Made by a program: the position numbers and the translations under genes. Under the pieces are notes generated by a model. It searched no databases, was not told the origin of the DNA, and saw only the letters and a list, made by a program, of their open reading frames with translations. Positions 1-64,000 of a DNA stretch of 64,000 nucleotides are shown here, piece after piece. The stretch's first letter is position 1. Every line of letters begins with the position of its first letter. This DNA is from Deltaproteobacteria bacterium (GTDB lineage Bacteria; Bdellovibrionota_B; Oligoflexia; Oligoflexales; Bog-1112): assembly GCA_947466225.1 (NCBI GenBank), contig CANIBL010000001.1, positions 20,720 to 84,719 on the forward strand. Direction: 5' to 3'.

Positions 1-567
1 ACGCACCTGTGCCTTGAGATCCCCCTTTTTGAACTGGATGGTGTATTGCCCCGGTTTGGTACGCAAAATTCGCGTAAGCTTATCCATCATTTCTGTGGGC
101 TGTGTAGTAACGAAAGGAAAAAAGCGGAAGATTTCCGGCAAGTATAACGGCGCGGTGGCAAAGTCACTGCGCCGATGAAGGACCTCTACGAAAGTCTGTA
201 CTTGTTGACGCGTCTTTTGACGTCGCTCAGCAGAAAGCGTGATTTTTACTTTTTCCAATGTAGAGAAAAATTGGTGCGACTCTTTATACTCAAAGTAGGC
301 TTCGTCCACTCCGAGGGTGCCCATGGCCAGATCGTGAACGAGACTGGACTCCACCTGCAGTGTTTCAGCGAGTGTCGCAAGGGCAAAGACCGAGCGTACG
401 TTTTTTTCCCCGCGTTTCCAGTGACTGCAATCGGAAGGGTTAAAGGCTAGGATGTTTCCTACCTCTTGGTCATGAATTTTGCTTCCCTTTCTCTCACTTA
501 GCACTTTTTGACAAAAGCGAAATAGCTGAGCAGAATGAGGAAATTTTGGTACACCAGGGCGTTTCAT
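1..567 (-). CDS. XRE-like helix-turn-helix domain protein (N-terminal 189 codons; 3' end runs off the window)
   Basis: The minus-strand frame is open from ATG at 567 to position 1; I hand-checked all plus-strand triplets for tta/cta/tca and found none. AAGGAG lies 7 nt upstream of the ATG. The segment DQEVGNILAFNPSDCSHWKRGEKNV resembles an XRE/HTH_3 helix-turn-helix. It is missing from the ORF track because it has no stop inside the window. Confidence 0.5.
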   Translation of the reverse strand, partial: MKRPGVPKFPHSAQLFRFCQKVLSERKGSKIHDQEVGNILAFNPSDCSHWKRGEKNVRSVFALATLAETLQVESSLVHDLAMGTLGVDEAYFEYKESHQFFSTLEKVKITLSAERRQKTRQQVQTFVEVLHRRSDFATAPLYLPEIFRFFPFVTTQPTEMMDKLTRILRTKPGQYTIQFKKGDLKAQVR

Positions 568-798
568 GGCAGGCTCCTTCTGTCTGGATGGCAACCCTCC
601 TGCTTAGAGGCTCTTGAGGACCTGTTCGCCAGGGGCATGTGTAGAAATGCGACGTAAATTTCACGGGAGATCGTACTAAAAGTATATATGGCGAAATTTT
701 CGGGGTCAAGGCTCTCTCCATGGAAGTAGTGAGAATTCCTCAATATGTTGGAGGCTGTTCGAAAAAAACCATTTATCCCCGTAATGATGGATGCGCTC

Positions 799-1128
799 TT
801 AGACAGGATGGGTCGCGTCTGTTTCTGTAATGACAGGTTTAGTGAAGGCCATATGAGGCTGCAGCACCTGATGGGTTAGACTTTGCTTGGCTTTTTGGTC
901 GCGGCGGCCCTCTATTTGGGGCCGTAACCCGTGGAGCATGCCACGAAGGCTATGAAGTACCGCCTCAAATTCTGCGGGAGCAAGGGCCAATAGTTGATCG
1001 CGGAGGGCAAGAAGCTGGGCGGCGCGTTCGCTGGCCCCTCGATGATCGGAGGCATCCCGCTCGATGCTATCGAAGTAATAGCAAAGGTTTTGAGGGGTGA
1101 TCCGATGGTTTTTCACTTTGACACTCAC
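799..1128 (-). CDS. hypothetical protein (109 aa, GTG start)
   Basis: ORF-track entry, divergent from cysS. It has a weak RBS and no recognisable motif. Confidence 0.25.
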   Translation of the reverse strand: MSVKVKNHRITPQNLCYYFDSIERDASDHRGASERAAQLLALRDQLLALAPAEFEAVLHSLRGMLHGLRPQIEGRRDQKAKQSLTHQVLQPHMAFTKPVITETDATHPV

Positions 1129-1225
1129 AGAGAATCCAGCATATGTTTCGTTGCTCCTACCCGATCGGTTTTCAGAGAAAAGTCTAGAGGGTAAAAGTTA
1201 CCTAGGCCCCCAGAGGAGAGTTGCT

Positions 1226-2668
1226 GTGAATCCTGCCCGTGAGATTGCGATCTTTAACAACCTGACCCGAAAAAAAGAACAACTTCAACCGATTGAAGAG
1301 GGTCATATTCGTATGTATGCCTGCGGCACCACCCCCTATGATGACAATCATATTGGGCATGCCATGCAGGCGGTTTTTTTCGATGTGATCCGCAATTTTT
1401 TGGAATACATGGGCTACCGCGTTACCTACGTCCGTAACTTTACGGACGTGGACGACAAGATCATTGCACGGGCCAGCATGCTCGGCATTTCACCTAAGGC
1501 CCTGGTCGATGGCATGATCGCCAAAAATACCCAGGAGATGGCGCAGCTTTCCATCCGCCCCGCTAGCTATGAGCCGCGTGTGTCGCAGACCATCCCTGAA
1601 ATCATCGCCATGGTTGAAGAACTCCTGGCAAGAGGCGCGGCCTATATGACCCCAGGTGGCGAGGTCTATTATCGGGTCCGGCAAAAAGCCGATTACGGGA
1701 AGCTGTCCAATCGAGATCCTGACGATTTGCGCTCCGGAACACGGGATATTCACCAAGGGGATAAAGAAGACCCTTTAGATTTTGCGTTGTGGAAACCTGA
1801 CTCTACTGAAGATGCTTCTTGGCCCAGTCCCTGGGGACAAGGTCGGCCCGGATGGCACATCGAATGTTCAGCTATGGCAAAAAAGCACCTCGGTCCAACA
1901 TTTGATATTCATGGAGGGGGACGTGACTTGATGTTTCCCCACCACGAAAATGAGATTGCGCAGTCTGAGTCCGCCAATGGGGTGAAATTCGCCCAAGTTT
2001 GGATTCATTCCGGCCTGCTTACGGTGGGCAATCAAAAGATGTCCAAAAGTTTAGGCAATACCGTCACCATCGAAGCTTTTCTACAGAAGTGGCCGGCAGA
2101 GGTGCTGCGTGTAGCATACCTACAAAATCACTATGCCTCCAATATCGACTTCTCTGAGAAAGTCTTTGCTGAGTGCTGCCAAAAATTGCTCTATTTCTAT
2201 GAGACTATGGAGACGTTGCGTACAAGTGCTGTGGGGAAAATAGATCTCGATATCGAATCCTATCGCACCCGTTTCCAAGCTGCCATGTGTGAGGATTTCA
2301 ATACCCCCCAGGTAATGGCGTTATTGCATCAATTGGCACGGGCAGTAAACCAAAGCCCGCTATCTGCTTCCAGTCGCGCAGCTGCATTGGTGTTGCTGCA
2401 AGAAATTGGATCTGTGCTGCAAGTATTTCAGCAAGAACCAGCAAAATTCTTGTATGAGCTCAAGAAGAAGTGGATTGGAGATCAAGGCATTTCCGAAACG
2501 GATATCTTGGCCCAGTTGGAGGCCAGAAAACAAGCAAGACAAGAGCGAAATTGGCAACAAGCCGATGCCGTTCGCGATGCGTTACACACAATGGGCATCG
2601 GGGTACAAGATACCCCTACTGGCACCACTTGGACCGTAAGGATGCGACATGGAGACGATCCAGTTTGA
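1226..2668 (+). CDS. cysS: cysteinyl-tRNA synthetase
   Basis: Class I aaRS motifs are present: HIGH (DNHIGHA) and KMSKS (QKMSKSLGN), with CysRS-like layout throughout. I moved the start from the track's 1097 to the in-frame GTG at 1226, which is preceded by GAGGAGAG. That gives the usual ~30 aa before HIGH. Confidence 0.93.
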   Translation: MNPAREIAIFNNLTRKKEQLQPIEEGHIRMYACGTTPYDDNHIGHAMQAVFFDVIRNFLEYMGYRVTYVRNFTDVDDKIIARASMLGISPKALVDGMIAKNTQEMAQLSIRPASYEPRVSQTIPEIIAMVEELLARGAAYMTPGGEVYYRVRQKADYGKLSNRDPDDLRSGTRDIHQGDKEDPLDFALWKPDSTEDASWPSPWGQGRPGWHIECSAMAKKHLGPTFDIHGGGRDLMFPHHENEIAQSESANGVKFAQVWIHSGLLTVGNQKMSKSLGNTVTIEAFLQKWPAEVLRVAYLQNHYASNIDFSEKVFAECCQKLLYFYETMETLRTSAVGKIDLDIESYRTRFQAAMCEDFNTPQVMALLHQLARAVNQSPLSASSRAAALVLLQEIGSVLQVFQQEPAKFLYELKKKWIGDQGISETDILAQLEARKQARQERNWQQADAVRDALHTMGIGVQDTPTGTTWTVRMRHGDDPV

Positions 2669-3887
2669 GAACATCGGACAATTGGTGACCTTGGCCCCTC
2701 TCGCAGCAGAGCATCGTACAACGAAGATTGAATATATAGATCTAGGCATTGTGGAAAATGCTTGGCTGCGCATTCACGAAGGTCGTGTGCATAGTTATGG
2801 AGAAATGGCGCACTGTCCCTATGCAGAAGAAACCCGAGATTTGGGTGGCGCCTTGGTGCTACCAGGGTTTGTAGATGCGCACACCCATCCGATTTTTGCT
2901 GGGAATCGTTCTCCTGAGTTTATACAACGTCTCGCTGGGATGAGCTATGAAGCCATTGCCGAACAAGGTGGGGGCATCCGTTCTACCATGGGGGCGACCC
3001 GTGGGAGCTCTCAACTGGAGCTAGAGGCGTTGACCTTATGTCGATTGCAAGCCTTTTTGCGCTGGGGCACCACGACGGTAGAAGTAAAAACTGGGTATGG
3101 TCTCTCAGTTGAGAGCGAGTTGCTCCAGCTCGAAGCCCTACAAGCGGTTAAAGAAAAAACCCCTCAAGCTATACGTGTTACCTGTCTGGCCCTTCATGCG
3201 TGTCCTCCAGAATTTTCCTCCCCCGATGCATATGCCATTGCGTTGAAAGACGAGTTGCTACCCCTTGTGGCCCAACATAATCTCGCGGATTATGTAGATG
3301 TGTTCTTAGAGCGAGGCTACTTCTCTGACTCTGTTGCCGTGAATGCATTTATGGGAGAGGCCCGGATGTTGGGTCTGGGCATTCGCGTACATGCCGATGA
3401 GTTCAGTGATGCAGGAGGGGCTCGCGCCGCAGCTCGTTGGCAAGCCGCTAGCGCTGATCATTTGCAACATGCGAGCCAAGAGGGGATTTCAGCCATGGCC
3501 CAAGCTGGGGTAACTGCAATACTGCTACCTGGGACCTCACTCTATACAAATATTCCTTTTGCCGATGCGCGCCCTTTTGTTGAAGCAGCTTGTGCGGTAG
3601 CCATTGCCTCCGATTACAATCCAGGCAGTTGCCGCATCTACAATTTGCCCCTGTTGGCAACTCTTGCTGGCGTACATTGTCACCTTTCTCTGCCTCAAGT
3701 ACTCGCCGGTATTACCTATGTGCCCAGTGTGAGTCTGGATTTGGGTACACAAAAGGGCGCGTTGGCTTGTGGCTTTGATGGGGATTTCGCAGTGTACAAC
3801 ACGGTTTCTACGGTGGAGCAATGGCTTGCTGCCTGCGGCATGCAGGGGCCGGACGCAGTCTTTATCAAGGGGGTTCGTATTGTCTGA
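2649..3887 (+). CDS. hutI: imidazolonepropionase-type amidohydrolase
   Basis: Motifs seen: GFVDAHTHPIF metal-binding motif, GNRSPEF..R..G.SYE.IA.QGGGI block, and HADE further on. The start overlaps the cysS 3' end by 20 nt, with AAGGA 6 nt upstream. Confidence 0.8.
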   Translation: METIQFENIGQLVTLAPLAAEHRTTKIEYIDLGIVENAWLRIHEGRVHSYGEMAHCPYAEETRDLGGALVLPGFVDAHTHPIFAGNRSPEFIQRLAGMSYEAIAEQGGGIRSTMGATRGSSQLELEALTLCRLQAFLRWGTTTVEVKTGYGLSVESELLQLEALQAVKEKTPQAIRVTCLALHACPPEFSSPDAYAIALKDELLPLVAQHNLADYVDVFLERGYFSDSVAVNAFMGEARMLGLGIRVHADEFSDAGGARAAARWQAASADHLQHASQEGISAMAQAGVTAILLPGTSLYTNIPFADARPFVEAACAVAIASDYNPGSCRIYNLPLLATLAGVHCHLSLPQVLAGITYVPSVSLDLGTQKGALACGFDGDFAVYNTVSTVEQWLAACGMQGPDAVFIKGVRIV

Positions 3888-4087
3888 TCTGGCCGTCTCT
3901 TTTACTAAAGACAGGTTGCTCGCGCAAAAATAGAGTGAAAATGGGTGACATGGCCTTGAAATGCCCCTGTCTTGCGTCAGAAGCTCGGTTTGGGTGTGCA
4001 ACTCTCCGTAGTCAAATCGATATACCCTACGCTCCCCTCCTCTCTTGTACTATCAGCAAAGTTCTTTGCACCAAAAGACACGCTAAT

Positions 4088-4123
<36 letters not shown>

Positions 4124-4195
4124 AGACTACGAGACTTATCTCCGAAGGGCGAAGATTTTGTAAGCCCAAGCGCCAAATGTTTTTTCGTCATGGTA

Positions 4196-4234
4196 TTTGA
4201 AGAGAAGAACGCCATCTTCTTGGCGCTCTTCAAA
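4196..4234. other. interrupted hairpin (9-bp outer stem, 5-bp inner stem)
   Basis: tttgaagag (4196-4204) pairs with ctcttcaaa (4226-4234). cgcca (4210-4214) pairs with tggcg (4221-4225). There is no flanking U-tract on either strand, so it is not a canonical terminator. Confidence 0.5.
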
Positions 4235-4391
4235 TCTATTCTGATGGGAGAATATATCTGAAGTCCACTTTGAAAGATCGAGTCTGTAGCATGAAACATC
4301 CCCCGTATGGCTTTTGAAGGGAAATAGCAGAGGAGGAAAGGATTACAAGATATTAAAGCTAACCCAAAAAGGTGATTGGAATTTCGAGTTG

Positions 4392-4495
4392 GATTTGCGA
4401 TAGGAAGACAGGGTGTCTGGATGGGTCCGCACCGGTAAAGTGGTGCCGTCGTCGGTATGCGTGTCTTGCAAGACACGCATGGTTTTACGAATTTT
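4392..4495 (-). pseudogene. displaced duplicate of the hflX 3' end (gene fragment)
   Basis: An ungapped hand alignment of 4392-4495 against 5231-5334 gives 91/104 identical bases. The fragment translates to IRKTMRVLQDTHTDDGTTLPVRTHPDTLSSYRKS. The intact HflX C-terminus reads IRKTMRVLRETHTDEGTILTVRTHPDTLSSYQKS. Confidence 0.8.
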
Positions 4496-4997
4496 TAAAT
4501 GTAAATGGGGTTTGTAAATTCCCAGCCGCAAGATAAGCTAAAAAACGCATCGTTTCTTTGTAGCCTATCTGATTTAGGTTCCATGCACCATCGCGATCTA
4601 TCATGGCTGCGTAGATGAGAATCAGTAAGGACTTGGAGGTGAGATTGGTGTAGATTTTTCCTTTCTCAAATCTGACTACCAGTTTGGTTGTATCTCCAAA
4701 ACATATAACGCGATCTGCATTTGTTACCTTTACTTCAACACAGTCCACGCCACAGCTGCCAACTTTTGTTCCATTGTGGATCCGAGAAAGATAGAGAAAG
4801 TTCATGTTTTCAGGATGTCGTTGCTTCCAAGGCACAAATTCGCTGTTACTCCAATAGCCTGTTTGCACAAGTTCAATCACCTCTCCATCTGGGAAAGTAT
4901 GAGAAAAAGAAGCGGCGTATGTAAGGCTAGAGAAGAGACCGAAGATAAGCAAGAAAGTATAATAGAGTGTCAGGAGTGATGCTTTTTCCTTCTTCAT
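4485..4997 (-). CDS. hypothetical secreted protein (170 aa)
   Basis: N-terminal signal peptide (MKKEKASLLTLYYTFLLIFGLFSSLTYA|AS) with GGGGGA about 6 nt upstream of the ATG. The stretch is AT-rich compared with its flanks. The stop codon lies inside the hflX-fragment repeat. Confidence 0.6.
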   Translation of the reverse strand: MKKEKASLLTLYYTFLLIFGLFSSLTYAASFSHTFPDGEVIELVQTGYWSNSEFVPWKQRHPENMNFLYLSRIHNGTKVGSCGVDCVEVKVTNADRVICFGDTTKLVVRFEKGKIYTNLTSKSLLILIYAAMIDRDGAWNLNQIGYKETMRFLAYLAAGNLQTPFTFKNS

Positions 4998-5211
4998 AAT
5001 CGATCCCCCAAAAGAGAGTTAAATCGGTAGATTATACTCGGATCAAGTAAAAACAATTGCCTACCGGTGTCAACTCTTTTCATTGATGGGTGACCCTTTT
5101 TAGTCCGACATTCCCAGCGCCTGAAAGGCGGCGGCAGGGATCCCCATTGCTTCTAAGCAGCAATTACCCCCTATTCAAGAAAGGCAAGAACTACCCCTCT
5201 ATGACATAAAA

Positions 5212-6591
5212 TCACAGCTGTTTTTTGTATGATTTTTGATAGGAAGACAGGGTGTCTGGATGGGTCCGTACCGTTAAAATGGTACCTTCGTCGGTATGAG
5301 TTTCTCGCAGGACACGCATGGTTTTGCGAATTTCTCCCAACTGTTTGCCTTCTTCATACGAGATCAATAGATCTGCTTCGATCATATCTTTTTCAAAATG
5401 AGTGCGAATGATTTCGCGAAGGCGCGCAATATCTTCCTTTCGTTGCGCTGACAACGCAAGTGAATGAGGAAATTCTCGCAGCAAGGCTTGGATGGCTTCC
5501 GCATCTAAGCGATCGACTTTGTTTAAAATCAATAGGCTATCTGTTGCATCGAGAGAAAGTTCACTGAGCACCGCACGCGTGACCTCCAATTGGGCACGAA
5601 ACGTGGGATCAGATGCATCTACTACATAAAGTAAAAGAGACGCATCAGAGGCCTCGTCTAGCGTAGATCGAAACGATGCAACCAAATCATGGGGCAATTT
5701 TTTGATAAATCCCACAGTATCTGAAATCAAAATACGAGGAATGGTTTCGGGTTGCATAGCGCGCACGGTGGTGTCCAACGTGGCAAACAACTTATCCTCT
5801 ACATAGATTTCACTATCGGTAAGGGCCCGCATAAGAGAGGATTTGCCTGCGTTGGTATATCCCACAAGGGCAACAGTTGACTGTTCTTTGCGTCGACTTC
5901 TTCGATCCGTATCGGTAGTTTGAATGTCGGCTAGCTCTCGCTTGAGTTCCGCAATGCGATCGCGAATACGACGTTTATCCAGTTCGTGAGCGGTTTCTCC
6001 AGCCCCCTTATTTCCCAACCCCCCACCTTGTCGATCTTGTCCAACCCGGCTCATGCGAAGACGGGGGGCTAGATAGCGTAGACGGGCAATTTCCACTTGG
6101 ATCTTGGCTTGGCGGGTTTTGGCATGACGATGGAAGATCTCAATGATGACGCCGGTTCTGTCTAATACTTCAGCCCCAGTGGCAGACTCTAAGTTGCGAA
6201 GTTGATTGGGTGTAAGCTCCTCGTCAAAGATGACGATGGTGGCTTTCTCTGCTCCAAGATCTGGGGTTTCTTCTGGCTCTTCCTCCTCCTCGAGTTCTTC
6301 TTTTCGTCGAGACCCGGGGGCAGCTGAAGCTACAATACCGGTTCCGCCCGTAAGCTTAGCTAGTTCTTCTAGTTTGCCTTCCCCAACAACAGTTGAAGCG
6401 ACCGGACTGGCTCGTCGCTGAGATAGCGTGGTGAGGGTAGCAAATCCCAATGTATGGGCAAGGCGTCCTAGTTCAGCTAGGGAGGCCATATGTTCTTCTT
6501 CAGATACGGTGGGCAACTGGAGGCCGACCAATACAGCTTTGGGTCTTTGATTCTTTTCTGGATGCAACACGATCTCTCTCCTGACTTTCAA
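5212..6591 (-). CDS. hflX: GTPase HflX
   Basis: G1 GYTNAGKSS, G3 DTVGFI and G4 NKVD are present. The HflX N-terminal domain includes an acidic EELEEEEEPEE insert. Confidence 0.93.
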   Translation of the reverse strand: MKVRREIVLHPEKNQRPKAVLVGLQLPTVSEEEHMASLAELGRLAHTLGFATLTTLSQRRASPVASTVVGEGKLEELAKLTGGTGIVASAAPGSRRKEELEEEEEPEETPDLGAEKATIVIFDEELTPNQLRNLESATGAEVLDRTGVIIEIFHRHAKTRQAKIQVEIARLRYLAPRLRMSRVGQDRQGGGLGNKGAGETAHELDKRRIRDRIAELKRELADIQTTDTDRRSRRKEQSTVALVGYTNAGKSSLMRALTDSEIYVEDKLFATLDTTVRAMQPETIPRILISDTVGFIKKLPHDLVASFRSTLDEASDASLLLYVVDASDPTFRAQLEVTRAVLSELSLDATDSLLILNKVDRLDAEAIQALLREFPHSLALSAQRKEDIARLREIIRTHFEKDMIEADLLISYEEGKQLGEIRKTMRVLRETHTDEGTILTVRTHPDTLSSYQKSYKKQL

Positions 6592-6762
6592 GGCTCAATG
6601 GCCTGATGGCGTATATCGTACACGACCTTTGCCGTCAAATCTGCAGAAAGTCCTACAGGGATCTGATAAATGGAGATACAATGAGGGACATTATAGCGCT
6701 GTCAAACCAGCTGCCATAAAAATATAGCGTTCACGAGAAATACACGTAGAAAGGGGTCCGCC

Positions 6763-6894
6763 ATGGGCGACAAATCTCCAAAATCAACCAAGAAGCAAAC
6801 AGATCAGAAGAAAAATAAGGCTGAAAGTGACAAGCAAAAGAAGCAAAAAGCCATAGACGACAGAAAATCTGCGCCGCCTGCTAAGAAAAAGTAA
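6763..6894 (+). CDS. small lysine-rich basic protein (43 aa), below the ORF-track cutoff
   Basis: ATG at 6763 is preceded by gaaagggg. Translation: MGDKSPKSTKKQTDQKKNKAESDKQKKQKAIDDRKSAPPAKKK, with TAA at 6892-6894. It lies in the otherwise empty hflX-dprA gap. Confidence 0.4.
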   Translation: MGDKSPKSTKKQTDQKKNKAESDKQKKQKAIDDRKSAPPAKKK

Positions 6895-7001
6895 GGCTTT
6901 TTCTCCCATCGAGGGAGATGATGCATGTCACTGGCTGACATGAGAGTGTAGCTGCAAGGTAGAGAAAACATCGCGTTTTCCTCTCACTTGGGTTCGTTCT
7001 T

Positions 7002-7961
7002 ATGCAGCCACTTTTATTTTTAGCCCATGTTGCCAGCCAATTAAGTTGTTCGTATTTCCCCTACGACTGTATGCAAGAAGTGGAGGCTATCGAGGATCCC
7101 CTTTCACCCGCTGCCTGGATAGAGTGGGTAGAAAAGTTGTATCAGGGAAGTGATCCCACTCGAAGGCGTTTTGCTCGGTGCTTTTCTACCGCAGAGTCTC
7201 GTCGTGTAGTCGCGCTAACGGCAGCGACGCAAGTTCAAATCTGTGCCGATCACGATATTTCCATTACTGCGGTATGTGAGCCCGCTTATCCTCCGTTATT
7301 GCGTCATATTGCAGATCCCCCGTTGTGCCTTTTCAGCAAGGGCAACCTGGGGGTATTGCAACGCCCTCATATTGCCGTGATCGGCTCTCGCCGCTGCTCT
7401 CAGCAAGCCGCCTATCATGCCTACAGATTGGGTTACAAGGCAGCACAGTGTGGCATCAGCATTGTGAGTGGAGGCGCATATGGATGCGATATTGCAGCCC
7501 ATCAAGGGGTTCTTGCTGCAGGTGGGGTACCGTTGTCAGCGGTCGCAGTTTTTGCTGGTGGCTTCCCGCTAATTGGACCCCAAGGCAATCTTCGCTACTT
7601 TCGAGAGATTGAATCCATGGGGGGCATCTTGCTAACAGAGCGGCTATGGGGCACGTTTCCCACAAAGCGAGATTTTCCCGTTCGCAATCGTCTCATTTCT
7701 GGGCTTGCACCTGTGACCGTGGTTGTGCAAGCCGGGCTTCGCTCTGGGACCATGGTGACGGCAAAAATGGCCCTGGATCAGGGACGCGAGTTGATAGTTT
7801 TTTCCTATGAATCAGGGGATCCTTGGGCTGAGGGTAGCCAAAGCCTTATCGAAGAAGGGGCAGAGAGCGTGGACGCCGCAGAGACGCTACTGCTTCTACT
7901 ACATCAACGAGAGGTTTGGGGATCTGTACCAAAAGGAGCTGGAGATGCAGCCTTGGCTTGA
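7002..7961 (+). CDS. dprA: DNA-processing protein DprA/Smf
   Basis: The Rossmann-like DprA core is present: IAVIGSRRCS, SGGAYGCDIAAHQG and FPVRNRLISGLA. Confidence 0.88.
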   Translation: MQPLLFLAHVASQLSCSYFPYDCMQEVEAIEDPLSPAAWIEWVEKLYQGSDPTRRRFARCFSTAESRRVVALTAATQVQICADHDISITAVCEPAYPPLLRHIADPPLCLFSKGNLGVLQRPHIAVIGSRRCSQQAAYHAYRLGYKAAQCGISIVSGGAYGCDIAAHQGVLAAGGVPLSAVAVFAGGFPLIGPQGNLRYFREIESMGGILLTERLWGTFPTKRDFPVRNRLISGLAPVTVVVQAGLRSGTMVTAKMALDQGRELIVFSYESGDPWAEGSQSLIEEGAESVDAAETLLLLLHQREVWGSVPKGAGDAALA

Positions 7962-8775
7962 GAGTTTATGTGCCCTCTTTACAGACCCTACCGTAGACGA
8001 GGTCACGGTGGTGGGCACCCAAAGCTTGTGCTTGCTGGCAAAGGGAACCTTATCTGTGCAAGCCTCCCCTTTTCAGAGTGGAGCCCATTGGATGGAGGCG
8101 GTGCAGATTTTTTGTTTGGCGCAACAACTGCGCCTTACACCGAGAACCCCAAGTGCGGGGGGAACTTGGAAGGAGGGGGCCTTTCGATGGCACGCCATTT
8201 TGCCACCTGTATCCGCATGTGGCGCCATTTTTTCTCTGCGTAGGCATCGATTTGAGAGTCTACATCTCGAAAGTTTTACTGGCGGCGCAGAAGTATCACA
8301 GGTCGTAGAGTGGGCCCAGGAGGGCCGACCCCTGTTGATTTGTGGACCTACAGGGAGTGGCAAAACTTCGTTTATGACTGCCTTGCTTCGGCAGGTGGCC
8401 TATGCAGAAAAGGTGTTAATTGTAGAGGATCTGCTGGAACTTCCCCTTCTTTCCCCCACGTGGATTAAGCTTGCAGTACAAGCCCATCATGTAACGGGGG
8501 GGCAGGTATCCTTTCACGGGGCATTTACCGAGTGCTTGCGCCTGCATCCAGATCGCATTGTGGTGGGAGAAATACGCGACCCGACTGCGTGCCCGTTCCT
8601 CCAGATTTTGCATGCAGGGCATTCTGGATTTATGGCCACATTTCACGCTCAAACGTTGGAAGGGGTGCAAGCGCGGTTACCACCGGCCTGCGGTCCCCCC
8701 ACTGAGCTAGGTCTCGTCTTTCTTGAGAGGGGCGTGCCCCCGAGAGTCCGAGCCATGGGAACGCTGCGAGTGTGA
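7945..8775 (+). CDS. T2SS/T4SS-family secretion ATPase (CpaF/TadA/VirB11-like), 276 aa
   Basis: Walker A is GPTGSGKTS, the Asp/Walker B region is VLIVEDLLEL, and the His box region is GEIRD...HAGHSGFMATFHA. I moved the start to ATG 7945 (AAAGGAG upstream), which overlaps the dprA stop by 17 nt. Confidence 0.78.
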   Translation: MQPWLESLCALFTDPTVDEVTVVGTQSLCLLAKGTLSVQASPFQSGAHWMEAVQIFCLAQQLRLTPRTPSAGGTWKEGAFRWHAILPPVSACGAIFSLRRHRFESLHLESFTGGAEVSQVVEWAQEGRPLLICGPTGSGKTSFMTALLRQVAYAEKVLIVEDLLELPLLSPTWIKLAVQAHHVTGGQVSFHGAFTECLRLHPDRIVVGEIRDPTACPFLQILHAGHSGFMATFHAQTLEGVQARLPPACGPPTELGLVFLERGVPPRVRAMGTLRV

Positions 8776-10689
8776 GCCGTTGCTGTGCGTGTGAGAAGGA
8801 CGGTTATGATCCCGGCTTCCGTGGCGAGGTGCATTGTCTCGGTTGCCTTGACGATGCCCATCGCGAGGTTGATCGCGGCCACCATCCCGTCTGGAGTCCC
8901 GGTATCCGCCTCGATCTCGGTTTCGATCTTGGGGGCCCTGATCTCGGCGAGGTCCACGAGAGTCAGGATAATTGCCATCGCGTCGAGCGCCCTCTCGGTT
9001 GTAGCTATCACGGTTGCGATTTGCATTGCGATCATAGGGCGGACGATTGCGGTCTTGGCCGTATGGGGGGCGATTCTGGCCGCTACCAGATTTTCTACCT
9101 GCCGTTTTTGGCTTAGGACGGAAGAAAGAGAGTACCTTGTCCACGAGGCGTACCCACCAGGAACGCTTCTCTTGTTTGCGCAAGAGCTCTTGTTGGTAGC
9201 GCTGCTGGTAGCTTTGCTCGATGGGGTCTGTACTCGAACGCGTAGGTTGAGGACGACGGGATTCTTGGGGCTGAGGACGGGGTTGTCTGGCTCGTTGTTC
9301 TCGTTCCATTTCTAGTTGGGCCTTCTTTTGTTCCCAATTTTCATCGTACTCGAATCCTCGTTTGGATTGCGGGTCGAAGCGCAGGATTTGGGAGGAAAAT
9401 GGGTTTCCTGCATGGTCAGGGGTTTGCAACCACTCGTTTGCGATCCAAGCTGGCTTGGGGCAACTCTTCCCCAGGAGCTCTTGGATGCCAACGAAGTTTT
9501 CGCCGTAGCAATCGCAGATCAAACTGTAGGCTTTGCCTTGCGCGCCGGCGCGAGCGGTACGCCCAATCCGGTGGATGTAGCTAGAAGGCTCATCTGGCAA
9601 ATCAAAGTTGTACACATGGGTAATACCGGGAATATGAAGGCCGCGGCTGGCCACATCCGTTGCGATCAAGATGTTGGTGTTGCCGGCTTTCAGATTTTTG
9701 ATCAAGCGAACTCGCTTGTTCTGAGGCAAATCTCCCGTGATGATATCTGCGGGAATCTGATTGGCGCGCAATTTGTAATGCAACCAAGCTGCAGTAAGTC
9801 GTGTATTGGTAAACACCACACTACGCTGGCCCTGGGTTTGCCGAAGGAGGTACAACAGAACTTTGATTTTTTCTGGCGCTTCACACATGAGAGCATGCTG
9901 CTCGATGCGTTCGGGTGTAATTTCTTCGTGGTTCAACGATACATACTCGGGTTCGTTGAGGTACTCGAAGATTACTTCGTCAACAGCATCGCTACTGGTC
10001 GCAGAGAAGAGAAGTTTTTGGCTTGTCGGCGCAAGCTTATCCAGGAAAAGTTCCAAATCTTGGATAAAGCCCATGTCGCACATGCGATCTACTTCATCGC
10101 AGACAAAAATTTGAATGTCTTCAAAGCGAAATGCATCTTTGGAAATAAAGTCTTTGAGCCGACCGGGTGTGGCCACGATTACCGCAGGGGTTTTCTGAAG
10201 TTCTTTGTACTGCTCATCCCAGTCCATACCGCCTACGGTCACCACATTTTTGAGTCCTAATGGGGCAAAAAGAAGGGTGAGTTCGTCCCCGATTTGCATA
10301 GCAAGTTCGCGGGTAGGGGTAATGACGAGGCCAAAGGTGGTAAGCGGAATGTCTTTGGCCTTTGCATTCAGGTAGAAATTCGCCAATGTGATGGCAAAAG
10401 CACCGGTTTTTCCGGATCCCGTTTGGGCAAAACCCGCAATGTCTCTACCGCGCAGACTGTGCGGCAAGGTCCTGGCTTGAATCGGCGTGGGGGCTGTCCA
10501 CTGGATACGGCGCAATTGCTCCATGATCTCGGGCACAACCCCGGCTTCCTCAAAAGTCTCACAGGGAGGCGGGGGAAGAGGCAGTACCAAAGTCTCAAGG
10601 AGAGGCGCTGCAGTCTCGAGAGAGGGAGACTCAGAGGGGAGTGGCGCCGCAGTCTCGAGCTTCTCTGTATCCAATTGATTTTCTTGCAT
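8707..10689 (-). CDS. DEAD-box ATP-dependent RNA helicase with a long R/D/G/N-rich C-terminal tail
   Basis: Q motif PTPIQ, motif I AQTGSGKT, motif II DEVD, motif III SAT and motif VI HRIGRTARAG are present. The last ~190 aa are low-complexity (RNRPPYGQDRNRPPYDRNANRNRD...). Confidence 0.9.
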   Translation of the reverse strand: MQENQLDTEKLETAAPLPSESPSLETAAPLLETLVLPLPPPPCETFEEAGVVPEIMEQLRRIQWTAPTPIQARTLPHSLRGRDIAGFAQTGSGKTGAFAITLANFYLNAKAKDIPLTTFGLVITPTRELAMQIGDELTLLFAPLGLKNVVTVGGMDWDEQYKELQKTPAVIVATPGRLKDFISKDAFRFEDIQIFVCDEVDRMCDMGFIQDLELFLDKLAPTSQKLLFSATSSDAVDEVIFEYLNEPEYVSLNHEEITPERIEQHALMCEAPEKIKVLLYLLRQTQGQRSVVFTNTRLTAAWLHYKLRANQIPADIITGDLPQNKRVRLIKNLKAGNTNILIATDVASRGLHIPGITHVYNFDLPDEPSSYIHRIGRTARAGAQGKAYSLICDCYGENFVGIQELLGKSCPKPAWIANEWLQTPDHAGNPFSSQILRFDPQSKRGFEYDENWEQKKAQLEMEREQRARQPRPQPQESRRPQPTRSSTDPIEQSYQQRYQQELLRKQEKRSWWVRLVDKVLSFFRPKPKTAGRKSGSGQNRPPYGQDRNRPPYDRNANRNRDSYNREGARRDGNYPDSRGPRRDQGPQDRNRDRGGYRDSRRDGGRDQPRDGHRQGNRDNAPRHGSRDHNRPSHTHSNGSHSQRSHGSDSRGHAPLKKDET

Positions 10690-10877
10690 TCTTACGTGTT
10701 TTCCTATTCGGGTAGCCTATAGCGAGCTGCATATCTGCGAAGCTCCCCTGTTGTTCTACCCATTTTGTGTCGGATGAGGGGACGCGGCCGCCTCAGATTT
10801 ATGTATACATCCCATTGTGCCGATCCCTATCAGGAAGTGCGCACAAAAACCCTACTTATGATACCGGGGGAGGCAAG

Positions 10878-11315
10878 ATGACGCAGGGCGAGGACACGAA
10901 AAGTCAACCCACAGAGGGCGCCTCTCCCCCTACTGTAGCAGATTCCCAGGTTGAAAGTACAGCACAGTCCGCGGCTGTCGCGCTAGAAGAACCGACGGTT
11001 GCTGCGGAGCGCGCGGCAGAAACCCCTGCGCGCGATGACAAGACAATAGAGGCCCCCCTGCAAGACAGAGCGTCGGAACATGTTGCTCCGGATGGAGACT
11101 GGACATATTTCCCCCCCATCACCCAGCCTGTGGCAGAAATGGTGAAGGGACGCAAAGAGACCTATTTTGAGAATTTAGAGCAAGATTTTCGTATGATAGA
11201 AGGACACTCTTTATCTGCTTTAGATCAACCCATCCATGCTGCATATCAGAATATGTGGGTAGCCGATCGAAATCTGCTTTTTACCGCTATGGTTCGCATG
11301 AAACGAAAGCTATAG
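10878..11315 (+). CDS. hypothetical protein (145 aa, acidic, disordered-looking N-terminal half)
   Basis: ATG at 10878 follows GGGGGAGG. No motif recognised. Confidence 0.45.
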   Translation: MTQGEDTKSQPTEGASPPTVADSQVESTAQSAAVALEEPTVAAERAAETPARDDKTIEAPLQDRASEHVAPDGDWTYFPPITQPVAEMVKGRKETYFENLEQDFRMIEGHSLSALDQPIHAAYQNMWVADRNLLFTAMVRMKRKL

Positions 11316-11413
11316 GCCTGCTTGCCCCCCATGCAAGCTTCAAATCCCACTAAGCCATTGCGCATCCGCGTAGATTTTTCTACACTTCCTACTCTTTCAC
11401 TAGGAGGAAGTAC

Positions 11414-12211
11414 ATGCGTTTCAAATGGTTGGGGATTTTGCCCGGTGTATTTTGTGTAGCAGGATGTTTAACAAGCTCGGATAAAAAAGAGCTGCAAGAT
11501 GAGCTTTTTGTCGCTCGAACCAAGCTACTTGCGTTGGAAAGTCGACTCAATGAGCATGGACAAAAAGGGAGCTCTACCGATCAAAAACTGGCCTCCTCTT
11601 ACGTGCAACTCGAAACCATGCATGGAGATATCCAAAAGATTCAAGGCGAGATCGATCGATTGCACATCGGGGTACAAAGCGGACGATTGCCAGGGGGAAA
11701 AGAAGAAGAAGCTGTCGTTGCCAATACCTTGCAAACCCTGCAACAAAAGGTAGCAGAGCTAGAAAAAGCCCAAGTGGAAATGCTAGGGATTCTCAGCAAG
11801 ATGAAGAACCATCATGGCGCAGAAAAAAAAACCGAAAAAGGCAAATTGAAAACGGGTGAACAACTCGAAGCAGCCTATAAAGAGAAAAAATATACCGCCA
11901 TCGTAGATGAAGTCCCCGTGTTGTTGAAGAAAAAACAACTAAAGCACGGAGACCGGGCTCATTATTTGTATGCAGAAAGTTTGTTTAAATTGGGTCGCTT
12001 AGAAGAAGCAGCCTTGGAATATGACAAGCTGTTAAAGTTTCCTGGGTTATCAACCTCTTATCCAAAAATCCAGCTGCGCTTGGGAGATTGCTTCCGACGA
12101 TTGGGAGACAAAGCCACTGCGTTGGTGTACTACGGAGAACTTACGGCAAAATCGCCCCATACACCGGAAGCGAAAGCTGCCGAAGAGCAGATCCATAAGC
12201 TAAAGAAATAA
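11414..12211 (+). CDS. CpoB/YbgF-like lipoprotein (coiled coil plus TPR)
   Basis: It has a lipobox (FCVAGC), an N-terminal heptad-like coiled-coil region and C-terminal TPR-like repeats (YLYAESLFKLGRLEEAALEY.., GDCFRRLGDKATALVYY). This architecture matches Tol-Pal-associated CpoB. Confidence 0.6.
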   Translation: MRFKWLGILPGVFCVAGCLTSSDKKELQDELFVARTKLLALESRLNEHGQKGSSTDQKLASSYVQLETMHGDIQKIQGEIDRLHIGVQSGRLPGGKEEEAVVANTLQTLQQKVAELEKAQVEMLGILSKMKNHHGAEKKTEKGKLKTGEQLEAAYKEKKYTAIVDEVPVLLKKKQLKHGDRAHYLYAESLFKLGRLEEAALEYDKLLKFPGLSTSYPKIQLRLGDCFRRLGDKATALVYYGELTAKSPHTPEAKAAEEQIHKLKK

Positions 12212-12221
12212 CGAGGCAGAT

Positions 12222-13265
12222 GTGCTAGGTCTTGGGATTGAATCGAGTTGTGATGATACCGGTATTGCCATTGTGGACGGTGAGCATCGCGTGCTGGTAT
12301 CAGAGGTGGCCTCTCAGATCGACTGCCACCGGGTTTTTGGGGGTGTTGTCCCCGAGATTGCGGCAAGAGAACACTTACAAATACTTTTGCCCCTCTATAA
12401 AAAAACCTTGGAAAAAGCTTCGATATCCATTGAAAATATCGACTACATTGCGGTGACAGCAGGACCTGGATTGGTGGGCTCTTTGTTGGTTGGGGTTTCC
12501 TTTGCAAAAGGATTGGCTTTGGCAACAGGCAAACCCTTGATTCCCGTAGATCATGTCCACGGGCATGTGCATTCTGTCTTTTTGGATGTATCATGGAGGG
12601 AGGAGGATCGCTTTCCTGCTCTTGCCTTGGTGGTGTCTGGTGGACATACCAACTTGTACTGGATGCGTACGCCTCTCGACTTTACCTTGCTTGCTTCTAC
12701 CATCGATGATGCCTGTGGAGAATCCTTCGACAAAGTAGCCAAGATGGTAGGGCTGGAATACCCGGGGGGTGCCAAGATTGAATCTTGGGCCAAACGTGGG
12801 AATCCCAAGACATATCCGATGCCCGTTATGATGAAAGACCGCAGTCAACTGCAGTTTAGCTATTCTGGACTGAAGACTCATGTAGTGTATCTGTTGCAGC
12901 GATTGCAACAAACCCATGGCACTCGCTTGCCGGATGAAGTGATTGCGGATGTGTGTGCGTCTTTTCAGGAGGAAGCTTTGGGGCAATTGATTCGAAAGAC
13001 TCAGTTGGCAGTGGGAAAATACCCTGGTGCCAAGAGTTTGCTTGTGGCAGGCGGTGTTGCAGCCAGTACTCGGTTGCGAGAGCGATTGGCACAAGAGATC
13101 TCAATACCCGCTTTTTTCCCCTCGCGTGCGAACTGTATGGATAATGCAGCCATGATCGCATGTTATGGGGGGGCTCTGTTTCGCAATCAAGGAGTCGAGG
13201 CATTTGGTGCTCTCGATTGGGATGTATATTCTCGATATCGCCCTCAAATGGGGCAGGGGGCATAA
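12222..13265 (+). CDS. tsaD: tRNA N6-adenosine threonylcarbamoyltransferase
   Basis: GIESSCDDTG and the His pair VDHVHGH are present, with Kae1/Gcp layout. GTG start. Confidence 0.93.
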   Translation: MLGLGIESSCDDTGIAIVDGEHRVLVSEVASQIDCHRVFGGVVPEIAAREHLQILLPLYKKTLEKASISIENIDYIAVTAGPGLVGSLLVGVSFAKGLALATGKPLIPVDHVHGHVHSVFLDVSWREEDRFPALALVVSGGHTNLYWMRTPLDFTLLASTIDDACGESFDKVAKMVGLEYPGGAKIESWAKRGNPKTYPMPVMMKDRSQLQFSYSGLKTHVVYLLQRLQQTHGTRLPDEVIADVCASFQEEALGQLIRKTQLAVGKYPGAKSLLVAGGVAASTRLRERLAQEISIPAFFPSRANCMDNAAMIACYGGALFRNQGVEAFGALDWDVYSRYRPQMGQGA

Positions 13266-14072
13266 ATGAAAGTAGCGTATCCGCATCGGCAAAAAAAATC
13301 GTTGTCTCAAGTGTTTCTGCACACCGATTGGCCTTGTGTCAAACTCTGTAACTTGCTCCTACAACAAGGCGTTCAACAGGTGCTCGAGATTGGGCCTGGA
13401 AAAGGCATTCTCACCCGAAAATTGGTGGAAGCAGGCCTTACGGTTACTGCAGTAGAAAAAGACGATCAACTGGCAGAATATATGACGTCGGTTGCCAGTC
13501 GATATCGAGAAAGCAACGCAGCGGGATCTCTCACCGTGGTAAACGAAGATATTCTACAGTTTGATTTATCCGCTTGGGTGAAACAACATCCAGGCAAAAA
13601 AGCCATCTGTGGCAATATTCCTTATAATATTTCTTCTCCTATTTTGTTGCACACGCTGCCGGAACTCTCTTCTGTTGAGGGTTTATTCTTTTTGGTGCAG
13701 TTAGAGTTTGCCCAACGACTTTGTTCTCCCGTGAATGAAAAAAGTTACGGAAGCCTGAGTGTCTATACCCAACTTCGGGCCAAAGCCAAGGTGGAGTACA
13801 AAGTCGAACGCACATGTTTTTACCCGGTTCCCAAAGTGGACAGTGCGGTAGTTTCTCTCTTGCCTCCGACAACGCCCCAAGAGCCCGCCATTTTAGGAAA
13901 AGTAGAGCAACTTACCCGTCAGGTGTTTCATCAACGAAGGAAAAAATTGAGTAACAGTTTGGGGTCTTTTTTGCATATGGGAAAAACACTTCCCAGCGAC
14001 ATTGATCTTTCAAGACGTTGTGACACCTTATCTCCACAAGAGTTTATCGAAATTGCCAAGGTATTTTTATAG
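13266..14072 (+). CDS. rsmA: 16S rRNA (adenine1518/1519-N6)-dimethyltransferase
   Basis: SAM motif LEIGPGKGILT and GNIPYNISSPI are present. The start directly abuts the tsaD stop. Confidence 0.9.
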   Translation: MKVAYPHRQKKSLSQVFLHTDWPCVKLCNLLLQQGVQQVLEIGPGKGILTRKLVEAGLTVTAVEKDDQLAEYMTSVASRYRESNAAGSLTVVNEDILQFDLSAWVKQHPGKKAICGNIPYNISSPILLHTLPELSSVEGLFFLVQLEFAQRLCSPVNEKSYGSLSVYTQLRAKAKVEYKVERTCFYPVPKVDSAVVSLLPPTTPQEPAILGKVEQLTRQVFHQRRKKLSNSLGSFLHMGKTLPSDIDLSRRCDTLSPQEFIEIAKVFL

Positions 14073-14093
14073 ATCAGATCGGTTTTTTTACTC

Positions 14094-14119
14094 GGTAAGC
14101 AGCTGCGCAGCTGCTTACC
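14094..14119. terminator. perfect 12-bp hairpin between convergent genes (possible terminator)
   Basis: ggtaagcagctg (14094-14105) pairs with cagctgcttacc (14108-14119). The T-run lies 5' of the stem on the + strand rather than 3', so the architecture is atypical. Confidence 0.4.
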
Positions 14120-14149
14120 CAGAGGCAAACAGAGCCCCAATAAAAACTG

Positions 14150-14605
14150 CTATCGGATCTCCTTTTCATCGGCAATGTGAATACCGATTTTCCCTAAGGG
14201 GGAAACGAAGTTGGCATCTGCCGTCCACTTGGCAACCGCTTTACGATCTTGAAAAAATTTGAATAAGGTTTTGACTGCTTGCATCGTATGAAGACGAATT
14301 GGCACTTGCAAGGTAGTCGTTGCCAATTCGCGGATCACAACCTCTTCTGTATACACGCCCTCTGCTACTATTTCGTTATGCATGGAAAGTTGGTACCGTA
14401 CATCAGCAAATCGCAGTTCAAAATCATTGGGGTTTTGTATCTCAAGCTGCGCTACAAGTTCCACGCTTTTTAGGTCAGCTCGTTTCACCTGGATTTTGAT
14501 CAGATGTACTTCCGGTTTTCTCGGCTGAATGCCCACCAACGTTTTTAATAAGGTGCATTGCATCAACATGGGCACAACGCCTAAGAGAAAAAGCACTTTT
14601 ACCAT
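14150..14605 (-). CDS. LEA_2/WHy-domain-like lipoprotein
   Basis: It has a signal/lipobox (LMQC). The pattern ...LEIQNPNDFELRF.DVRYQL..... matches the NPN-containing LEA14/WHy beta-sandwich signature. Confidence 0.55.
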   Translation of the reverse strand: MVKVLFLLGVVPMLMQCTLLKTLVGIQPRKPEVHLIKIQVKRADLKSVELVAQLEIQNPNDFELRFADVRYQLSMHNEIVAEGVYTEEVVIRELATTTLQVPIRLHTMQAVKTLFKFFQDRKAVAKWTADANFVSPLGKIGIHIADEKEIR

Positions 14606-14613
14606 ATCGTCTC

Positions 14614-16191
14614 CTAGAGCAGTTCAAGAAGGCGTTCAGCTCCAATTTCTTGCAAAAAGCTCGGCAATCTTGGACCTTGATCGCGTCCGATCAGCTTCAA
14701 GTAGATGGCAGTGAATACCTCTTTGGGTTCACAGGACACCTGGTTCACCACATGGGCCCAAAGCGCCTCATTAATGGATTTGGTATCCATTGTAGCAAGG
14801 TCAGTCTGCGAGAGGAAGGTGCGTAGCAAAGCCAACGCTTCTAGTTGTGGCGCAGAAAGGACTACCTCCACGCGCTCCCGGTGGAGCTGATAACGAAATT
14901 CACTTGGGGCATGTTTTTGTAACCACTCCCAAGCTCTTGTGGCGCGAGAGACAAAGGCAATATGAGCATCCCCAACAAAAGTAGGGTAAAAACGCTGATG
15001 GGTCTTCTCAATATCTCCATCGCATAGTTGGAGATGGTTACACAAGGCGCGGAAACCAGCTCGTTGCGGAGCCGCAGATGACGGCTCTCCCACAAGGGAA
15101 AATTCATAAATGCGGCGATTTTGTTGCCACTTCGCTTTTCCATCGGATTCGGTAAAAGCGGATCGCTCGCACTTGTCAAATTCTTCGTATACCTTGATCA
15201 CATCTTCATCAAAGGAAATAGCAAAATCGTGATTGGGTCGATGGTTGGCAAAAATCCATCGCAATACTTGCGGCTCGTATACTTCACAAACATCGCTTAT
15301 GGTGAGCAACTCACCAGAGGAAGAGCTCATCTTGCCGCTTCCGCCTTTGATTTTGACAAAGTCGTATTGCAGGTATACCGGTGGTGCGACGCCCCATACT
15401 TTTTGGATAATTTCAGCACCCGTATCAAAAGAACCACCCTCGGAGGAGTGGTCTTTGCCCCCTGGCTCAAAGTCCACTTTTTCAAAGTGCCACCGCATAG
15501 GCCAGTCTACACGCCAGCTGAGTTTCAATTGACGGGTTTGGCGAATGTCTAGGGTTTCTTCGAAGCCGCAGCTGGCGCATTTGTATTGATAGGCCCATTC
15601 ACCAGGGTAGGTTTGATAGGCCATCTCATCTTTTTGGCATTGGCTACAATATACAGCAGTGGGCAACCAGCTGTCTTCGAGGGGGGAGGTCCGGTATCGA
15701 TTCAGAATTTCTTTGATGGCTTCGGTGGCCTCCAGGGCTTGGCGAATTTCGGCGGCATAGCTGCCGCTGCTGTATTTGCTCTCTTGGTAGAGATACTCTG
15801 GGTGCATGCCGACGAGTTTGAGCTCGTCTTCAAATTGTTGGATAAATTTTTGGGCGTAGCATGTCGCTTGCCCCCATGGGTCGGGGATGCGCATGATGGG
15901 CTGGTGCAGATAGGGTGTGAAAGCAGCTGGATCTGGTAAATTTTTAGGTACCTTACGGAAGGTATCGAAATTGTCCCAGCTGTATAAAAAGCGTACGTTT
16001 TTCCCTACATCACGTAGGGCGCGCGCCACCAACGCTACGGTGAGAACTTCGCGAAAATTCCCAACGTGGACTTTACCGCTAGGGGTAATACCGCTAGAGA
16101 CGACATATTGGGGTTTATCCCCTTTCGTTTTAATGACAGAAAATGCAGTGGTATCGGCCCAATGGGAGGACAATGGTTGCGTGGGTGCCAT
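14614..16191 (-). CDS. lysK: class I lysyl-tRNA synthetase
   Basis: SGITPSGKVHVGNFREV is the HIGH-equivalent and GSGKMSSSSGE is the KMSKS-equivalent. At ~525 aa, length and layout fit class I LysRS, not class II LysS. Confidence 0.88.
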   Translation of the reverse strand: MAPTQPLSSHWADTTAFSVIKTKGDKPQYVVSSGITPSGKVHVGNFREVLTVALVARALRDVGKNVRFLYSWDNFDTFRKVPKNLPDPAAFTPYLHQPIMRIPDPWGQATCYAQKFIQQFEDELKLVGMHPEYLYQESKYSSGSYAAEIRQALEATEAIKEILNRYRTSPLEDSWLPTAVYCSQCQKDEMAYQTYPGEWAYQYKCASCGFEETLDIRQTRQLKLSWRVDWPMRWHFEKVDFEPGGKDHSSEGGSFDTGAEIIQKVWGVAPPVYLQYDFVKIKGGSGKMSSSSGELLTISDVCEVYEPQVLRWIFANHRPNHDFAISFDEDVIKVYEEFDKCERSAFTESDGKAKWQQNRRIYEFSLVGEPSSAAPQRAGFRALCNHLQLCDGDIEKTHQRFYPTFVGDAHIAFVSRATRAWEWLQKHAPSEFRYQLHRERVEVVLSAPQLEALALLRTFLSQTDLATMDTKSINEALWAHVVNQVSCEPKEVFTAIYLKLIGRDQGPRLPSFLQEIGAERLLELL

Positions 16192-16223
16192 TTCAGCGCT
16201 TCTTTCTCTGTATGAGGTAAAAC

Positions 16224-17246
16224 CTAAAGAGAGAGGTGTACGTCCTCTTTAGGGGGATGAAATACCGGCTGCACATAGGTTTCAAGGGGGTCGACGATCT
16301 GACTGCGGCCTTGATGTTTGGCCCGGTACAAAAATCGATCTGCGACACGGATCAGCTCGGTGGCAGATTCTGGCGGCTCCGCAATTCCGTGTAGGGTACT
16401 AATTCCAAAAGACGCGCTGACATGCAAGCAAAATGTGTCCCCTTGAAACTTGGTGCTTACAAGATTGGCGGAAATACGGCGAGCCAGGGAGCGGGCGCCA
16501 AGAAGGGATGTTTCGGGGAGGAGTATCACAAACTCATCGCCCCCAAAGCGAGCCGGAATGTCGATAGTACGAATGGACCGCGTAATTATCATGCCAATTT
16601 GATGGAGTACCTCGGAGCCCGTGAGGTGGTCAAAGCGATCGTTGACCTCCTTGAAATGGTCGATATCCAGCATAATGAGGGATAAAGGTTTGGCATATCG
16701 GATCGCGCGAGCAAACTCTTCTTGAATCCGCTTTTTGAAGAACCGCATGTTATAGAGTTGCGTTAACTCATCTGTGATGGTGATCTGTGCCAGCTTCGCA
16801 TTGGCCTCTCTCAGGTGATGGTTGGCGCTGGCGAGGGAGTCTGCCAGGCGGCGAACACGATTTATACCATAAATACGAGCTCTTATTTCCAGCTCAGACA
16901 GATAGATTGGGCAAAAATCATCGGCCCCTATGCTTAAGCACTTGATGGCAAACACAGGGGAGGTAGCGGTGGAGACAAACAGTATACCTGTATAGGAATG
17001 CGGATTTGGATTCGTGCGAATATATTCACACAGCTCAAGCCCTGACATATCGGGCAGGTTTACATCCAATAGAGCGATCTGCGGCTGAAACTGGGTGTAT
17101 AGAGCTTTGAACGCCGCCCCCGAGGTCACGAAACATAGATCGAAATCCTTGGCGTTTGGACCTTCTTGTAAAATTTTTCGATATAGACGTGCGGTATCAC
17201 CCTGATCATCGAAGGCCAACACGCGAGTGGGGGTATGTTCGTTCAT
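16224..17246 (-). CDS. response-regulator receiver plus GGDEF diguanylate cyclase
   Basis: The receiver has LLDVNLPDMSG and the GGDEF active site is RFGGDEF. An RxxD I-site (RTID) lies exactly 5 residues upstream of GGDEF. Confidence 0.88.
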   Translation of the reverse strand: MNEHTPTRVLAFDDQGDTARLYRKILQEGPNAKDFDLCFVTSGAAFKALYTQFQPQIALLDVNLPDMSGLELCEYIRTNPNPHSYTGILFVSTATSPVFAIKCLSIGADDFCPIYLSELEIRARIYGINRVRRLADSLASANHHLREANAKLAQITITDELTQLYNMRFFKKRIQEEFARAIRYAKPLSLIMLDIDHFKEVNDRFDHLTGSEVLHQIGMIITRSIRTIDIPARFGGDEFVILLPETSLLGARSLARRISANLVSTKFQGDTFCLHVSASFGISTLHGIAEPPESATELIRVADRFLYRAKHQGRSQIVDPLETYVQPVFHPPKEDVHLSL

Positions 17247-17334
17247 GTTGAGTATTATACGCTGCGTAGAAGTTTTTTACTGGGTCACCATCTACGAAAA
17301 TTCCCCCGGCCCCTCCTCGCCAAGGATCGGAGAC

Positions 17335-18225
17335 TCATCGTCTGCGTTGGGCCAACAACTCCACCAACTGTTGTATGCCATGTCCAAGGGGGTCGAGCTG
17401 GGCGGCGGCGGCTCGAACCTGAGTCTCATGCTGCTGCAAAATTTGCTGCGCTTGTGTAGCACCGCCCAGTCGTTGCAAAGTAAGCTTCCCCTGCTCCAAA
17501 TCTTTGTGGGGGGTTTTGCCGTTCTCCGGCGTGCCATCTAATGCATCATCTTGCAGCTGAAACCAGATGCCGAGGTTTTCTCCAAAGGTACGAAGCATCG
17601 TAAGTTGATGCACAGAGGCGTTGGCAGAAATGCCTCCCAGTACACAAGCAGCCGCCATAAGCTTGCCTGTTTTTTTGCGGTGCATATCAAGCAGCGTATC
17701 AAAGGTACCTTCGTCGCCTCCTGTACAAGCTATATCCTCAAACTGCCCCAATACCATTCCACCTCCACCGATGGCCCGTGCCAGCTCCAGACTCATTGCC
17801 AGATATTGGGTGGAGGAAAGATCAGAGGGGTACCCCAAAGCTTGACCCAGATCTGGATCAAAGAGCGAGAAGGCATCAGAAAGCAGTGCATCGCCTGTGA
17901 GAAGTGCGGTGGATTCGGAAAATTGTACGTGTACGGTAGCCCGACCTCGGCGGAGGGTATCATTGTCCAAGGTTGGCAAGTCATCGTGTACAAGGCTATA
18001 GGTGTGCACCAACTCCACTGCCAATGCAGGGAGTATAGCATGATCGGGATTGCCTCCACAGGCTTGGTTGCTCAGTGTCACCAGAAGCGGACGGACGCGT
18101 TTGCCCCCGCCTTGCAAGGCGTAGGTACAGGCGCGATGTAAATCTGAGTCTCCCCCGTAGGTGTGCCGGCAGAATCTCTCGAGGGACATGTGAAAGATTT
18201 CTTGCCTGGCAGCAAATGCATTCAT
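17335..18225 (-). CDS. polyprenyl (farnesyl/geranylgeranyl) diphosphate synthase
   Basis: FARM is LVHDDLPTLDND and SARM is QLQDDALD. I moved the start to ATG 18225 (AAGGAG 5 nt upstream), one base after the mvaD stop. The track's longer ORF overlaps mvaD. Confidence 0.85.
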   Translation of the reverse strand: MNAFAARQEIFHMSLERFCRHTYGGDSDLHRACTYALQGGGKRVRPLLVTLSNQACGGNPDHAILPALAVELVHTYSLVHDDLPTLDNDTLRRGRATVHVQFSESTALLTGDALLSDAFSLFDPDLGQALGYPSDLSSTQYLAMSLELARAIGGGGMVLGQFEDIACTGGDEGTFDTLLDMHRKKTGKLMAAACVLGGISANASVHQLTMLRTFGENLGIWFQLQDDALDGTPENGKTPHKDLEQGKLTLQRLGGATQAQQILQQHETQVRAAAAQLDPLGHGIQQLVELLAQRRR

Positions 18226-18226
18226 A

Positions 18227-19237
18227 TCATCTCCTTGTACAAAGTGTCGGACCTGTACCGACTTCATCCTCGAGCCATTGTGCATTCGCTTGTGCCAGTC
18301 GAGATAATAGCGCTGGCTTTGCAGCTGGCTCACAGATCAAATGAAGATTGGGACCTGCATCGATGGTGAAGTACACTTCGAGCCCTTCTTCCTGTCGCCA
18401 GCGTCGAACTTGCACAATCCACGCAGAAGTGTCAGCGGTGAGGTAGCAAATGGGGGGCTCCACGCTCAACATGATGCTGTGCATTTCAAGTGCTTCTTGT
18501 TCCAGCAAAGGCCCCAACTGGGAGAGATCTTGCGTAGCTAGTGCTTCGAGCATGGCTCTTTTACGCGTAGGTAGCCCAGAGAGTCGAGGCAAGAACAAGG
18601 GGCTATCCCAAGCCGTTAGATGTCCTTGAGAAGAGGATATGATCTTGGGTGCTATGGAAATCAGAAGCAAAATATCGCACAGGCGCCAATGTTCAGCTGG
18701 AAACAAGGGATAGGCCCGTTGAGACGCAGGACCAGCAGCCGCTTCCCAAGCAACAAACCCGCCCCAAAAACTGCGACAGGCGCTGCCGGATCCTTTTCGC
18801 GCCCAAGATGCCAGTTGCGCCCGGGAAATACCTTGTTCGGTAAGCGAATCCCAACTGGGAGCTTCTAGCAAGCACGCCACAGTGGCAAGCGTAAGGGCTG
18901 CCATCCCACTTGCGCTGCTTGCGATACCACAGCTGTCGGGAAAGGTATTTTTTGTCTCGATACGCAAATGGATCGGCGTTTCTTCCAGCATGTCGAACAA
19001 AAAGGCAAGGTGCCGCATGGCTTTTTGCGCAAAAGGGTCCTGAGAGGAAAGCTTGTGCCCATTGAAGTAGAACTCTGACTGTGCACTCCGCTGTACAGAA
19101 GTTTCAGTACGAGCGTTTCGCAAGGTCATGGACAAAGAGTCGTTGGCAGGCCATTGGGCGGCAGCATCTGCTTTACCCCAATATTTTAAAAATGCGATGT
19201 TACTTGGCGCTTCCGCTAGGTAAACAGTGGCTGCCAT
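18227..19237 (-). CDS. mvaD: diphosphomevalonate decarboxylase
   Basis: APSNIAFLKYWGK and the GHMP motif GIASSASG are present, with typical MVD length. Confidence 0.88.
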   Translation of the reverse strand: MAATVYLAEAPSNIAFLKYWGKADAAAQWPANDSLSMTLRNARTETSVQRSAQSEFYFNGHKLSSQDPFAQKAMRHLAFLFDMLEETPIHLRIETKNTFPDSCGIASSASGMAALTLATVACLLEAPSWDSLTEQGISRAQLASWARKGSGSACRSFWGGFVAWEAAAGPASQRAYPLFPAEHWRLCDILLLISIAPKIISSSQGHLTAWDSPLFLPRLSGLPTRKRAMLEALATQDLSQLGPLLEQEALEMHSIMLSVEPPICYLTADTSAWIVQVRRWRQEEGLEVYFTIDAGPNLHLICEPAAKPALLSRLAQANAQWLEDEVGTGPTLCTRR

Positions 19238-20205
19238 GACGTTCCCTCCTTACGTTCGATACCCGCTACGCCAAGTTTGCCTGGCAATCGGTACCAACCC
19301 AATTTTTGCAATCGTTCTCTTGCCGGCGCTCTTGCTTCTGCAGAACCGAGTAAAAGCAGAGAGTCCTCTCCTCCGGCGCCCGTGGGTTTGTAACTCCATG
19401 CACGGTCCAACCCACTGAGACCTTCAAAAGCAGTGCGAATTGCCCTCGGAAAATGCGGGGCTGCTTCGAAGAACTGACGGTATCTTCCCATCTCTGCCAG
19501 GAGGTCATCCAGTGACAAGCGATGGGAAAAAAAACCGACAAGGTGATTTACAGCAGCTTGTGAGCGAAGCATCAGCGCAGGCCATCGATCGCCTGCGTCA
19601 AGCCATGCAAGGGTATCTTGCATGGTAGGTCCGGTGGGGGCGCCCTTTCCCCCCGCCCACGCTTCGCATATGGGTTCGAGTGAGTCGGAGGCAAGCGGCT
19701 GCACAGCCCCAGTGTCAGGCACCAGCAAGAGGAGCCCCCCGTGTACCTGGGTCATGATGTCATACCCAGAGGCATGCCGCTGGCTCACACGCTGCAGCTG
19801 CGTTACAGTCTCACTCAAGCTCTCGCGAGAAAGTGGCGCTGTATCAGGTGCGCATACCTGTGCCAGGGCAGCAATCACCGCACCACGCAGAGCGGAGGAG
19901 GAGCCAAGCCCCGCTTCTATCGCGAGTTGGGATTGTACCTCGATCCGTGCGCCGGGCAGATGCCAGCGCTGTGCAGCCGCTTGCACAGCTTGGATAAAAG
20001 GCTCCGAGGCAGAAAGAGAAGCAAGTTCAGATAAAGGGAAAACCCGGGGCGTTTTCCAAAGATCGGAGGCGAGAGAGTAGCCCTCTTGAAGGGTGCATAG
20101 AACCGTTAAATACGGTTCTATGGTGCACGCGATACAAGCACCCCCGCGAAGGACGGCATATTCTCCTGCCAGCATGATCTTGCCTGGTACTCGAATTTGA
20201 ACCAT
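19216..20205 (-). CDS. GHMP kinase of the mevalonate pathway (phosphomevalonate-kinase-like)
   Basis: PGKIMLAGEYAVLRGG resembles the PMK N-terminal signature more than the GEHAVV of MVK. GLGSSSA and KPTGAGGEDS are also present. It overlaps mvaD by 22 nt. Confidence 0.72.
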   Translation of the reverse strand: MVQIRVPGKIMLAGEYAVLRGGACIACTIEPYLTVLCTLQEGYSLASDLWKTPRVFPLSELASLSASEPFIQAVQAAAQRWHLPGARIEVQSQLAIEAGLGSSSALRGAVIAALAQVCAPDTAPLSRESLSETVTQLQRVSQRHASGYDIMTQVHGGLLLLVPDTGAVQPLASDSLEPICEAWAGGKGAPTGPTMQDTLAWLDAGDRWPALMLRSQAAVNHLVGFFSHRLSLDDLLAEMGRYRQFFEAAPHFPRAIRTAFEGLSGLDRAWSYKPTGAGGEDSLLLLGSAEARAPARERLQKLGWYRLPGKLGVAGIERKEGTSWQPLFT

Positions 20206-20206
20206 T

Positions 20207-21544
20207 TTACGGATCTCGAGGCAGAGTGAAATGGTGTCGAACTTGGGCTTCGTAGGGGTGACCCAAGGACAGGCGATGTGCTAGCTGGGGGAGAGTCGCG
20301 CTACCTGTAGCTAACATGGTGATTTTCAGTCCATCGAGAAGAGAGGCCAACACGGATTCGACTCGTTCTGCAGATTCAAGGGCAGCTTGCATCAAGGGAA
20401 GGCCGACACCGACCATGTTAGCCCCCAATGCGATGGCTTTGGCTGCCGTGAGGCCGGATCGAATGCCGCCGGTGGCAACCAATGGGACCTCTGGTGGCAA
20501 TGATTGCCGTAGGGTTTGCAAGCTATAAGCGGTGGGAATCCCCCAGTCGCGAAAGACGCGAGAAAGTTCTTGCCGCAAAGAATCCTGGCTTCGCAGTCCT
20601 TCGATATAAGGCCATGAAGTACCCCCACGTCCACCTACGTCTAATACGGCAACACCAGCTGCCAGCAGTTGGGTCGCAGACTCTAGGTCGAGACCAGATC
20701 CTACTTCTTTGACAAGAACGGGTACGGACAATCGGGCGCAGACTTCAGCGATTTTATCCAGTACGCCGAGGAAGCTGCGATCGCCTTCTGGCTGGATACA
20801 TTCCTGCATCACATTGAGATGCAAGGCCAGAGCATCAGCGCCCACCATGTCCACGGCTTGCTGGCACCATGCGACGCCTTGGGGTTGCAACAGCTGGGCA
20901 ACTCCAAGGTTGCCGATGAGGAAGAGGTTCGGGTATTCGGTTTTCAGTTGGAAGACAGAGCGGCAAGACGGATCTTCCAAGGCCACACGCTGAGAACCGA
21001 TGCCCATGGGAATATTGTGCGTACAAGCCGCTTGGGCCAGTCGACGGTTAATTTCATGACCCTGTGCAACGCCACCGGTCATGCCCGTAATCAAAAAAGG
21101 AGAGGCAAAGCGGTGCCCCAAAAGCGAGACCTGGGTATTGACTTGATGTAAAGACAATCCCGACAGTGCGTAAGGGATAAACGAGAAGGTTTCAAAGCCC
21201 GTAAAACGATCCGAGGCTTCGACATCTTCGCGCTGGCAAAAATCCAGATGTTCACTTTTTCGAAGTTGGCCAATCAAGGACTGAAATCGAGGCACATCCT
21301 CAGGCACCAACTGGATGGTGAGCAGGGTTCCTTCTCTTTGCAAGGTATGCCCGGAGAACGTGCATTGTGATTCATCGTTAGATCGTATGGTAAATTGAAA
21401 AGGGTATGCGAAGACGGATGACGATACGTCTTCTACCTCGATATACAAAAGATCGAGGCGGTCCATGCGAAGAACGCGTCCTTGTGCCTGTTGAGGGCCC
21501 GTCCACGTAAGAGGCGGGGAAAAGACCAGACTTTTGAGTCCCAT
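20207..21544 (-). CDS. fni: type 2 (FMN-dependent) isopentenyl-diphosphate isomerase with an N-terminal extension of ~90 aa
   Basis: The IDI-2 core starts near LRKSEHLDFC and includes SPFLITGMTGG and the TIM-barrel glycine-rich C-terminal half. ATG at 21544 is preceded by AGGA 9 nt upstream. Confidence 0.82.
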   Translation of the reverse strand: MGLKSLVFSPPLTWTGPQQAQGRVLRMDRLDLLYIEVEDVSSSVFAYPFQFTIRSNDESQCTFSGHTLQREGTLLTIQLVPEDVPRFQSLIGQLRKSEHLDFCQREDVEASDRFTGFETFSFIPYALSGLSLHQVNTQVSLLGHRFASPFLITGMTGGVAQGHEINRRLAQAACTHNIPMGIGSQRVALEDPSCRSVFQLKTEYPNLFLIGNLGVAQLLQPQGVAWCQQAVDMVGADALALHLNVMQECIQPEGDRSFLGVLDKIAEVCARLSVPVLVKEVGSGLDLESATQLLAAGVAVLDVGGRGGTSWPYIEGLRSQDSLRQELSRVFRDWGIPTAYSLQTLRQSLPPEVPLVATGGIRSGLTAAKAIALGANMVGVGLPLMQAALESAERVESVLASLLDGLKITMLATGSATLPQLAHRLSLGHPYEAQVRHHFTLPRDP

Positions 21545-21640
21545 ATGCGGAAATCCTACTTGATTCGGTGGGGCAACCTAACATAGTTTGGTTGCGGTGA
21601 CAAACTCTCTTGGCGGCTCTATTACACTGGAGGTAATTGC

Positions 21641-21760
21641 ATGCAGGTTCTCCTCGGCATCGTCACAGGTATGGCAATGATCGGAATCCCCTTGATTTTG
21701 TTGGCAATTGGACTGGTCCTCTTCGGGTCTGCTTTGCATCGAGTTTTAGATAAACCCTAG
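21641..21760 (+). CDS. small hydrophobic membrane peptide (39 aa), below the ORF-track cutoff
   Basis: GGAGG lies 7 nt upstream of the ATG. Translation: MQVLLGIVTGMAMIGIPLILLAIGLVLFGSALHRVLDKP, one predicted TM helix. Confidence 0.4.
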   Translation: MQVLLGIVTGMAMIGIPLILLAIGLVLFGSALHRVLDKP

Positions 21761-21781
21761 TTACGCTAAGGAGTGTGGAGA

Positions 21782-22831
21782 ATGAGTGGGAAAAAGTTGG
21801 GCTCTCTGTGGATCGTGGGGAGCTGCAGTGTCTCCCTATTGCTGTCTCTATACGCATGCCGCCATGGGGCATCAGAAGAAGCCGCTCCCTTTTTTGGCAA
21901 ACGATTCAAGCAAGCCTTTCATGCAGGGGTCAGCCTCGGGGATTTGGCAGAAGTACAGGTAGATACGACGGCGCTCACCTATGGCTACAAAGTAGGGGAA
22001 GGGAAACTTGCAGGCAAAACCCACAGCGGCACACTGCGCAGCCTTCCTGAGTTTGGGGGCGACCTCTATGCAACAGAGGATGGTGGCGGGTTGCTAACGA
22101 TCAAAGATGAATTGGTTTTTGGTGGGCTAGATGAGCACTTTTATGTTGGAGTTCCAGCGCTACAAGGCGCCCTTGCTTCTCATGATGTCGAAGGGATCTA
22201 TAGCTTTTTGTACTTTTCTCCCGACAGAGCCTCTTCCGATGGAGTTGACTATGGGAGTGTCGAGTTAACCAGGGATCCGATTTCCACGGCTACGACCTTT
22301 CGAATTGCACGAGGAAAGCATGTAACCCAGGCGACCGCTTCCGAACTTCATACCGGTACGTACAAGGATTTGGGCACTGGCATTGTGGAGCTGTGGGATG
22401 GGGGTCATAAGTTTGCCAATGTGCTGCTGCGCCCGAGAAAAAATGGACAAACCTTCGCTGTGGTCGATTTCTCCCAAGGGACACCGAATGCAGGCATTGG
22501 TTTTGCCCAAAAACAACAGGCTCTTCCTGTTATAGCTGATTTGACGGGTTCTTATAATGTGTTGGTTCCAGGGGAAGAGCACTCAGGAGCTGGACAAATT
22601 GTAGGGGACTCTTGGACGCTATATAATAAGGAAGGTCATTCTGTTACGTTTAAGGTGACACAAAATCTACCGTGGAATGGTCTGATGACGGGCAAACTTC
22701 AGATTGACGGAAGGGAACTGTTTCTGTCTGCTATCTACTCAGAAGAAAGCCGGACGATATATGGACTGATCGAACCCAAAACGCGATCGGCGTATGATCC
22801 AACCAATGCCTTTATTGCCATCCGAAAATAA
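21782..22831 (+). CDS. hypothetical lipoprotein
   Basis: Signal peptide with a lipobox (LSLYAC). No known motif recognised. Confidence 0.6.
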   Translation: MSGKKLGSLWIVGSCSVSLLLSLYACRHGASEEAAPFFGKRFKQAFHAGVSLGDLAEVQVDTTALTYGYKVGEGKLAGKTHSGTLRSLPEFGGDLYATEDGGGLLTIKDELVFGGLDEHFYVGVPALQGALASHDVEGIYSFLYFSPDRASSDGVDYGSVELTRDPISTATTFRIARGKHVTQATASELHTGTYKDLGTGIVELWDGGHKFANVLLRPRKNGQTFAVVDFSQGTPNAGIGFAQKQQALPVIADLTGSYNVLVPGEEHSGAGQIVGDSWTLYNKEGHSVTFKVTQNLPWNGLMTGKLQIDGRELFLSAIYSEESRTIYGLIEPKTRSAYDPTNAFIAIRK

Positions 22832-22952
22832 CTCTGGTTATGCTGGAGAAATCGCTTTAATTTCAGCCGAATAAAGAAGCAATTGACCAAATTTGTTGAA
22901 AAATTGGCCCACCATGTTACAAGAGCCTTTTGCGCTTTGACTTATTCGACGC

Positions 22953-24335
22953 ATGGAGCTGGTATTGCAGGTGTTCAACAAACTCTTCTTTTTTCTCCAG
23001 CCGTCTCCTTATCTGCCTGAAATAACAGACACTGAGAAGGTACAGTCTGAATACCGCTACTGGCGCATTCGGACTTTTTACTCCATCTATTTGGGCTATG
23101 CCCTTTTTTACTTTACCCGCAAAAGCTTTACCTTTGCCATGCCTGCTATGATTACCGAGTTGGGGATGAGCAAGGCCGATCTCGGATTTTTGGGTACGAT
23201 TCTCTATATCTCCTATGGATTGAGCAAGTTTGGCAGTGGCATTTTATCTGACAAGGCCAACCCTCGGTATGTGATGGGAATCGGTCTGATTTTAACTGGG
23301 TTATGCAATCTCTTCTTTGGTATGTCCTCCTCCCTTCTATTTTTTTCGATTTTTTGGGGGCTCAACGGAGTGTTTCAAGGCTGGGGATGGCCCTCTTGCA
23401 CGAAATTGCTCATGCATTGGTATAGCCGCTCTGAACGCGGGCGCTGGTGGAGTCTTCATAGTACCTCTCATAATTTGGGGGGCGCACTCATTCCCTTGAT
23501 CGCAGCCTTTGCTGCCACCCACTGGGGATGGCGCGCGGCTTTATGGGTCCCAGCCATAATCTGTATGGTAGCAGGGCTATGGTTGATCCGACAATTACGA
23601 GATGTACCCCAAACCATGGGGTTGCCTTGTGTAGAAAAATTTCGCGGGGAACCGATCACGGAGGCTTCGATTGCAGAGGCAGGGGCCCCTGAATTAAGCG
23701 TTCGTCAGATTTTATTTACCCATATCTTGAATAACCCCTATGTCTGGGTACTTTCCCTCTCGTACTTTTTTGTCTACATCGTGCGTACAGCCGTCAATGA
23801 CTGGGGGGTGCTCTATCTGGTGCAAGCCAAAGGATATAGCAATATCGCGGCTGCCGGTGCGGTAAGTTGGTTTGAAGTAGGGGGATTTTTGGGCACGCTG
23901 AGTATCGGTTGGGCTTCAGATGCAATCTTTCGCGGACATCGTGTACCTGCCATGCTGGCCTGTGCAGCTGGGCTTTTGGTTATTTGTGGGGTCTACTGGC
24001 AATATCCGGGACAGGCACTTTGGATCGACAGTCTTTGGATGGCGACTGTCGGGTTTTTAATCTTTGGCCCTCAGCTTTTAGTGGGCATTGCAGCTGCAGA
24101 ATATGTAGATAAAAAAGCGTCCTGTACCGCCAATGGATTTGCAGGATGTTTCGCTTATATCGGTGCCGCTTCAACGGGATATCCCTTGGGAAAAATTATT
24201 GACGTCTGGGGATGGGAAGGATTTTTTCTCACCCTGATGATTTGCACTGCTGCAGTATTTGTGGTTCTCTTGCCATTGGCTCGCAGCCATCGCCCGAAAG
24301 CCACACTTCATGAAGTCTCTGCTGACGCCGCCTAA
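22953..24335 (+). CDS. MFS organophosphate:phosphate antiporter (GlpT/UhpC family)
   Basis: It has about 12 hydrophobic segments. The N-terminal signature is YRYWRIRTFYSIYLGYALFYFTRKSFTFAMP, and the loop DK.NPR matches OPA-family members. Confidence 0.82.
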   Translation: MELVLQVFNKLFFFLQPSPYLPEITDTEKVQSEYRYWRIRTFYSIYLGYALFYFTRKSFTFAMPAMITELGMSKADLGFLGTILYISYGLSKFGSGILSDKANPRYVMGIGLILTGLCNLFFGMSSSLLFFSIFWGLNGVFQGWGWPSCTKLLMHWYSRSERGRWWSLHSTSHNLGGALIPLIAAFAATHWGWRAALWVPAIICMVAGLWLIRQLRDVPQTMGLPCVEKFRGEPITEASIAEAGAPELSVRQILFTHILNNPYVWVLSLSYFFVYIVRTAVNDWGVLYLVQAKGYSNIAAAGAVSWFEVGGFLGTLSIGWASDAIFRGHRVPAMLACAAGLLVICGVYWQYPGQALWIDSLWMATVGFLIFGPQLLVGIAAAEYVDKKASCTANGFAGCFAYIGAASTGYPLGKIIDVWGWEGFFLTLMICTAAVFVVLLPLARSHRPKATLHEVSADAA

Positions 24336-25587
24336 TTTTCCTGCTTGGCAAACCCGTCAATACCAAGACATTCTGACCAACCTTGCCTTACATATCAGAC
24401 CCGCTGAACAAGGGATGTGGTTTGGCATTGACCCTTCACCTCAAAGGCAGTTTTATTTCTTTTTACATCGGTTTCGCACGCAGTATCAACGGAGCGAAAA
24501 CCGACCTCTCTTACAAAGACTTGCCTACGCACTCTACACAAACAAGCGTATGGAAAATGCGCTGGCTGAGTTGCTTCACGCTTTAGTAGCGCCACCTGAA
24601 GCTATCCATTCAATACAAGAATGCCTCCATCAGCTCCCTCCGGCATATTGGAAGCTCTATCGCTTACAGCACAAATTGGGGCTTTCTCGATGGAAACGAC
24701 TGCGATGGGGCTATGAAGGCATCGCATTATGGAAATCCTTGGATCTACATTTGCAGGCCAGTTTTCCCTATGTCGCTTTTTCTACAAGCAAGACGACATT
24801 TCTGCGTATGTCGACGCCTACTCGAGGTCCCAATGGAGCCCCACAGCTGCAAGAAGAGTTTTTGGCTTATATAGAGGCTGTACAGGAGCGGAAAGAACAT
24901 CATTTATATATCAACTTACAAGATCGACGCTGTCCACGGGAGGAGTCTCATCGAAGCTGGCGTCAGATTTTTAAGTACCTAGGGTTTCAAGAAGAAGCCT
25001 ATCGATGTGCGTGCATCGAATCCTTAGGGGCCAAATTTCCTGGGGTGGTATCAGTGATTACCTTGGATAAGGACTCGCTCTTTTATTACCAAAAAGGGCC
25101 ATATGGAGGAAAGACGGTTTCAGTAGATGTCTTTCAGCAGCAACTTCTTTCTCAGATGTTTGATAAGAAAGACTCTGGCTTTTTCTGGGATCCGACTCTT
25201 CTTGCGAAAGGATTGCAAGCACGTTGCAAAAAGTGGATGCAAGACGTCGAGGCAACATATTTTGCTGAAAAGAACTTTCTTTCTCGCAAAGAACGTCGTA
25301 TCTATCTCGAAATTTTCTACAGCACGTTGATTCAAGAAGTCAGTCGAGATTTCACGTATGTCAATATCAGTTGCAAGGACGCCATCGATCGAGCTGGAGG
25401 GGCATTGGGGTTCCTATATTTCTTTTTATTGAAAGAAAAAAATCCCGATGCAAAACTGGAACACTGGGCCTCTGTGCTTTTTGGACCCGCTTTGATTGTG
25501 AAGCAGCGCGCGCTTTTCTACTCTCGCTTCTCTCGATTCTATGAGGCTACGCAGTATGTGATGGATGCTTCTTCTCATTCTCTCTGA
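24310..25587 (+). CDS. hypothetical protein (425 aa)
   Basis: A long ORF with coding-like composition. The start overlaps the transporter's 3' end by 26 nt. No motif recognised. Confidence 0.6.
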   Translation: MKSLLTPPNFPAWQTRQYQDILTNLALHIRPAEQGMWFGIDPSPQRQFYFFLHRFRTQYQRSENRPLLQRLAYALYTNKRMENALAELLHALVAPPEAIHSIQECLHQLPPAYWKLYRLQHKLGLSRWKRLRWGYEGIALWKSLDLHLQASFPYVAFSTSKTTFLRMSTPTRGPNGAPQLQEEFLAYIEAVQERKEHHLYINLQDRRCPREESHRSWRQIFKYLGFQEEAYRCACIESLGAKFPGVVSVITLDKDSLFYYQKGPYGGKTVSVDVFQQQLLSQMFDKKDSGFFWDPTLLAKGLQARCKKWMQDVEATYFAEKNFLSRKERRIYLEIFYSTLIQEVSRDFTYVNISCKDAIDRAGGALGFLYFFLLKEKNPDAKLEHWASVLFGPALIVKQRALFYSRFSRFYEATQYVMDASSHSL

Positions 25588-25652
25588 TTTATTTGTTACT
25601 GGGGAACCCCAGCTGCGAAGATGCACCAGCAAACCCATCCACACTAGGAGAC

Positions 25653-26600
25653 TTACACAAAAAATTCGCGAAACACCGCTTCACAGGCACGCCAAGGATG
25701 AATCGATTGAGTTTGTACGCGAATCGCATAGGATTGTTGCAAGGCCACAAACTTTGAGCTTTGAGCCAAATGTTGCATGACATAATTTTCCAACTCAACG
25801 GGAAAATAGGCAGCGCGTTGAGACAATCGCTTTTCCACACGAACTGGAGCTTGCTGACCTTCTCGTTTGAGTACTTCTTGCAACAGTGCTTGCACAGAAG
25901 CCGACTGTTGGGTGCTAAGTAGCAATACAGGAGTATGAGATGGAACCGCATGAGCAAGCTCAGAGGCAAAAATTTGTGCTGCCTGCAATGTGGCCCCATC
26001 AGCTTTGTTGACTGCAATGAGATCTGCGATTTCGAGAATCCCCTTCTTCATCGCTTGCAACGCATCGCCACTACTTGGCACTTGCAGCACAACCACTAAA
26101 TCTACGAGATGTCGAATCAAGTGTTCTGATTGCCCCGTACCCACTGTTTCCACTAAGATCCAGTTGCAACCGGCTGCTTCAAACAGTTGGAGGGCCTCCT
26201 GACTGTGCCGTGTAGTTCCACCTAAAAATTGTCCAGAAGGAGCCGGCCGAATAAAGGCGCGAGGATGTCGACTCAACTCCGGCATACGTGTCTTATCAGC
26301 CAAAATACTACCTTGAGACAAAGGGGAGCTAGGATCAATAGAAAGCACGCCGATCCGATTTTCCGGAAAGAGGGAGAGGTAGCACAATCCAAGGGCTTCG
26401 ATGAGGCTACTTTTACCTGCGCCCGGAGGCCCCGTAATCCCAATTCGAAGGGAAGTGGCAGCAGAAAGAGGCAAGCGCTCTACAAGGGCACAAGCCTGTG
26501 CTTCATCTTCTGAATGTTGACTCTCGATTATCGTCAGTGCTTTGGCTAGCGCGCGTCGGTCACCTTGTTGCAGTGCTGCGATCCATTCTTCTGGTGTCAT
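25653..26600 (-). CDS. meaB: methylmalonyl-CoA mutase-associated G-protein chaperone
   Basis: P-loop GPPGAGKSS and NKAD are present. The ATG overlaps the mutase stop as ATGA (26597-26600). Confidence 0.9.
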
Positions 26601-28738
26601 GGCGTACTCCTGCGAGGCAGGGCAGCCAAAATTTGCTCGGCACAACCCGGAATATCGCTTCCCGGGCCAAAAATAGCAGCAACGCCTTGCTTCAAAAGGG
26701 CAGGATAATCTTGTGGAGGGATGACACCGCCCACTACCACACGAATGTCCGAGGCATGGGCATTTCGCAAGGCTTCGAGAACTTGGGGGACCAACAAATT
26801 ATGTCCAGCAGCCTGGGTGGAAATGCCAATGACATGTACGTCATTTTCGATGGCTTGCTGTACCGCTTGCGCTGGGGTTTGAAACAAAGGGCCGATATCG
26901 ACATCAAACCCAAGGTCGGCAAGTCCTGTAGCAATTACCTTGGCGCCGCGGTCATGACCGTCTTGCCCTAACTTCACAATGAGGATACGCGGTTGTCGGC
27001 CTTCTGTTTTTGCAAAGGCAGCAATGGCAGCACAAATTTTTTCGATTTTTTCTGGATGCGCATAGTTTTTCATATAAGTCGAACTCGCCAAAACAATAGG
27101 GGCTTCATATCGGGTAAAAACAGCTTCTAATGCGCTGGATACTTCACCCACGGTAGCACGTGCACGCATGGCAGCCAATGTAGCAGGCAATAAGTTGGCA
27201 TGAGGGTCGCGAGCTGCTTGGGTAAGGGCTTGCAAGGCTTCTGCTACGGCAGTGGGATTGCGACTGGCTTTAAGGACTTTCAAACTTTCACATTGCGAAC
27301 GGGCAACCTCTGCATTGTCGATGGTGCGTACGGGAATTTCCGGTTCCTCGGGATTTTGGTACCGGTTCACGCCGACGATGGTCTCTTCTCGACTGTCGAT
27401 ACGAGCTTGCTTGGCAGCTGCTGCTTCTTCGATGCGTCGTTTGGGGATGCCTTTTTGAATGGCCTCAATCATGCCCCCACAGCTTTCTACTTCTTCTAAA
27501 AGAGTGCGAGCGCGGTTACATAGATCTGTAGTCAATGACTCCATAAAATAGCTACCCCCAAATGGATCGACCGTATGAATCAGATCGGTTTCTTCCTCCA
27601 AAATCAACTGGGTGTTGCGTGCGACACGAGCCGCAAGATCGGTGGGTAAGGAGAGAGCTTCATCGAAGGAGTTGGTATGCAGGCTTTGCGTGCCACCGAG
27701 TACGGCAGCCATGGCTTCTACGGTGGTGCGTACGATGTTGTTATACGGATCTTGCGCAGTGAGGGTGTAACCCGAGGTTTGGCAATGGGTCCGCATCCAC
27801 GAAGACTTAGGATCCTTTGGGTGAAAAGGTTGCAGGACTTCGTGCCACAGACGTCGAGCTGCACGCAGTTTGGCAATTTCCATGTAGAAGTTCATGCCGA
27901 TGCCGAAGAAAAACGAGAGCTGAGAAGCGAATGTATCGACATCGAGTCCGCGTTTCAATGCAGCGCGTACATATTCCAATCCATCGGCAATGGTGTACGC
28001 AAGTTCGAGAACGGCATTGGCGCCGGCTTCTTGCATGTGATAGCCGCTGATGCTGATGCTGTTAAAGTGGGGCATTTCTTTTGAGGTGAATTCAATGATA
28101 TCGGCCACAATGCGCATCGAAGGCGTGGGGGGATAAATGTACGTGTTACGTACCATGTATTCTTTCAGAATGTCATTTTGGATGGTGCCCGTGAGCTTGT
28201 CTCTCGGTACACCGGCTTCTTCGGCAGCGATGATATAACTTGCCAGAATGGGTAGCACGGCGCCGTTCATGGTCATGGAAACGCTTACCTGATCCAAGGG
28301 GATGCTGTCGAAGAGACATTTCATATCCTCTACAGAATCGATGGCCACTCCAGCTTTACCTACATCTGCCAAAACATCCGGATGATCCGAGTCGTAACCG
28401 CGATGAGTGGGGAGATCAAATGCCACGCTCAAGCCTTTTTGCCCAGCGGATAAGCAGCTGCGATAGAAACGATTGGACGCCTCTGCAGTAGAGAATCCTG
28501 CATATTGGCGAATGGTCCAAGGACGGCCCACATACATGCTGGCCCGCACGCCGCGTGTATAGGGAGGAAACCCAGGCAACTCTTCTTGGTAGTTATGTTG
28601 CGTGAGATCAGAACTGGAATACAGTGGATGATACGGAATGCCTTCCGGGCTCTGCCACGTAAGGTCCGATTCTGTTTTCCCGCGGGTTTCTTCTTGTAAG
28701 CGTTGGAGCCAGGTTTCGCGTGTAGGAATAGCAGGCAT
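26597..28738 (-). CDS. methylmalonyl-CoA mutase, single-chain (substrate barrel plus B12-binding domain)
   Basis: [21 protein letters not shown] and the [10 protein letters not shown] block are present. The C-terminal cobalamin motif DxHxxG appears as DGHDRG. Confidence 0.9.
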
Positions 28739-28808
28739 AGGAGAGGTCCTTTTTTACTGAGGAAGCAATGCGCGTCGGGGATCTATGGAGCGTTTGGGGA
28801 GACAGCTT

Positions 28809-29789
28809 CTAAATGCCCTGTACCTCCAGTTTGTTAAATGCAATATATCCGTTGGGGTTGCACAACATAACTTCTTGGATATCTCGATGGTCTGCTCGTG
28901 TCAATCCACCGACCACTGCATGAGTAGGTGGTAAAAAACCAAGATCATAGTCGATCCAGCCTAGTACAGCTTGCTGTACATTGTAAGCAAGGTAGGTGGA
29001 GTTATGCAGCACTTCTTCACAAAAATACTGAACGCGTTTGATGCCAAGAGGGATCCAACGGGGGTTAATGGCTACTTGTAGGGGGTTTTCTCGTAGGTAT
29101 TGCTCGAGGGTATAGTCTACAATATGGCCTGGGTAAGGGGCGGTTTGTTGCGTGGGGTGATGAAATGCTTGGATCGCGCCTACATGGAAAATTTCATGCC
29201 CGTTTGGGGTTTCTTGCCGCCGGGGATTGGCGCGAAAATCCACGAGTTCGATGTCTTTTAGGACCGTATAGCTATATATGGATCGAAATAAACATAGTCC
29301 TGCATGCAACGCTTGAAAAGGGTGAAAAGTTAGGTCTTCGGCTAAAAACCATGGATAAAGTGGTATTGTTGTAGCCCGTGCATGGTCTTCGCAACGATAT
29401 AGCAGTGTGCCTGCTGGTATTTTATGTTTATGGAAGTAGAAGCTGGAATTCATATAATCCACAAGCTCTTGGTGAGTATAGGTTGCTTGCGTTGAATTCA
29501 ACTGCTTCGATGGATCTGGAATCAAATGGGGGCCAGGAGAAGGGGAACCCACTTTGGGAATCTCACGGGCATCTGGGGTAGGGGTTTTATGAGCATCAGG
29601 CTCTGGATGGGGCGACGCTGGAAGGGGAGTAGAATCCGATAGAGGGTCAGGGTAGGGGTCTCCTTGGTGGGGGGCTTCGGGTACTGTCTTTTTCTCCTCT
29701 ATGATTTCTTCGGTGGAATCAGCTTCTTCTTTATGGCGACAGGCGCTCGTTAGGCTCATCGCAACTAGAATCAAAGTCAAAAATTTCAT
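28809..29789 (-). CDS. lipoprotein with a proline-rich linker and an HExxH-containing C-terminal domain
   Basis: I moved the start to ATG 29789, giving MKFLTLILVAMSLTSAC (lipobox). A Pro-rich spacer follows. One HEIFH (HExxH) motif occurs within GHEIFHVGAIQAFHH. Confidence 0.55.
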   Translation of the reverse strand: MKFLTLILVAMSLTSACRHKEEADSTEEIIEEKKTVPEAPHQGDPYPDPLSDSTPLPASPHPEPDAHKTPTPDAREIPKVGSPSPGPHLIPDPSKQLNSTQATYTHQELVDYMNSSFYFHKHKIPAGTLLYRCEDHARATTIPLYPWFLAEDLTFHPFQALHAGLCLFRSIYSYTVLKDIELVDFRANPRRQETPNGHEIFHVGAIQAFHHPTQQTAPYPGHIVDYTLEQYLRENPLQVAINPRWIPLGIKRVQYFCEEVLHNSTYLAYNVQQAVLGWIDYDLGFLPPTHAVVGGLTRADHRDIQEVMLCNPNGYIAFNKLEVQGI

Positions 29790-29800
29790 CGTAGTTCTTT

Positions 29801-30907
29801 CTATGTAGGGTATAATTCTTGATAAACTTGTGTTGTGTGCTGAACCATGCTCGTGGCAGAGAAATTCTCGGCCACATGCTGAGCCAGGGCAAGGCCATAG
29901 GCTGCGCATCGAGTTGGATCTTGCAACAAGGCGGTCATCGCAGTTGCAAGGGCTTGTGGGTCTTGCGGGGGTACAAGTTCTCCGGTTTTGCCTGGGAGAA
30001 TGATATCAGGAATGCCACCTACGTCGCTGGCAAGTACCGGGAGATGGGCTTGGCCAGCTTGTAACAACGTCGAACCCAACCCTTCGCTCACAGAGGGGAA
30101 TACCAACAGATCACAGGCTCCCAGAAATGCGGGGACATCTTTTTGATAGCCCAGAAAATGAATGCGAGCCGAACTAGAGAGACGCGTTGCTTGTGCTGTG
30201 AGCGCTTCTCGCAGCGGCCCTTCTCCTGCAAAGAGAAGGTGAGTATCCCCCATAGAAGTCGGGAGTAACTCAAAGGCCTGCATCAAGGTATCGGCGCCCT
30301 TTTCCTCGGTTAAATGCCCACAAAATCCCACTAACGTGGCAGAGGGCGGCAAGGAGAGAGCCTTGCACCAGAGCGCTTTGGCTGTCACTCGATCCGGGAT
30401 TGCTACGCTGGTTTCTACACAGCTCGGAATTATCCGCATGGCAGAAGCAGGGAGACCGTACATGCAAAGCTGATCTTGGATGGCATGAGAGAGGACAATG
30501 TAGCGCTGTACCACCCAGTTGCTGTACTTGGCACGATGTATCCAACCTTTACGTGGAGCAAACAGGACCCTGCGATGCACAATAGCAGGGATTTTGTTAC
30601 CCAGCAGGCGCAATCCCAACAGCAGACTATGGGCTTGTGCGGTGTGAATATGAAGGAGTTGAATTTTCTCTTGGCGGCACAAAGCAAGAAGAAACAGCAG
30701 GTGAGCCAGTGGACCCCCTTTGGGCAGGATCCGGGTGCGGTCCCAGTAGAATTTGGCAGAGAGCGCAGATTTTCGCAGTACCAAATACGAAGTTACTTCA
30801 GCTGGGTTTAGTCCATGGAGCAAAATACGCAATTGGTTTTGTCCACCGCGAAAAGCGGCACCTGTATCCAAATGCAAGACGCGCAGGGGGGACAACGGCG
30901 ATGTCAT
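29801..30907 (-). CDS. GT-B glycosyltransferase (family 4 / group 1)
   Basis: C-terminal EGLGSTLLQAGQAHLPVLASDVGGIPDII signature. Confidence 0.8.
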   Translation of the reverse strand: MTSPLSPLRVLHLDTGAAFRGGQNQLRILLHGLNPAEVTSYLVLRKSALSAKFYWDRTRILPKGGPLAHLLFLLALCRQEKIQLLHIHTAQAHSLLLGLRLLGNKIPAIVHRRVLFAPRKGWIHRAKYSNWVVQRYIVLSHAIQDQLCMYGLPASAMRIIPSCVETSVAIPDRVTAKALWCKALSLPPSATLVGFCGHLTEEKGADTLMQAFELLPTSMGDTHLLFAGEGPLREALTAQATRLSSSARIHFLGYQKDVPAFLGACDLLVFPSVSEGLGSTLLQAGQAHLPVLASDVGGIPDIILPGKTGELVPPQDPQALATAMTALLQDPTRCAAYGLALAQHVAENFSATSMVQHTTQVYQELYPT

Positions 30908-30931
30908 TGTGTGATCTCTCTCTTCTGGGGC

Positions 30932-31639
30932 CTATACGTTTCGGTATTTGCGCAAGGTGAAGTAATTTTGTAGGTGATGCGAAAGTCGATAGCCAAACAT
31001 GGGGACTCGCAAAAGAGTAAAGGGTTGTGTGAGGGATCGATTTACTCCGATTTCCGTTGTGACCCCATATCGATACCCAGCTTCTTGTACAGCACGTACG
31101 GTCTCTGCATTATAATCGCCGTATGGGTAAGCGAAAGAGTGAACCGTCTTATTCAACTGTTCCTCTAGTTTTTGCTTCGAATGCGTGAGCAACCGTAGTT
31201 GAGTTGCAACGGGAAGTCGGCTGAGATGGCGATGCTCTTGGGCATGACTGCCAATTTCCCAGCCTGCGGCTTGTAACGTACGCAGTTGGTCCCAGGTGGC
31301 GAGATCAGCTCGTGCCGTCTCCCCCGCTTCTTCCCAGTTGTGATGGGATTTTCCCACATCATCGGTGACAGCAAATATTGTAGCGCGCACGCCTTCGCGT
31401 TGGAGAATCGGCAATCCCAGCGTGAGATTGTCAAGATAGCCATCGTCGAATGTCAAACATGCCACCCGAGGTTTTGCGCTTTGCCAGGCTTCGCACAGCG
31501 GAAGAATAGTGAAACCTAGCTGTTGCAACATGCGTATTTGCATACACAGATGCACAGGGGAAACAAACATACGCCGATATCGCGCTTCGGATGTGGGATG
31601 TCCGACGCGGTGATAATTCAGGATGAGAACAACGGACAT
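30932..31639 (-). CDS. polysaccharide deacetylase (NodB/CE4)
   Basis: TFDDGY motif, ATIFAV, and HAQEH histidines. Confidence 0.8.
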   Translation of the reverse strand: MSVVLILNYHRVGHPTSEARYRRMFVSPVHLCMQIRMLQQLGFTILPLCEAWQSAKPRVACLTFDDGYLDNLTLGLPILQREGVRATIFAVTDDVGKSHHNWEEAGETARADLATWDQLRTLQAAGWEIGSHAQEHRHLSRLPVATQLRLLTHSKQKLEEQLNKTVHSFAYPYGDYNAETVRAVQEAGYRYGVTTEIGVNRSLTQPFTLLRVPMFGYRLSHHLQNYFTLRKYRNV

Positions 31640-31843
31640 ATTTAAGGCCTTTCTTTTACTTTACTTTACACGAAATTTGACTTCTTGGAGAAACTGCGCA
31701 GCTGGTTCCGCAAGAAATCAAATTCCAAAAAAACTTTATGCCGCACAACAAATGTCGCTTCCCATAAAAAATACCGCCATTCTTGCCACCGCCGTTCACA
31801 TCCCCCACACTGGTAAGAACAGTTACATACAGCAAGGTGGGCT

Positions 31844-32878
31844 ATGAAACAAAGAGGTCGGGTTCTGTGGTTCTCCGGTGCCATCAGTCTTTTCTCGTGC
31901 AGCGCAGCTCTCCTCACGAGTGCTCTCGCTTTTTCCCGCGAGAAAATCGTTGTACCTCTTGTGCATCAACAGCATCAAGACTCTCTTACCGTAGGGGCCT
32001 TTAATCTGCTCCATTTGGGCTATGGGACCCACAAAAATTATCCACGCGTTGCCCGCATTATCACGGAACATGGCTTTGATGTCTTTGCTGCTGTCGAGGT
32101 AATGAAACCGGAGGGGGCTGAAGCTCTCCTACAAGCATTACGCCAAGCTTCTGAGGCAGACTGGGAATTGGTGCTGAGTGAAGTCCCTACCGGAGAGCGA
32201 ACCTACAAAGAGTATTTGGCCTTTTATTACCGATCCGATCGAATTCAGCCCCTGGAAGCGGATGGACAGTACTGCAGCCGGGAAGATTTGCACGGCTTGA
32301 ATGCAACGCCCCAAGCCTGCTTTGCGCGAGATGAGCATGCCGCTGGCGCAGATTTTGAACGAGACCCTTTTATAGGCCACTTTGAAGCAGAGGGACATCC
32401 CTTGACCCTCGTTGCAGTTCACCTTGTATATGGGGATCAGTCTGCGCATAATATCGAAAAGCGCCAACAAGAAGCGATTGCATTACACCGAGAGATGGAC
32501 CGTATACGGGAAGCCACCCCACAAGCCGAGATTGTGGCCCTGGGCGATTTTAATCTTCAATTGGAAGAGTCAGAAAAACAACGCCCCGCTGCTATGACTC
32601 TACTGCCCGCTAATTTATTCCTTATGGCACATGCCTTTTTTCCAGCGGATCTTTTCCAAGGAGAGCATGCATTGAGTGGCTTGGTAACGGGCCCGACCAC
32701 AGTGGGCTCTTCTAGCTACGACCATTTGCTGGTGTACCAAGATCACCGAGCCCAGTGGAGTGCGCCTAGCATCATCGAAGATGTAGATCGCCATGACCCA
32801 GCTGCCATGGCCTTGTACAAACAGGAGGTCTCCGATCACTTCCCGGTTCAAGCGGTATTGGCGCTGCCAGCTCTATAG
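31844..32878 (+). CDS. secreted endonuclease/exonuclease/phosphatase (EEP) family protein
   Basis: It has a signal peptide, N-terminal FNLLHLG and the terminal SDHFPV catalytic motif. Confidence 0.75.
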   Translation: MKQRGRVLWFSGAISLFSCSAALLTSALAFSREKIVVPLVHQQHQDSLTVGAFNLLHLGYGTHKNYPRVARIITEHGFDVFAAVEVMKPEGAEALLQALRQASEADWELVLSEVPTGERTYKEYLAFYYRSDRIQPLEADGQYCSREDLHGLNATPQACFARDEHAAGADFERDPFIGHFEAEGHPLTLVAVHLVYGDQSAHNIEKRQQEAIALHREMDRIREATPQAEIVALGDFNLQLEESEKQRPAAMTLLPANLFLMAHAFFPADLFQGEHALSGLVTGPTTVGSSSYDHLLVYQDHRAQWSAPSIIEDVDRHDPAAMALYKQEVSDHFPVQAVLALPAL

Positions 32879-32915
32879 AAGAGCGCTTGCTCTATGGGGC
32901 TTCCATGTTAGCCGC

Positions 32916-32944
32916 TTGACTGTACGGGGGGTTTTCGTTATATT
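32916..32944 (+). promoter_or_regulatory. sigma70-like promoter upstream of rplS
   Basis: TTGACT (32916-32921), a 17-nt spacer, then TATATT (32939-32944). It lies about 100 nt upstream of the rplS ATG. Confidence 0.45.
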
Positions 32945-33044
32945 GGCAAGCTTCTGAATGGTTTTCACTCGGTAATTCCAACGCTCGGGCTGTACTTACA
33001 GCGGGGAAAAGTTGGTAAACCCTTAGATTATAATAGGTTGAGCA

Positions 33045-33473
33045 ATGAGAAACCCAATCGTCCAAGCCTTTGAACAAAAGTCCTCCTTGGTACAAGGCGT
33101 GCAGCACCCAAATTTCCGCCCAGGCGACACTGTCCGCGTCCTCTACAAGATCGAGGAGCAAGCAAAAGCGACTGGCGACGCGAAGAAATACCGAATTCAG
33201 GCTTTTGAAGGCGTTTGCATTCGATACAAAAAGGGCGGCGCTGCTTCTAGCTTGGTCGTGCGTAAAATCGGCGCCAACAGCGTCGGTGTAGAGCGAGTAT
33301 TTCCGTTAATTTCCAATATGGTAGACCATATCGAAGTTCTTTCAGGCGGAAAAGTGCGTCGCTCTCGCTTGTACTACCTACGTGAGCTTTCTGGAAAGTC
33401 AGCCCGTATTCGTTCTCGCCGTTTGCCAGCCAACACAGTGTTGGGTACGGTAAAACAAGCTCTTTCTGCCTAA
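33045..33473 (+). CDS. rplS: 50S ribosomal protein L19
   Basis: [29 protein letters not shown] and RRSRLYYLR are present. Confidence 0.95.
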
Positions 33474-33919
33474 GTTTCTTTCAAGGAGGGGCTCCCCCCT
33501 CCCATTTCCTTTACATCTGGAAAAAACAAGACCCGGATTGGGGGTGTCAGTGGCAAAGCCACCACCACCAAATCAAGCCGGGCTTGCCTCCAAGACAACT
33601 TCTCCCCTTGTTCTTGTAAAAACAGCAACACCCCTCGCTGTAGCGCAGCTTGCTTCTTTCGCGGAAGCAGGGTCTCGATGATGCCCGAAAGCGGAGGAAG
33701 ATTGCGTCGCGCCTTTACTTCTACCACTGCTACAGTACCGTGCTTCCATGCGATAAAATCCAACTCGGTACCGCGTCGGCGGTAATTTTGCGCCAAAATT
33801 TCCCAGCCTTGACTTTGATAGCGAGCCGCCACCCAGTGTTCGACACAAGATCCGATTTTACAACGCGGTGAAATTTCGAATGGGAGCAAAGCTTTTGCGA
33901 TGAAGGGAGCATGCGCCAT
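33470..33919 (-). CDS. yraN: YraN-family (UPF0102) endonuclease-like protein
   Basis: [27 protein letters not shown]...VVEVKAR is present. The start is uncertain: ATG 33919 or TTG 33889, and both overlap the rnhB 3' end. Confidence 0.78.
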
Positions 33920-34499
33920 GTTGTTGCAATGCCTCCAGATGATGCTGGGTGCCGTACCCTACGTTGGTTTCCAATCCGTAGTGAGGGTACCGATGAGAGG
34001 CGCTGGTCATGAAGTGATCTCTTTCCAGCTTGGCTAAGATAGAAGCCGCTGCAATGGAAAAGCATTTCTGGTCGCCTTTGACGACAGCTGACTGCGGGCC
34101 CACCCAATGGGGCAGCCCCTGATTGCCATCTACGAGCAGGTGATCAAAAGGGTGCTGCAAAAGCGCCAAAGCTCGTTTCATAGCCAAAAAGCAGGCAAAG
34201 ACAATCCCGTGCGTATCGACCTCTTGTGCCGAGGCCTGCCCCCAAGCGCTATCTCGAAGATAGGGATCCATGCAGGCCCGAGCTTTTGCCCGTTGCGCCG
34301 CAGAGAGAGTTTTGGAGTCGCGAATGAGACTGCGGGTCGACAACGGAGCATCAAAAAGTGCCTCTAAGTCAAGAATGGCTGCAGCTGCATAGACCGGCCC
34401 AGCCAAACAGCCACGGCCTACTTCGTCGACACCACAGAGAATCTTGCTTTGCTGCAGAAGGGGGAGCTCGACTTCTCCCGTAGGAAACGGGGTTTTCAC
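33858..34499 (-). CDS. rnhB: ribonuclease HII
   Basis: CGVDEVGRGCLAGPV active-site motif, with typical length. Confidence 0.9.
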   Translation of the reverse strand: MKTPFPTGEVELPLLQQSKILCGVDEVGRGCLAGPVYAAAAILDLEALFDAPLSTRSLIRDSKTLSAAQRAKARACMDPYLRDSAWGQASAQEVDTHGIVFACFLAMKRALALLQHPFDHLLVDGNQGLPHWVGPQSAVVKGDQKCFSIAAASILAKLERDHFMTSASHRYPHYGLETNVGYGTQHHLEALQQHGACSLHRKSFAPIRNFTAL

Positions 34500-34500
34500 G

Positions 34501-34836
34501 CTACAACGCTTTATCGATCATGGCGGCCAGCTTGTCTTTTGGCACAGCGCCCACAGTTTGATCGACTACGGCGCCTTTTTTGAACAAGGCCAAGTAGGGA
34601 ATGGAGCGCACCCCATATTGCACGGGAATGTTGGCATTCTCATCCACGTTCATTTTGGCGATAATGGCTTTACCTTCATACTCTGACGCAAGCGTTTCCA
34701 ATGAAGGCGCAATGTTACGGCAAGGGCCGCACCATGGGGCCCAAAAATCCACAAGAACAGGAACAGATGCATTCAGCACAGTCTGTTCAAAGGTACTATC
34801 GGTTACTTCTACGGTATGCATCCCAGTATCTCCCAA
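34501..34836 (-). CDS. trxA: thioredoxin
   Basis: WAPWCGPC motif, 111 aa. Confidence 0.92.
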   Translation of the reverse strand: MGDTGMHTVEVTDSTFEQTVLNASVPVLVDFWAPWCGPCRNIAPSLETLASEYEGKAIIAKMNVDENANIPVQYGVRSIPYLALFKKGAVVDQTVGAVPKDKLAAMIDKAL

Positions 34837-34965
34837 GTTGATCGATCGCTGAAAGTTCTACCAAAATTCAGAAGAATCCGGGAGGCATAAATGGATCATT
34901 TCACTTATTCATGCTAAAACAGCTACTTAGGAAGCATTGACTCCTCCTTTTTTGCTGGCGCGGAA

Positions 34966-35970
34966 ATGCAGGCCCTCTCCTTATATGGGGGCTTTATGGG
35001 GATTCAGCAGCTTGTCTATCGAAAATCTATACAACGCATCGACGCATCTTCTACCGGTATAAATGCGTTTGTTACGGCCCATCGTCCGCTCAAGGCTGCC
35101 CTAGAAGCATTGCCGACACAAGGATCAGGGGCCCCTCATCTTTTGGTTGCAGGCACTGCAGGTTCGGGGCGTACTACCTTTGCCCGCGCTGCCTGGCGTA
35201 AAATCCGCCAACCCTTACGCCCCTTTATCTATGTGTCTTGCAGCAGCCTGCGAAGATATCAAGATATATATCGATTGTTGCAGCAAGCGCGCGGAGGCGA
35301 CTTGGTACTGACAGATATAGAGTTTTTCCCCGCGTTTTTTCTTTCCACATGGCTGGAGGCAGTCGACCGATTGGGCTCGGTACGGGTCATTGGACTATAT
35401 GAATGCCGAGATCAAAAATCTGCAGATGCCTTTTTCTCTCGTTGGGACATGATATTTGAGCGTCGGGTCTATTTGCCACCGCTACGAGAAAGAGCCGAGG
35501 ATATTCCGCTACTGGTAGCGCAGACCTTACATCTATACCCCAGCATCAGTCTTGCCCCCGCTGCGTTACGAAGCTTAGAGACGGCTTCTTGGCCAGGTGA
35601 AATTGCGCAGCTGATTTGTCATGTCAAAAATTTGGCGCAACAAGGACTCAAGCAGCAGCAATTTGTGATTGCAGAAGCACAAATTGAAACGCGCCCTGCT
35701 TACGGGCGAGCCGAGCTTGCCTTTTTCTCTGTCTGTGAATGGGTGCGCGAGGAGGGATTGTTGGCAATGGCGCGTCGCTGGGGGATGAAATATACGGGAC
35801 AGATGGTGGATGCCGCCATCTTGGCGCTCACCTTAGAAGAATGTGTGGGCTGCACCCGTCAAGCCGCTCATCTACTGCAAATGCCAGTTACAACCTTAGC
35901 CCATCGTAAAAAGGTCTTACAGCAAATGGTCCACTTGCTGGATTTTGCCCCAGCCCCCGCCGTACAATAA
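34966..35970 (+). CDS. degenerate sigma54-activator-like AAA+ protein with a C-terminal Fis-type HTH
   Basis: Walker A-like GTAGSGRT has R in place of K, and the Walker B region is LVLTDIEF. LPPLRERAEDIPLL is typical of enhancer-binding proteins. No GAFTGA-like loop is present. The C-terminal HTH is CTRQAAHLLQMPVTTLAHRKK. Confidence 0.6.
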   Translation: MQALSLYGGFMGIQQLVYRKSIQRIDASSTGINAFVTAHRPLKAALEALPTQGSGAPHLLVAGTAGSGRTTFARAAWRKIRQPLRPFIYVSCSSLRRYQDIYRLLQQARGGDLVLTDIEFFPAFFLSTWLEAVDRLGSVRVIGLYECRDQKSADAFFSRWDMIFERRVYLPPLRERAEDIPLLVAQTLHLYPSISLAPAALRSLETASWPGEIAQLICHVKNLAQQGLKQQQFVIAEAQIETRPAYGRAELAFFSVCEWVREEGLLAMARRWGMKYTGQMVDAAILALTLEECVGCTRQAAHLLQMPVTTLAHRKKVLQQMVHLLDFAPAPAVQ

Positions 35971-36034
35971 GAAGAGGCGCGGAGATTCGGGGATGACTCC
36001 GCACGATTGGACCTAGCGTGAGAGGCCGAGTCTT

Positions 36035-37249
36035 ATGAAAGTATACATGGTGTTTTGGGGGATATCTCTGCTTGCGATGGCTGCTTGCTCTAAAAGCAGC
36101 AGCGCCCCTCCCCTTGTATCTCCTGCTGCAGAGACTACCAATGCAGCACTCTCAGCTCCAAGCGTGAGTACAGCCTATGCCGCCAAGGTGGATACGGGCC
36201 CCCAATTGCAGGCGCGTATGGATGCCTATAAAGGGGCTTTGCCTAAATTTATGCATGCGTGCTTATTTAAGAATCAGGTAACCCAAGCCTTTGTCGATGC
36301 CATACGAGAAGCAGTTTCTGGCACCTCCGGCACCTGTGAGGACGCTGCCGGCAAATTGGATAATCAACCGATTCTACGACAAGAACTAAATAGCAAAGGA
36401 TTGACAGAAATTTCACTTCTGCAGGAGTTTACGTTTCTCAAAGAACTCAATCTTTCGGGCAATTCAATTGTGGATCTGTCTCCGTTGGCAGCGCTTACCC
36501 AACTGACGTATTTGGATGTAAGCAATAACGCAGTTGTGGACATTACCCCGCTTCAAAGTCTGGATCAGCTCACTGAATTGAATATGATCAACAACAAAAT
36601 TGTCATCTTAGATGCGTTGTATTCTCTTTCTAAGATTACGGTTCTTCGGATGAGTAGCAATTATATTTCCAATATATCCTCTGTACGAGGGATGACTGGA
36701 CTTATAGAGGCGGATTTTGCCAAAAATACCATTCAAAATCTGGACCCGTTGCAGAAGTTAACCTCGCTACAACGCTTGTATCTCGATGAGAACCACGTCA
36801 TTTCTGTGGCATCTCTTTCCGGGCTTACCCAACTGCAAGAGTTAACGCTGTCTCAATCTGAAACCTATTCTTCTTCTCTTGTGATTTCGACAGATACCGA
36901 TACTGGCATTGCCTCAACGCCACCAGCTCAGTATAAAATCAATACCATCTCTGCCTTAAGTGGGCTTACCAAACTGCAAAAACTTACGCTACGCAATAAC
37001 AATTTAGAAAATATCAATATAGTGGGAAAGATGCCCAATTTGATCACACTGGATGCCTCGAATAACAATCTCAGCATAGCCAGTTTTTTGCAAGAAAGTG
37101 AGGATGAAAGTACCTGCACCTGTTCGCTTGGGGCACTCAAAACCCTAGATTTAAGCGGAAATCGATTTTCGGACGTCGATATGTTGCGAGTTTGTGCGAC
37201 CTCCTTGCATATGAATTTCACGTATTCTCCGCAAGGGGGTCGGCATTAA
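36035..37249 (+). CDS. leucine-rich-repeat (internalin-like) lipoprotein
   Basis: Lipobox LAMAAC, followed by about 10 tandem 22-residue LRRs (LxxLxLSxNxIxDLSPLxxLTxLxx). Confidence 0.8.
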   Translation: MKVYMVFWGISLLAMAACSKSSSAPPLVSPAAETTNAALSAPSVSTAYAAKVDTGPQLQARMDAYKGALPKFMHACLFKNQVTQAFVDAIREAVSGTSGTCEDAAGKLDNQPILRQELNSKGLTEISLLQEFTFLKELNLSGNSIVDLSPLAALTQLTYLDVSNNAVVDITPLQSLDQLTELNMINNKIVILDALYSLSKITVLRMSSNYISNISSVRGMTGLIEADFAKNTIQNLDPLQKLTSLQRLYLDENHVISVASLSGLTQLQELTLSQSETYSSSLVISTDTDTGIASTPPAQYKINTISALSGLTKLQKLTLRNNNLENINIVGKMPNLITLDASNNNLSIASFLQESEDESTCTCSLGALKTLDLSGNRFSDVDMLRVCATSLHMNFTYSPQGGRH

Positions 37250-37441
37250 TTTAAGCGCATGCGAAACTGTTTGATTTGAAAAGGGTTCTTCACACAACGC
37301 CTTGTTATGACAGACTCAACCGCCACACTTTGTTCGACAGTCACATGCCAAAATCGAGGGCTTTGCTTTTTGAACATAAAGCGAGATTTGGGGTGTGCAT
37401 GTACAGATGGCTGTTATCGGGCCAGGTGTGAAGAAAGAAAA

Positions 37442-37663
37442 TTACTCGCCGTCGTCTTCTTCTTCATCCTCATCTTGGGTTTCCTCAGGCGAATACTCCT
37501 GATCTGGAATTGATTTTATCGCGGATTTTTGGGGCGTCTCCTCCTCCTCTTCTTCTTCCGTTTCTTCTTCTGCTGAAAACGCAATATCCTGTTCTGCTGC
37601 CAAAACCAAAAGACCAGACGCACAAGTAACAACGTATATTAGAGAGAAAAGCAGGGTTCGCAT
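37442..37663 (-). CDS. small secreted highly acidic protein (73 aa)
   Basis: AAGGAG lies 5 nt upstream. A signal peptide is followed by E/D-rich sequence (EEETEEEEEEE, DEDEEEDDGE). Confidence 0.5.
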   Translation of the reverse strand: MRTLLFSLIYVVTCASGLLVLAAEQDIAFSAEEETEEEEEEETPQKSAIKSIPDQEYSPEETQDEDEEEDDGE

Positions 37664-37770
37664 AAAAGCTCCTTATGGGCAAAAGGGAGAGACCTGTTTT
37701 GGCGAAGCATGGCAAAAATAGATAAGGTAGGCAAGGGATAGGATGTAATTAGCTAAAAAGGAAGGGATTT

Positions 37771-38295
37771 CTACAGAAGATTACAGGTTCTTTTGGTAGA
37801 GTCTAGATGAGCGCGCCAGTCGGATTGCTGATGGAGCAGGCTGTCATGATGGCCCAAAGGCGGATGCATTTCTGCGATCGCGCTACTCTCGTCCAATGGC
37901 TCTGCCAATACTTCAATAGCGACAGGTTGTTCTCCGAGGAGTTTTTGTGGTTCTTTTGAAGATAGCCAGTATGAGGTGAGTTCGGACAGCAGGTCACCTT
38001 GCTCTATTGTTGTGGTTTTTTTCACTATGTGAGGGGGAATTTCCGGAGCACGCTTTGTATAGACCACAAACCGAATTTCCCCCTCGATTTGAGTAAAGTA
38101 AAATACGCGCAGCAGCTGCAGATGAGCTACGCTAAGTGCTTTTTTACATTTCCCTTCTAATAGAGCAAGATTTAAGGGAGAATTAAGGTCGTCAATGTCG
38201 CGGGGTGTTATCGCTTTACGCTCAGCGCCATAGAGGCTGATGGTCAAAAAAAGCAGCCCGAGTTTGATCTGTGTCCATCGCATCCATACCGTCAT
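37771..38295 (-). CDS. hypothetical secreted protein (174 aa)
   Basis: GGAGG RBS and a signal peptide (LGLLFLTISLYGA). It lies immediately downstream of the SBP gene. Confidence 0.55.
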   Translation of the reverse strand: MTVWMRWTQIKLGLLFLTISLYGAERKAITPRDIDDLNSPLNLALLEGKCKKALSVAHLQLLRVFYFTQIEGEIRFVVYTKRAPEIPPHIVKKTTTIEQGDLLSELTSYWLSSKEPQKLLGEQPVAIEVLAEPLDESSAIAEMHPPLGHHDSLLHQQSDWRAHLDSTKRTCNLL

Positions 38296-38314
38296 ACCCT
38301 CACCTCCAGAAAAC

Positions 38315-39262
38315 TTAGGGATACAATTTCTTTGCCTGTTTTACCACGGCGTCTGTAAGGGAAATCCCGTAGTCCTTCTCATAGGTTCGATTAATATGCA
38401 GATCGCTTCCAACGGGTACCACTACAGGAATTTCTTGGGGCTTCTTCCCGGCTAAAAGTTGCAGCACAATTTCTGCTGTTTTTTCACCCAAGAGCATATG
38501 ATCGATGCCCAATCCAGCCAATGCACCTTTGGATACGCTATCTGTATCGCTGGCAAATAAGGGCTTGTGATGCTTGCGACAAAGGTTGATGACAACCCCA
38601 AGCGCACTGATCACGGTATTGTCCGTAGGCAGCAGTACAGCTTCTACTTCAGATAACAGTGCCTGTGTTGCTGCATATACCCCAGCTGAATTCACCGTAG
38701 TTTTGATGATGGGCGTCAACTGCAATGCCAGCGCTTCTTTCTGAAACTCTTGGGCAACCGCTACTGAGTTTGCTTCTCCTGCTGTATGCAACATACCCAC
38801 TTTTTTAACGCTTGGTATCATTTGTTGAATTAGCTGAATTTGCTGTCGTACTGGACTTTTGAGAACCACACCGGTGATGTTTTTTTCGGGTTTGTCGTAG
38901 GTTGTCAAAAATCCGGCTGCGATTGGATCATTAATGGCACTAAATACGATGGGTAGCGGTGTTTTGGTGGCAACGAGGTCTTGGGTCGACTGTGTGCTGA
39001 TGCCCACCAAGACTTCTGCGCCTTCCCCGAGCAATTGTCGGGCGATTTGTCGCGAAAGGGTGATATCACCATTTGCGTTGTGGTAGCGAATCGTTACTTG
39101 ATTTTGCAGCTGTTTCCGTAGCGTGGCTTCCAAGCTCGTACGAATGTCGGTCAAGGACGGATGTTCGACGATTTGAGAAATCCCCACGGTACGAACAGCA
39201 GGTGTTGCCTGGGAAACAACAGAGAAAAATAAGCTACTTACTAGCGTGATCCTTCGTTTCAT
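38315..39262 (-). CDS. ABC-transporter substrate-binding protein (ABC_sub_bind/PF04392-like)
   Basis: Signal peptide; VGISQIVEHPSLTDIR is a signature typical of this SBP family. No permease or ATPase genes are nearby. Confidence 0.72.
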   Translation of the reverse strand: MKRRITLVSSLFFSVVSQATPAVRTVGISQIVEHPSLTDIRTSLEATLRKQLQNQVTIRYHNANGDITLSRQIARQLLGEGAEVLVGISTQSTQDLVATKTPLPIVFSAINDPIAAGFLTTYDKPEKNITGVVLKSPVRQQIQLIQQMIPSVKKVGMLHTAGEANSVAVAQEFQKEALALQLTPIIKTTVNSAGVYAATQALLSEVEAVLLPTDNTVISALGVVINLCRKHHKPLFASDTDSVSKGALAGLGIDHMLLGEKTAEIVLQLLAGKKPQEIPVVVPVGSDLHINRTYEKDYGISLTDAVVKQAKKLYP

Positions 39263-39612
39263 GAGGCGGCTTTCTGAGAAAATTCATCAAAGGCACGTAA
39301 CGCATCAGCCGCATACATGAGAGATGGCCCGCCGCCCATATAAATTGCCATACCGAGAGTCTCTCCTACTTCAGCGCGTGTAGCCCCTAGTTTTACTAGT
39401 GTTTCTATGTGGAAGCCAATGCAGCCATCGCATCGAGTGGAAACCCCAATGGCGAGTGCTATGAGTTCTTTGGTCTTTTTATCAAGCCCTTGGGTTTTGG
39501 TTGCGGCTTGTGCCATCGCACTAAATCCCGACATTACGTCTGGGAGTTCCTTGCGTAGAATCCGTACATATTCGGAGATATCAGCGGTAATATCAGAATA
39601 GCGTTTTGCCAT
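39259..39612 (-). CDS. carboxymuconolactone decarboxylase / AhpD-family protein
   Basis: CxxC core RCDGCIGFH, 117 aa. It overlaps the SBP start by 4 nt. Confidence 0.85.
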   Translation of the reverse strand: MAKRYSDITADISEYVRILRKELPDVMSGFSAMAQAATKTQGLDKKTKELIALAIGVSTRCDGCIGFHIETLVKLGATRAEVGETLGMAIYMGGGPSLMYAADALRAFDEFSQKAAS

Positions 39613-39715
39613 GAAAAATCCCCTTCTGAGTCTGTTTGGTCATATCTGCTTCACTCTTGCGTCATGCCGAGGCCGAAGGCTGTATGGGCATCTCCCTCGA
39701 TCGCTGGGAATGACG

Positions 39716-39744
39716 CGCTTATGAAAGAATGACTTTCATAAGCG
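39716..39744. promoter_or_regulatory. perfect 12-bp inverted repeat with a 5-nt loop upstream of the ahpD-like operon
   Basis: cgcttatgaaag (39716-39727) and ctttcataagcg (39733-39744) are exact reverse complements. The repeat lies about 105 nt upstream of the minus-strand ATG at 39612. There is no U-tract. Confidence 0.4.
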
Positions 39745-40396
39745 TATAAAATGCTCCCTGTGGGTATACGTCGGTGTGGAATGTTTTTCAAGCATCCGTG
39801 TGTCTGCAGAAGGCAAAAGGGGGGGTGTCTATTTTTCCGTTATTTACGGCCTAGCGCTTCTACCTTACCGTGATTCAGCTTTACATGAAGCGCGAAAGAA
39901 GAGGGGGGACCGGATGAAAAACTACCAGACACTGATGCTCTTGGTCTGCTTTCTAACAGGGTCTTTTTCGTATGGGGGTTTTGATGCGAGACATTGTAGA
40001 AAATGATTTTTATCTTGCGGAGTTTCCAGAGGCCTTGGTTCAACTGTATATGGAGACACCCCAGTCCTTTATTTGCCGCAGACAGTACACGTACCGCTGG
40101 AGCAAGAGGCAGTTGGATGCCTTGGATGGTCTCTTAGATCAGTATGTGCATCTTATTACCAACAGAGCGATAGATACGGAAGATCTGTCAGATCGAATTT
40201 TAGCTTGCAGCTAAATTTTGCAGAAGCGGCTTTTTCAGATTCCTTGTATTGCAACTTTTCCAATGCCTATCTTGGACGACCTCTCTTACACTATCCGATT
40301 CAGTCTCTGGAAAAGATTCCCACATTCACAAAATTACCAACATAACCGCCCCCTGCTGCCATAGCGGCCTTTATTTCAAACACCCCTCTAACCCGG

Positions 40397-41650
40397 CTAT
40401 GAATAGGTTCGGCCTTTGATTTTATCCAAGGCTTCTGTTTCCAGGGGAGCCGTATCGGAGAAGTAGCCAGCGGTTTTTTTGGCTTCCATCTCGACCTGAG
40501 CATCGTCGGGAATGCGGTCTGCTGGAATGGGCACGCGCTCTTTCACCACAATGCCTGACTTTACAATGGCGTCGTACTTCATGTTGCTCATGGACACCAG
40601 CCGATCGATCTTTTGAATCCCAAGCCAGTGCAAGACGTCGGGCATAAGTTCTTGGAACCGCACATCTTGCACCCCGGCAACGCATTCGGTGCGGGCAAAG
40701 TACTTGGCTGCAGTGTCCCCCCCCTCTTGTCGTTTGCGTGCATTATAGACTAAGAACTTGGTAACTTCCCCTAAGGCACGCCCTTCCTTTCGGTTATATA
40801 CGATGACACCGGCACCGCCTTGCTGTGCTGACTCGATGCACACTTCGATCCCATGGATGAGATAGGGGCGGCAGGTGCAAATGTCAGAACCAAACACATC
40901 GGATCCATTACACTCGTCATGCACCCGCACGTTCAACGGATAAGAGGGATCTGGGATGGTTTGAGGATTCCCAAAGATATACACCGTGAGTCCTCCTATC
41001 GGAGGCAAGAAGACTTGCAAGTCAGGTCGCGTAATAAGCTCCGGATACATACCTGCCGTGTTTTCAAAAAGAATACGGCGTAGTTCACCCTCCTCACAGC
41101 CGAATCGCTCGGCGATGCCGGGGAGGTACCACACTGGCTCCAAGGCGGCTTTGGTCACGGTAGCCGCTCCATTTTCTGCCAAGACTTTTCCGTCGAAATG
41201 CAGGCGATTTTCCTTCATTGCCTCGTATATTTCCGGTAAATACACATGGGCCTTGGTGACGGCGATAGAGGGGCGAATATCGAGGCCTTGCTTCAAGAGC
41301 GGGGAAAATACGGTCTCAATGAGATGTCCAAACGGATCAAGTGACACGATTTGACCGGGACGTGACCACGATGGATACGGACCCACCACATCTGTTGGAG
41401 ATGTATTGGTAAAGTCAGGCTTATACTCTGATTTCAAGCTACCAGCTGCAATAGCCAACGCTCGGTAGACCGAGTAGGAGCCAGAATGGGTGCCAATACA
41501 GTTGCGAAGCTCCGGTTGGGTTACAGCCGCAATCACAGGACCTCGTTGTAGCGGATCGGCCTCCCCCCAATGAATGGGATAGGGAATCGGAGAATTCTTC
41601 TCTGGATGCGAGGTCAGCCGAATATGCTGTAGGTGCTTGCTTGGGCCCAT
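40397..41650 (-). CDS. GTP cyclohydrolase II-family protein, long URC1-like form (417 aa)
   Basis: RibA-type zinc motif C-x10-C-x-C (HDECNGSDVFGSDICTCRPY), followed by NRKEGRALGEVTKF. An N-terminal domain of ~250 aa is absent from canonical RibA. I moved the start to ATG 41650. Confidence 0.78.
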   Translation of the reverse strand: MGPSKHLQHIRLTSHPEKNSPIPYPIHWGEADPLQRGPVIAAVTQPELRNCIGTHSGSYSVYRALAIAAGSLKSEYKPDFTNTSPTDVVGPYPSWSRPGQIVSLDPFGHLIETVFSPLLKQGLDIRPSIAVTKAHVYLPEIYEAMKENRLHFDGKVLAENGAATVTKAALEPVWYLPGIAERFGCEEGELRRILFENTAGMYPELITRPDLQVFLPPIGGLTVYIFGNPQTIPDPSYPLNVRVHDECNGSDVFGSDICTCRPYLIHGIEVCIESAQQGGAGVIVYNRKEGRALGEVTKFLVYNARKRQEGGDTAAKYFARTECVAGVQDVRFQELMPDVLHWLGIQKIDRLVSMSNMKYDAIVKSGIVVKERVPIPADRIPDDAQVEMEAKKTAGYFSDTAPLETEALDKIKGRTYS

Positions 41651-41733
41651 GCGTATGCTCCATAGGTACAAAGTAGAAAAAGAAGATGGGGAATTTCCCT
41701 TTACTATACATAGGTCTATGCAGAGGGGGTAGT

Positions 41734-42357
41734 ATGAAAAAGCCATTTATGATTGCAGTAACAGGAGGATCCGGGTCTGGTAAAAGCACCGTGGTGGACT
41801 TGGTGCGCGCCTCCTGCCCGTCTATCCCCATCTTGGTTCTGACATTGGATCACTACTATAAGGACTGGTCCCATCTCTCACCGGAGCAACGCTCCAAGAT
41901 CAACTTTGATCATCCAGACTCTCTCGACTCTCATACCCTGTGCGCCCATATCCAACAGGTGGCCCGGGGGGAGCGCTTCTATCGACCCTCCTACGATTTC
42001 ACCTCTCACACTCGAAGTGAAGAGAAAGTCTTGGTGGAGGCGGCCCCCGTGGTGATTTTGGATGGAATTTTTAGCTTGTACTTTGAAGAGATTCGGTCGT
42101 TTTTTGATCTCAAAATCTACCTAGATGTACCCAGTGACGTGCGGTTCATTCGTCGGTTGCGAAGGGATATGGAGACTCGGGGTCGCACCATGGAAAGTGT
42201 GGTAGATCAGTATCTCTCCACTGTGCGTCCCATGCACACGCGATTCATTGAGCCCTGCAAGAGTTTTGCGGATCTTTTAATCTCATGGGAGCATCACAAT
42301 TCCACCACGATTGAAATGCTAGCCTCCATTATCCAGGAAAAGTCGCAGATGGCATAG
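41734..42357 (+). CDS. udk: uridine kinase
   Basis: P-loop VTGGSGSGKST, DHYYKD and NFDHPDSLD are present. I moved the start to ATG 41734 (AGGGGG upstream). Confidence 0.88.
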   Translation: MKKPFMIAVTGGSGSGKSTVVDLVRASCPSIPILVLTLDHYYKDWSHLSPEQRSKINFDHPDSLDSHTLCAHIQQVARGERFYRPSYDFTSHTRSEEKVLVEAAPVVILDGIFSLYFEEIRSFFDLKIYLDVPSDVRFIRRLRRDMETRGRTMESVVDQYLSTVRPMHTRFIEPCKSFADLLISWEHHNSTTIEMLASIIQEKSQMA

Positions 42358-43030
42358 AGTTGCAATACAAGTCTCGCCTTCTCTCTAAATCCGCACAAAT
42401 AGCTCGAATATAGTCAGTACCGGCAAGGGAGCGAAAGTTTTCGCAGTACTGATTGATATCCAAGACCTCTAGCGCCAAGGATACCTGTCGGAAGAATGCG
42501 GGGAATCGAGCGCCAGGTGGATACACGTGATGCAAGCCTCCGCTATAAGCTATCAAGGCTTTCTTGCCCCGAAATGCTTCGAGGGCTTCCACAACGCCGC
42601 CGCGTACGGTCATGGGTTTTCCGTCTTTATCTAGGCCATTTTTCCGCTTCATGCGGCCCTCCGCCATAAAGATAAGTGAGCTGCTTGGATCCAGTTGGGT
42701 AAGAAAATGCCGCCAGGAGTGATCTCGTTTCCGGGTAATCGAAACCACCTTGGGCGCCATAAAGCGAAAAAACGGTCCTAAGAAGGGTTTGCGCAAGGTT
42801 TCTTCTGCAGCAGGAAAGATGAGTGTCCGCGACAAGCGCCATAGGAGTCGATTGGGGAATACGCCAATAAAAATGTGCTCAAACAAGCTGGTATGATTCA
42901 GGAAGATGACCAACTGCACATTCTTCCAGTTTCGATCCGGTTGTTCGCTAAGCCAATGCAGTCGGACGGGATAGGCAACGCGACTCAGACCCTTGAGAAA
43001 GACAAAAAACAAAAAACGAAGAAAATTCAT
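42329..43030 (-). CDS. lysophospholipid (PlsC-family) acyltransferase
   Basis: Motif I variant is FLNHTSLFEH and the motif III-like segment is FMAEGRMKR. It overlaps the udk 3' end convergently by 29 nt. Confidence 0.68.
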   Translation of the reverse strand: MNFLRFLFFVFLKGLSRVAYPVRLHWLSEQPDRNWKNVQLVIFLNHTSLFEHIFIGVFPNRLLWRLSRTLIFPAAEETLRKPFLGPFFRFMAPKVVSITRKRDHSWRHFLTQLDPSSSLIFMAEGRMKRKNGLDKDGKPMTVRGGVVEALEAFRGKKALIAYSGGLHHVYPPGARFPAFFRQVSLALEVLDINQYCENFRSLAGTDYIRAICADLERRRDLYCNSMPSATFPG

Positions 43031-43092
43031 GCATGCTCCTCTATACCAGGGTTGACGAGAGTTGGTGCTTTTAGGTATACCAGGATACCCAC

Positions 43093-43168
43093 GCGGAAAT
43101 AGCTCAGTTGGTAGAGCGCCAGCTTCCCATGCTGGAAGTCGCGAGTTCGAGTCTCGTTTTCCGCTCCA
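43093..43168 (+). tRNA. tRNA-Gly (anticodon CCC), CCA encoded
   Basis: I folded the cloverleaf by hand. Acceptor gcggaaa/tttccgc, D arm gctc/gagc, anticodon arm ccagc-ttCCCat-gctgg, T arm gcgag-ttcgagt-ctcgt. Discriminator t is followed by cca. Confidence 0.92.
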
Positions 43169-43237
43169 GGTGGGAATTTTCAGACCCCCCTTCTATCACA
43201 TTTTCTCTCCAAACGAATATGATACCCTATTTCTAGG

Positions 43238-44152
43238 TTGTATTTTGGAGGGGCTGTGAATCGTACCACCATATTTTGGCTCAGTTTCTTGTTTATATTC
43301 GTCACTGCATGTCAAACAGAGACAGCGCAGCCTCCCTCTGCATTTGAACAAGGCAATGCATTTGCCCAAGCTGGGGCATTGCAAGAAGCAAAATCCGCCT
43401 ATGAAACCGCTCTACTTGCAGCACCAACTCATCTGGAGATTTATCGCCAGCTTGGAATCGTGGAATTTCAGCTGGGATTATATGCGGCAGCTAGAACACA
43501 TCTACACCATTGCATCTCGGGTAACCCGAAGGATGGGGAAGCAAGCTTCTTCATGGCAGAAATTCTGCGCAGTGAAGAGAGATACCTCGATGCCGCAGGC
43601 TTTTATCAAAAAACCTTGTCTGTACAGCCGCACCATCTTTTGGCGTTGCAAGCCTTAACCTGGTGTCAGCTTGAACTCCATCAGTATACAGCCGCCATGC
43701 ATACGATAAAAAAGGCGCAGCAGGTGAGTCCACACGATGTGCATAATACGTTGCTATTGGCTCATATTTGGATCGAGCAGCATCAAGAAGACAAGGCGTT
43801 GGTCATATTGAAAATGCCTCCCGCCTCTTTGTCTCCTGAACTTGAAGCCTTGTGGGAAAGTACCCGAGGTAAAGCACAGTTGGGGTTGAAAGAGAACCTG
43901 CCTGCATATCACTCGTTTCGCACTGCCTTGGAAAAATCTCCCTTATTGGCTTCTGCCTTATTGGGGATCGGCACCACGTATTTTCGATTTGGGCAAGTCG
44001 CAGAGGCCAAAGAGTATCTGGAGCTTGCGATTCATGTGAACCCCAAGCTCACAGAAGGGTATCGATTGCTGAGTATTTTGCTGGAAAATTCCCATCCAGC
44101 ACTGGCAAAGAAGTACCAAGAGATTTTTGTAAACCGAGTGCATTCAAGGTAA
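43238..44152 (+). CDS. TPR-repeat lipoprotein
   Basis: Lipobox IFVTAC, followed by multiple 34-residue TPR-like units (A..AY..AL...P......LG......G.Y..A). Confidence 0.72.
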   Translation: MYFGGAVNRTTIFWLSFLFIFVTACQTETAQPPSAFEQGNAFAQAGALQEAKSAYETALLAAPTHLEIYRQLGIVEFQLGLYAAARTHLHHCISGNPKDGEASFFMAEILRSEERYLDAAGFYQKTLSVQPHHLLALQALTWCQLELHQYTAAMHTIKKAQQVSPHDVHNTLLLAHIWIEQHQEDKALVILKMPPASLSPELEALWESTRGKAQLGLKENLPAYHSFRTALEKSPLLASALLGIGTTYFRFGQVAEAKEYLELAIHVNPKLTEGYRLLSILLENSHPALAKKYQEIFVNRVHSR

Positions 44153-44288
44153 GCCACAGAATTTTTTCTAAAATAATCTATCTTTCTTTTTATATTCAAT
44201 GGCTTAGACAAAATACTTGTTTTACTTTTGTTAAACTGCAACAGTGTGGCTTATTCAATCTACATATTGGTAAGACGGGGTTATAAAC

Positions 44289-52418: not shown

Positions 52419-53176
52419 CAGCGACTCACAGCTGAAATCGCAGCCTGGGTTTTTTCCCACCGTTTTGCATACTTCATGTATGCATAGAGGCTGCTAAGCC
52501 ATGCATAGGTGTACCCGGGGTATCCATCCAAAAACCCCAGTCGCAGAAAGTATCGCGTACAGAACTCTTGCCATGGCCGTAGCACATGGAGCCACGATAC
52601 ATGCTTGGATTTATTTTCTGCGATGGCAGAGGTATACCGGTTCAATCGTGCGAGATAGTCACTGAGATCTCGATAGCTATAATGCAACAGTCGACCCTGT
52701 GCACGTTGTGTTGTGCCATGGGACAGGACGACAGTTTCATGAATGGGGTTGATAAATTGTCCGACGTTTCGACGAAAGACACGCAGAGGCTCGTCCTGGG
52801 TCCGCCCAAAGCGCATTACGCGGCCCATGAAGACCAGAGAGCGAGGCACAGTAAGGCCCGTAACTTCAGGGGGAAGTTGCGCTAGATGGGTCAATTGCGT
52901 TGCCAGCTCTGAGGTGATGCACTCATCGGCATCTAAAGAAAAGATCCAGTCTCGGGTAGCCAGCGCAAGTGCGGCATTGCGCTGCGCGGCATAGTTATCA
53001 AAGGGACGCTGAGATACAGTCGCGCCGTAGGCTTTTGCAATTTCTACCGTGCGGTCAGTGCTACCGCTGTCCAAGACAATCAGCTCAATGCCAGTTGGAA
53101 GGGCTGCCAAGCAGGCCGGCAGTCGATCCGCTTCATTCAGGGCAATCATTACAATACTGAGGGTATGTATGGGCAT
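52418..53176 (-). CDS. GT-A family 2 glycosyltransferase
   Basis: SIVMIALNEADRL, VLDSGSTDRT and the DADE (DxD) motif are present. I moved the start to ATG 53176 to remove an implausible 90-aa extension that would overlap the gcvT promoter region. Confidence 0.78.
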   Translation of the reverse strand: MPIHTLSIVMIALNEADRLPACLAALPTGIELIVLDSGSTDRTVEIAKAYGATVSQRPFDNYAAQRNAALALATRDWIFSLDADECITSELATQLTHLAQLPPEVTGLTVPRSLVFMGRVMRFGRTQDEPLRVFRRNVGQFINPIHETVVLSHGTTQRAQGRLLHYSYRDLSDYLARLNRYTSAIAENKSKHVSWLHVLRPWQEFCTRYFLRLGFLDGYPGYTYAWLSSLYAYMKYAKRWEKTQAAISAVSR

Positions 53177-53275
53177 AGTTGCTGCTGCAGGACCTATAAA
53201 AAATTGATAGGATGAGGCGCCTTGTCTCCCCATTTTACGCAGTAACAGCGTTTTTTTCAATGCAAAGGAAAAATC

Positions 53276-54397
53276 GTGGACGATCCCTCTGCTCCTGTTC
53301 GTACAACCCCTCTTTTTGCGGCGCACAAAGCCTGCAAAGCCAAGATGATGACCTTTTCTGGGTGGCAGATGCCGGCTTTTTATGAGAGTCCCATGGCAGA
53401 GCACCGAGCGGTGCGCGAACATGTGGGTATTTTCGATGTGAGTCATATGGGAGAGGTCTTTGTCTCAGGACCTGATAGTTTGCCGTATTTACAAGGCCTC
53501 ACCATCAATGATGTGAGCAAACTTGCCATCGGTCAGGGGCACTACACCGCATTTCTTACAGAGACCGGTGGGTTTGTCGATGATTTGATTTGCTACCGAA
53601 TCGGAGAAACTGACTATCTTTTTTGCGTGAATGCCAACAATGCAGACAAAGATTTTGCTTGGATGCAGGCGCATCTTCCCTCAACCTTGCGCGTGACACT
53701 GGATAACCAATCGGGGGCATGGAGTCAGCTCGCCATCCAAGGCCCCCAAAGTCCTGCAGTGATCACAGACCTCTTTCCCGATCGCCCTGATCTTTTGCAG
53801 ATTCCCTATGCCAACATTGCCACAGCCGAGTATCAAGGTGTATTGGTTTATGTCGCACGTACAGGGTATACCGGCGAGCGCGGGTATGAGTTGTACCTCC
53901 CCAACGGGGTTGCGATAGCACTCTGGAATCAAGCGCTTGCGACGCATCCCACGACGCAGATCCGCCCGATCGGTTTGGGGGCACGCGATACGTTGCGCCT
54001 CGAAGCCTGTTTTCTTCTGTATGGCAACGATATGGATGAAACCGTAACCCCCCTAGAGGCGGGGATCCAGTGGGCGGTGAAGTTGGATAAAGGCGAGTTT
54101 ATCGGGCGCGCGGCTCTCTTGCAGCAAAAGGAACAGGGGATTCCCCGTCAGCTTTGTGCCTTTCGTATGGAAGAAGCTGGGATTCCCCGCTCCCACATGT
54201 CTGTGATCCAAGAAGGACAAGTGGTGGGTGAGGTTACGAGTGGATCTCATCTTCCGACATTCGGGTTTGGCGGTGGGCTCGCGTTGGTACACAGCCGTCT
54301 CCAAATTGGGGATATAGTGTATATCGATGTACGGGGTACCGAAAAAGCCGCGCGTATTGTAAAGAAACCGTTTTACCAAGCCAAAACCAAAGGGTAA
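53276..54397 (+). CDS. gcvT: glycine cleavage system aminomethyltransferase (T protein)
   Basis: TPLF..H.....KM..F.GW.MP..Y and GIFDVSHMGE are present. GTG start. Confidence 0.92.
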   Translation: MDDPSAPVRTTPLFAAHKACKAKMMTFSGWQMPAFYESPMAEHRAVREHVGIFDVSHMGEVFVSGPDSLPYLQGLTINDVSKLAIGQGHYTAFLTETGGFVDDLICYRIGETDYLFCVNANNADKDFAWMQAHLPSTLRVTLDNQSGAWSQLAIQGPQSPAVITDLFPDRPDLLQIPYANIATAEYQGVLVYVARTGYTGERGYELYLPNGVAIALWNQALATHPTTQIRPIGLGARDTLRLEACFLLYGNDMDETVTPLEAGIQWAVKLDKGEFIGRAALLQQKEQGIPRQLCAFRMEEAGIPRSHMSVIQEGQVVGEVTSGSHLPTFGFGGGLALVHSRLQIGDIVYIDVRGTEKAARIVKKPFYQAKTKG

Positions 54398-54420
54398 TTT
54401 TTTTTCGAAAAGGAAGCATC

Positions 54421-54798
54421 ATGTCATTTCCAACTGAACTCAAGTACACCAAAGACCATGAATGGATTTCTGCTGTCACCGGGACGGCCCGCATCGGTGT
54501 TTCTGCTTACGCCGTAGAGCAACTGGGCGATATCGTACACGTAGAGTTACCGAAAGTCGGGCAATCTTTCAGCAAAGGCGCTGCCTTCGGTACCATCGAA
54601 TCTACAAAAACAGTCTCGGATGTCTATCTTCCCATCGCAGGTCGCGTAGTGAAGGTAAACGACGCTCTCGTGTCTCATCCGGAAAATTTGCAAGAAGCTC
54701 CCTATGCGCAATGGCTTATTGAGATTGCCGTCGAGGGAGAAGCAGCAGGGCTCTTAGATGCAGCTGGCTACGAAGCCTTTTTGGCAGAGGATCACTGA
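54421..54798 (+). CDS. gcvH: glycine cleavage system H protein
   Basis: YTKDHEWI and the lipoyl-lysine region IESTKTVSDVY are present, 125 aa. Confidence 0.92.
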   Translation: MSFPTELKYTKDHEWISAVTGTARIGVSAYAVEQLGDIVHVELPKVGQSFSKGAAFGTIESTKTVSDVYLPIAGRVVKVNDALVSHPENLQEAPYAQWLIEIAVEGEAAGLLDAAGYEAFLAEDH

Positions 54799-54874
54799 TC
54801 GAAGGAGATGCCCATACGGCCGAGAGGCGTATCGGGGCTTTCCTGTTTTGTATTATTTCACTTTGGAGTATTTT

Positions 54875-55624
54875 ATGCTGCGTCGATTCTTAGTTCTCGG
54901 CTTTCTTCTCTTTGCACTACCTCTATGCGCTGCTTCTTCTGAGGGACCGCGCGCAGAATTTGTTAATCGTGTTGAGAAATATGCCGCGCAACACAATCGA
55001 CAGGCATGGGTAAGTAGTTTTTCTGAACACGCAATGATTAGAAACTTTGCTGAATCTCTCACACCCGCGGCTTTTTATGATAAATGGCTTGCGCAAGAAA
55101 CATTCAAGTCTGATCCGAAGTTTACGGTTACCTGTGGGGATTGCCACTGGCGATTCTTAGAGTTGGTACGCTCAAGGAAAAAATATCCGATCTATATCCA
55201 ATATCTAGTGGATTCTAATGCGGGAGAGCTAAAAATTAGAGATATTGCTGTATATAGGGATAAACCAAGGGCAGTTTCATTTTCTCGTTTTTGCGCCGCT
55301 TTTCGCTTTTCGCGTTCTATGGCCGCACTTCGCCAAACCTTTACCGCGAGTCATGATTTTACAGATGCAGAAAGAATAAAAATCACAGAAAAGTATGCTC
55401 CTTGTCTTGTTGATGAGAAAGGCCTCCATCATCCCTTTCCAATGGAAGAACTGTTTCGAACTAGTTTTTTGAACCCTGTGGTGAATAGTACTGTTGCGAT
55501 TTGCAAGTGGGGATTTGTTTCTGGGATTCGCTTCAATCGAGGCATTGCACAATTGAATCTTGCCCCAAATGGGGACATTGCGAATGTTCTGTTTTATTGC
55601 GGAAGTGAATCATTTGACAACTGA
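54875..55624 (+). CDS. hypothetical secreted protein (249 aa)
   Basis: I moved the start to ATG 54875 (GGAG upstream). Signal peptide MLRRFLVLGFLLFALPLCAA. Confidence 0.55.
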   Translation: MLRRFLVLGFLLFALPLCAASSEGPRAEFVNRVEKYAAQHNRQAWVSSFSEHAMIRNFAESLTPAAFYDKWLAQETFKSDPKFTVTCGDCHWRFLELVRSRKKYPIYIQYLVDSNAGELKIRDIAVYRDKPRAVSFSRFCAAFRFSRSMAALRQTFTASHDFTDAERIKITEKYAPCLVDEKGLHHPFPMEELFRTSFLNPVVNSTVAICKWGFVSGIRFNRGIAQLNLAPNGDIANVLFYCGSESFDN

Positions 55625-55882
55625 GGCCATTGCGCGATCCTGGTGAGTTTGAATGCTTCAGTATCGCGCCATCTTTTCTTCTATACAATCAAATTGTTAT
55701 GCAACAACGCCATTAGTGAGTCAAGCGGATCGAGGGGAAAAGGCCATGGAAGGCGTTTCGGTTGTGCATTTTTCGAAAAAAAAAGCATATGACCCAGATC
55801 GAGTTTTACGAGGGGGAGTGAATTTCTACAAAAGTACCCGCTGACTTTATGTAGCTGCTTTTTGGAGGAAGTTCAGCACCTG

Positions 55883-56485
55883 TTACTGGCATTTAAAGTT
55901 TCCGCTGGCATCGACGAGAGGAGTGGCTGTGGTAATCGGGTTGACAGGAGAGGATTGGTAGTACGTATTCACAAGTTTTGTGCAAGAAAAGGAACCTACC
56001 ACATTGGTGGAGGAGGCACTGGTCACATTGAGGGTGCAAGTGCCTCCATAGGTAAAGAGCGCAACACTGGTCGAGCTGCGGTACATATCATAGGCGTTAT
56101 ACAGCGAAGCATTTCCTGACAGAGGGCGAGAGATACTGACGCTACAGGCATCGTATTTGAGCCCTACGTTGCCTAAAGAGATAGCATTGTCAATGGCTTG
56201 TGCGCAGGTATACGTTTGGGCTGTAGACTCCAATTGTTTGATGTTAATCGTAAGAGAACTTTGTGTGGTGCCGCCGGTTAGGGTGAGGCTGGCTGTGCCG
56301 GAATTTGCATCAATCACGCAAGTGGCTTGTGTCAAGCTCAAGCTACCATTATCGGTTGGGGTGGTTCCATTGGCCAAGGTAACCGTTGCATAGACGACAG
56401 TAGGTGTAGAAGTTGTTTCTTTACTTCCACAATGACTCAGTCCTGCGGCAAGATGGAATAGAAGCACTGCTTTACTCAGGTTCAT
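55883..56485 (-). CDS. Thr/Ser-rich lipoprotein (200 aa)
   Basis: I moved the start to ATG 56485, giving MNLSKAVLLFHLAAGLSHC (lipobox). The mature part is T/S/N-rich and beta-looking. Confidence 0.5.
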   Translation of the reverse strand: MNLSKAVLLFHLAAGLSHCGSKETTSTPTVVYATVTLANGTTPTDNGSLSLTQATCVIDANSGTASLTLTGGTTQSSLTINIKQLESTAQTYTCAQAIDNAISLGNVGLKYDACSVSISRPLSGNASLYNAYDMYRSSTSVALFTYGGTCTLNVTSASSTNVVGSFSCTKLVNTYYQSSPVNPITTATPLVDASGNFKCQ

Positions 56486-56622
56486 TTTTATTTGCTCCCT
56501 AAAAAAAGAACGTTCTTTTTTAGCGTAGCATAAAATGTAATCCCTCACAAAAACAGGGAAGTCTTGGTATGACGGAGTCATCCAACAAACCCCTTTTCAA
56601 ATAGGATCTTAGGGGAAGCTTA

Positions 56623-57504
56623 CTATGTATCCGGTGTTGCTAACGTAAGTTTTGGACCACGTAAAAACTGCACTCGATCCCCGTACCGCAGTTCTACACG
56701 ACCATGTTGTCCGTCGAAGGCAAGGATGGCGCGTTCGCTATAGTTCTCGATGGAGAGGGGTGTTGCTTCTGGTGTGAACCATGCGGTGTGTACCGTACAA
56801 GGTCGACTAGCGGGAGAGTATAATTCTCGTACATAGAACTGAAAACGAGGGTCTTGTAGCGAAGTGGCTTCTCCCCCAGCTGTGTGAATCGCAGCCGTAC
56901 TGCCGACTCCAGTAGAAATCCAGATGCCACTGGACAGTTGGTCTTCCTTTTGCGTGCCCCATTGCAGTCGATATCGTGTGGTAGCAGCCGGATTGAGATG
57001 GGTATACAGGAAGTCGTTCAATACAGGCTGGGTCCGTTGGATGCCACCATGGCGCACAAATTGGATTTCCGCAGTCAAGCGATCTACGGTAACCCAAGGA
57101 AGTGTATACGCAGCCAAGGCGGAGACGATGGACTCTAATTGAGTGGCATCGCCACAGCACAGACGTCCTACACTCAGGTTGGAGGAACGGATTCCTACAA
57201 TCGGTCGCTGGGTTTCAATAATATGATGACTGGCTTCCAGTACCGTACCATCTCCGCCTACGGTAATAATCGCGTGGTAGGGCTCTAGCTCAGGCCAAAA
57301 ACGACCGCGTCCGATCAGGGTATATTCAATGTGATGAGCGCGTAACGTTGTGAGGAGATTATCCCGGGTTTGGTAGTGATCAGCGTGGGCTTGTTCCAAG
57401 CGTTCGAGACGGTCACGTGGCATGGTGCCTCGTGTGACCTGATTGCGAACTTCTTCCCCAAAGAGATCCAGGTTGCTGGTTTTACTCACCACCAAAACTT
57501 TCAC
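56623..57504 (-). CDS. nadK: NAD kinase
   Basis: The GGDGT motif appears as ITVGGDGTVL. I moved the start to GTG 57504 (AAGGA 7 nt upstream), which removes the overlap with the ppiD-like gene. Confidence 0.86.
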   Translation of the reverse strand: MKVLVVSKTSNLDLFGEEVRNQVTRGTMPRDRLERLEQAHADHYQTRDNLLTTLRAHHIEYTLIGRGRFWPELEPYHAIITVGGDGTVLEASHHIIETQRPIVGIRSSNLSVGRLCCGDATQLESIVSALAAYTLPWVTVDRLTAEIQFVRHGGIQRTQPVLNDFLYTHLNPAATTRYRLQWGTQKEDQLSSGIWISTGVGSTAAIHTAGGEATSLQDPRFQFYVRELYSPASRPCTVHTAWFTPEATPLSIENYSERAILAFDGQHGRVELRYGDRVQFLRGPKLTLATPDT

Positions 57505-57508
57505 GAGA

Positions 57509-59101
57509 CTATCCTTCTGCTGGAGCGGTATCGAGGGCCAAGAAGTGGGGATTGATAGACACGGCGTTGCGGTCCTCAAACTCCTTACGCGACACCGCGC
57601 TGAAGTCAGAGTAGTTGCGGTAGCCTTTGGAAAACTGGGCAGTTTTTGCCAATTGCTTGCGTTTCTCTTCCGTCAATGCAGCCAGATCAGGCTCCTTTTT
57701 CTCGACCAACTTCAGGACAAAGTATACCCCTTTGCTGCTCAATACGTGCTCTGGATATGGCTTTTCTTTGGTTAATGTCAGAACAGCTCCGAGTAATGCT
57801 GCATCAGACCCCAATTTTGGAATGTAGCGAGAAACGGCAGAGAACTCAGAGGTCTCTTCCCACTTGGCTTTAAGCGGTTTCAGTAGGTCTTCCGTCGGCA
57901 CTCCCTTTACCATGGCTTGTTGCACTTTATCGGCTTCTATCTTGGCCTGTGCAGGACCTTTGTATTTTTGGATAAGCTTTTCTACGATAGAGCCTTGTAC
58001 TTGAGCGAGGGTTTTTTCCTCCTTCTGTGTATGGGCCTCGGCGCGAATGATATGGAATCCGAAGGGGGTTTCCACCACGTCGCTTACGGTCCCCACTTTA
58101 AGAGCAAAGGCAGCATCGGAAAATTCTTTTACCATGGCATCTCGGGTGAAAGAGCCCAAGTCGCCACCGGTTTCTTTTCCATGGGCTTCATCGGTGTATT
58201 GTTTTGCCAGGGCTGCAAAGTCAGCACCCGGAGATTTCACCTTGGCGAGCACGTCTTTGGCCTGCTGTTGGGCTGCGGCCTTGGTTCGCTTTTGGCCTTC
58301 TTCTCCTACGCTTCGAGCGCCCTCATAGGTGATCAAGATATGGCGGGCTTGTACTTTTTCTTCGGTATTATAGTCGCTCTTATGGGCTTCGAAATAGTTT
58401 TTGATCTTATCTGCACTGTCTTCTTTTTTGAGAAACTCAGCAGACTCTTCTGGGGTAACGGTCACAGGCATCTCAGCTGGATCAAGCTTAACAAAGGCGA
58501 CTTTGTACTTGGTTTCGCTCAAGCGGTAGTCCATTTCAACTTCTTGCTTGGAGCTATAGGTAAGTCCCATCACAAACTGACGCAGCTTGTCGCTCGTAAG
58601 GTCTCTTCGGATTTCATCCATAAAGGATGCTTCGGAGTAGTAGTTGTAGCGCAGGTAATTTTTGAAGGCTTCTTCGGAGAATTTGCCTTCTTTGTCACGA
58701 AAGGCTTTTCCGCGATTGAGGTTGTCCACCACTTCTTCATCGCTCGCCCGCAAGCCGAGATCATTGGCCTTTAGGTACAAAACCCGCTCATCCACCAGTT
58801 GGTTCATCACCGTGTTTGCGACTTTCAGCGCAGCCGCATTGAAGTTCTCTCCGTATTGATTGCGCAACCGTTCGGTCTGGCGAGAGTACGCGCGGCTGAA
58901 CTCCGAGCGAGAAATTTCTTCGCGAGACACAGAAGCTGCATGTCCTTCAATTTGATGGCCAGTTTGCATACGAGGTGTACACATACCGAAGAACACCATG
59001 GCTCCCAAACTGAGGGAGAGTACAAAATATGTACCGAAGTGCCCAGATACCTTGTTGATTTCTTTTACGCCATGGATCGTGGTGTTTTTCATCCGAAACA
59101 T
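57509..59101 (-). CDS. PpiD-like periplasmic chaperone / parvulin-type peptidyl-prolyl isomerase
   Basis: It has an N-terminal TM anchor (FGTYFVLSLSLGAMVFFGM), a SurA_N-like region and a parvulin domain (ARHILI ... FGFHIIR). The start is at ATG 59101 or 59092. The track's 59428 start would run into mreB. Confidence 0.78.
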   Translation of the reverse strand: MFRMKNTTIHGVKEINKVSGHFGTYFVLSLSLGAMVFFGMCTPRMQTGHQIEGHAASVSREEISRSEFSRAYSRQTERLRNQYGENFNAAALKVANTVMNQLVDERVLYLKANDLGLRASDEEVVDNLNRGKAFRDKEGKFSEEAFKNYLRYNYYSEASFMDEIRRDLTSDKLRQFVMGLTYSSKQEVEMDYRLSETKYKVAFVKLDPAEMPVTVTPEESAEFLKKEDSADKIKNYFEAHKSDYNTEEKVQARHILITYEGARSVGEEGQKRTKAAAQQQAKDVLAKVKSPGADFAALAKQYTDEAHGKETGGDLGSFTRDAMVKEFSDAAFALKVGTVSDVVETPFGFHIIRAEAHTQKEEKTLAQVQGSIVEKLIQKYKGPAQAKIEADKVQQAMVKGVPTEDLLKPLKAKWEETSEFSAVSRYIPKLGSDAALLGAVLTLTKEKPYPEHVLSSKGVYFVLKLVEKKEPDLAALTEEKRKQLAKTAQFSKGYRNYSDFSAVSRKEFEDRNAVSINPHFLALDTAPAEG

Positions 59102-59373
59102 GCTGTGGTGACCTTTCTGTCTCGACGAGTGAGGGATTGGAAGCCCGAATCGTATGGATATATTCGCCAACTGTACAAAAGTGAAGAGGAATCTATTTTT
59201 CTGGGCGAATAAAGGATGATTCTTCTTCCAACTGACAATATAATACATCAAAATGCGAGATCCTTCAGGTGGTTTGTCGATGTCATCTGGCACCGCTGGC
59301 ATTTTGCTCCTCCAGAGGAGCGCTGATACAGAAAAAGTTTTTGAAAATACATGATAACGATTTGGAATCGTAG

Positions 59374-60417
<1,044 letters not shown>

Positions 60418-60428
60418 GACCATTCATA

Positions 60429-61313
60429 TTGTCTCGTTTGCGTCGCCATCAAAAGAAGTTCCGCAACGCCTTTGTTCTTTGCGTATTGTTGGCTCCTTTT
60501 GTCTTCTTCTCTTCGCCGCTACGCCCCTGGTTGCCCTTGCAAGGAATCCAGATGGTGGGGCAAGAAATTTTATACCCCTTTGAGTATGTGTGGCACGAGT
60601 TTTCTTCGGGGGTTTCCCTTGCCTGGCGCGAGTATTTTGCTCTGAGCGGAGCTGCCCAAGAAAACGAAGCTCTAAAAAGAAAGCTTACCCAGCTAGAAGT
60701 CCGCGTAATGGATCGCGAACAATGGATGAGTGAAGCCCTTCGCTTGCGCCAGCTTCTGCGCATCTCTCAGCGCCTGGAAGATCCCTTGTTGGTGGGGGAA
60801 ATTGTGGGCAATCATAAGCACCTCCTATCTTTTCCGACTTTGCGTGTGGATCGCGGCACCACCGATGGGGTACAGCCAGGCATGCCGGTGATTGGAGAAA
60901 AGGGCGTAGTGGGACAGGTCATTCGGACGGGTCTGCACTTTTCTGATATTCAAATGATCGAAGATCATAACTTCTATTTGGATGTATTGGTGGAGCGTAC
61001 CCGCATTCGAGGGGTACTCCATGGAATCGGCAACGGGATGTGTCGACTGCAGGTGCACCGTCATGCGGATCTTCGCATTGGAGACACAGTGGTCACCTCG
61101 GGTCTAGTGGGGACCTTTCCCAAAGGATTCCCCATTGGCAGTGTGATGAAGATTAGCTACGAGACCGATGAAATCTCCCAGGTGATCACCATTACCCCCA
61201 CGGTGGATTTTCGTCAGTTGGAAGAAGTCATGATTTTGTTGCGCCCTAGTTCTGTATTGGAAACCATTCGAGAAACCGCAGGCCCCTCTTGGATGGAAAA
61301 TATCCTGCAATAA
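60429..61313 (+). CDS. mreC: rod-shape-determining protein MreC
   Basis: Position after mreB; N-terminal TM, coiled coil (ENEALKRKLTQLE), and C-terminal beta-domains with GLVG.FPKG.PIG. Confidence 0.86.
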   Translation: MSRLRRHQKKFRNAFVLCVLLAPFVFFSSPLRPWLPLQGIQMVGQEILYPFEYVWHEFSSGVSLAWREYFALSGAAQENEALKRKLTQLEVRVMDREQWMSEALRLRQLLRISQRLEDPLLVGEIVGNHKHLLSFPTLRVDRGTTDGVQPGMPVIGEKGVVGQVIRTGLHFSDIQMIEDHNFYLDVLVERTRIRGVLHGIGNGMCRLQVHRHADLRIGDTVVTSGLVGTFPKGFPIGSVMKISYETDEISQVITITPTVDFRQLEEVMILLRPSSVLETIRETAGPSWMENILQ

Positions 61314-61329
61314 GGGCAAGAGAACCATT

Positions 61330-61875
61330 GTGGCGCACGAACGTAGAAAAAGTAGAACCCAAGGCAACTGGTTGACCCAATTTCGCCCGAAGCCGGGCTC
61401 GTGGGCTTCGGATATTTTGCTCTGTTTTGTCTTGTTTTTTGTGCAAGATACGTTATTGGGTGACATTCCCTTTGCCGGTCTGCAGGTGGATTTGGTCTCG
61501 CCTTGTATCATCTATTTTTGTGCCTTTCGCTCCATGGGCCGCGCCCTGTGTCTTTCGTTGTTGGCTGCCTACATCATGGAGACGCACTCTGCGACGCCCA
61601 TGGGGCTTTACTTCTCGATTTATTTGGGCTTGGCTGTCATCTTGCAAGCCACGCGACACCATCTTTCTTGGCACCATGTCACCACATGGGTTGTCACGGT
61701 GTTTTGTACGGAGCTACTGATATTTCTATTTCAATTTATGTTGCTGCAATCCTATCAACTGGAGGTGTCTTCTTTCTCCTTATCTTTTTGGGGAGAGTTG
61801 GGATGCAAATTTTTTCTTTCCATCGTAGTCGGCACGATTTTACTCAGTCAATGGGTACAGACACAGAAAGGCTGA
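61330..61875 (+). CDS. mreD: rod-shape-determining protein MreD
   Basis: Position between mreC and mrdA; polytopic hydrophobic protein of about 180 aa. GTG start. Confidence 0.7.
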   Translation: MAHERRKSRTQGNWLTQFRPKPGSWASDILLCFVLFFVQDTLLGDIPFAGLQVDLVSPCIIYFCAFRSMGRALCLSLLAAYIMETHSATPMGLYFSIYLGLAVILQATRHHLSWHHVTTWVVTVFCTELLIFLFQFMLLQSYQLEVSSFSLSFWGELGCKFFLSIVVGTILLSQWVQTQKG

Positions 61876-61879
61876 CTCG

Positions 61880-63799
61880 ATGAAGTTTTCCCCCAAAAAG
61901 CGAGAAACCCCAGTGGATGTATCCCGCTATGCGTGGGCCATTGCGGTGGTAGGATGCGTATTTTTTGTTCTCACCATGCGGTTGTGGTACTTACAAATTT
62001 ACAAAGGCGAAACTTTTAGGCAAATTTCCAGTAACAACCGGTTGCGCAAGATTGAAATCCCCGCGTCGAGAGGGCTGCTCTTTGATCGATACGGTACCTT
62101 GATTTTGGGCAATCGGCCTTTCTTTGACCTTGTGTACATTCCCCAATATGTGGTGGAACCAGAAAAAACCATCCAGATTTTAAGCAACATTCTTTTTGTG
62201 CCGGAGAGTCAGTTTCACAGCATCTTGAAGAAAAACCGCAGTCGCCCCCGTTTTCTTCCTATTGTGATTTTGCGTAACCTAACGTTGCATCAAGTTTCCC
62301 TCATTCAAACACACAAGTTGTATTTGCCAGGTATCGAGGTGGAAATTGCCCCTCGTCGAGACTATACCGGAGATACACCCCCTCATTTGGTAGGTTACAT
62401 CGGAGAGATCAGTGGGAATAAATTAGAAAAAGAAAACCTTGCATCTCCAGATAACCCCTATTTTCCTGGAGATTTGGTGGGCAAGCATGGTCTGGAATCA
62501 CGTTGGGAGAAGGTGTTACGGGGACAACGAGGATATCGATTTATTCAAGTCGATGCCTTTGGTCGTCAACGACAGGTATCAACCAATCAAAATTGGAATC
62601 TACCCGAGCAAGCAGCCCAACCAGGAGCCGACCTCACACTCACCATCGACTTCGAACTACAAAAGATTGTAGCCCAAGCATTTAAAGGTAAAAATGGCGC
62701 TGTGGTAGTGATGAACCCGCAAACGGGAGAAGTCCTGGCCATGCTCAGTGAGCCGGGATTTGACCCTGCCATGTACCAAGAACCACTTAGTTATGATCAA
62801 TGGGAGTCCTTGTTGGCAGACCCCTACAAGCCCCTCTTTGATAAAACCACAGGAGGATCCTTTGCCCCTGGTAGTGTGTATAAACCAGTCGTGGCATTGG
62901 CGGCATTGGAAGAAGGTATTATTCAACCGAAAACCCATTTTTTCTGCAATGGAGTCATGACACTGGGAAATCAGCCTTTCCATTGTTACAAACGAACCGG
63001 GCATGGCACGGTAGATTTGGCTGAGGCGCTCAAGAAATCCTGTGACGTGTTTTTTTATAACATTGGATTGAGCCTTGGTGTGGAGCGGATTGCCAAATAT
63101 GCCATGGACCTAGGATTGGGCGCGCAGTTGGGCATTGAGCTCAATCAGGAAGACCCGGGGTTGATTCCTACAACCGCATGGCATCGCAAGTTGTTTAAAT
63201 CTGGATGGAACTTGGGAGACATTCCTTCCATGGCGATTGGGCAAGGGGCAAATCTTTTAACGCCCATTCAAATCGCAAGTCTGTACGCCACGATCGCTAA
63301 TGGAGGCACCGTTTGGCGTCCCTATGTGGTACAAAAAGTAACAGATCATGTGGGACAGAAACGATTTGAACAACATCCAGTGAAGCAAAAAACGGCAACT
63401 TTTATCACCCAGAAAAATTTTGCCATGATTCGAGAATATTTGGGCCAAGTGGTGATGGACCCCAAAGGGACGGGGCACAAAGCCAATGTGCCAGGGATTA
63501 GCGTAGCAGGGAAAACGGGTTCGGCTCAGGTCGTAAATTTGGGACGATACCGACATCGTAAAAATGAAGTGAGCATGAAGTGGCAAGAACATGCAATATT
63601 TGGCGCTTTTTCCCCTATAGAGGGAGCCGAAATTTCCTTGGCAATTTTAAGTGAAAACGATGGGACGGGGGGCGGTGGTGTTGCTGCGGCTCCCATTGCA
63701 AAGAAAATCATTCAAGGATATTGGGAACTCAAAGCCAAGCGTATGAAAGCGATGTCTCACCCGATGCAAGCCACCGAGAAGCCCCATGTCGTACAATAA
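61880..63799 (+). CDS. mrdA: penicillin-binding protein 2 (elongasome transpeptidase)
   Basis: SxxK (GSVYK), SxD/N (KSCD) and KTG (GKTGSA) are present, with an N-terminal TM and dimerisation domain. Confidence 0.92.
   Translation: MKFSPKKRETPVDVSRYAWAIAVVGCVFFVLTMRLWYLQIYKGETFRQISSNNRLRKIEIPASRGLLFDRYGTLILGNRPFFDLVYIPQYVVEPEKTIQILSNILFVPESQFHSILKKNRSRPRFLPIVILRNLTLHQVSLIQTHKLYLPGIEVEIAPRRDYTGDTPPHLVGYIGEISGNKLEKENLASPDNPYFPGDLVGKHGLESRWEKVLRGQRGYRFIQVDAFGRQRQVSTNQNWNLPEQAAQPGADLTLTIDFELQKIVAQAFKGKNGAVVVMNPQTGEVLAMLSEPGFDPAMYQEPLSYDQWESLLADPYKPLFDKTTGGSFAPGSVYKPVVALAALEEGIIQPKTHFFCNGVMTLGNQPFHCYKRTGHGTVDLAEALKKSCDVFFYNIGLSLGVERIAKYAMDLGLGAQLGIELNQEDPGLIPTTAWHRKLFKSGWNLGDIPSMAIGQGANLLTPIQIASLYATIANGGTVWRPYVVQKVTDHVGQKRFEQHPVKQKTATFITQKNFAMIREYLGQVVMDPKGTGHKANVPGISVAGKTGSAQVVNLGRYRHRKNEVSMKWQEHAIFGAFSPIEGAEISLAILSENDGTGGGGVAAAPIAKKIIQGYWELKAKRMKAMSHPMQATEKPHVVQ

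Positions 63800-64000: not shown

Follow-up and report, generated by a model that had tools for sequence, protein, structure and literature searches.

In the genome analysed here, a segment carrying one gene was inserted into the 3′ end of hflX, and the two repeats that flank it are both hybrids of native and foreign sequence. We estimate a probability of about 0.7 that this 839-bp unit entered through one reciprocal (Campbell-type) crossover with an incoming copy of the hflX end. In neutral terms, the locus can be described as a Campbell-type single crossover or as an insertion accompanied by a long target duplication. To our knowledge, the mode of entry of small integrase-less inserts with long flanking repeats has been an open question since 2000, and most of the published long-repeat inserts that we know of have near-identical repeats, which are uninformative on mechanism. 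The hflX repeats are diverged enough for the crossover to be read, and sister strains supply the empty site.

Repeat pair at the hflX end and the empty site in relatives

The direct repeats 4392-4495 and 5231-5334 differ at 13 of 104 nt in a position-by-position comparison, which is exactly the 91/104 identity given in the earlier note. A repeat search of the window (the whole stretch of 64,000 nucleotides) returned 4392-4494 and 5231-5333 as a 103-nt pair with 88% identity, and BLAST of the two segments, a check proposed in the same note, gave a match at E = 2.6e-30. Also in line with that note, both copies encode the HflX C-terminal peptide and only the 5231-5334 copy is contiguous with hflX, whose product scored 376 bits against TIGR03156 (cut-off 216.75). 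The 2.12-Mb genome has these two copies and no others, and the repeat is therefore no multi-copy element. The features of the region are as follows.

5212-6591, minus strand: hflX, intact, encoding a ribosome-associated GTPase (Pfam GTP-bdg_N, GTP-bdg_M and MMR_HSR1; TIGR03156)
5231-5334, minus strand: proximal repeat copy, an attL-like hybrid with a native upstream arm (5269-5334), the identical core (5238-5268) and a foreign downstream arm (5231-5237)
4496-5230, minus strand: inserted DNA of 735 nt (42% GC), unique and without counterpart in any of the relatives
5103-5145, no strand assigned: incomplete, degenerate copy of a palindromic repeat element (91 nt) that occurs abundantly in the genome and its genus
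4485-4997, minus strand: ORF170, a 170-aa ORFan with a signal-peptide-like N-terminal segment; its last three codons and stop lie inside the foreign arm of the distal repeat
4457-4480, minus strand: perfect 24-nt palindrome (perfect self-complement) predicted to form a 10-bp hairpin, 4 nt (4481-4484) past the ORF170 stop
4392-4495, minus strand: distal repeat copy, an attR-like hybrid with a foreign upstream arm (4430-4495), the identical core (4399-4429) and a native downstream arm (4392-4398)
4343-4398, minus strand: native hflX tail (..YRKSNSKFQSPFWVSFNIL*), displaced and reduced to a pseudogene fragment, which aligns to the L097 HflX tail
4139-4292, minus strand: remnant of a 600-aa gene (first 7 and last 45 codons), outside the insertion

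For relatives without ORF170, one hflX end had been predicted, with the 4391-side sequence immediately after it. This empty site was found in L097 (96.9% identity), L098/L099 (92%) and L100 (89%), each with one segment of 103 nt that can be aligned with both copies and runs on into position 4391 and leftwards. Because of this arrangement in the relatives, the distal copy and its left flank are read as the native hflX end pushed aside, and the 4343-4398 tail aligns to the real L097 HflX tail (..YRKSNSKSQSPFF*) and continues into the common flank. hflX is 96.9% identical to L097 as far as position 5231, and its last 8 codons and stop (5212-5237) appear to have been supplied by the incoming DNA. 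The proposal that the incoming DNA gave a replacement gene end thus stands for these 8 codons and the stop, but not for the whole 104 nt. For annotation, the 4343-4495 fragment is a displaced gene end and no gene, and hflX is intact with a chimeric tail.

A same-genus genome, G001, was uninformative, since the hflX paralogue in question is missing from it and the locus coincides with a break between its contigs. Orthologues from the family and order (52-81% identity) showed no synteny and were too diverged to separate the copies at the DNA level; they were used for amino-acid polarity only. A second hflX C-terminal fragment was found in none of the 94 other genomes of the order (95 including this genome). 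Outside the insertion, an intact 600-aa counterpart of the 4139-4292 remnant sits between hflX and hutI in L098/L099 (tblastn, 73% over 45 aa, E = 3e-19), and the alignment breakpoints agree. The neighbouring genes include dprA and one for a pilus-type ATPase.

Recombination of the two copies within the core would yield exactly the L097 sequence, as expected if the duplicated arrangement were ancestral and had been lost in the relatives by repeat recombination, with no insertion in this lineage. We regard this as very improbable: separate precise losses would be needed in L097, L098/L099 and L100, the outgroup tails are orthologous to the distal flank and not to the proximal tail, and ORF170 was not found outside this strain. 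The genome is a 70-contig metagenome-assembled genome, in which a strain chimera or a collapsed bubble might generate such a repeat. However, a second public assembly (contig L086) agrees base for base, with 100% identity across window positions 1-6803, and the copies differ at 13 sites and have at most 31 identical nt in common, far under the assembly k-mer. The distal arm matches no sampled allele and bears non-conservative changes, and the joints between insert and hflX are without shared sequence, which makes an assembly artefact extremely improbable.

Mosaic structure of the copies and the proposed crossover

L097 is identical to the proximal copy at 10 of the 11 differences located upstream of the core (site 5310 shows the opposite) and to the distal copy at both downstream differences; the mosaic reading is based on 13 sites, with a switch point inside the 31-nt identical block 5238-5268/4399-4429. 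Judged by these sites, each copy is a hybrid, and reciprocally so: the proximal one is native upstream and foreign downstream of the block, and the distal one is the reverse, its native downstream arm 4392-4398 running on into the native flank. A reconstruction joining the proximal upstream arm, the core and the distal downstream arm was identical to L097 at 120 of 123 positions, whereas the reciprocal reconstruction reached only 76-80% identity to any relative. In the downstream codon, the proximal CAA matches the outgroups, and CGC is common to the distal copy and L097. No donor tract was found further upstream in hflX, where 1-3 differences per 100 nt were counted beside the repeat.

The distal upstream arm seems too diverged for decay in place, because the distal copy differs from L097 at 11/66 positions in this arm versus 1/57 in the core and downstream part (Fisher p = 0.0055), and because the four-fold-site divergence to L097 (9.7%) leads to an expectation of about 3.2 changes in the arm since the split, when at least 10 were observed (p = 0.002). 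The 12.5% divergence of the repeats, arranged as a reciprocal mosaic, argues against a target duplication and for crossover with a homeologous copy that existed beforehand.

In a true long target duplication, produced by staggered breaks and fill-in or by homology-facilitated illegitimate recombination with its illegitimate joint 104 nt upstream, both copies would first have been identical and native, and the distal upstream arm would have changed in place as it decayed and as the stop and hairpin of ORF170 were selected for. The original description of the class was in such terms (PMC2853133), and the repeats at the pyruvate carboxylase locus of the same genome, described below, are 90/90 identical. 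Four distal-arm changes are of obvious use to ORF170 (stop, perfect palindrome), and at all five informative amino-acid differences the distal copy has the derived state when compared with four more distant HflX orthologues (distal-arm states Q, D, D, T and P). We nevertheless consider a true duplication unlikely, since the differences of each copy lie on one side of the core only, reciprocally, and since the divergence of the distal arm exceeds the expected decay. Once the stop and hairpin changes are set aside, 5 changes in 27 nt are still left, and two neighbouring changes (CGC to CAA) would have had to arise in the proximal copy and match the outgroups by chance. Moreover, no Ku gene was found in the genome, and NHEJ capture of the insert was rejected on the same ground.

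An insertion older than the L097 split, followed by loss from L097 through repeat recombination, would allow more time and weaken the rate argument.

According to the single-crossover reading that we favour, the incoming unit would have comprised ORF170, its upstream spacer and a copy of about 104 nt of the hflX 3′ end from a diverged relative, approximately 83% identical to resident hflX, probably in the form of a circular intermediate. Crossover inside the 31-nt stretch identical between the incoming copy and the chromosome would leave hflX with its own sequence up to the core, followed by 8 codons and a stop of foreign origin. A relic made up of the native end and the flank downstream of it would thereby come to lie 839 bp away, and its upstream arm would be the foreign hflX-like arm, giving ORF170 its stop and the nearby hairpin. 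Excision between the direct repeats should restore a single hybrid hflX end.

Inserted gene and similarly built loci

The insert had been described earlier as an AT-rich segment of about 735 bp with one ORF. Its size (735 nt) and its single ORF (4485-4997, minus strand) were confirmed, but its low GC content is modest (42% versus a genome mean of 48%). No counterpart of 4496-5230 was found in L097, L098, L099, L100 or G001, and no further copy in its own genome. ORF170 lies wholly inside the putative foreign block, stop and hairpin included, and its TAA stop depends, as noticed previously, on a difference between the repeats (T/C on the gene strand, 4487 versus 5326). The 4457-4480 palindrome is made from hflX-derived sequence through three changes specific to the distal copy, with a predicted fold of -21.3 kcal/mol (z = -3.7), whereas the native equivalents do not fold (z of -0.7 and +0.1). 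Three distal-arm changes could stem from one quasipalindrome template-switch mutation instead of inherited divergence.

The codon-usage score of ORF170 (+0.081 per codon) was reached by no out-of-frame chunk of real genes and corresponds to the 11th percentile among real-gene chunks. Among 5.8 billion proteins, the only match retrieved was ORF170 itself; two weak remote matches to repeat proteins in an exhaustive HMMER search were not trusted as homology. No family was found in Pfam, NCBIfam or PADLOC, the best PHROG match was non-significant (E = 0.062), and a single-sequence AF2 model was unusable (pLDDT 39). Scans of the region for Rfam families, tRNAs, promoters and terminators gave nothing above chance. 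For annotation, ORF170 can be treated as strain-specific cargo.

A genome-wide screen revealed two further loci with 90-152-nt direct repeats around integrase-less inserts. At the end of the pyruvate carboxylase gene, a 90-nt duplication surrounds a 1687-nt, one-gene insert with 34% GC, and empty sites were found in L109, L110 and L112; its identical repeats cannot separate a crossover from a true target duplication. In L107, the distal copy of the pyruvate carboxylase end seemed to contain an extra 100 nt, but these are just Ns that fill a scaffold gap. The other locus, at a tRNA flank, has a 152-nt duplication and no match in G001. As cargo, the loci carry a small secreted ORFan, an ORFan of 491 aa, or an AbiE pair with an oxidoreductase.

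Site-specific integration of a larger element by an integrase, of the kind known for e14 in icd and for ICE/CIME at fda, with an attP mimicking the hflX end, would leave hybrid attL/attR-like copies that share an identical core, as well as a displaced native end and its replacement, as described for e14/icd/icdC (PMC13626634), if all but 839 bp were later deleted or if the cassette were mobilised in trans. The genome has three tyrosine- and two serine-recombinase matches, all of them on other contigs (C6, C22, C28, C50 and C69). However, no recombinase gene or remnant was found in 4430-5237 or in the neighbouring genes, hflX is no recurrent att site in the order (the second C-terminal fragment is seen in 0/94 other genomes), and an exact-pattern scan of genome, viral and metagenome collections gave no match to the 31-nt core. 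The two additional integrase-less inserts have unrelated long repeats, and the hflX and pyruvate carboxylase inserts have no ends, motifs or sequence in common. Integration by an integrase thus appears quite unlikely. The earlier note had proposed a scar of site-specific integration or a duplication-insertion; the insertion is supported by the empty sites, but site-specificity is not, as there is neither a linked integrase nor a duplicated hflX end in the 94 other genomes.

The lack of a linked recombinase, the MEPS-like length of the identical block and the two other integrase-less long-repeat loci suggest that the single crossover was carried out by host homologous recombination (RecA) and not by a dedicated integrase; RecA is present in the genome. 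Neither a donor nor a free circle, nor another copy of ORF170 or of the insert, turned up in searches of protein, genome, viral and metagenome collections, and we therefore infer the mobility of the unit from one footprint only. Tentatively, the hflX, pyruvate carboxylase and tRNA-flank units might be recombinase-free "homology-hitchhiking" cassettes, each carrying about 100 nt of its target, forming a circle by repeat recombination, passing between related strains and re-entering by one host-mediated crossover. If this were true, the hflX mosaic would be the first natural footprint of a "release and re-invade" step that has been proposed for inserts with long target duplications but is not known to have been observed. 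With three similarly built loci, this one genome may offer a natural system for the study of recombinase-free gene gain by single homologous crossover.

Comparison with known insertion systems

The closest known class is the insertion with long target duplication (Nobusato 2000, Gene 259:99; Furuta 2010, PMC2853133), of which the hflX locus is a clear example. As in that class, direct repeats of more than 30 bp (here 104 nt) surround a short insert without a mobility gene, a related genome has one repeat copy at an empty site, and the repeat is unique in the genome and spans the stop region of a gene that stays intact. The insert (735 nt, one ORF, no family match) is well below the 20-kb limit of the class and has no integrase or transposase. 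In contrast to the cases from published screens, the cargo is not a restriction-modification system, ORF170 being without family match, and the host is an uncultured Oligoflexales-like bacterium. The hflX repeats also depart from a true target duplication in that they are reciprocal native and foreign hybrids and not both target-derived, a departure which touches the mechanism implied by the class name, not the descriptive class. For these inserts, a life cycle of excision and reinvasion has been put forward, of which the reinvasion step was not supported by evidence (PMC2853133).

In E. coli K-12, e14 or phage 21 in icd leaves the icdC pseudogene (Hill et al. 1989, as reported in PMC13626634). 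In both systems the 3′ end of a housekeeping gene was entered, a slightly different replacement end was supplied and the native end was displaced as a C-terminal fragment pseudogene, with hybrid attL/attR-like copies around an identical core; excision recreates a chimeric gene (PMC13626634), as it should at hflX. Unlike e14, a prophage of 15 kb that brings its own integrase and excision functions, the hflX insert is 839 bp long, has one gene and no recombinase, and replaced 8 codons; neither an integrase beside the att site nor recurrent att use was found at hflX.

At Rhs/T6SS effector loci, C-terminal displacement likewise involves incoming DNA that is anchored by homology in the conserved portion of a resident gene and takes the place of that gene's end, while the old end moves downstream and becomes an orphan; there, and in homology-facilitated illegitimate recombination, one joint is homologous and one illegitimate, and the displaced piece is all resident DNA (PMC5361080). 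At hflX, by contrast, a single 31-nt block contains both joints, and what was displaced is a hybrid piece whose upstream arm is not resident-like. In Campbell integration of a suicide vector, a single crossover duplicates the cloned fragment around the insert, and the copies are reciprocal chromosomal/incoming hybrids. The hflX locus would differ from this laboratory procedure in being a natural case, with about 104 nt of 87% identical homology, no vector functions and a circle that is presumed, and resembles it in the doubling of a homologous fragment around the insert, with copies that are reciprocal hybrids.

Repeat pair, hflX and gene order

The earlier note had described direct repeats at 4392-4495 (distal copy) and 5231-5334 (proximal copy), identical at 91 of 104 positions, and a position-by-position table gave the corresponding 13 differences per 104 nt. 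A repeat finder returned 4392-4494 versus 5231-5333 (103 nt, 88% identity), BLAST between the two segments gave an E-value of 2.6e-30, and two copies, no more, were found across the 2.12-Mb, 70-contig genome. As had also been claimed, the proximal copy alone is contiguous with hflX, a single minus-strand ORF of 170 codons (4485-4997; ORF170) lies between the copies, and its stop arises from a repeat difference, the TAA hinging on T/C on the gene strand (4487 versus 5326). The observation was thus confirmed as a whole. The 735-nt segment separating the copies has a GC content of 42%, the genome averaging 48%. Along the locus follow cysS, hutI, a 500-nt gap, distal copy, ORF170, hflX, a small ORF and dprA, and window 1-6803 is identical in a second public assembly contig.

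5212-6591, minus strand: hflX (Pfam GTP-bdg_N/M and MMR_HSR1; TIGR03156 at 376 bits versus a cut-off of 217)
6763-6894, plus strand: 43-aa lysine-rich small ORF, divergent from hflX

The best-named relatives of this HflX were Oligoflexales/Oligoflexus, and no synteny at the locus was common with more distant orthologues. A second hflX paralogue, 46% identical, was found on another contig (G000:C36:19488-20351). The single same-genus genome in the species set (sister genome G001), whose contigs break at the locus, carries only this other paralogue; the studied hflX is therefore patchily distributed in the family (6/15 genomes). The small ORF is strongly conserved beside hflX in L093, L094 and L095 (pattern MGDKSPKS.KKQ..QKKNK...KQKKQK..DD.K....P.KKK), and since HflX is just 77-81% identical there, this marks it as a genuine gene for a small protein, linked to hflX.

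Empty sites in relatives and hybrid structure of the copies

Relatives were taken from the 90%-identity protein cluster of the studied HflX, which holds three further members with synteny kept. In the closest, L097 (hflX 96.9% identical), the order is dprA, small ORF, hflX, 470 nt, hutI, cysS, and ORF170 is absent from the locus; bases 9238-9340 align to both 5333-5231 and 4494-4392, the alignment continuing through window 4391-323. L098/L099 (92%) and L100 (89%) likewise have one repeat copy, then the 4391-side flank, so that the predicted single hflX end running directly into this flank was seen in all of these relatives. Because the insert is present in this strain alone and absent at three depths of relationship, its gain here is the parsimonious reading. 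The HflX tails of outgroups (..YQKSHPKSQ*, ..YQKSHAKSN*) and of L097 (..YRKSNSKSQSPFF*) have their orthologous counterpart in the distal flank and not in the proximal tail (..YQKSYKKQL*).

Other changes were noted on this side of hflX. The studied strain and L097 form a clade in which the ancestral stop TAA (L098, L100) is TCA (L097 9341-9371); this lengthened native HflX by 4 residues, and the insertion later restored a 452-aa-type length. Of a gene encoding a 600-aa signal-peptide protein, which L098/L099 keep intact between hflX and hutI, window 4139-4292 (minus strand) retains as a remnant the first 7 codons and the last 45, about 1.65 kb being deleted in the studied strain and L097. A (GA)n tract at 4091-4119 varies between strains; in L097 the corresponding tract is shorter, with some 30 unrelated bases interrupting it.

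Both copies share an identical core of 31 nt (gene strand CGGACCCATCCAGACACCCTGTCTTCCTATC; 5238-5268 and 4399-4429). Upstream of it on the gene strand, L097 agrees with the proximal copy at 10/11 differences, and downstream with the distal copy at 2/2. Joining the proximal upstream arm, core and distal downstream arm gives a sequence identical to L097 at 120 of 123 positions; the reverse combination of distal upstream arm, core and proximal downstream arm with its tail reaches just 76-80% identity to any of the relatives. Given this switch at the core and these identities, the copies are reciprocal hybrids: read along the gene strand, the proximal one passes at the core from native to foreign, and the distal one from foreign to native. 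The earlier interpretation of an insertion into the hflX 3' end was thus supported, with refinements, the foreign sequence in the proximal copy starting past the core. Both switch points are accounted for together if the chromosome underwent a single reciprocal crossover with an incoming hflX-like segment, whereas a double crossover bringing in a pre-existing insertion would be expected to place them anywhere in the flanks.

The distal upstream arm might merely have decayed in place. However, the distal copy differs from L097 at 11/66 positions in this arm and at 1/57 across core, downstream arm and tail taken together (Fisher p=0.0055). Four-fold-site divergence in hflX between the studied strain and L097 is 9.7%, which predicts about 3.2 neutral substitutions per 66 nt since their split, against at least 10 observed (p=0.002); this time argument is weaker if L097 lost an older insertion. 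At a downstream codon, the proximal copy has CAA like the outgroups, and CGC is common to L097 and the distal copy. The argument for a foreign arm rests on few sites, and site 5310 goes the opposite way. At each of the five informative amino-acid differences, the distal copy has the derived state (versus four 77-81% orthologues), so its upstream arm was not under HflX constraint. Divergence in hflX is not raised directly upstream of the repeat (1-3 per 100 nt), so that no donor tract reaches into the gene.

ORF170 and the inserted DNA

ORF170 is classed as coding by its score of +0.081 per codon, which lies at the 11th percentile for chunks of real genes and above every out-of-frame chunk of such genes; its N-terminus reads as a signal-peptide-like segment. 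No homologue was found among 5.8 billion proteins, an exhaustive search returning two weak matches and no others. Pfam, NCBIfam and PADLOC gave no family, and the one PHROG match was non-significant. A single-sequence structure model was not usable.

The junction 4495/4496 lies three codons ahead of the ORF170 end, and were it not for the C-to-T change at 4487, the frame would extend by about 44 codons. A 9/12 quasi-palindrome is made perfect by three more distal-specific changes, and the resulting 24-nt palindrome (4457-4480) folds as a 10-bp hairpin 4 nt (4481-4484) past the stop (-21.3 kcal/mol, z=-3.7); its native equivalents showed no fold in the same test. The foreign arm supplies ORF170 with both stop and hairpin, and the perfect palindrome may stem from selection on a 3' end or from one template-switch mutation. 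No U-tract follows the hairpin, and a canonical terminator was therefore ruled out.

Within the spacer, 5103-5145 is a degenerate part of a 91-nt palindromic element. This element is highly structured (consensus fold, -52 kcal/mol), with well over 100 BLAST matches, many partial, on most contigs of the 2.1-Mb genome (e.g., C40:149-239, C14:15410-15500); its 5' part has >25 matches in the sister genome, several at contig ends. As the spacer holds a piece of an element common to both genomes, this hints that the inserted DNA may be drawn from the same gene pool.

Recombination route and known systems

No recombinase gene was found in or beside the insert; the five tyrosine/serine recombinase matches in the genome are all on other contigs. 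A second hflX C-terminal fragment occurs in no other genome of the 95 in the order, and the 31-nt core was not found in viral, genome or metagenome collections. The genome encodes RecA, and no Ku was found in it. Low-copy direct repeats were screened for across the whole genome, which gave only six pairs, two of which similarly enclose integrase-less inserts. At the first (locus L101), the last 30 codons of the pyruvate carboxylase gene are duplicated (90/90 identical; G000:C28 2324-2413 and 4101-4190) and enclose 1687 nt (34% GC) in which the one gene is a 491-aa ORFan bearing a signal-peptide-like start. Four relatives (L110, L112, L113 and L109, the last from the same assembly as L097) have an empty site, where a 322-aa neighbour abuts the pyruvate carboxylase end, and the native tail ..EVLPT* has become ..EVL*. 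At the second (locus L102), a 152-nt repeat (98.7%; G000:C47 1-152 and 3240-3391), made of 9 nt of a tRNA 3' end (tRNA 3383-3456, minus strand) and 143 nt of flank, encloses an AbiEi/AbiEii toxin-antitoxin pair and a GFO/IDH/MocA oxidoreductase with no integrase between; no empty site was found for this locus, and contig C47 begins within the repeat. The hflX and pyruvate carboxylase inserts have no sequence in common. Host homologous recombination rather than a dedicated integrase is thus favoured at hflX, because no recombinase is linked, the hflX end is not duplicated elsewhere in the order, the core was not found, RecA is present, and two similar integrase-less loci exist, with inserts lacking common sequence.

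The e14 element in icd, with its icdC relic (PMC13626634), has the same anatomy, although the hflX insert is without integrase. Homology-facilitated illegitimate recombination and Rhs/T6SS C-terminal displacement (PMC5361080) differ in that the displaced end is wholly resident DNA. By description, the hflX insert fits 'insertion with long target duplication', in which long, variable direct repeats surround a short insert without mobility genes (Nobusato 2000; Furuta 2010, PMC2853133). In this class, a related genome has the empty site, repeats often span the stop codon so that the target gene survives, and inserts are reported mostly from naturally competent bacteria; a 'release and re-invade' cycle was proposed, not observed (PMC2853133). 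The hybrid copies would show that the hflX insert came in by crossover with a homeologous copy carried on incoming DNA, and its arrival agrees with such a cycle. The hflX insertion is another case of this already known class, to which it adds cargo other than RM genes, a new lineage and repeats with sufficient divergence for the crossover to be read.
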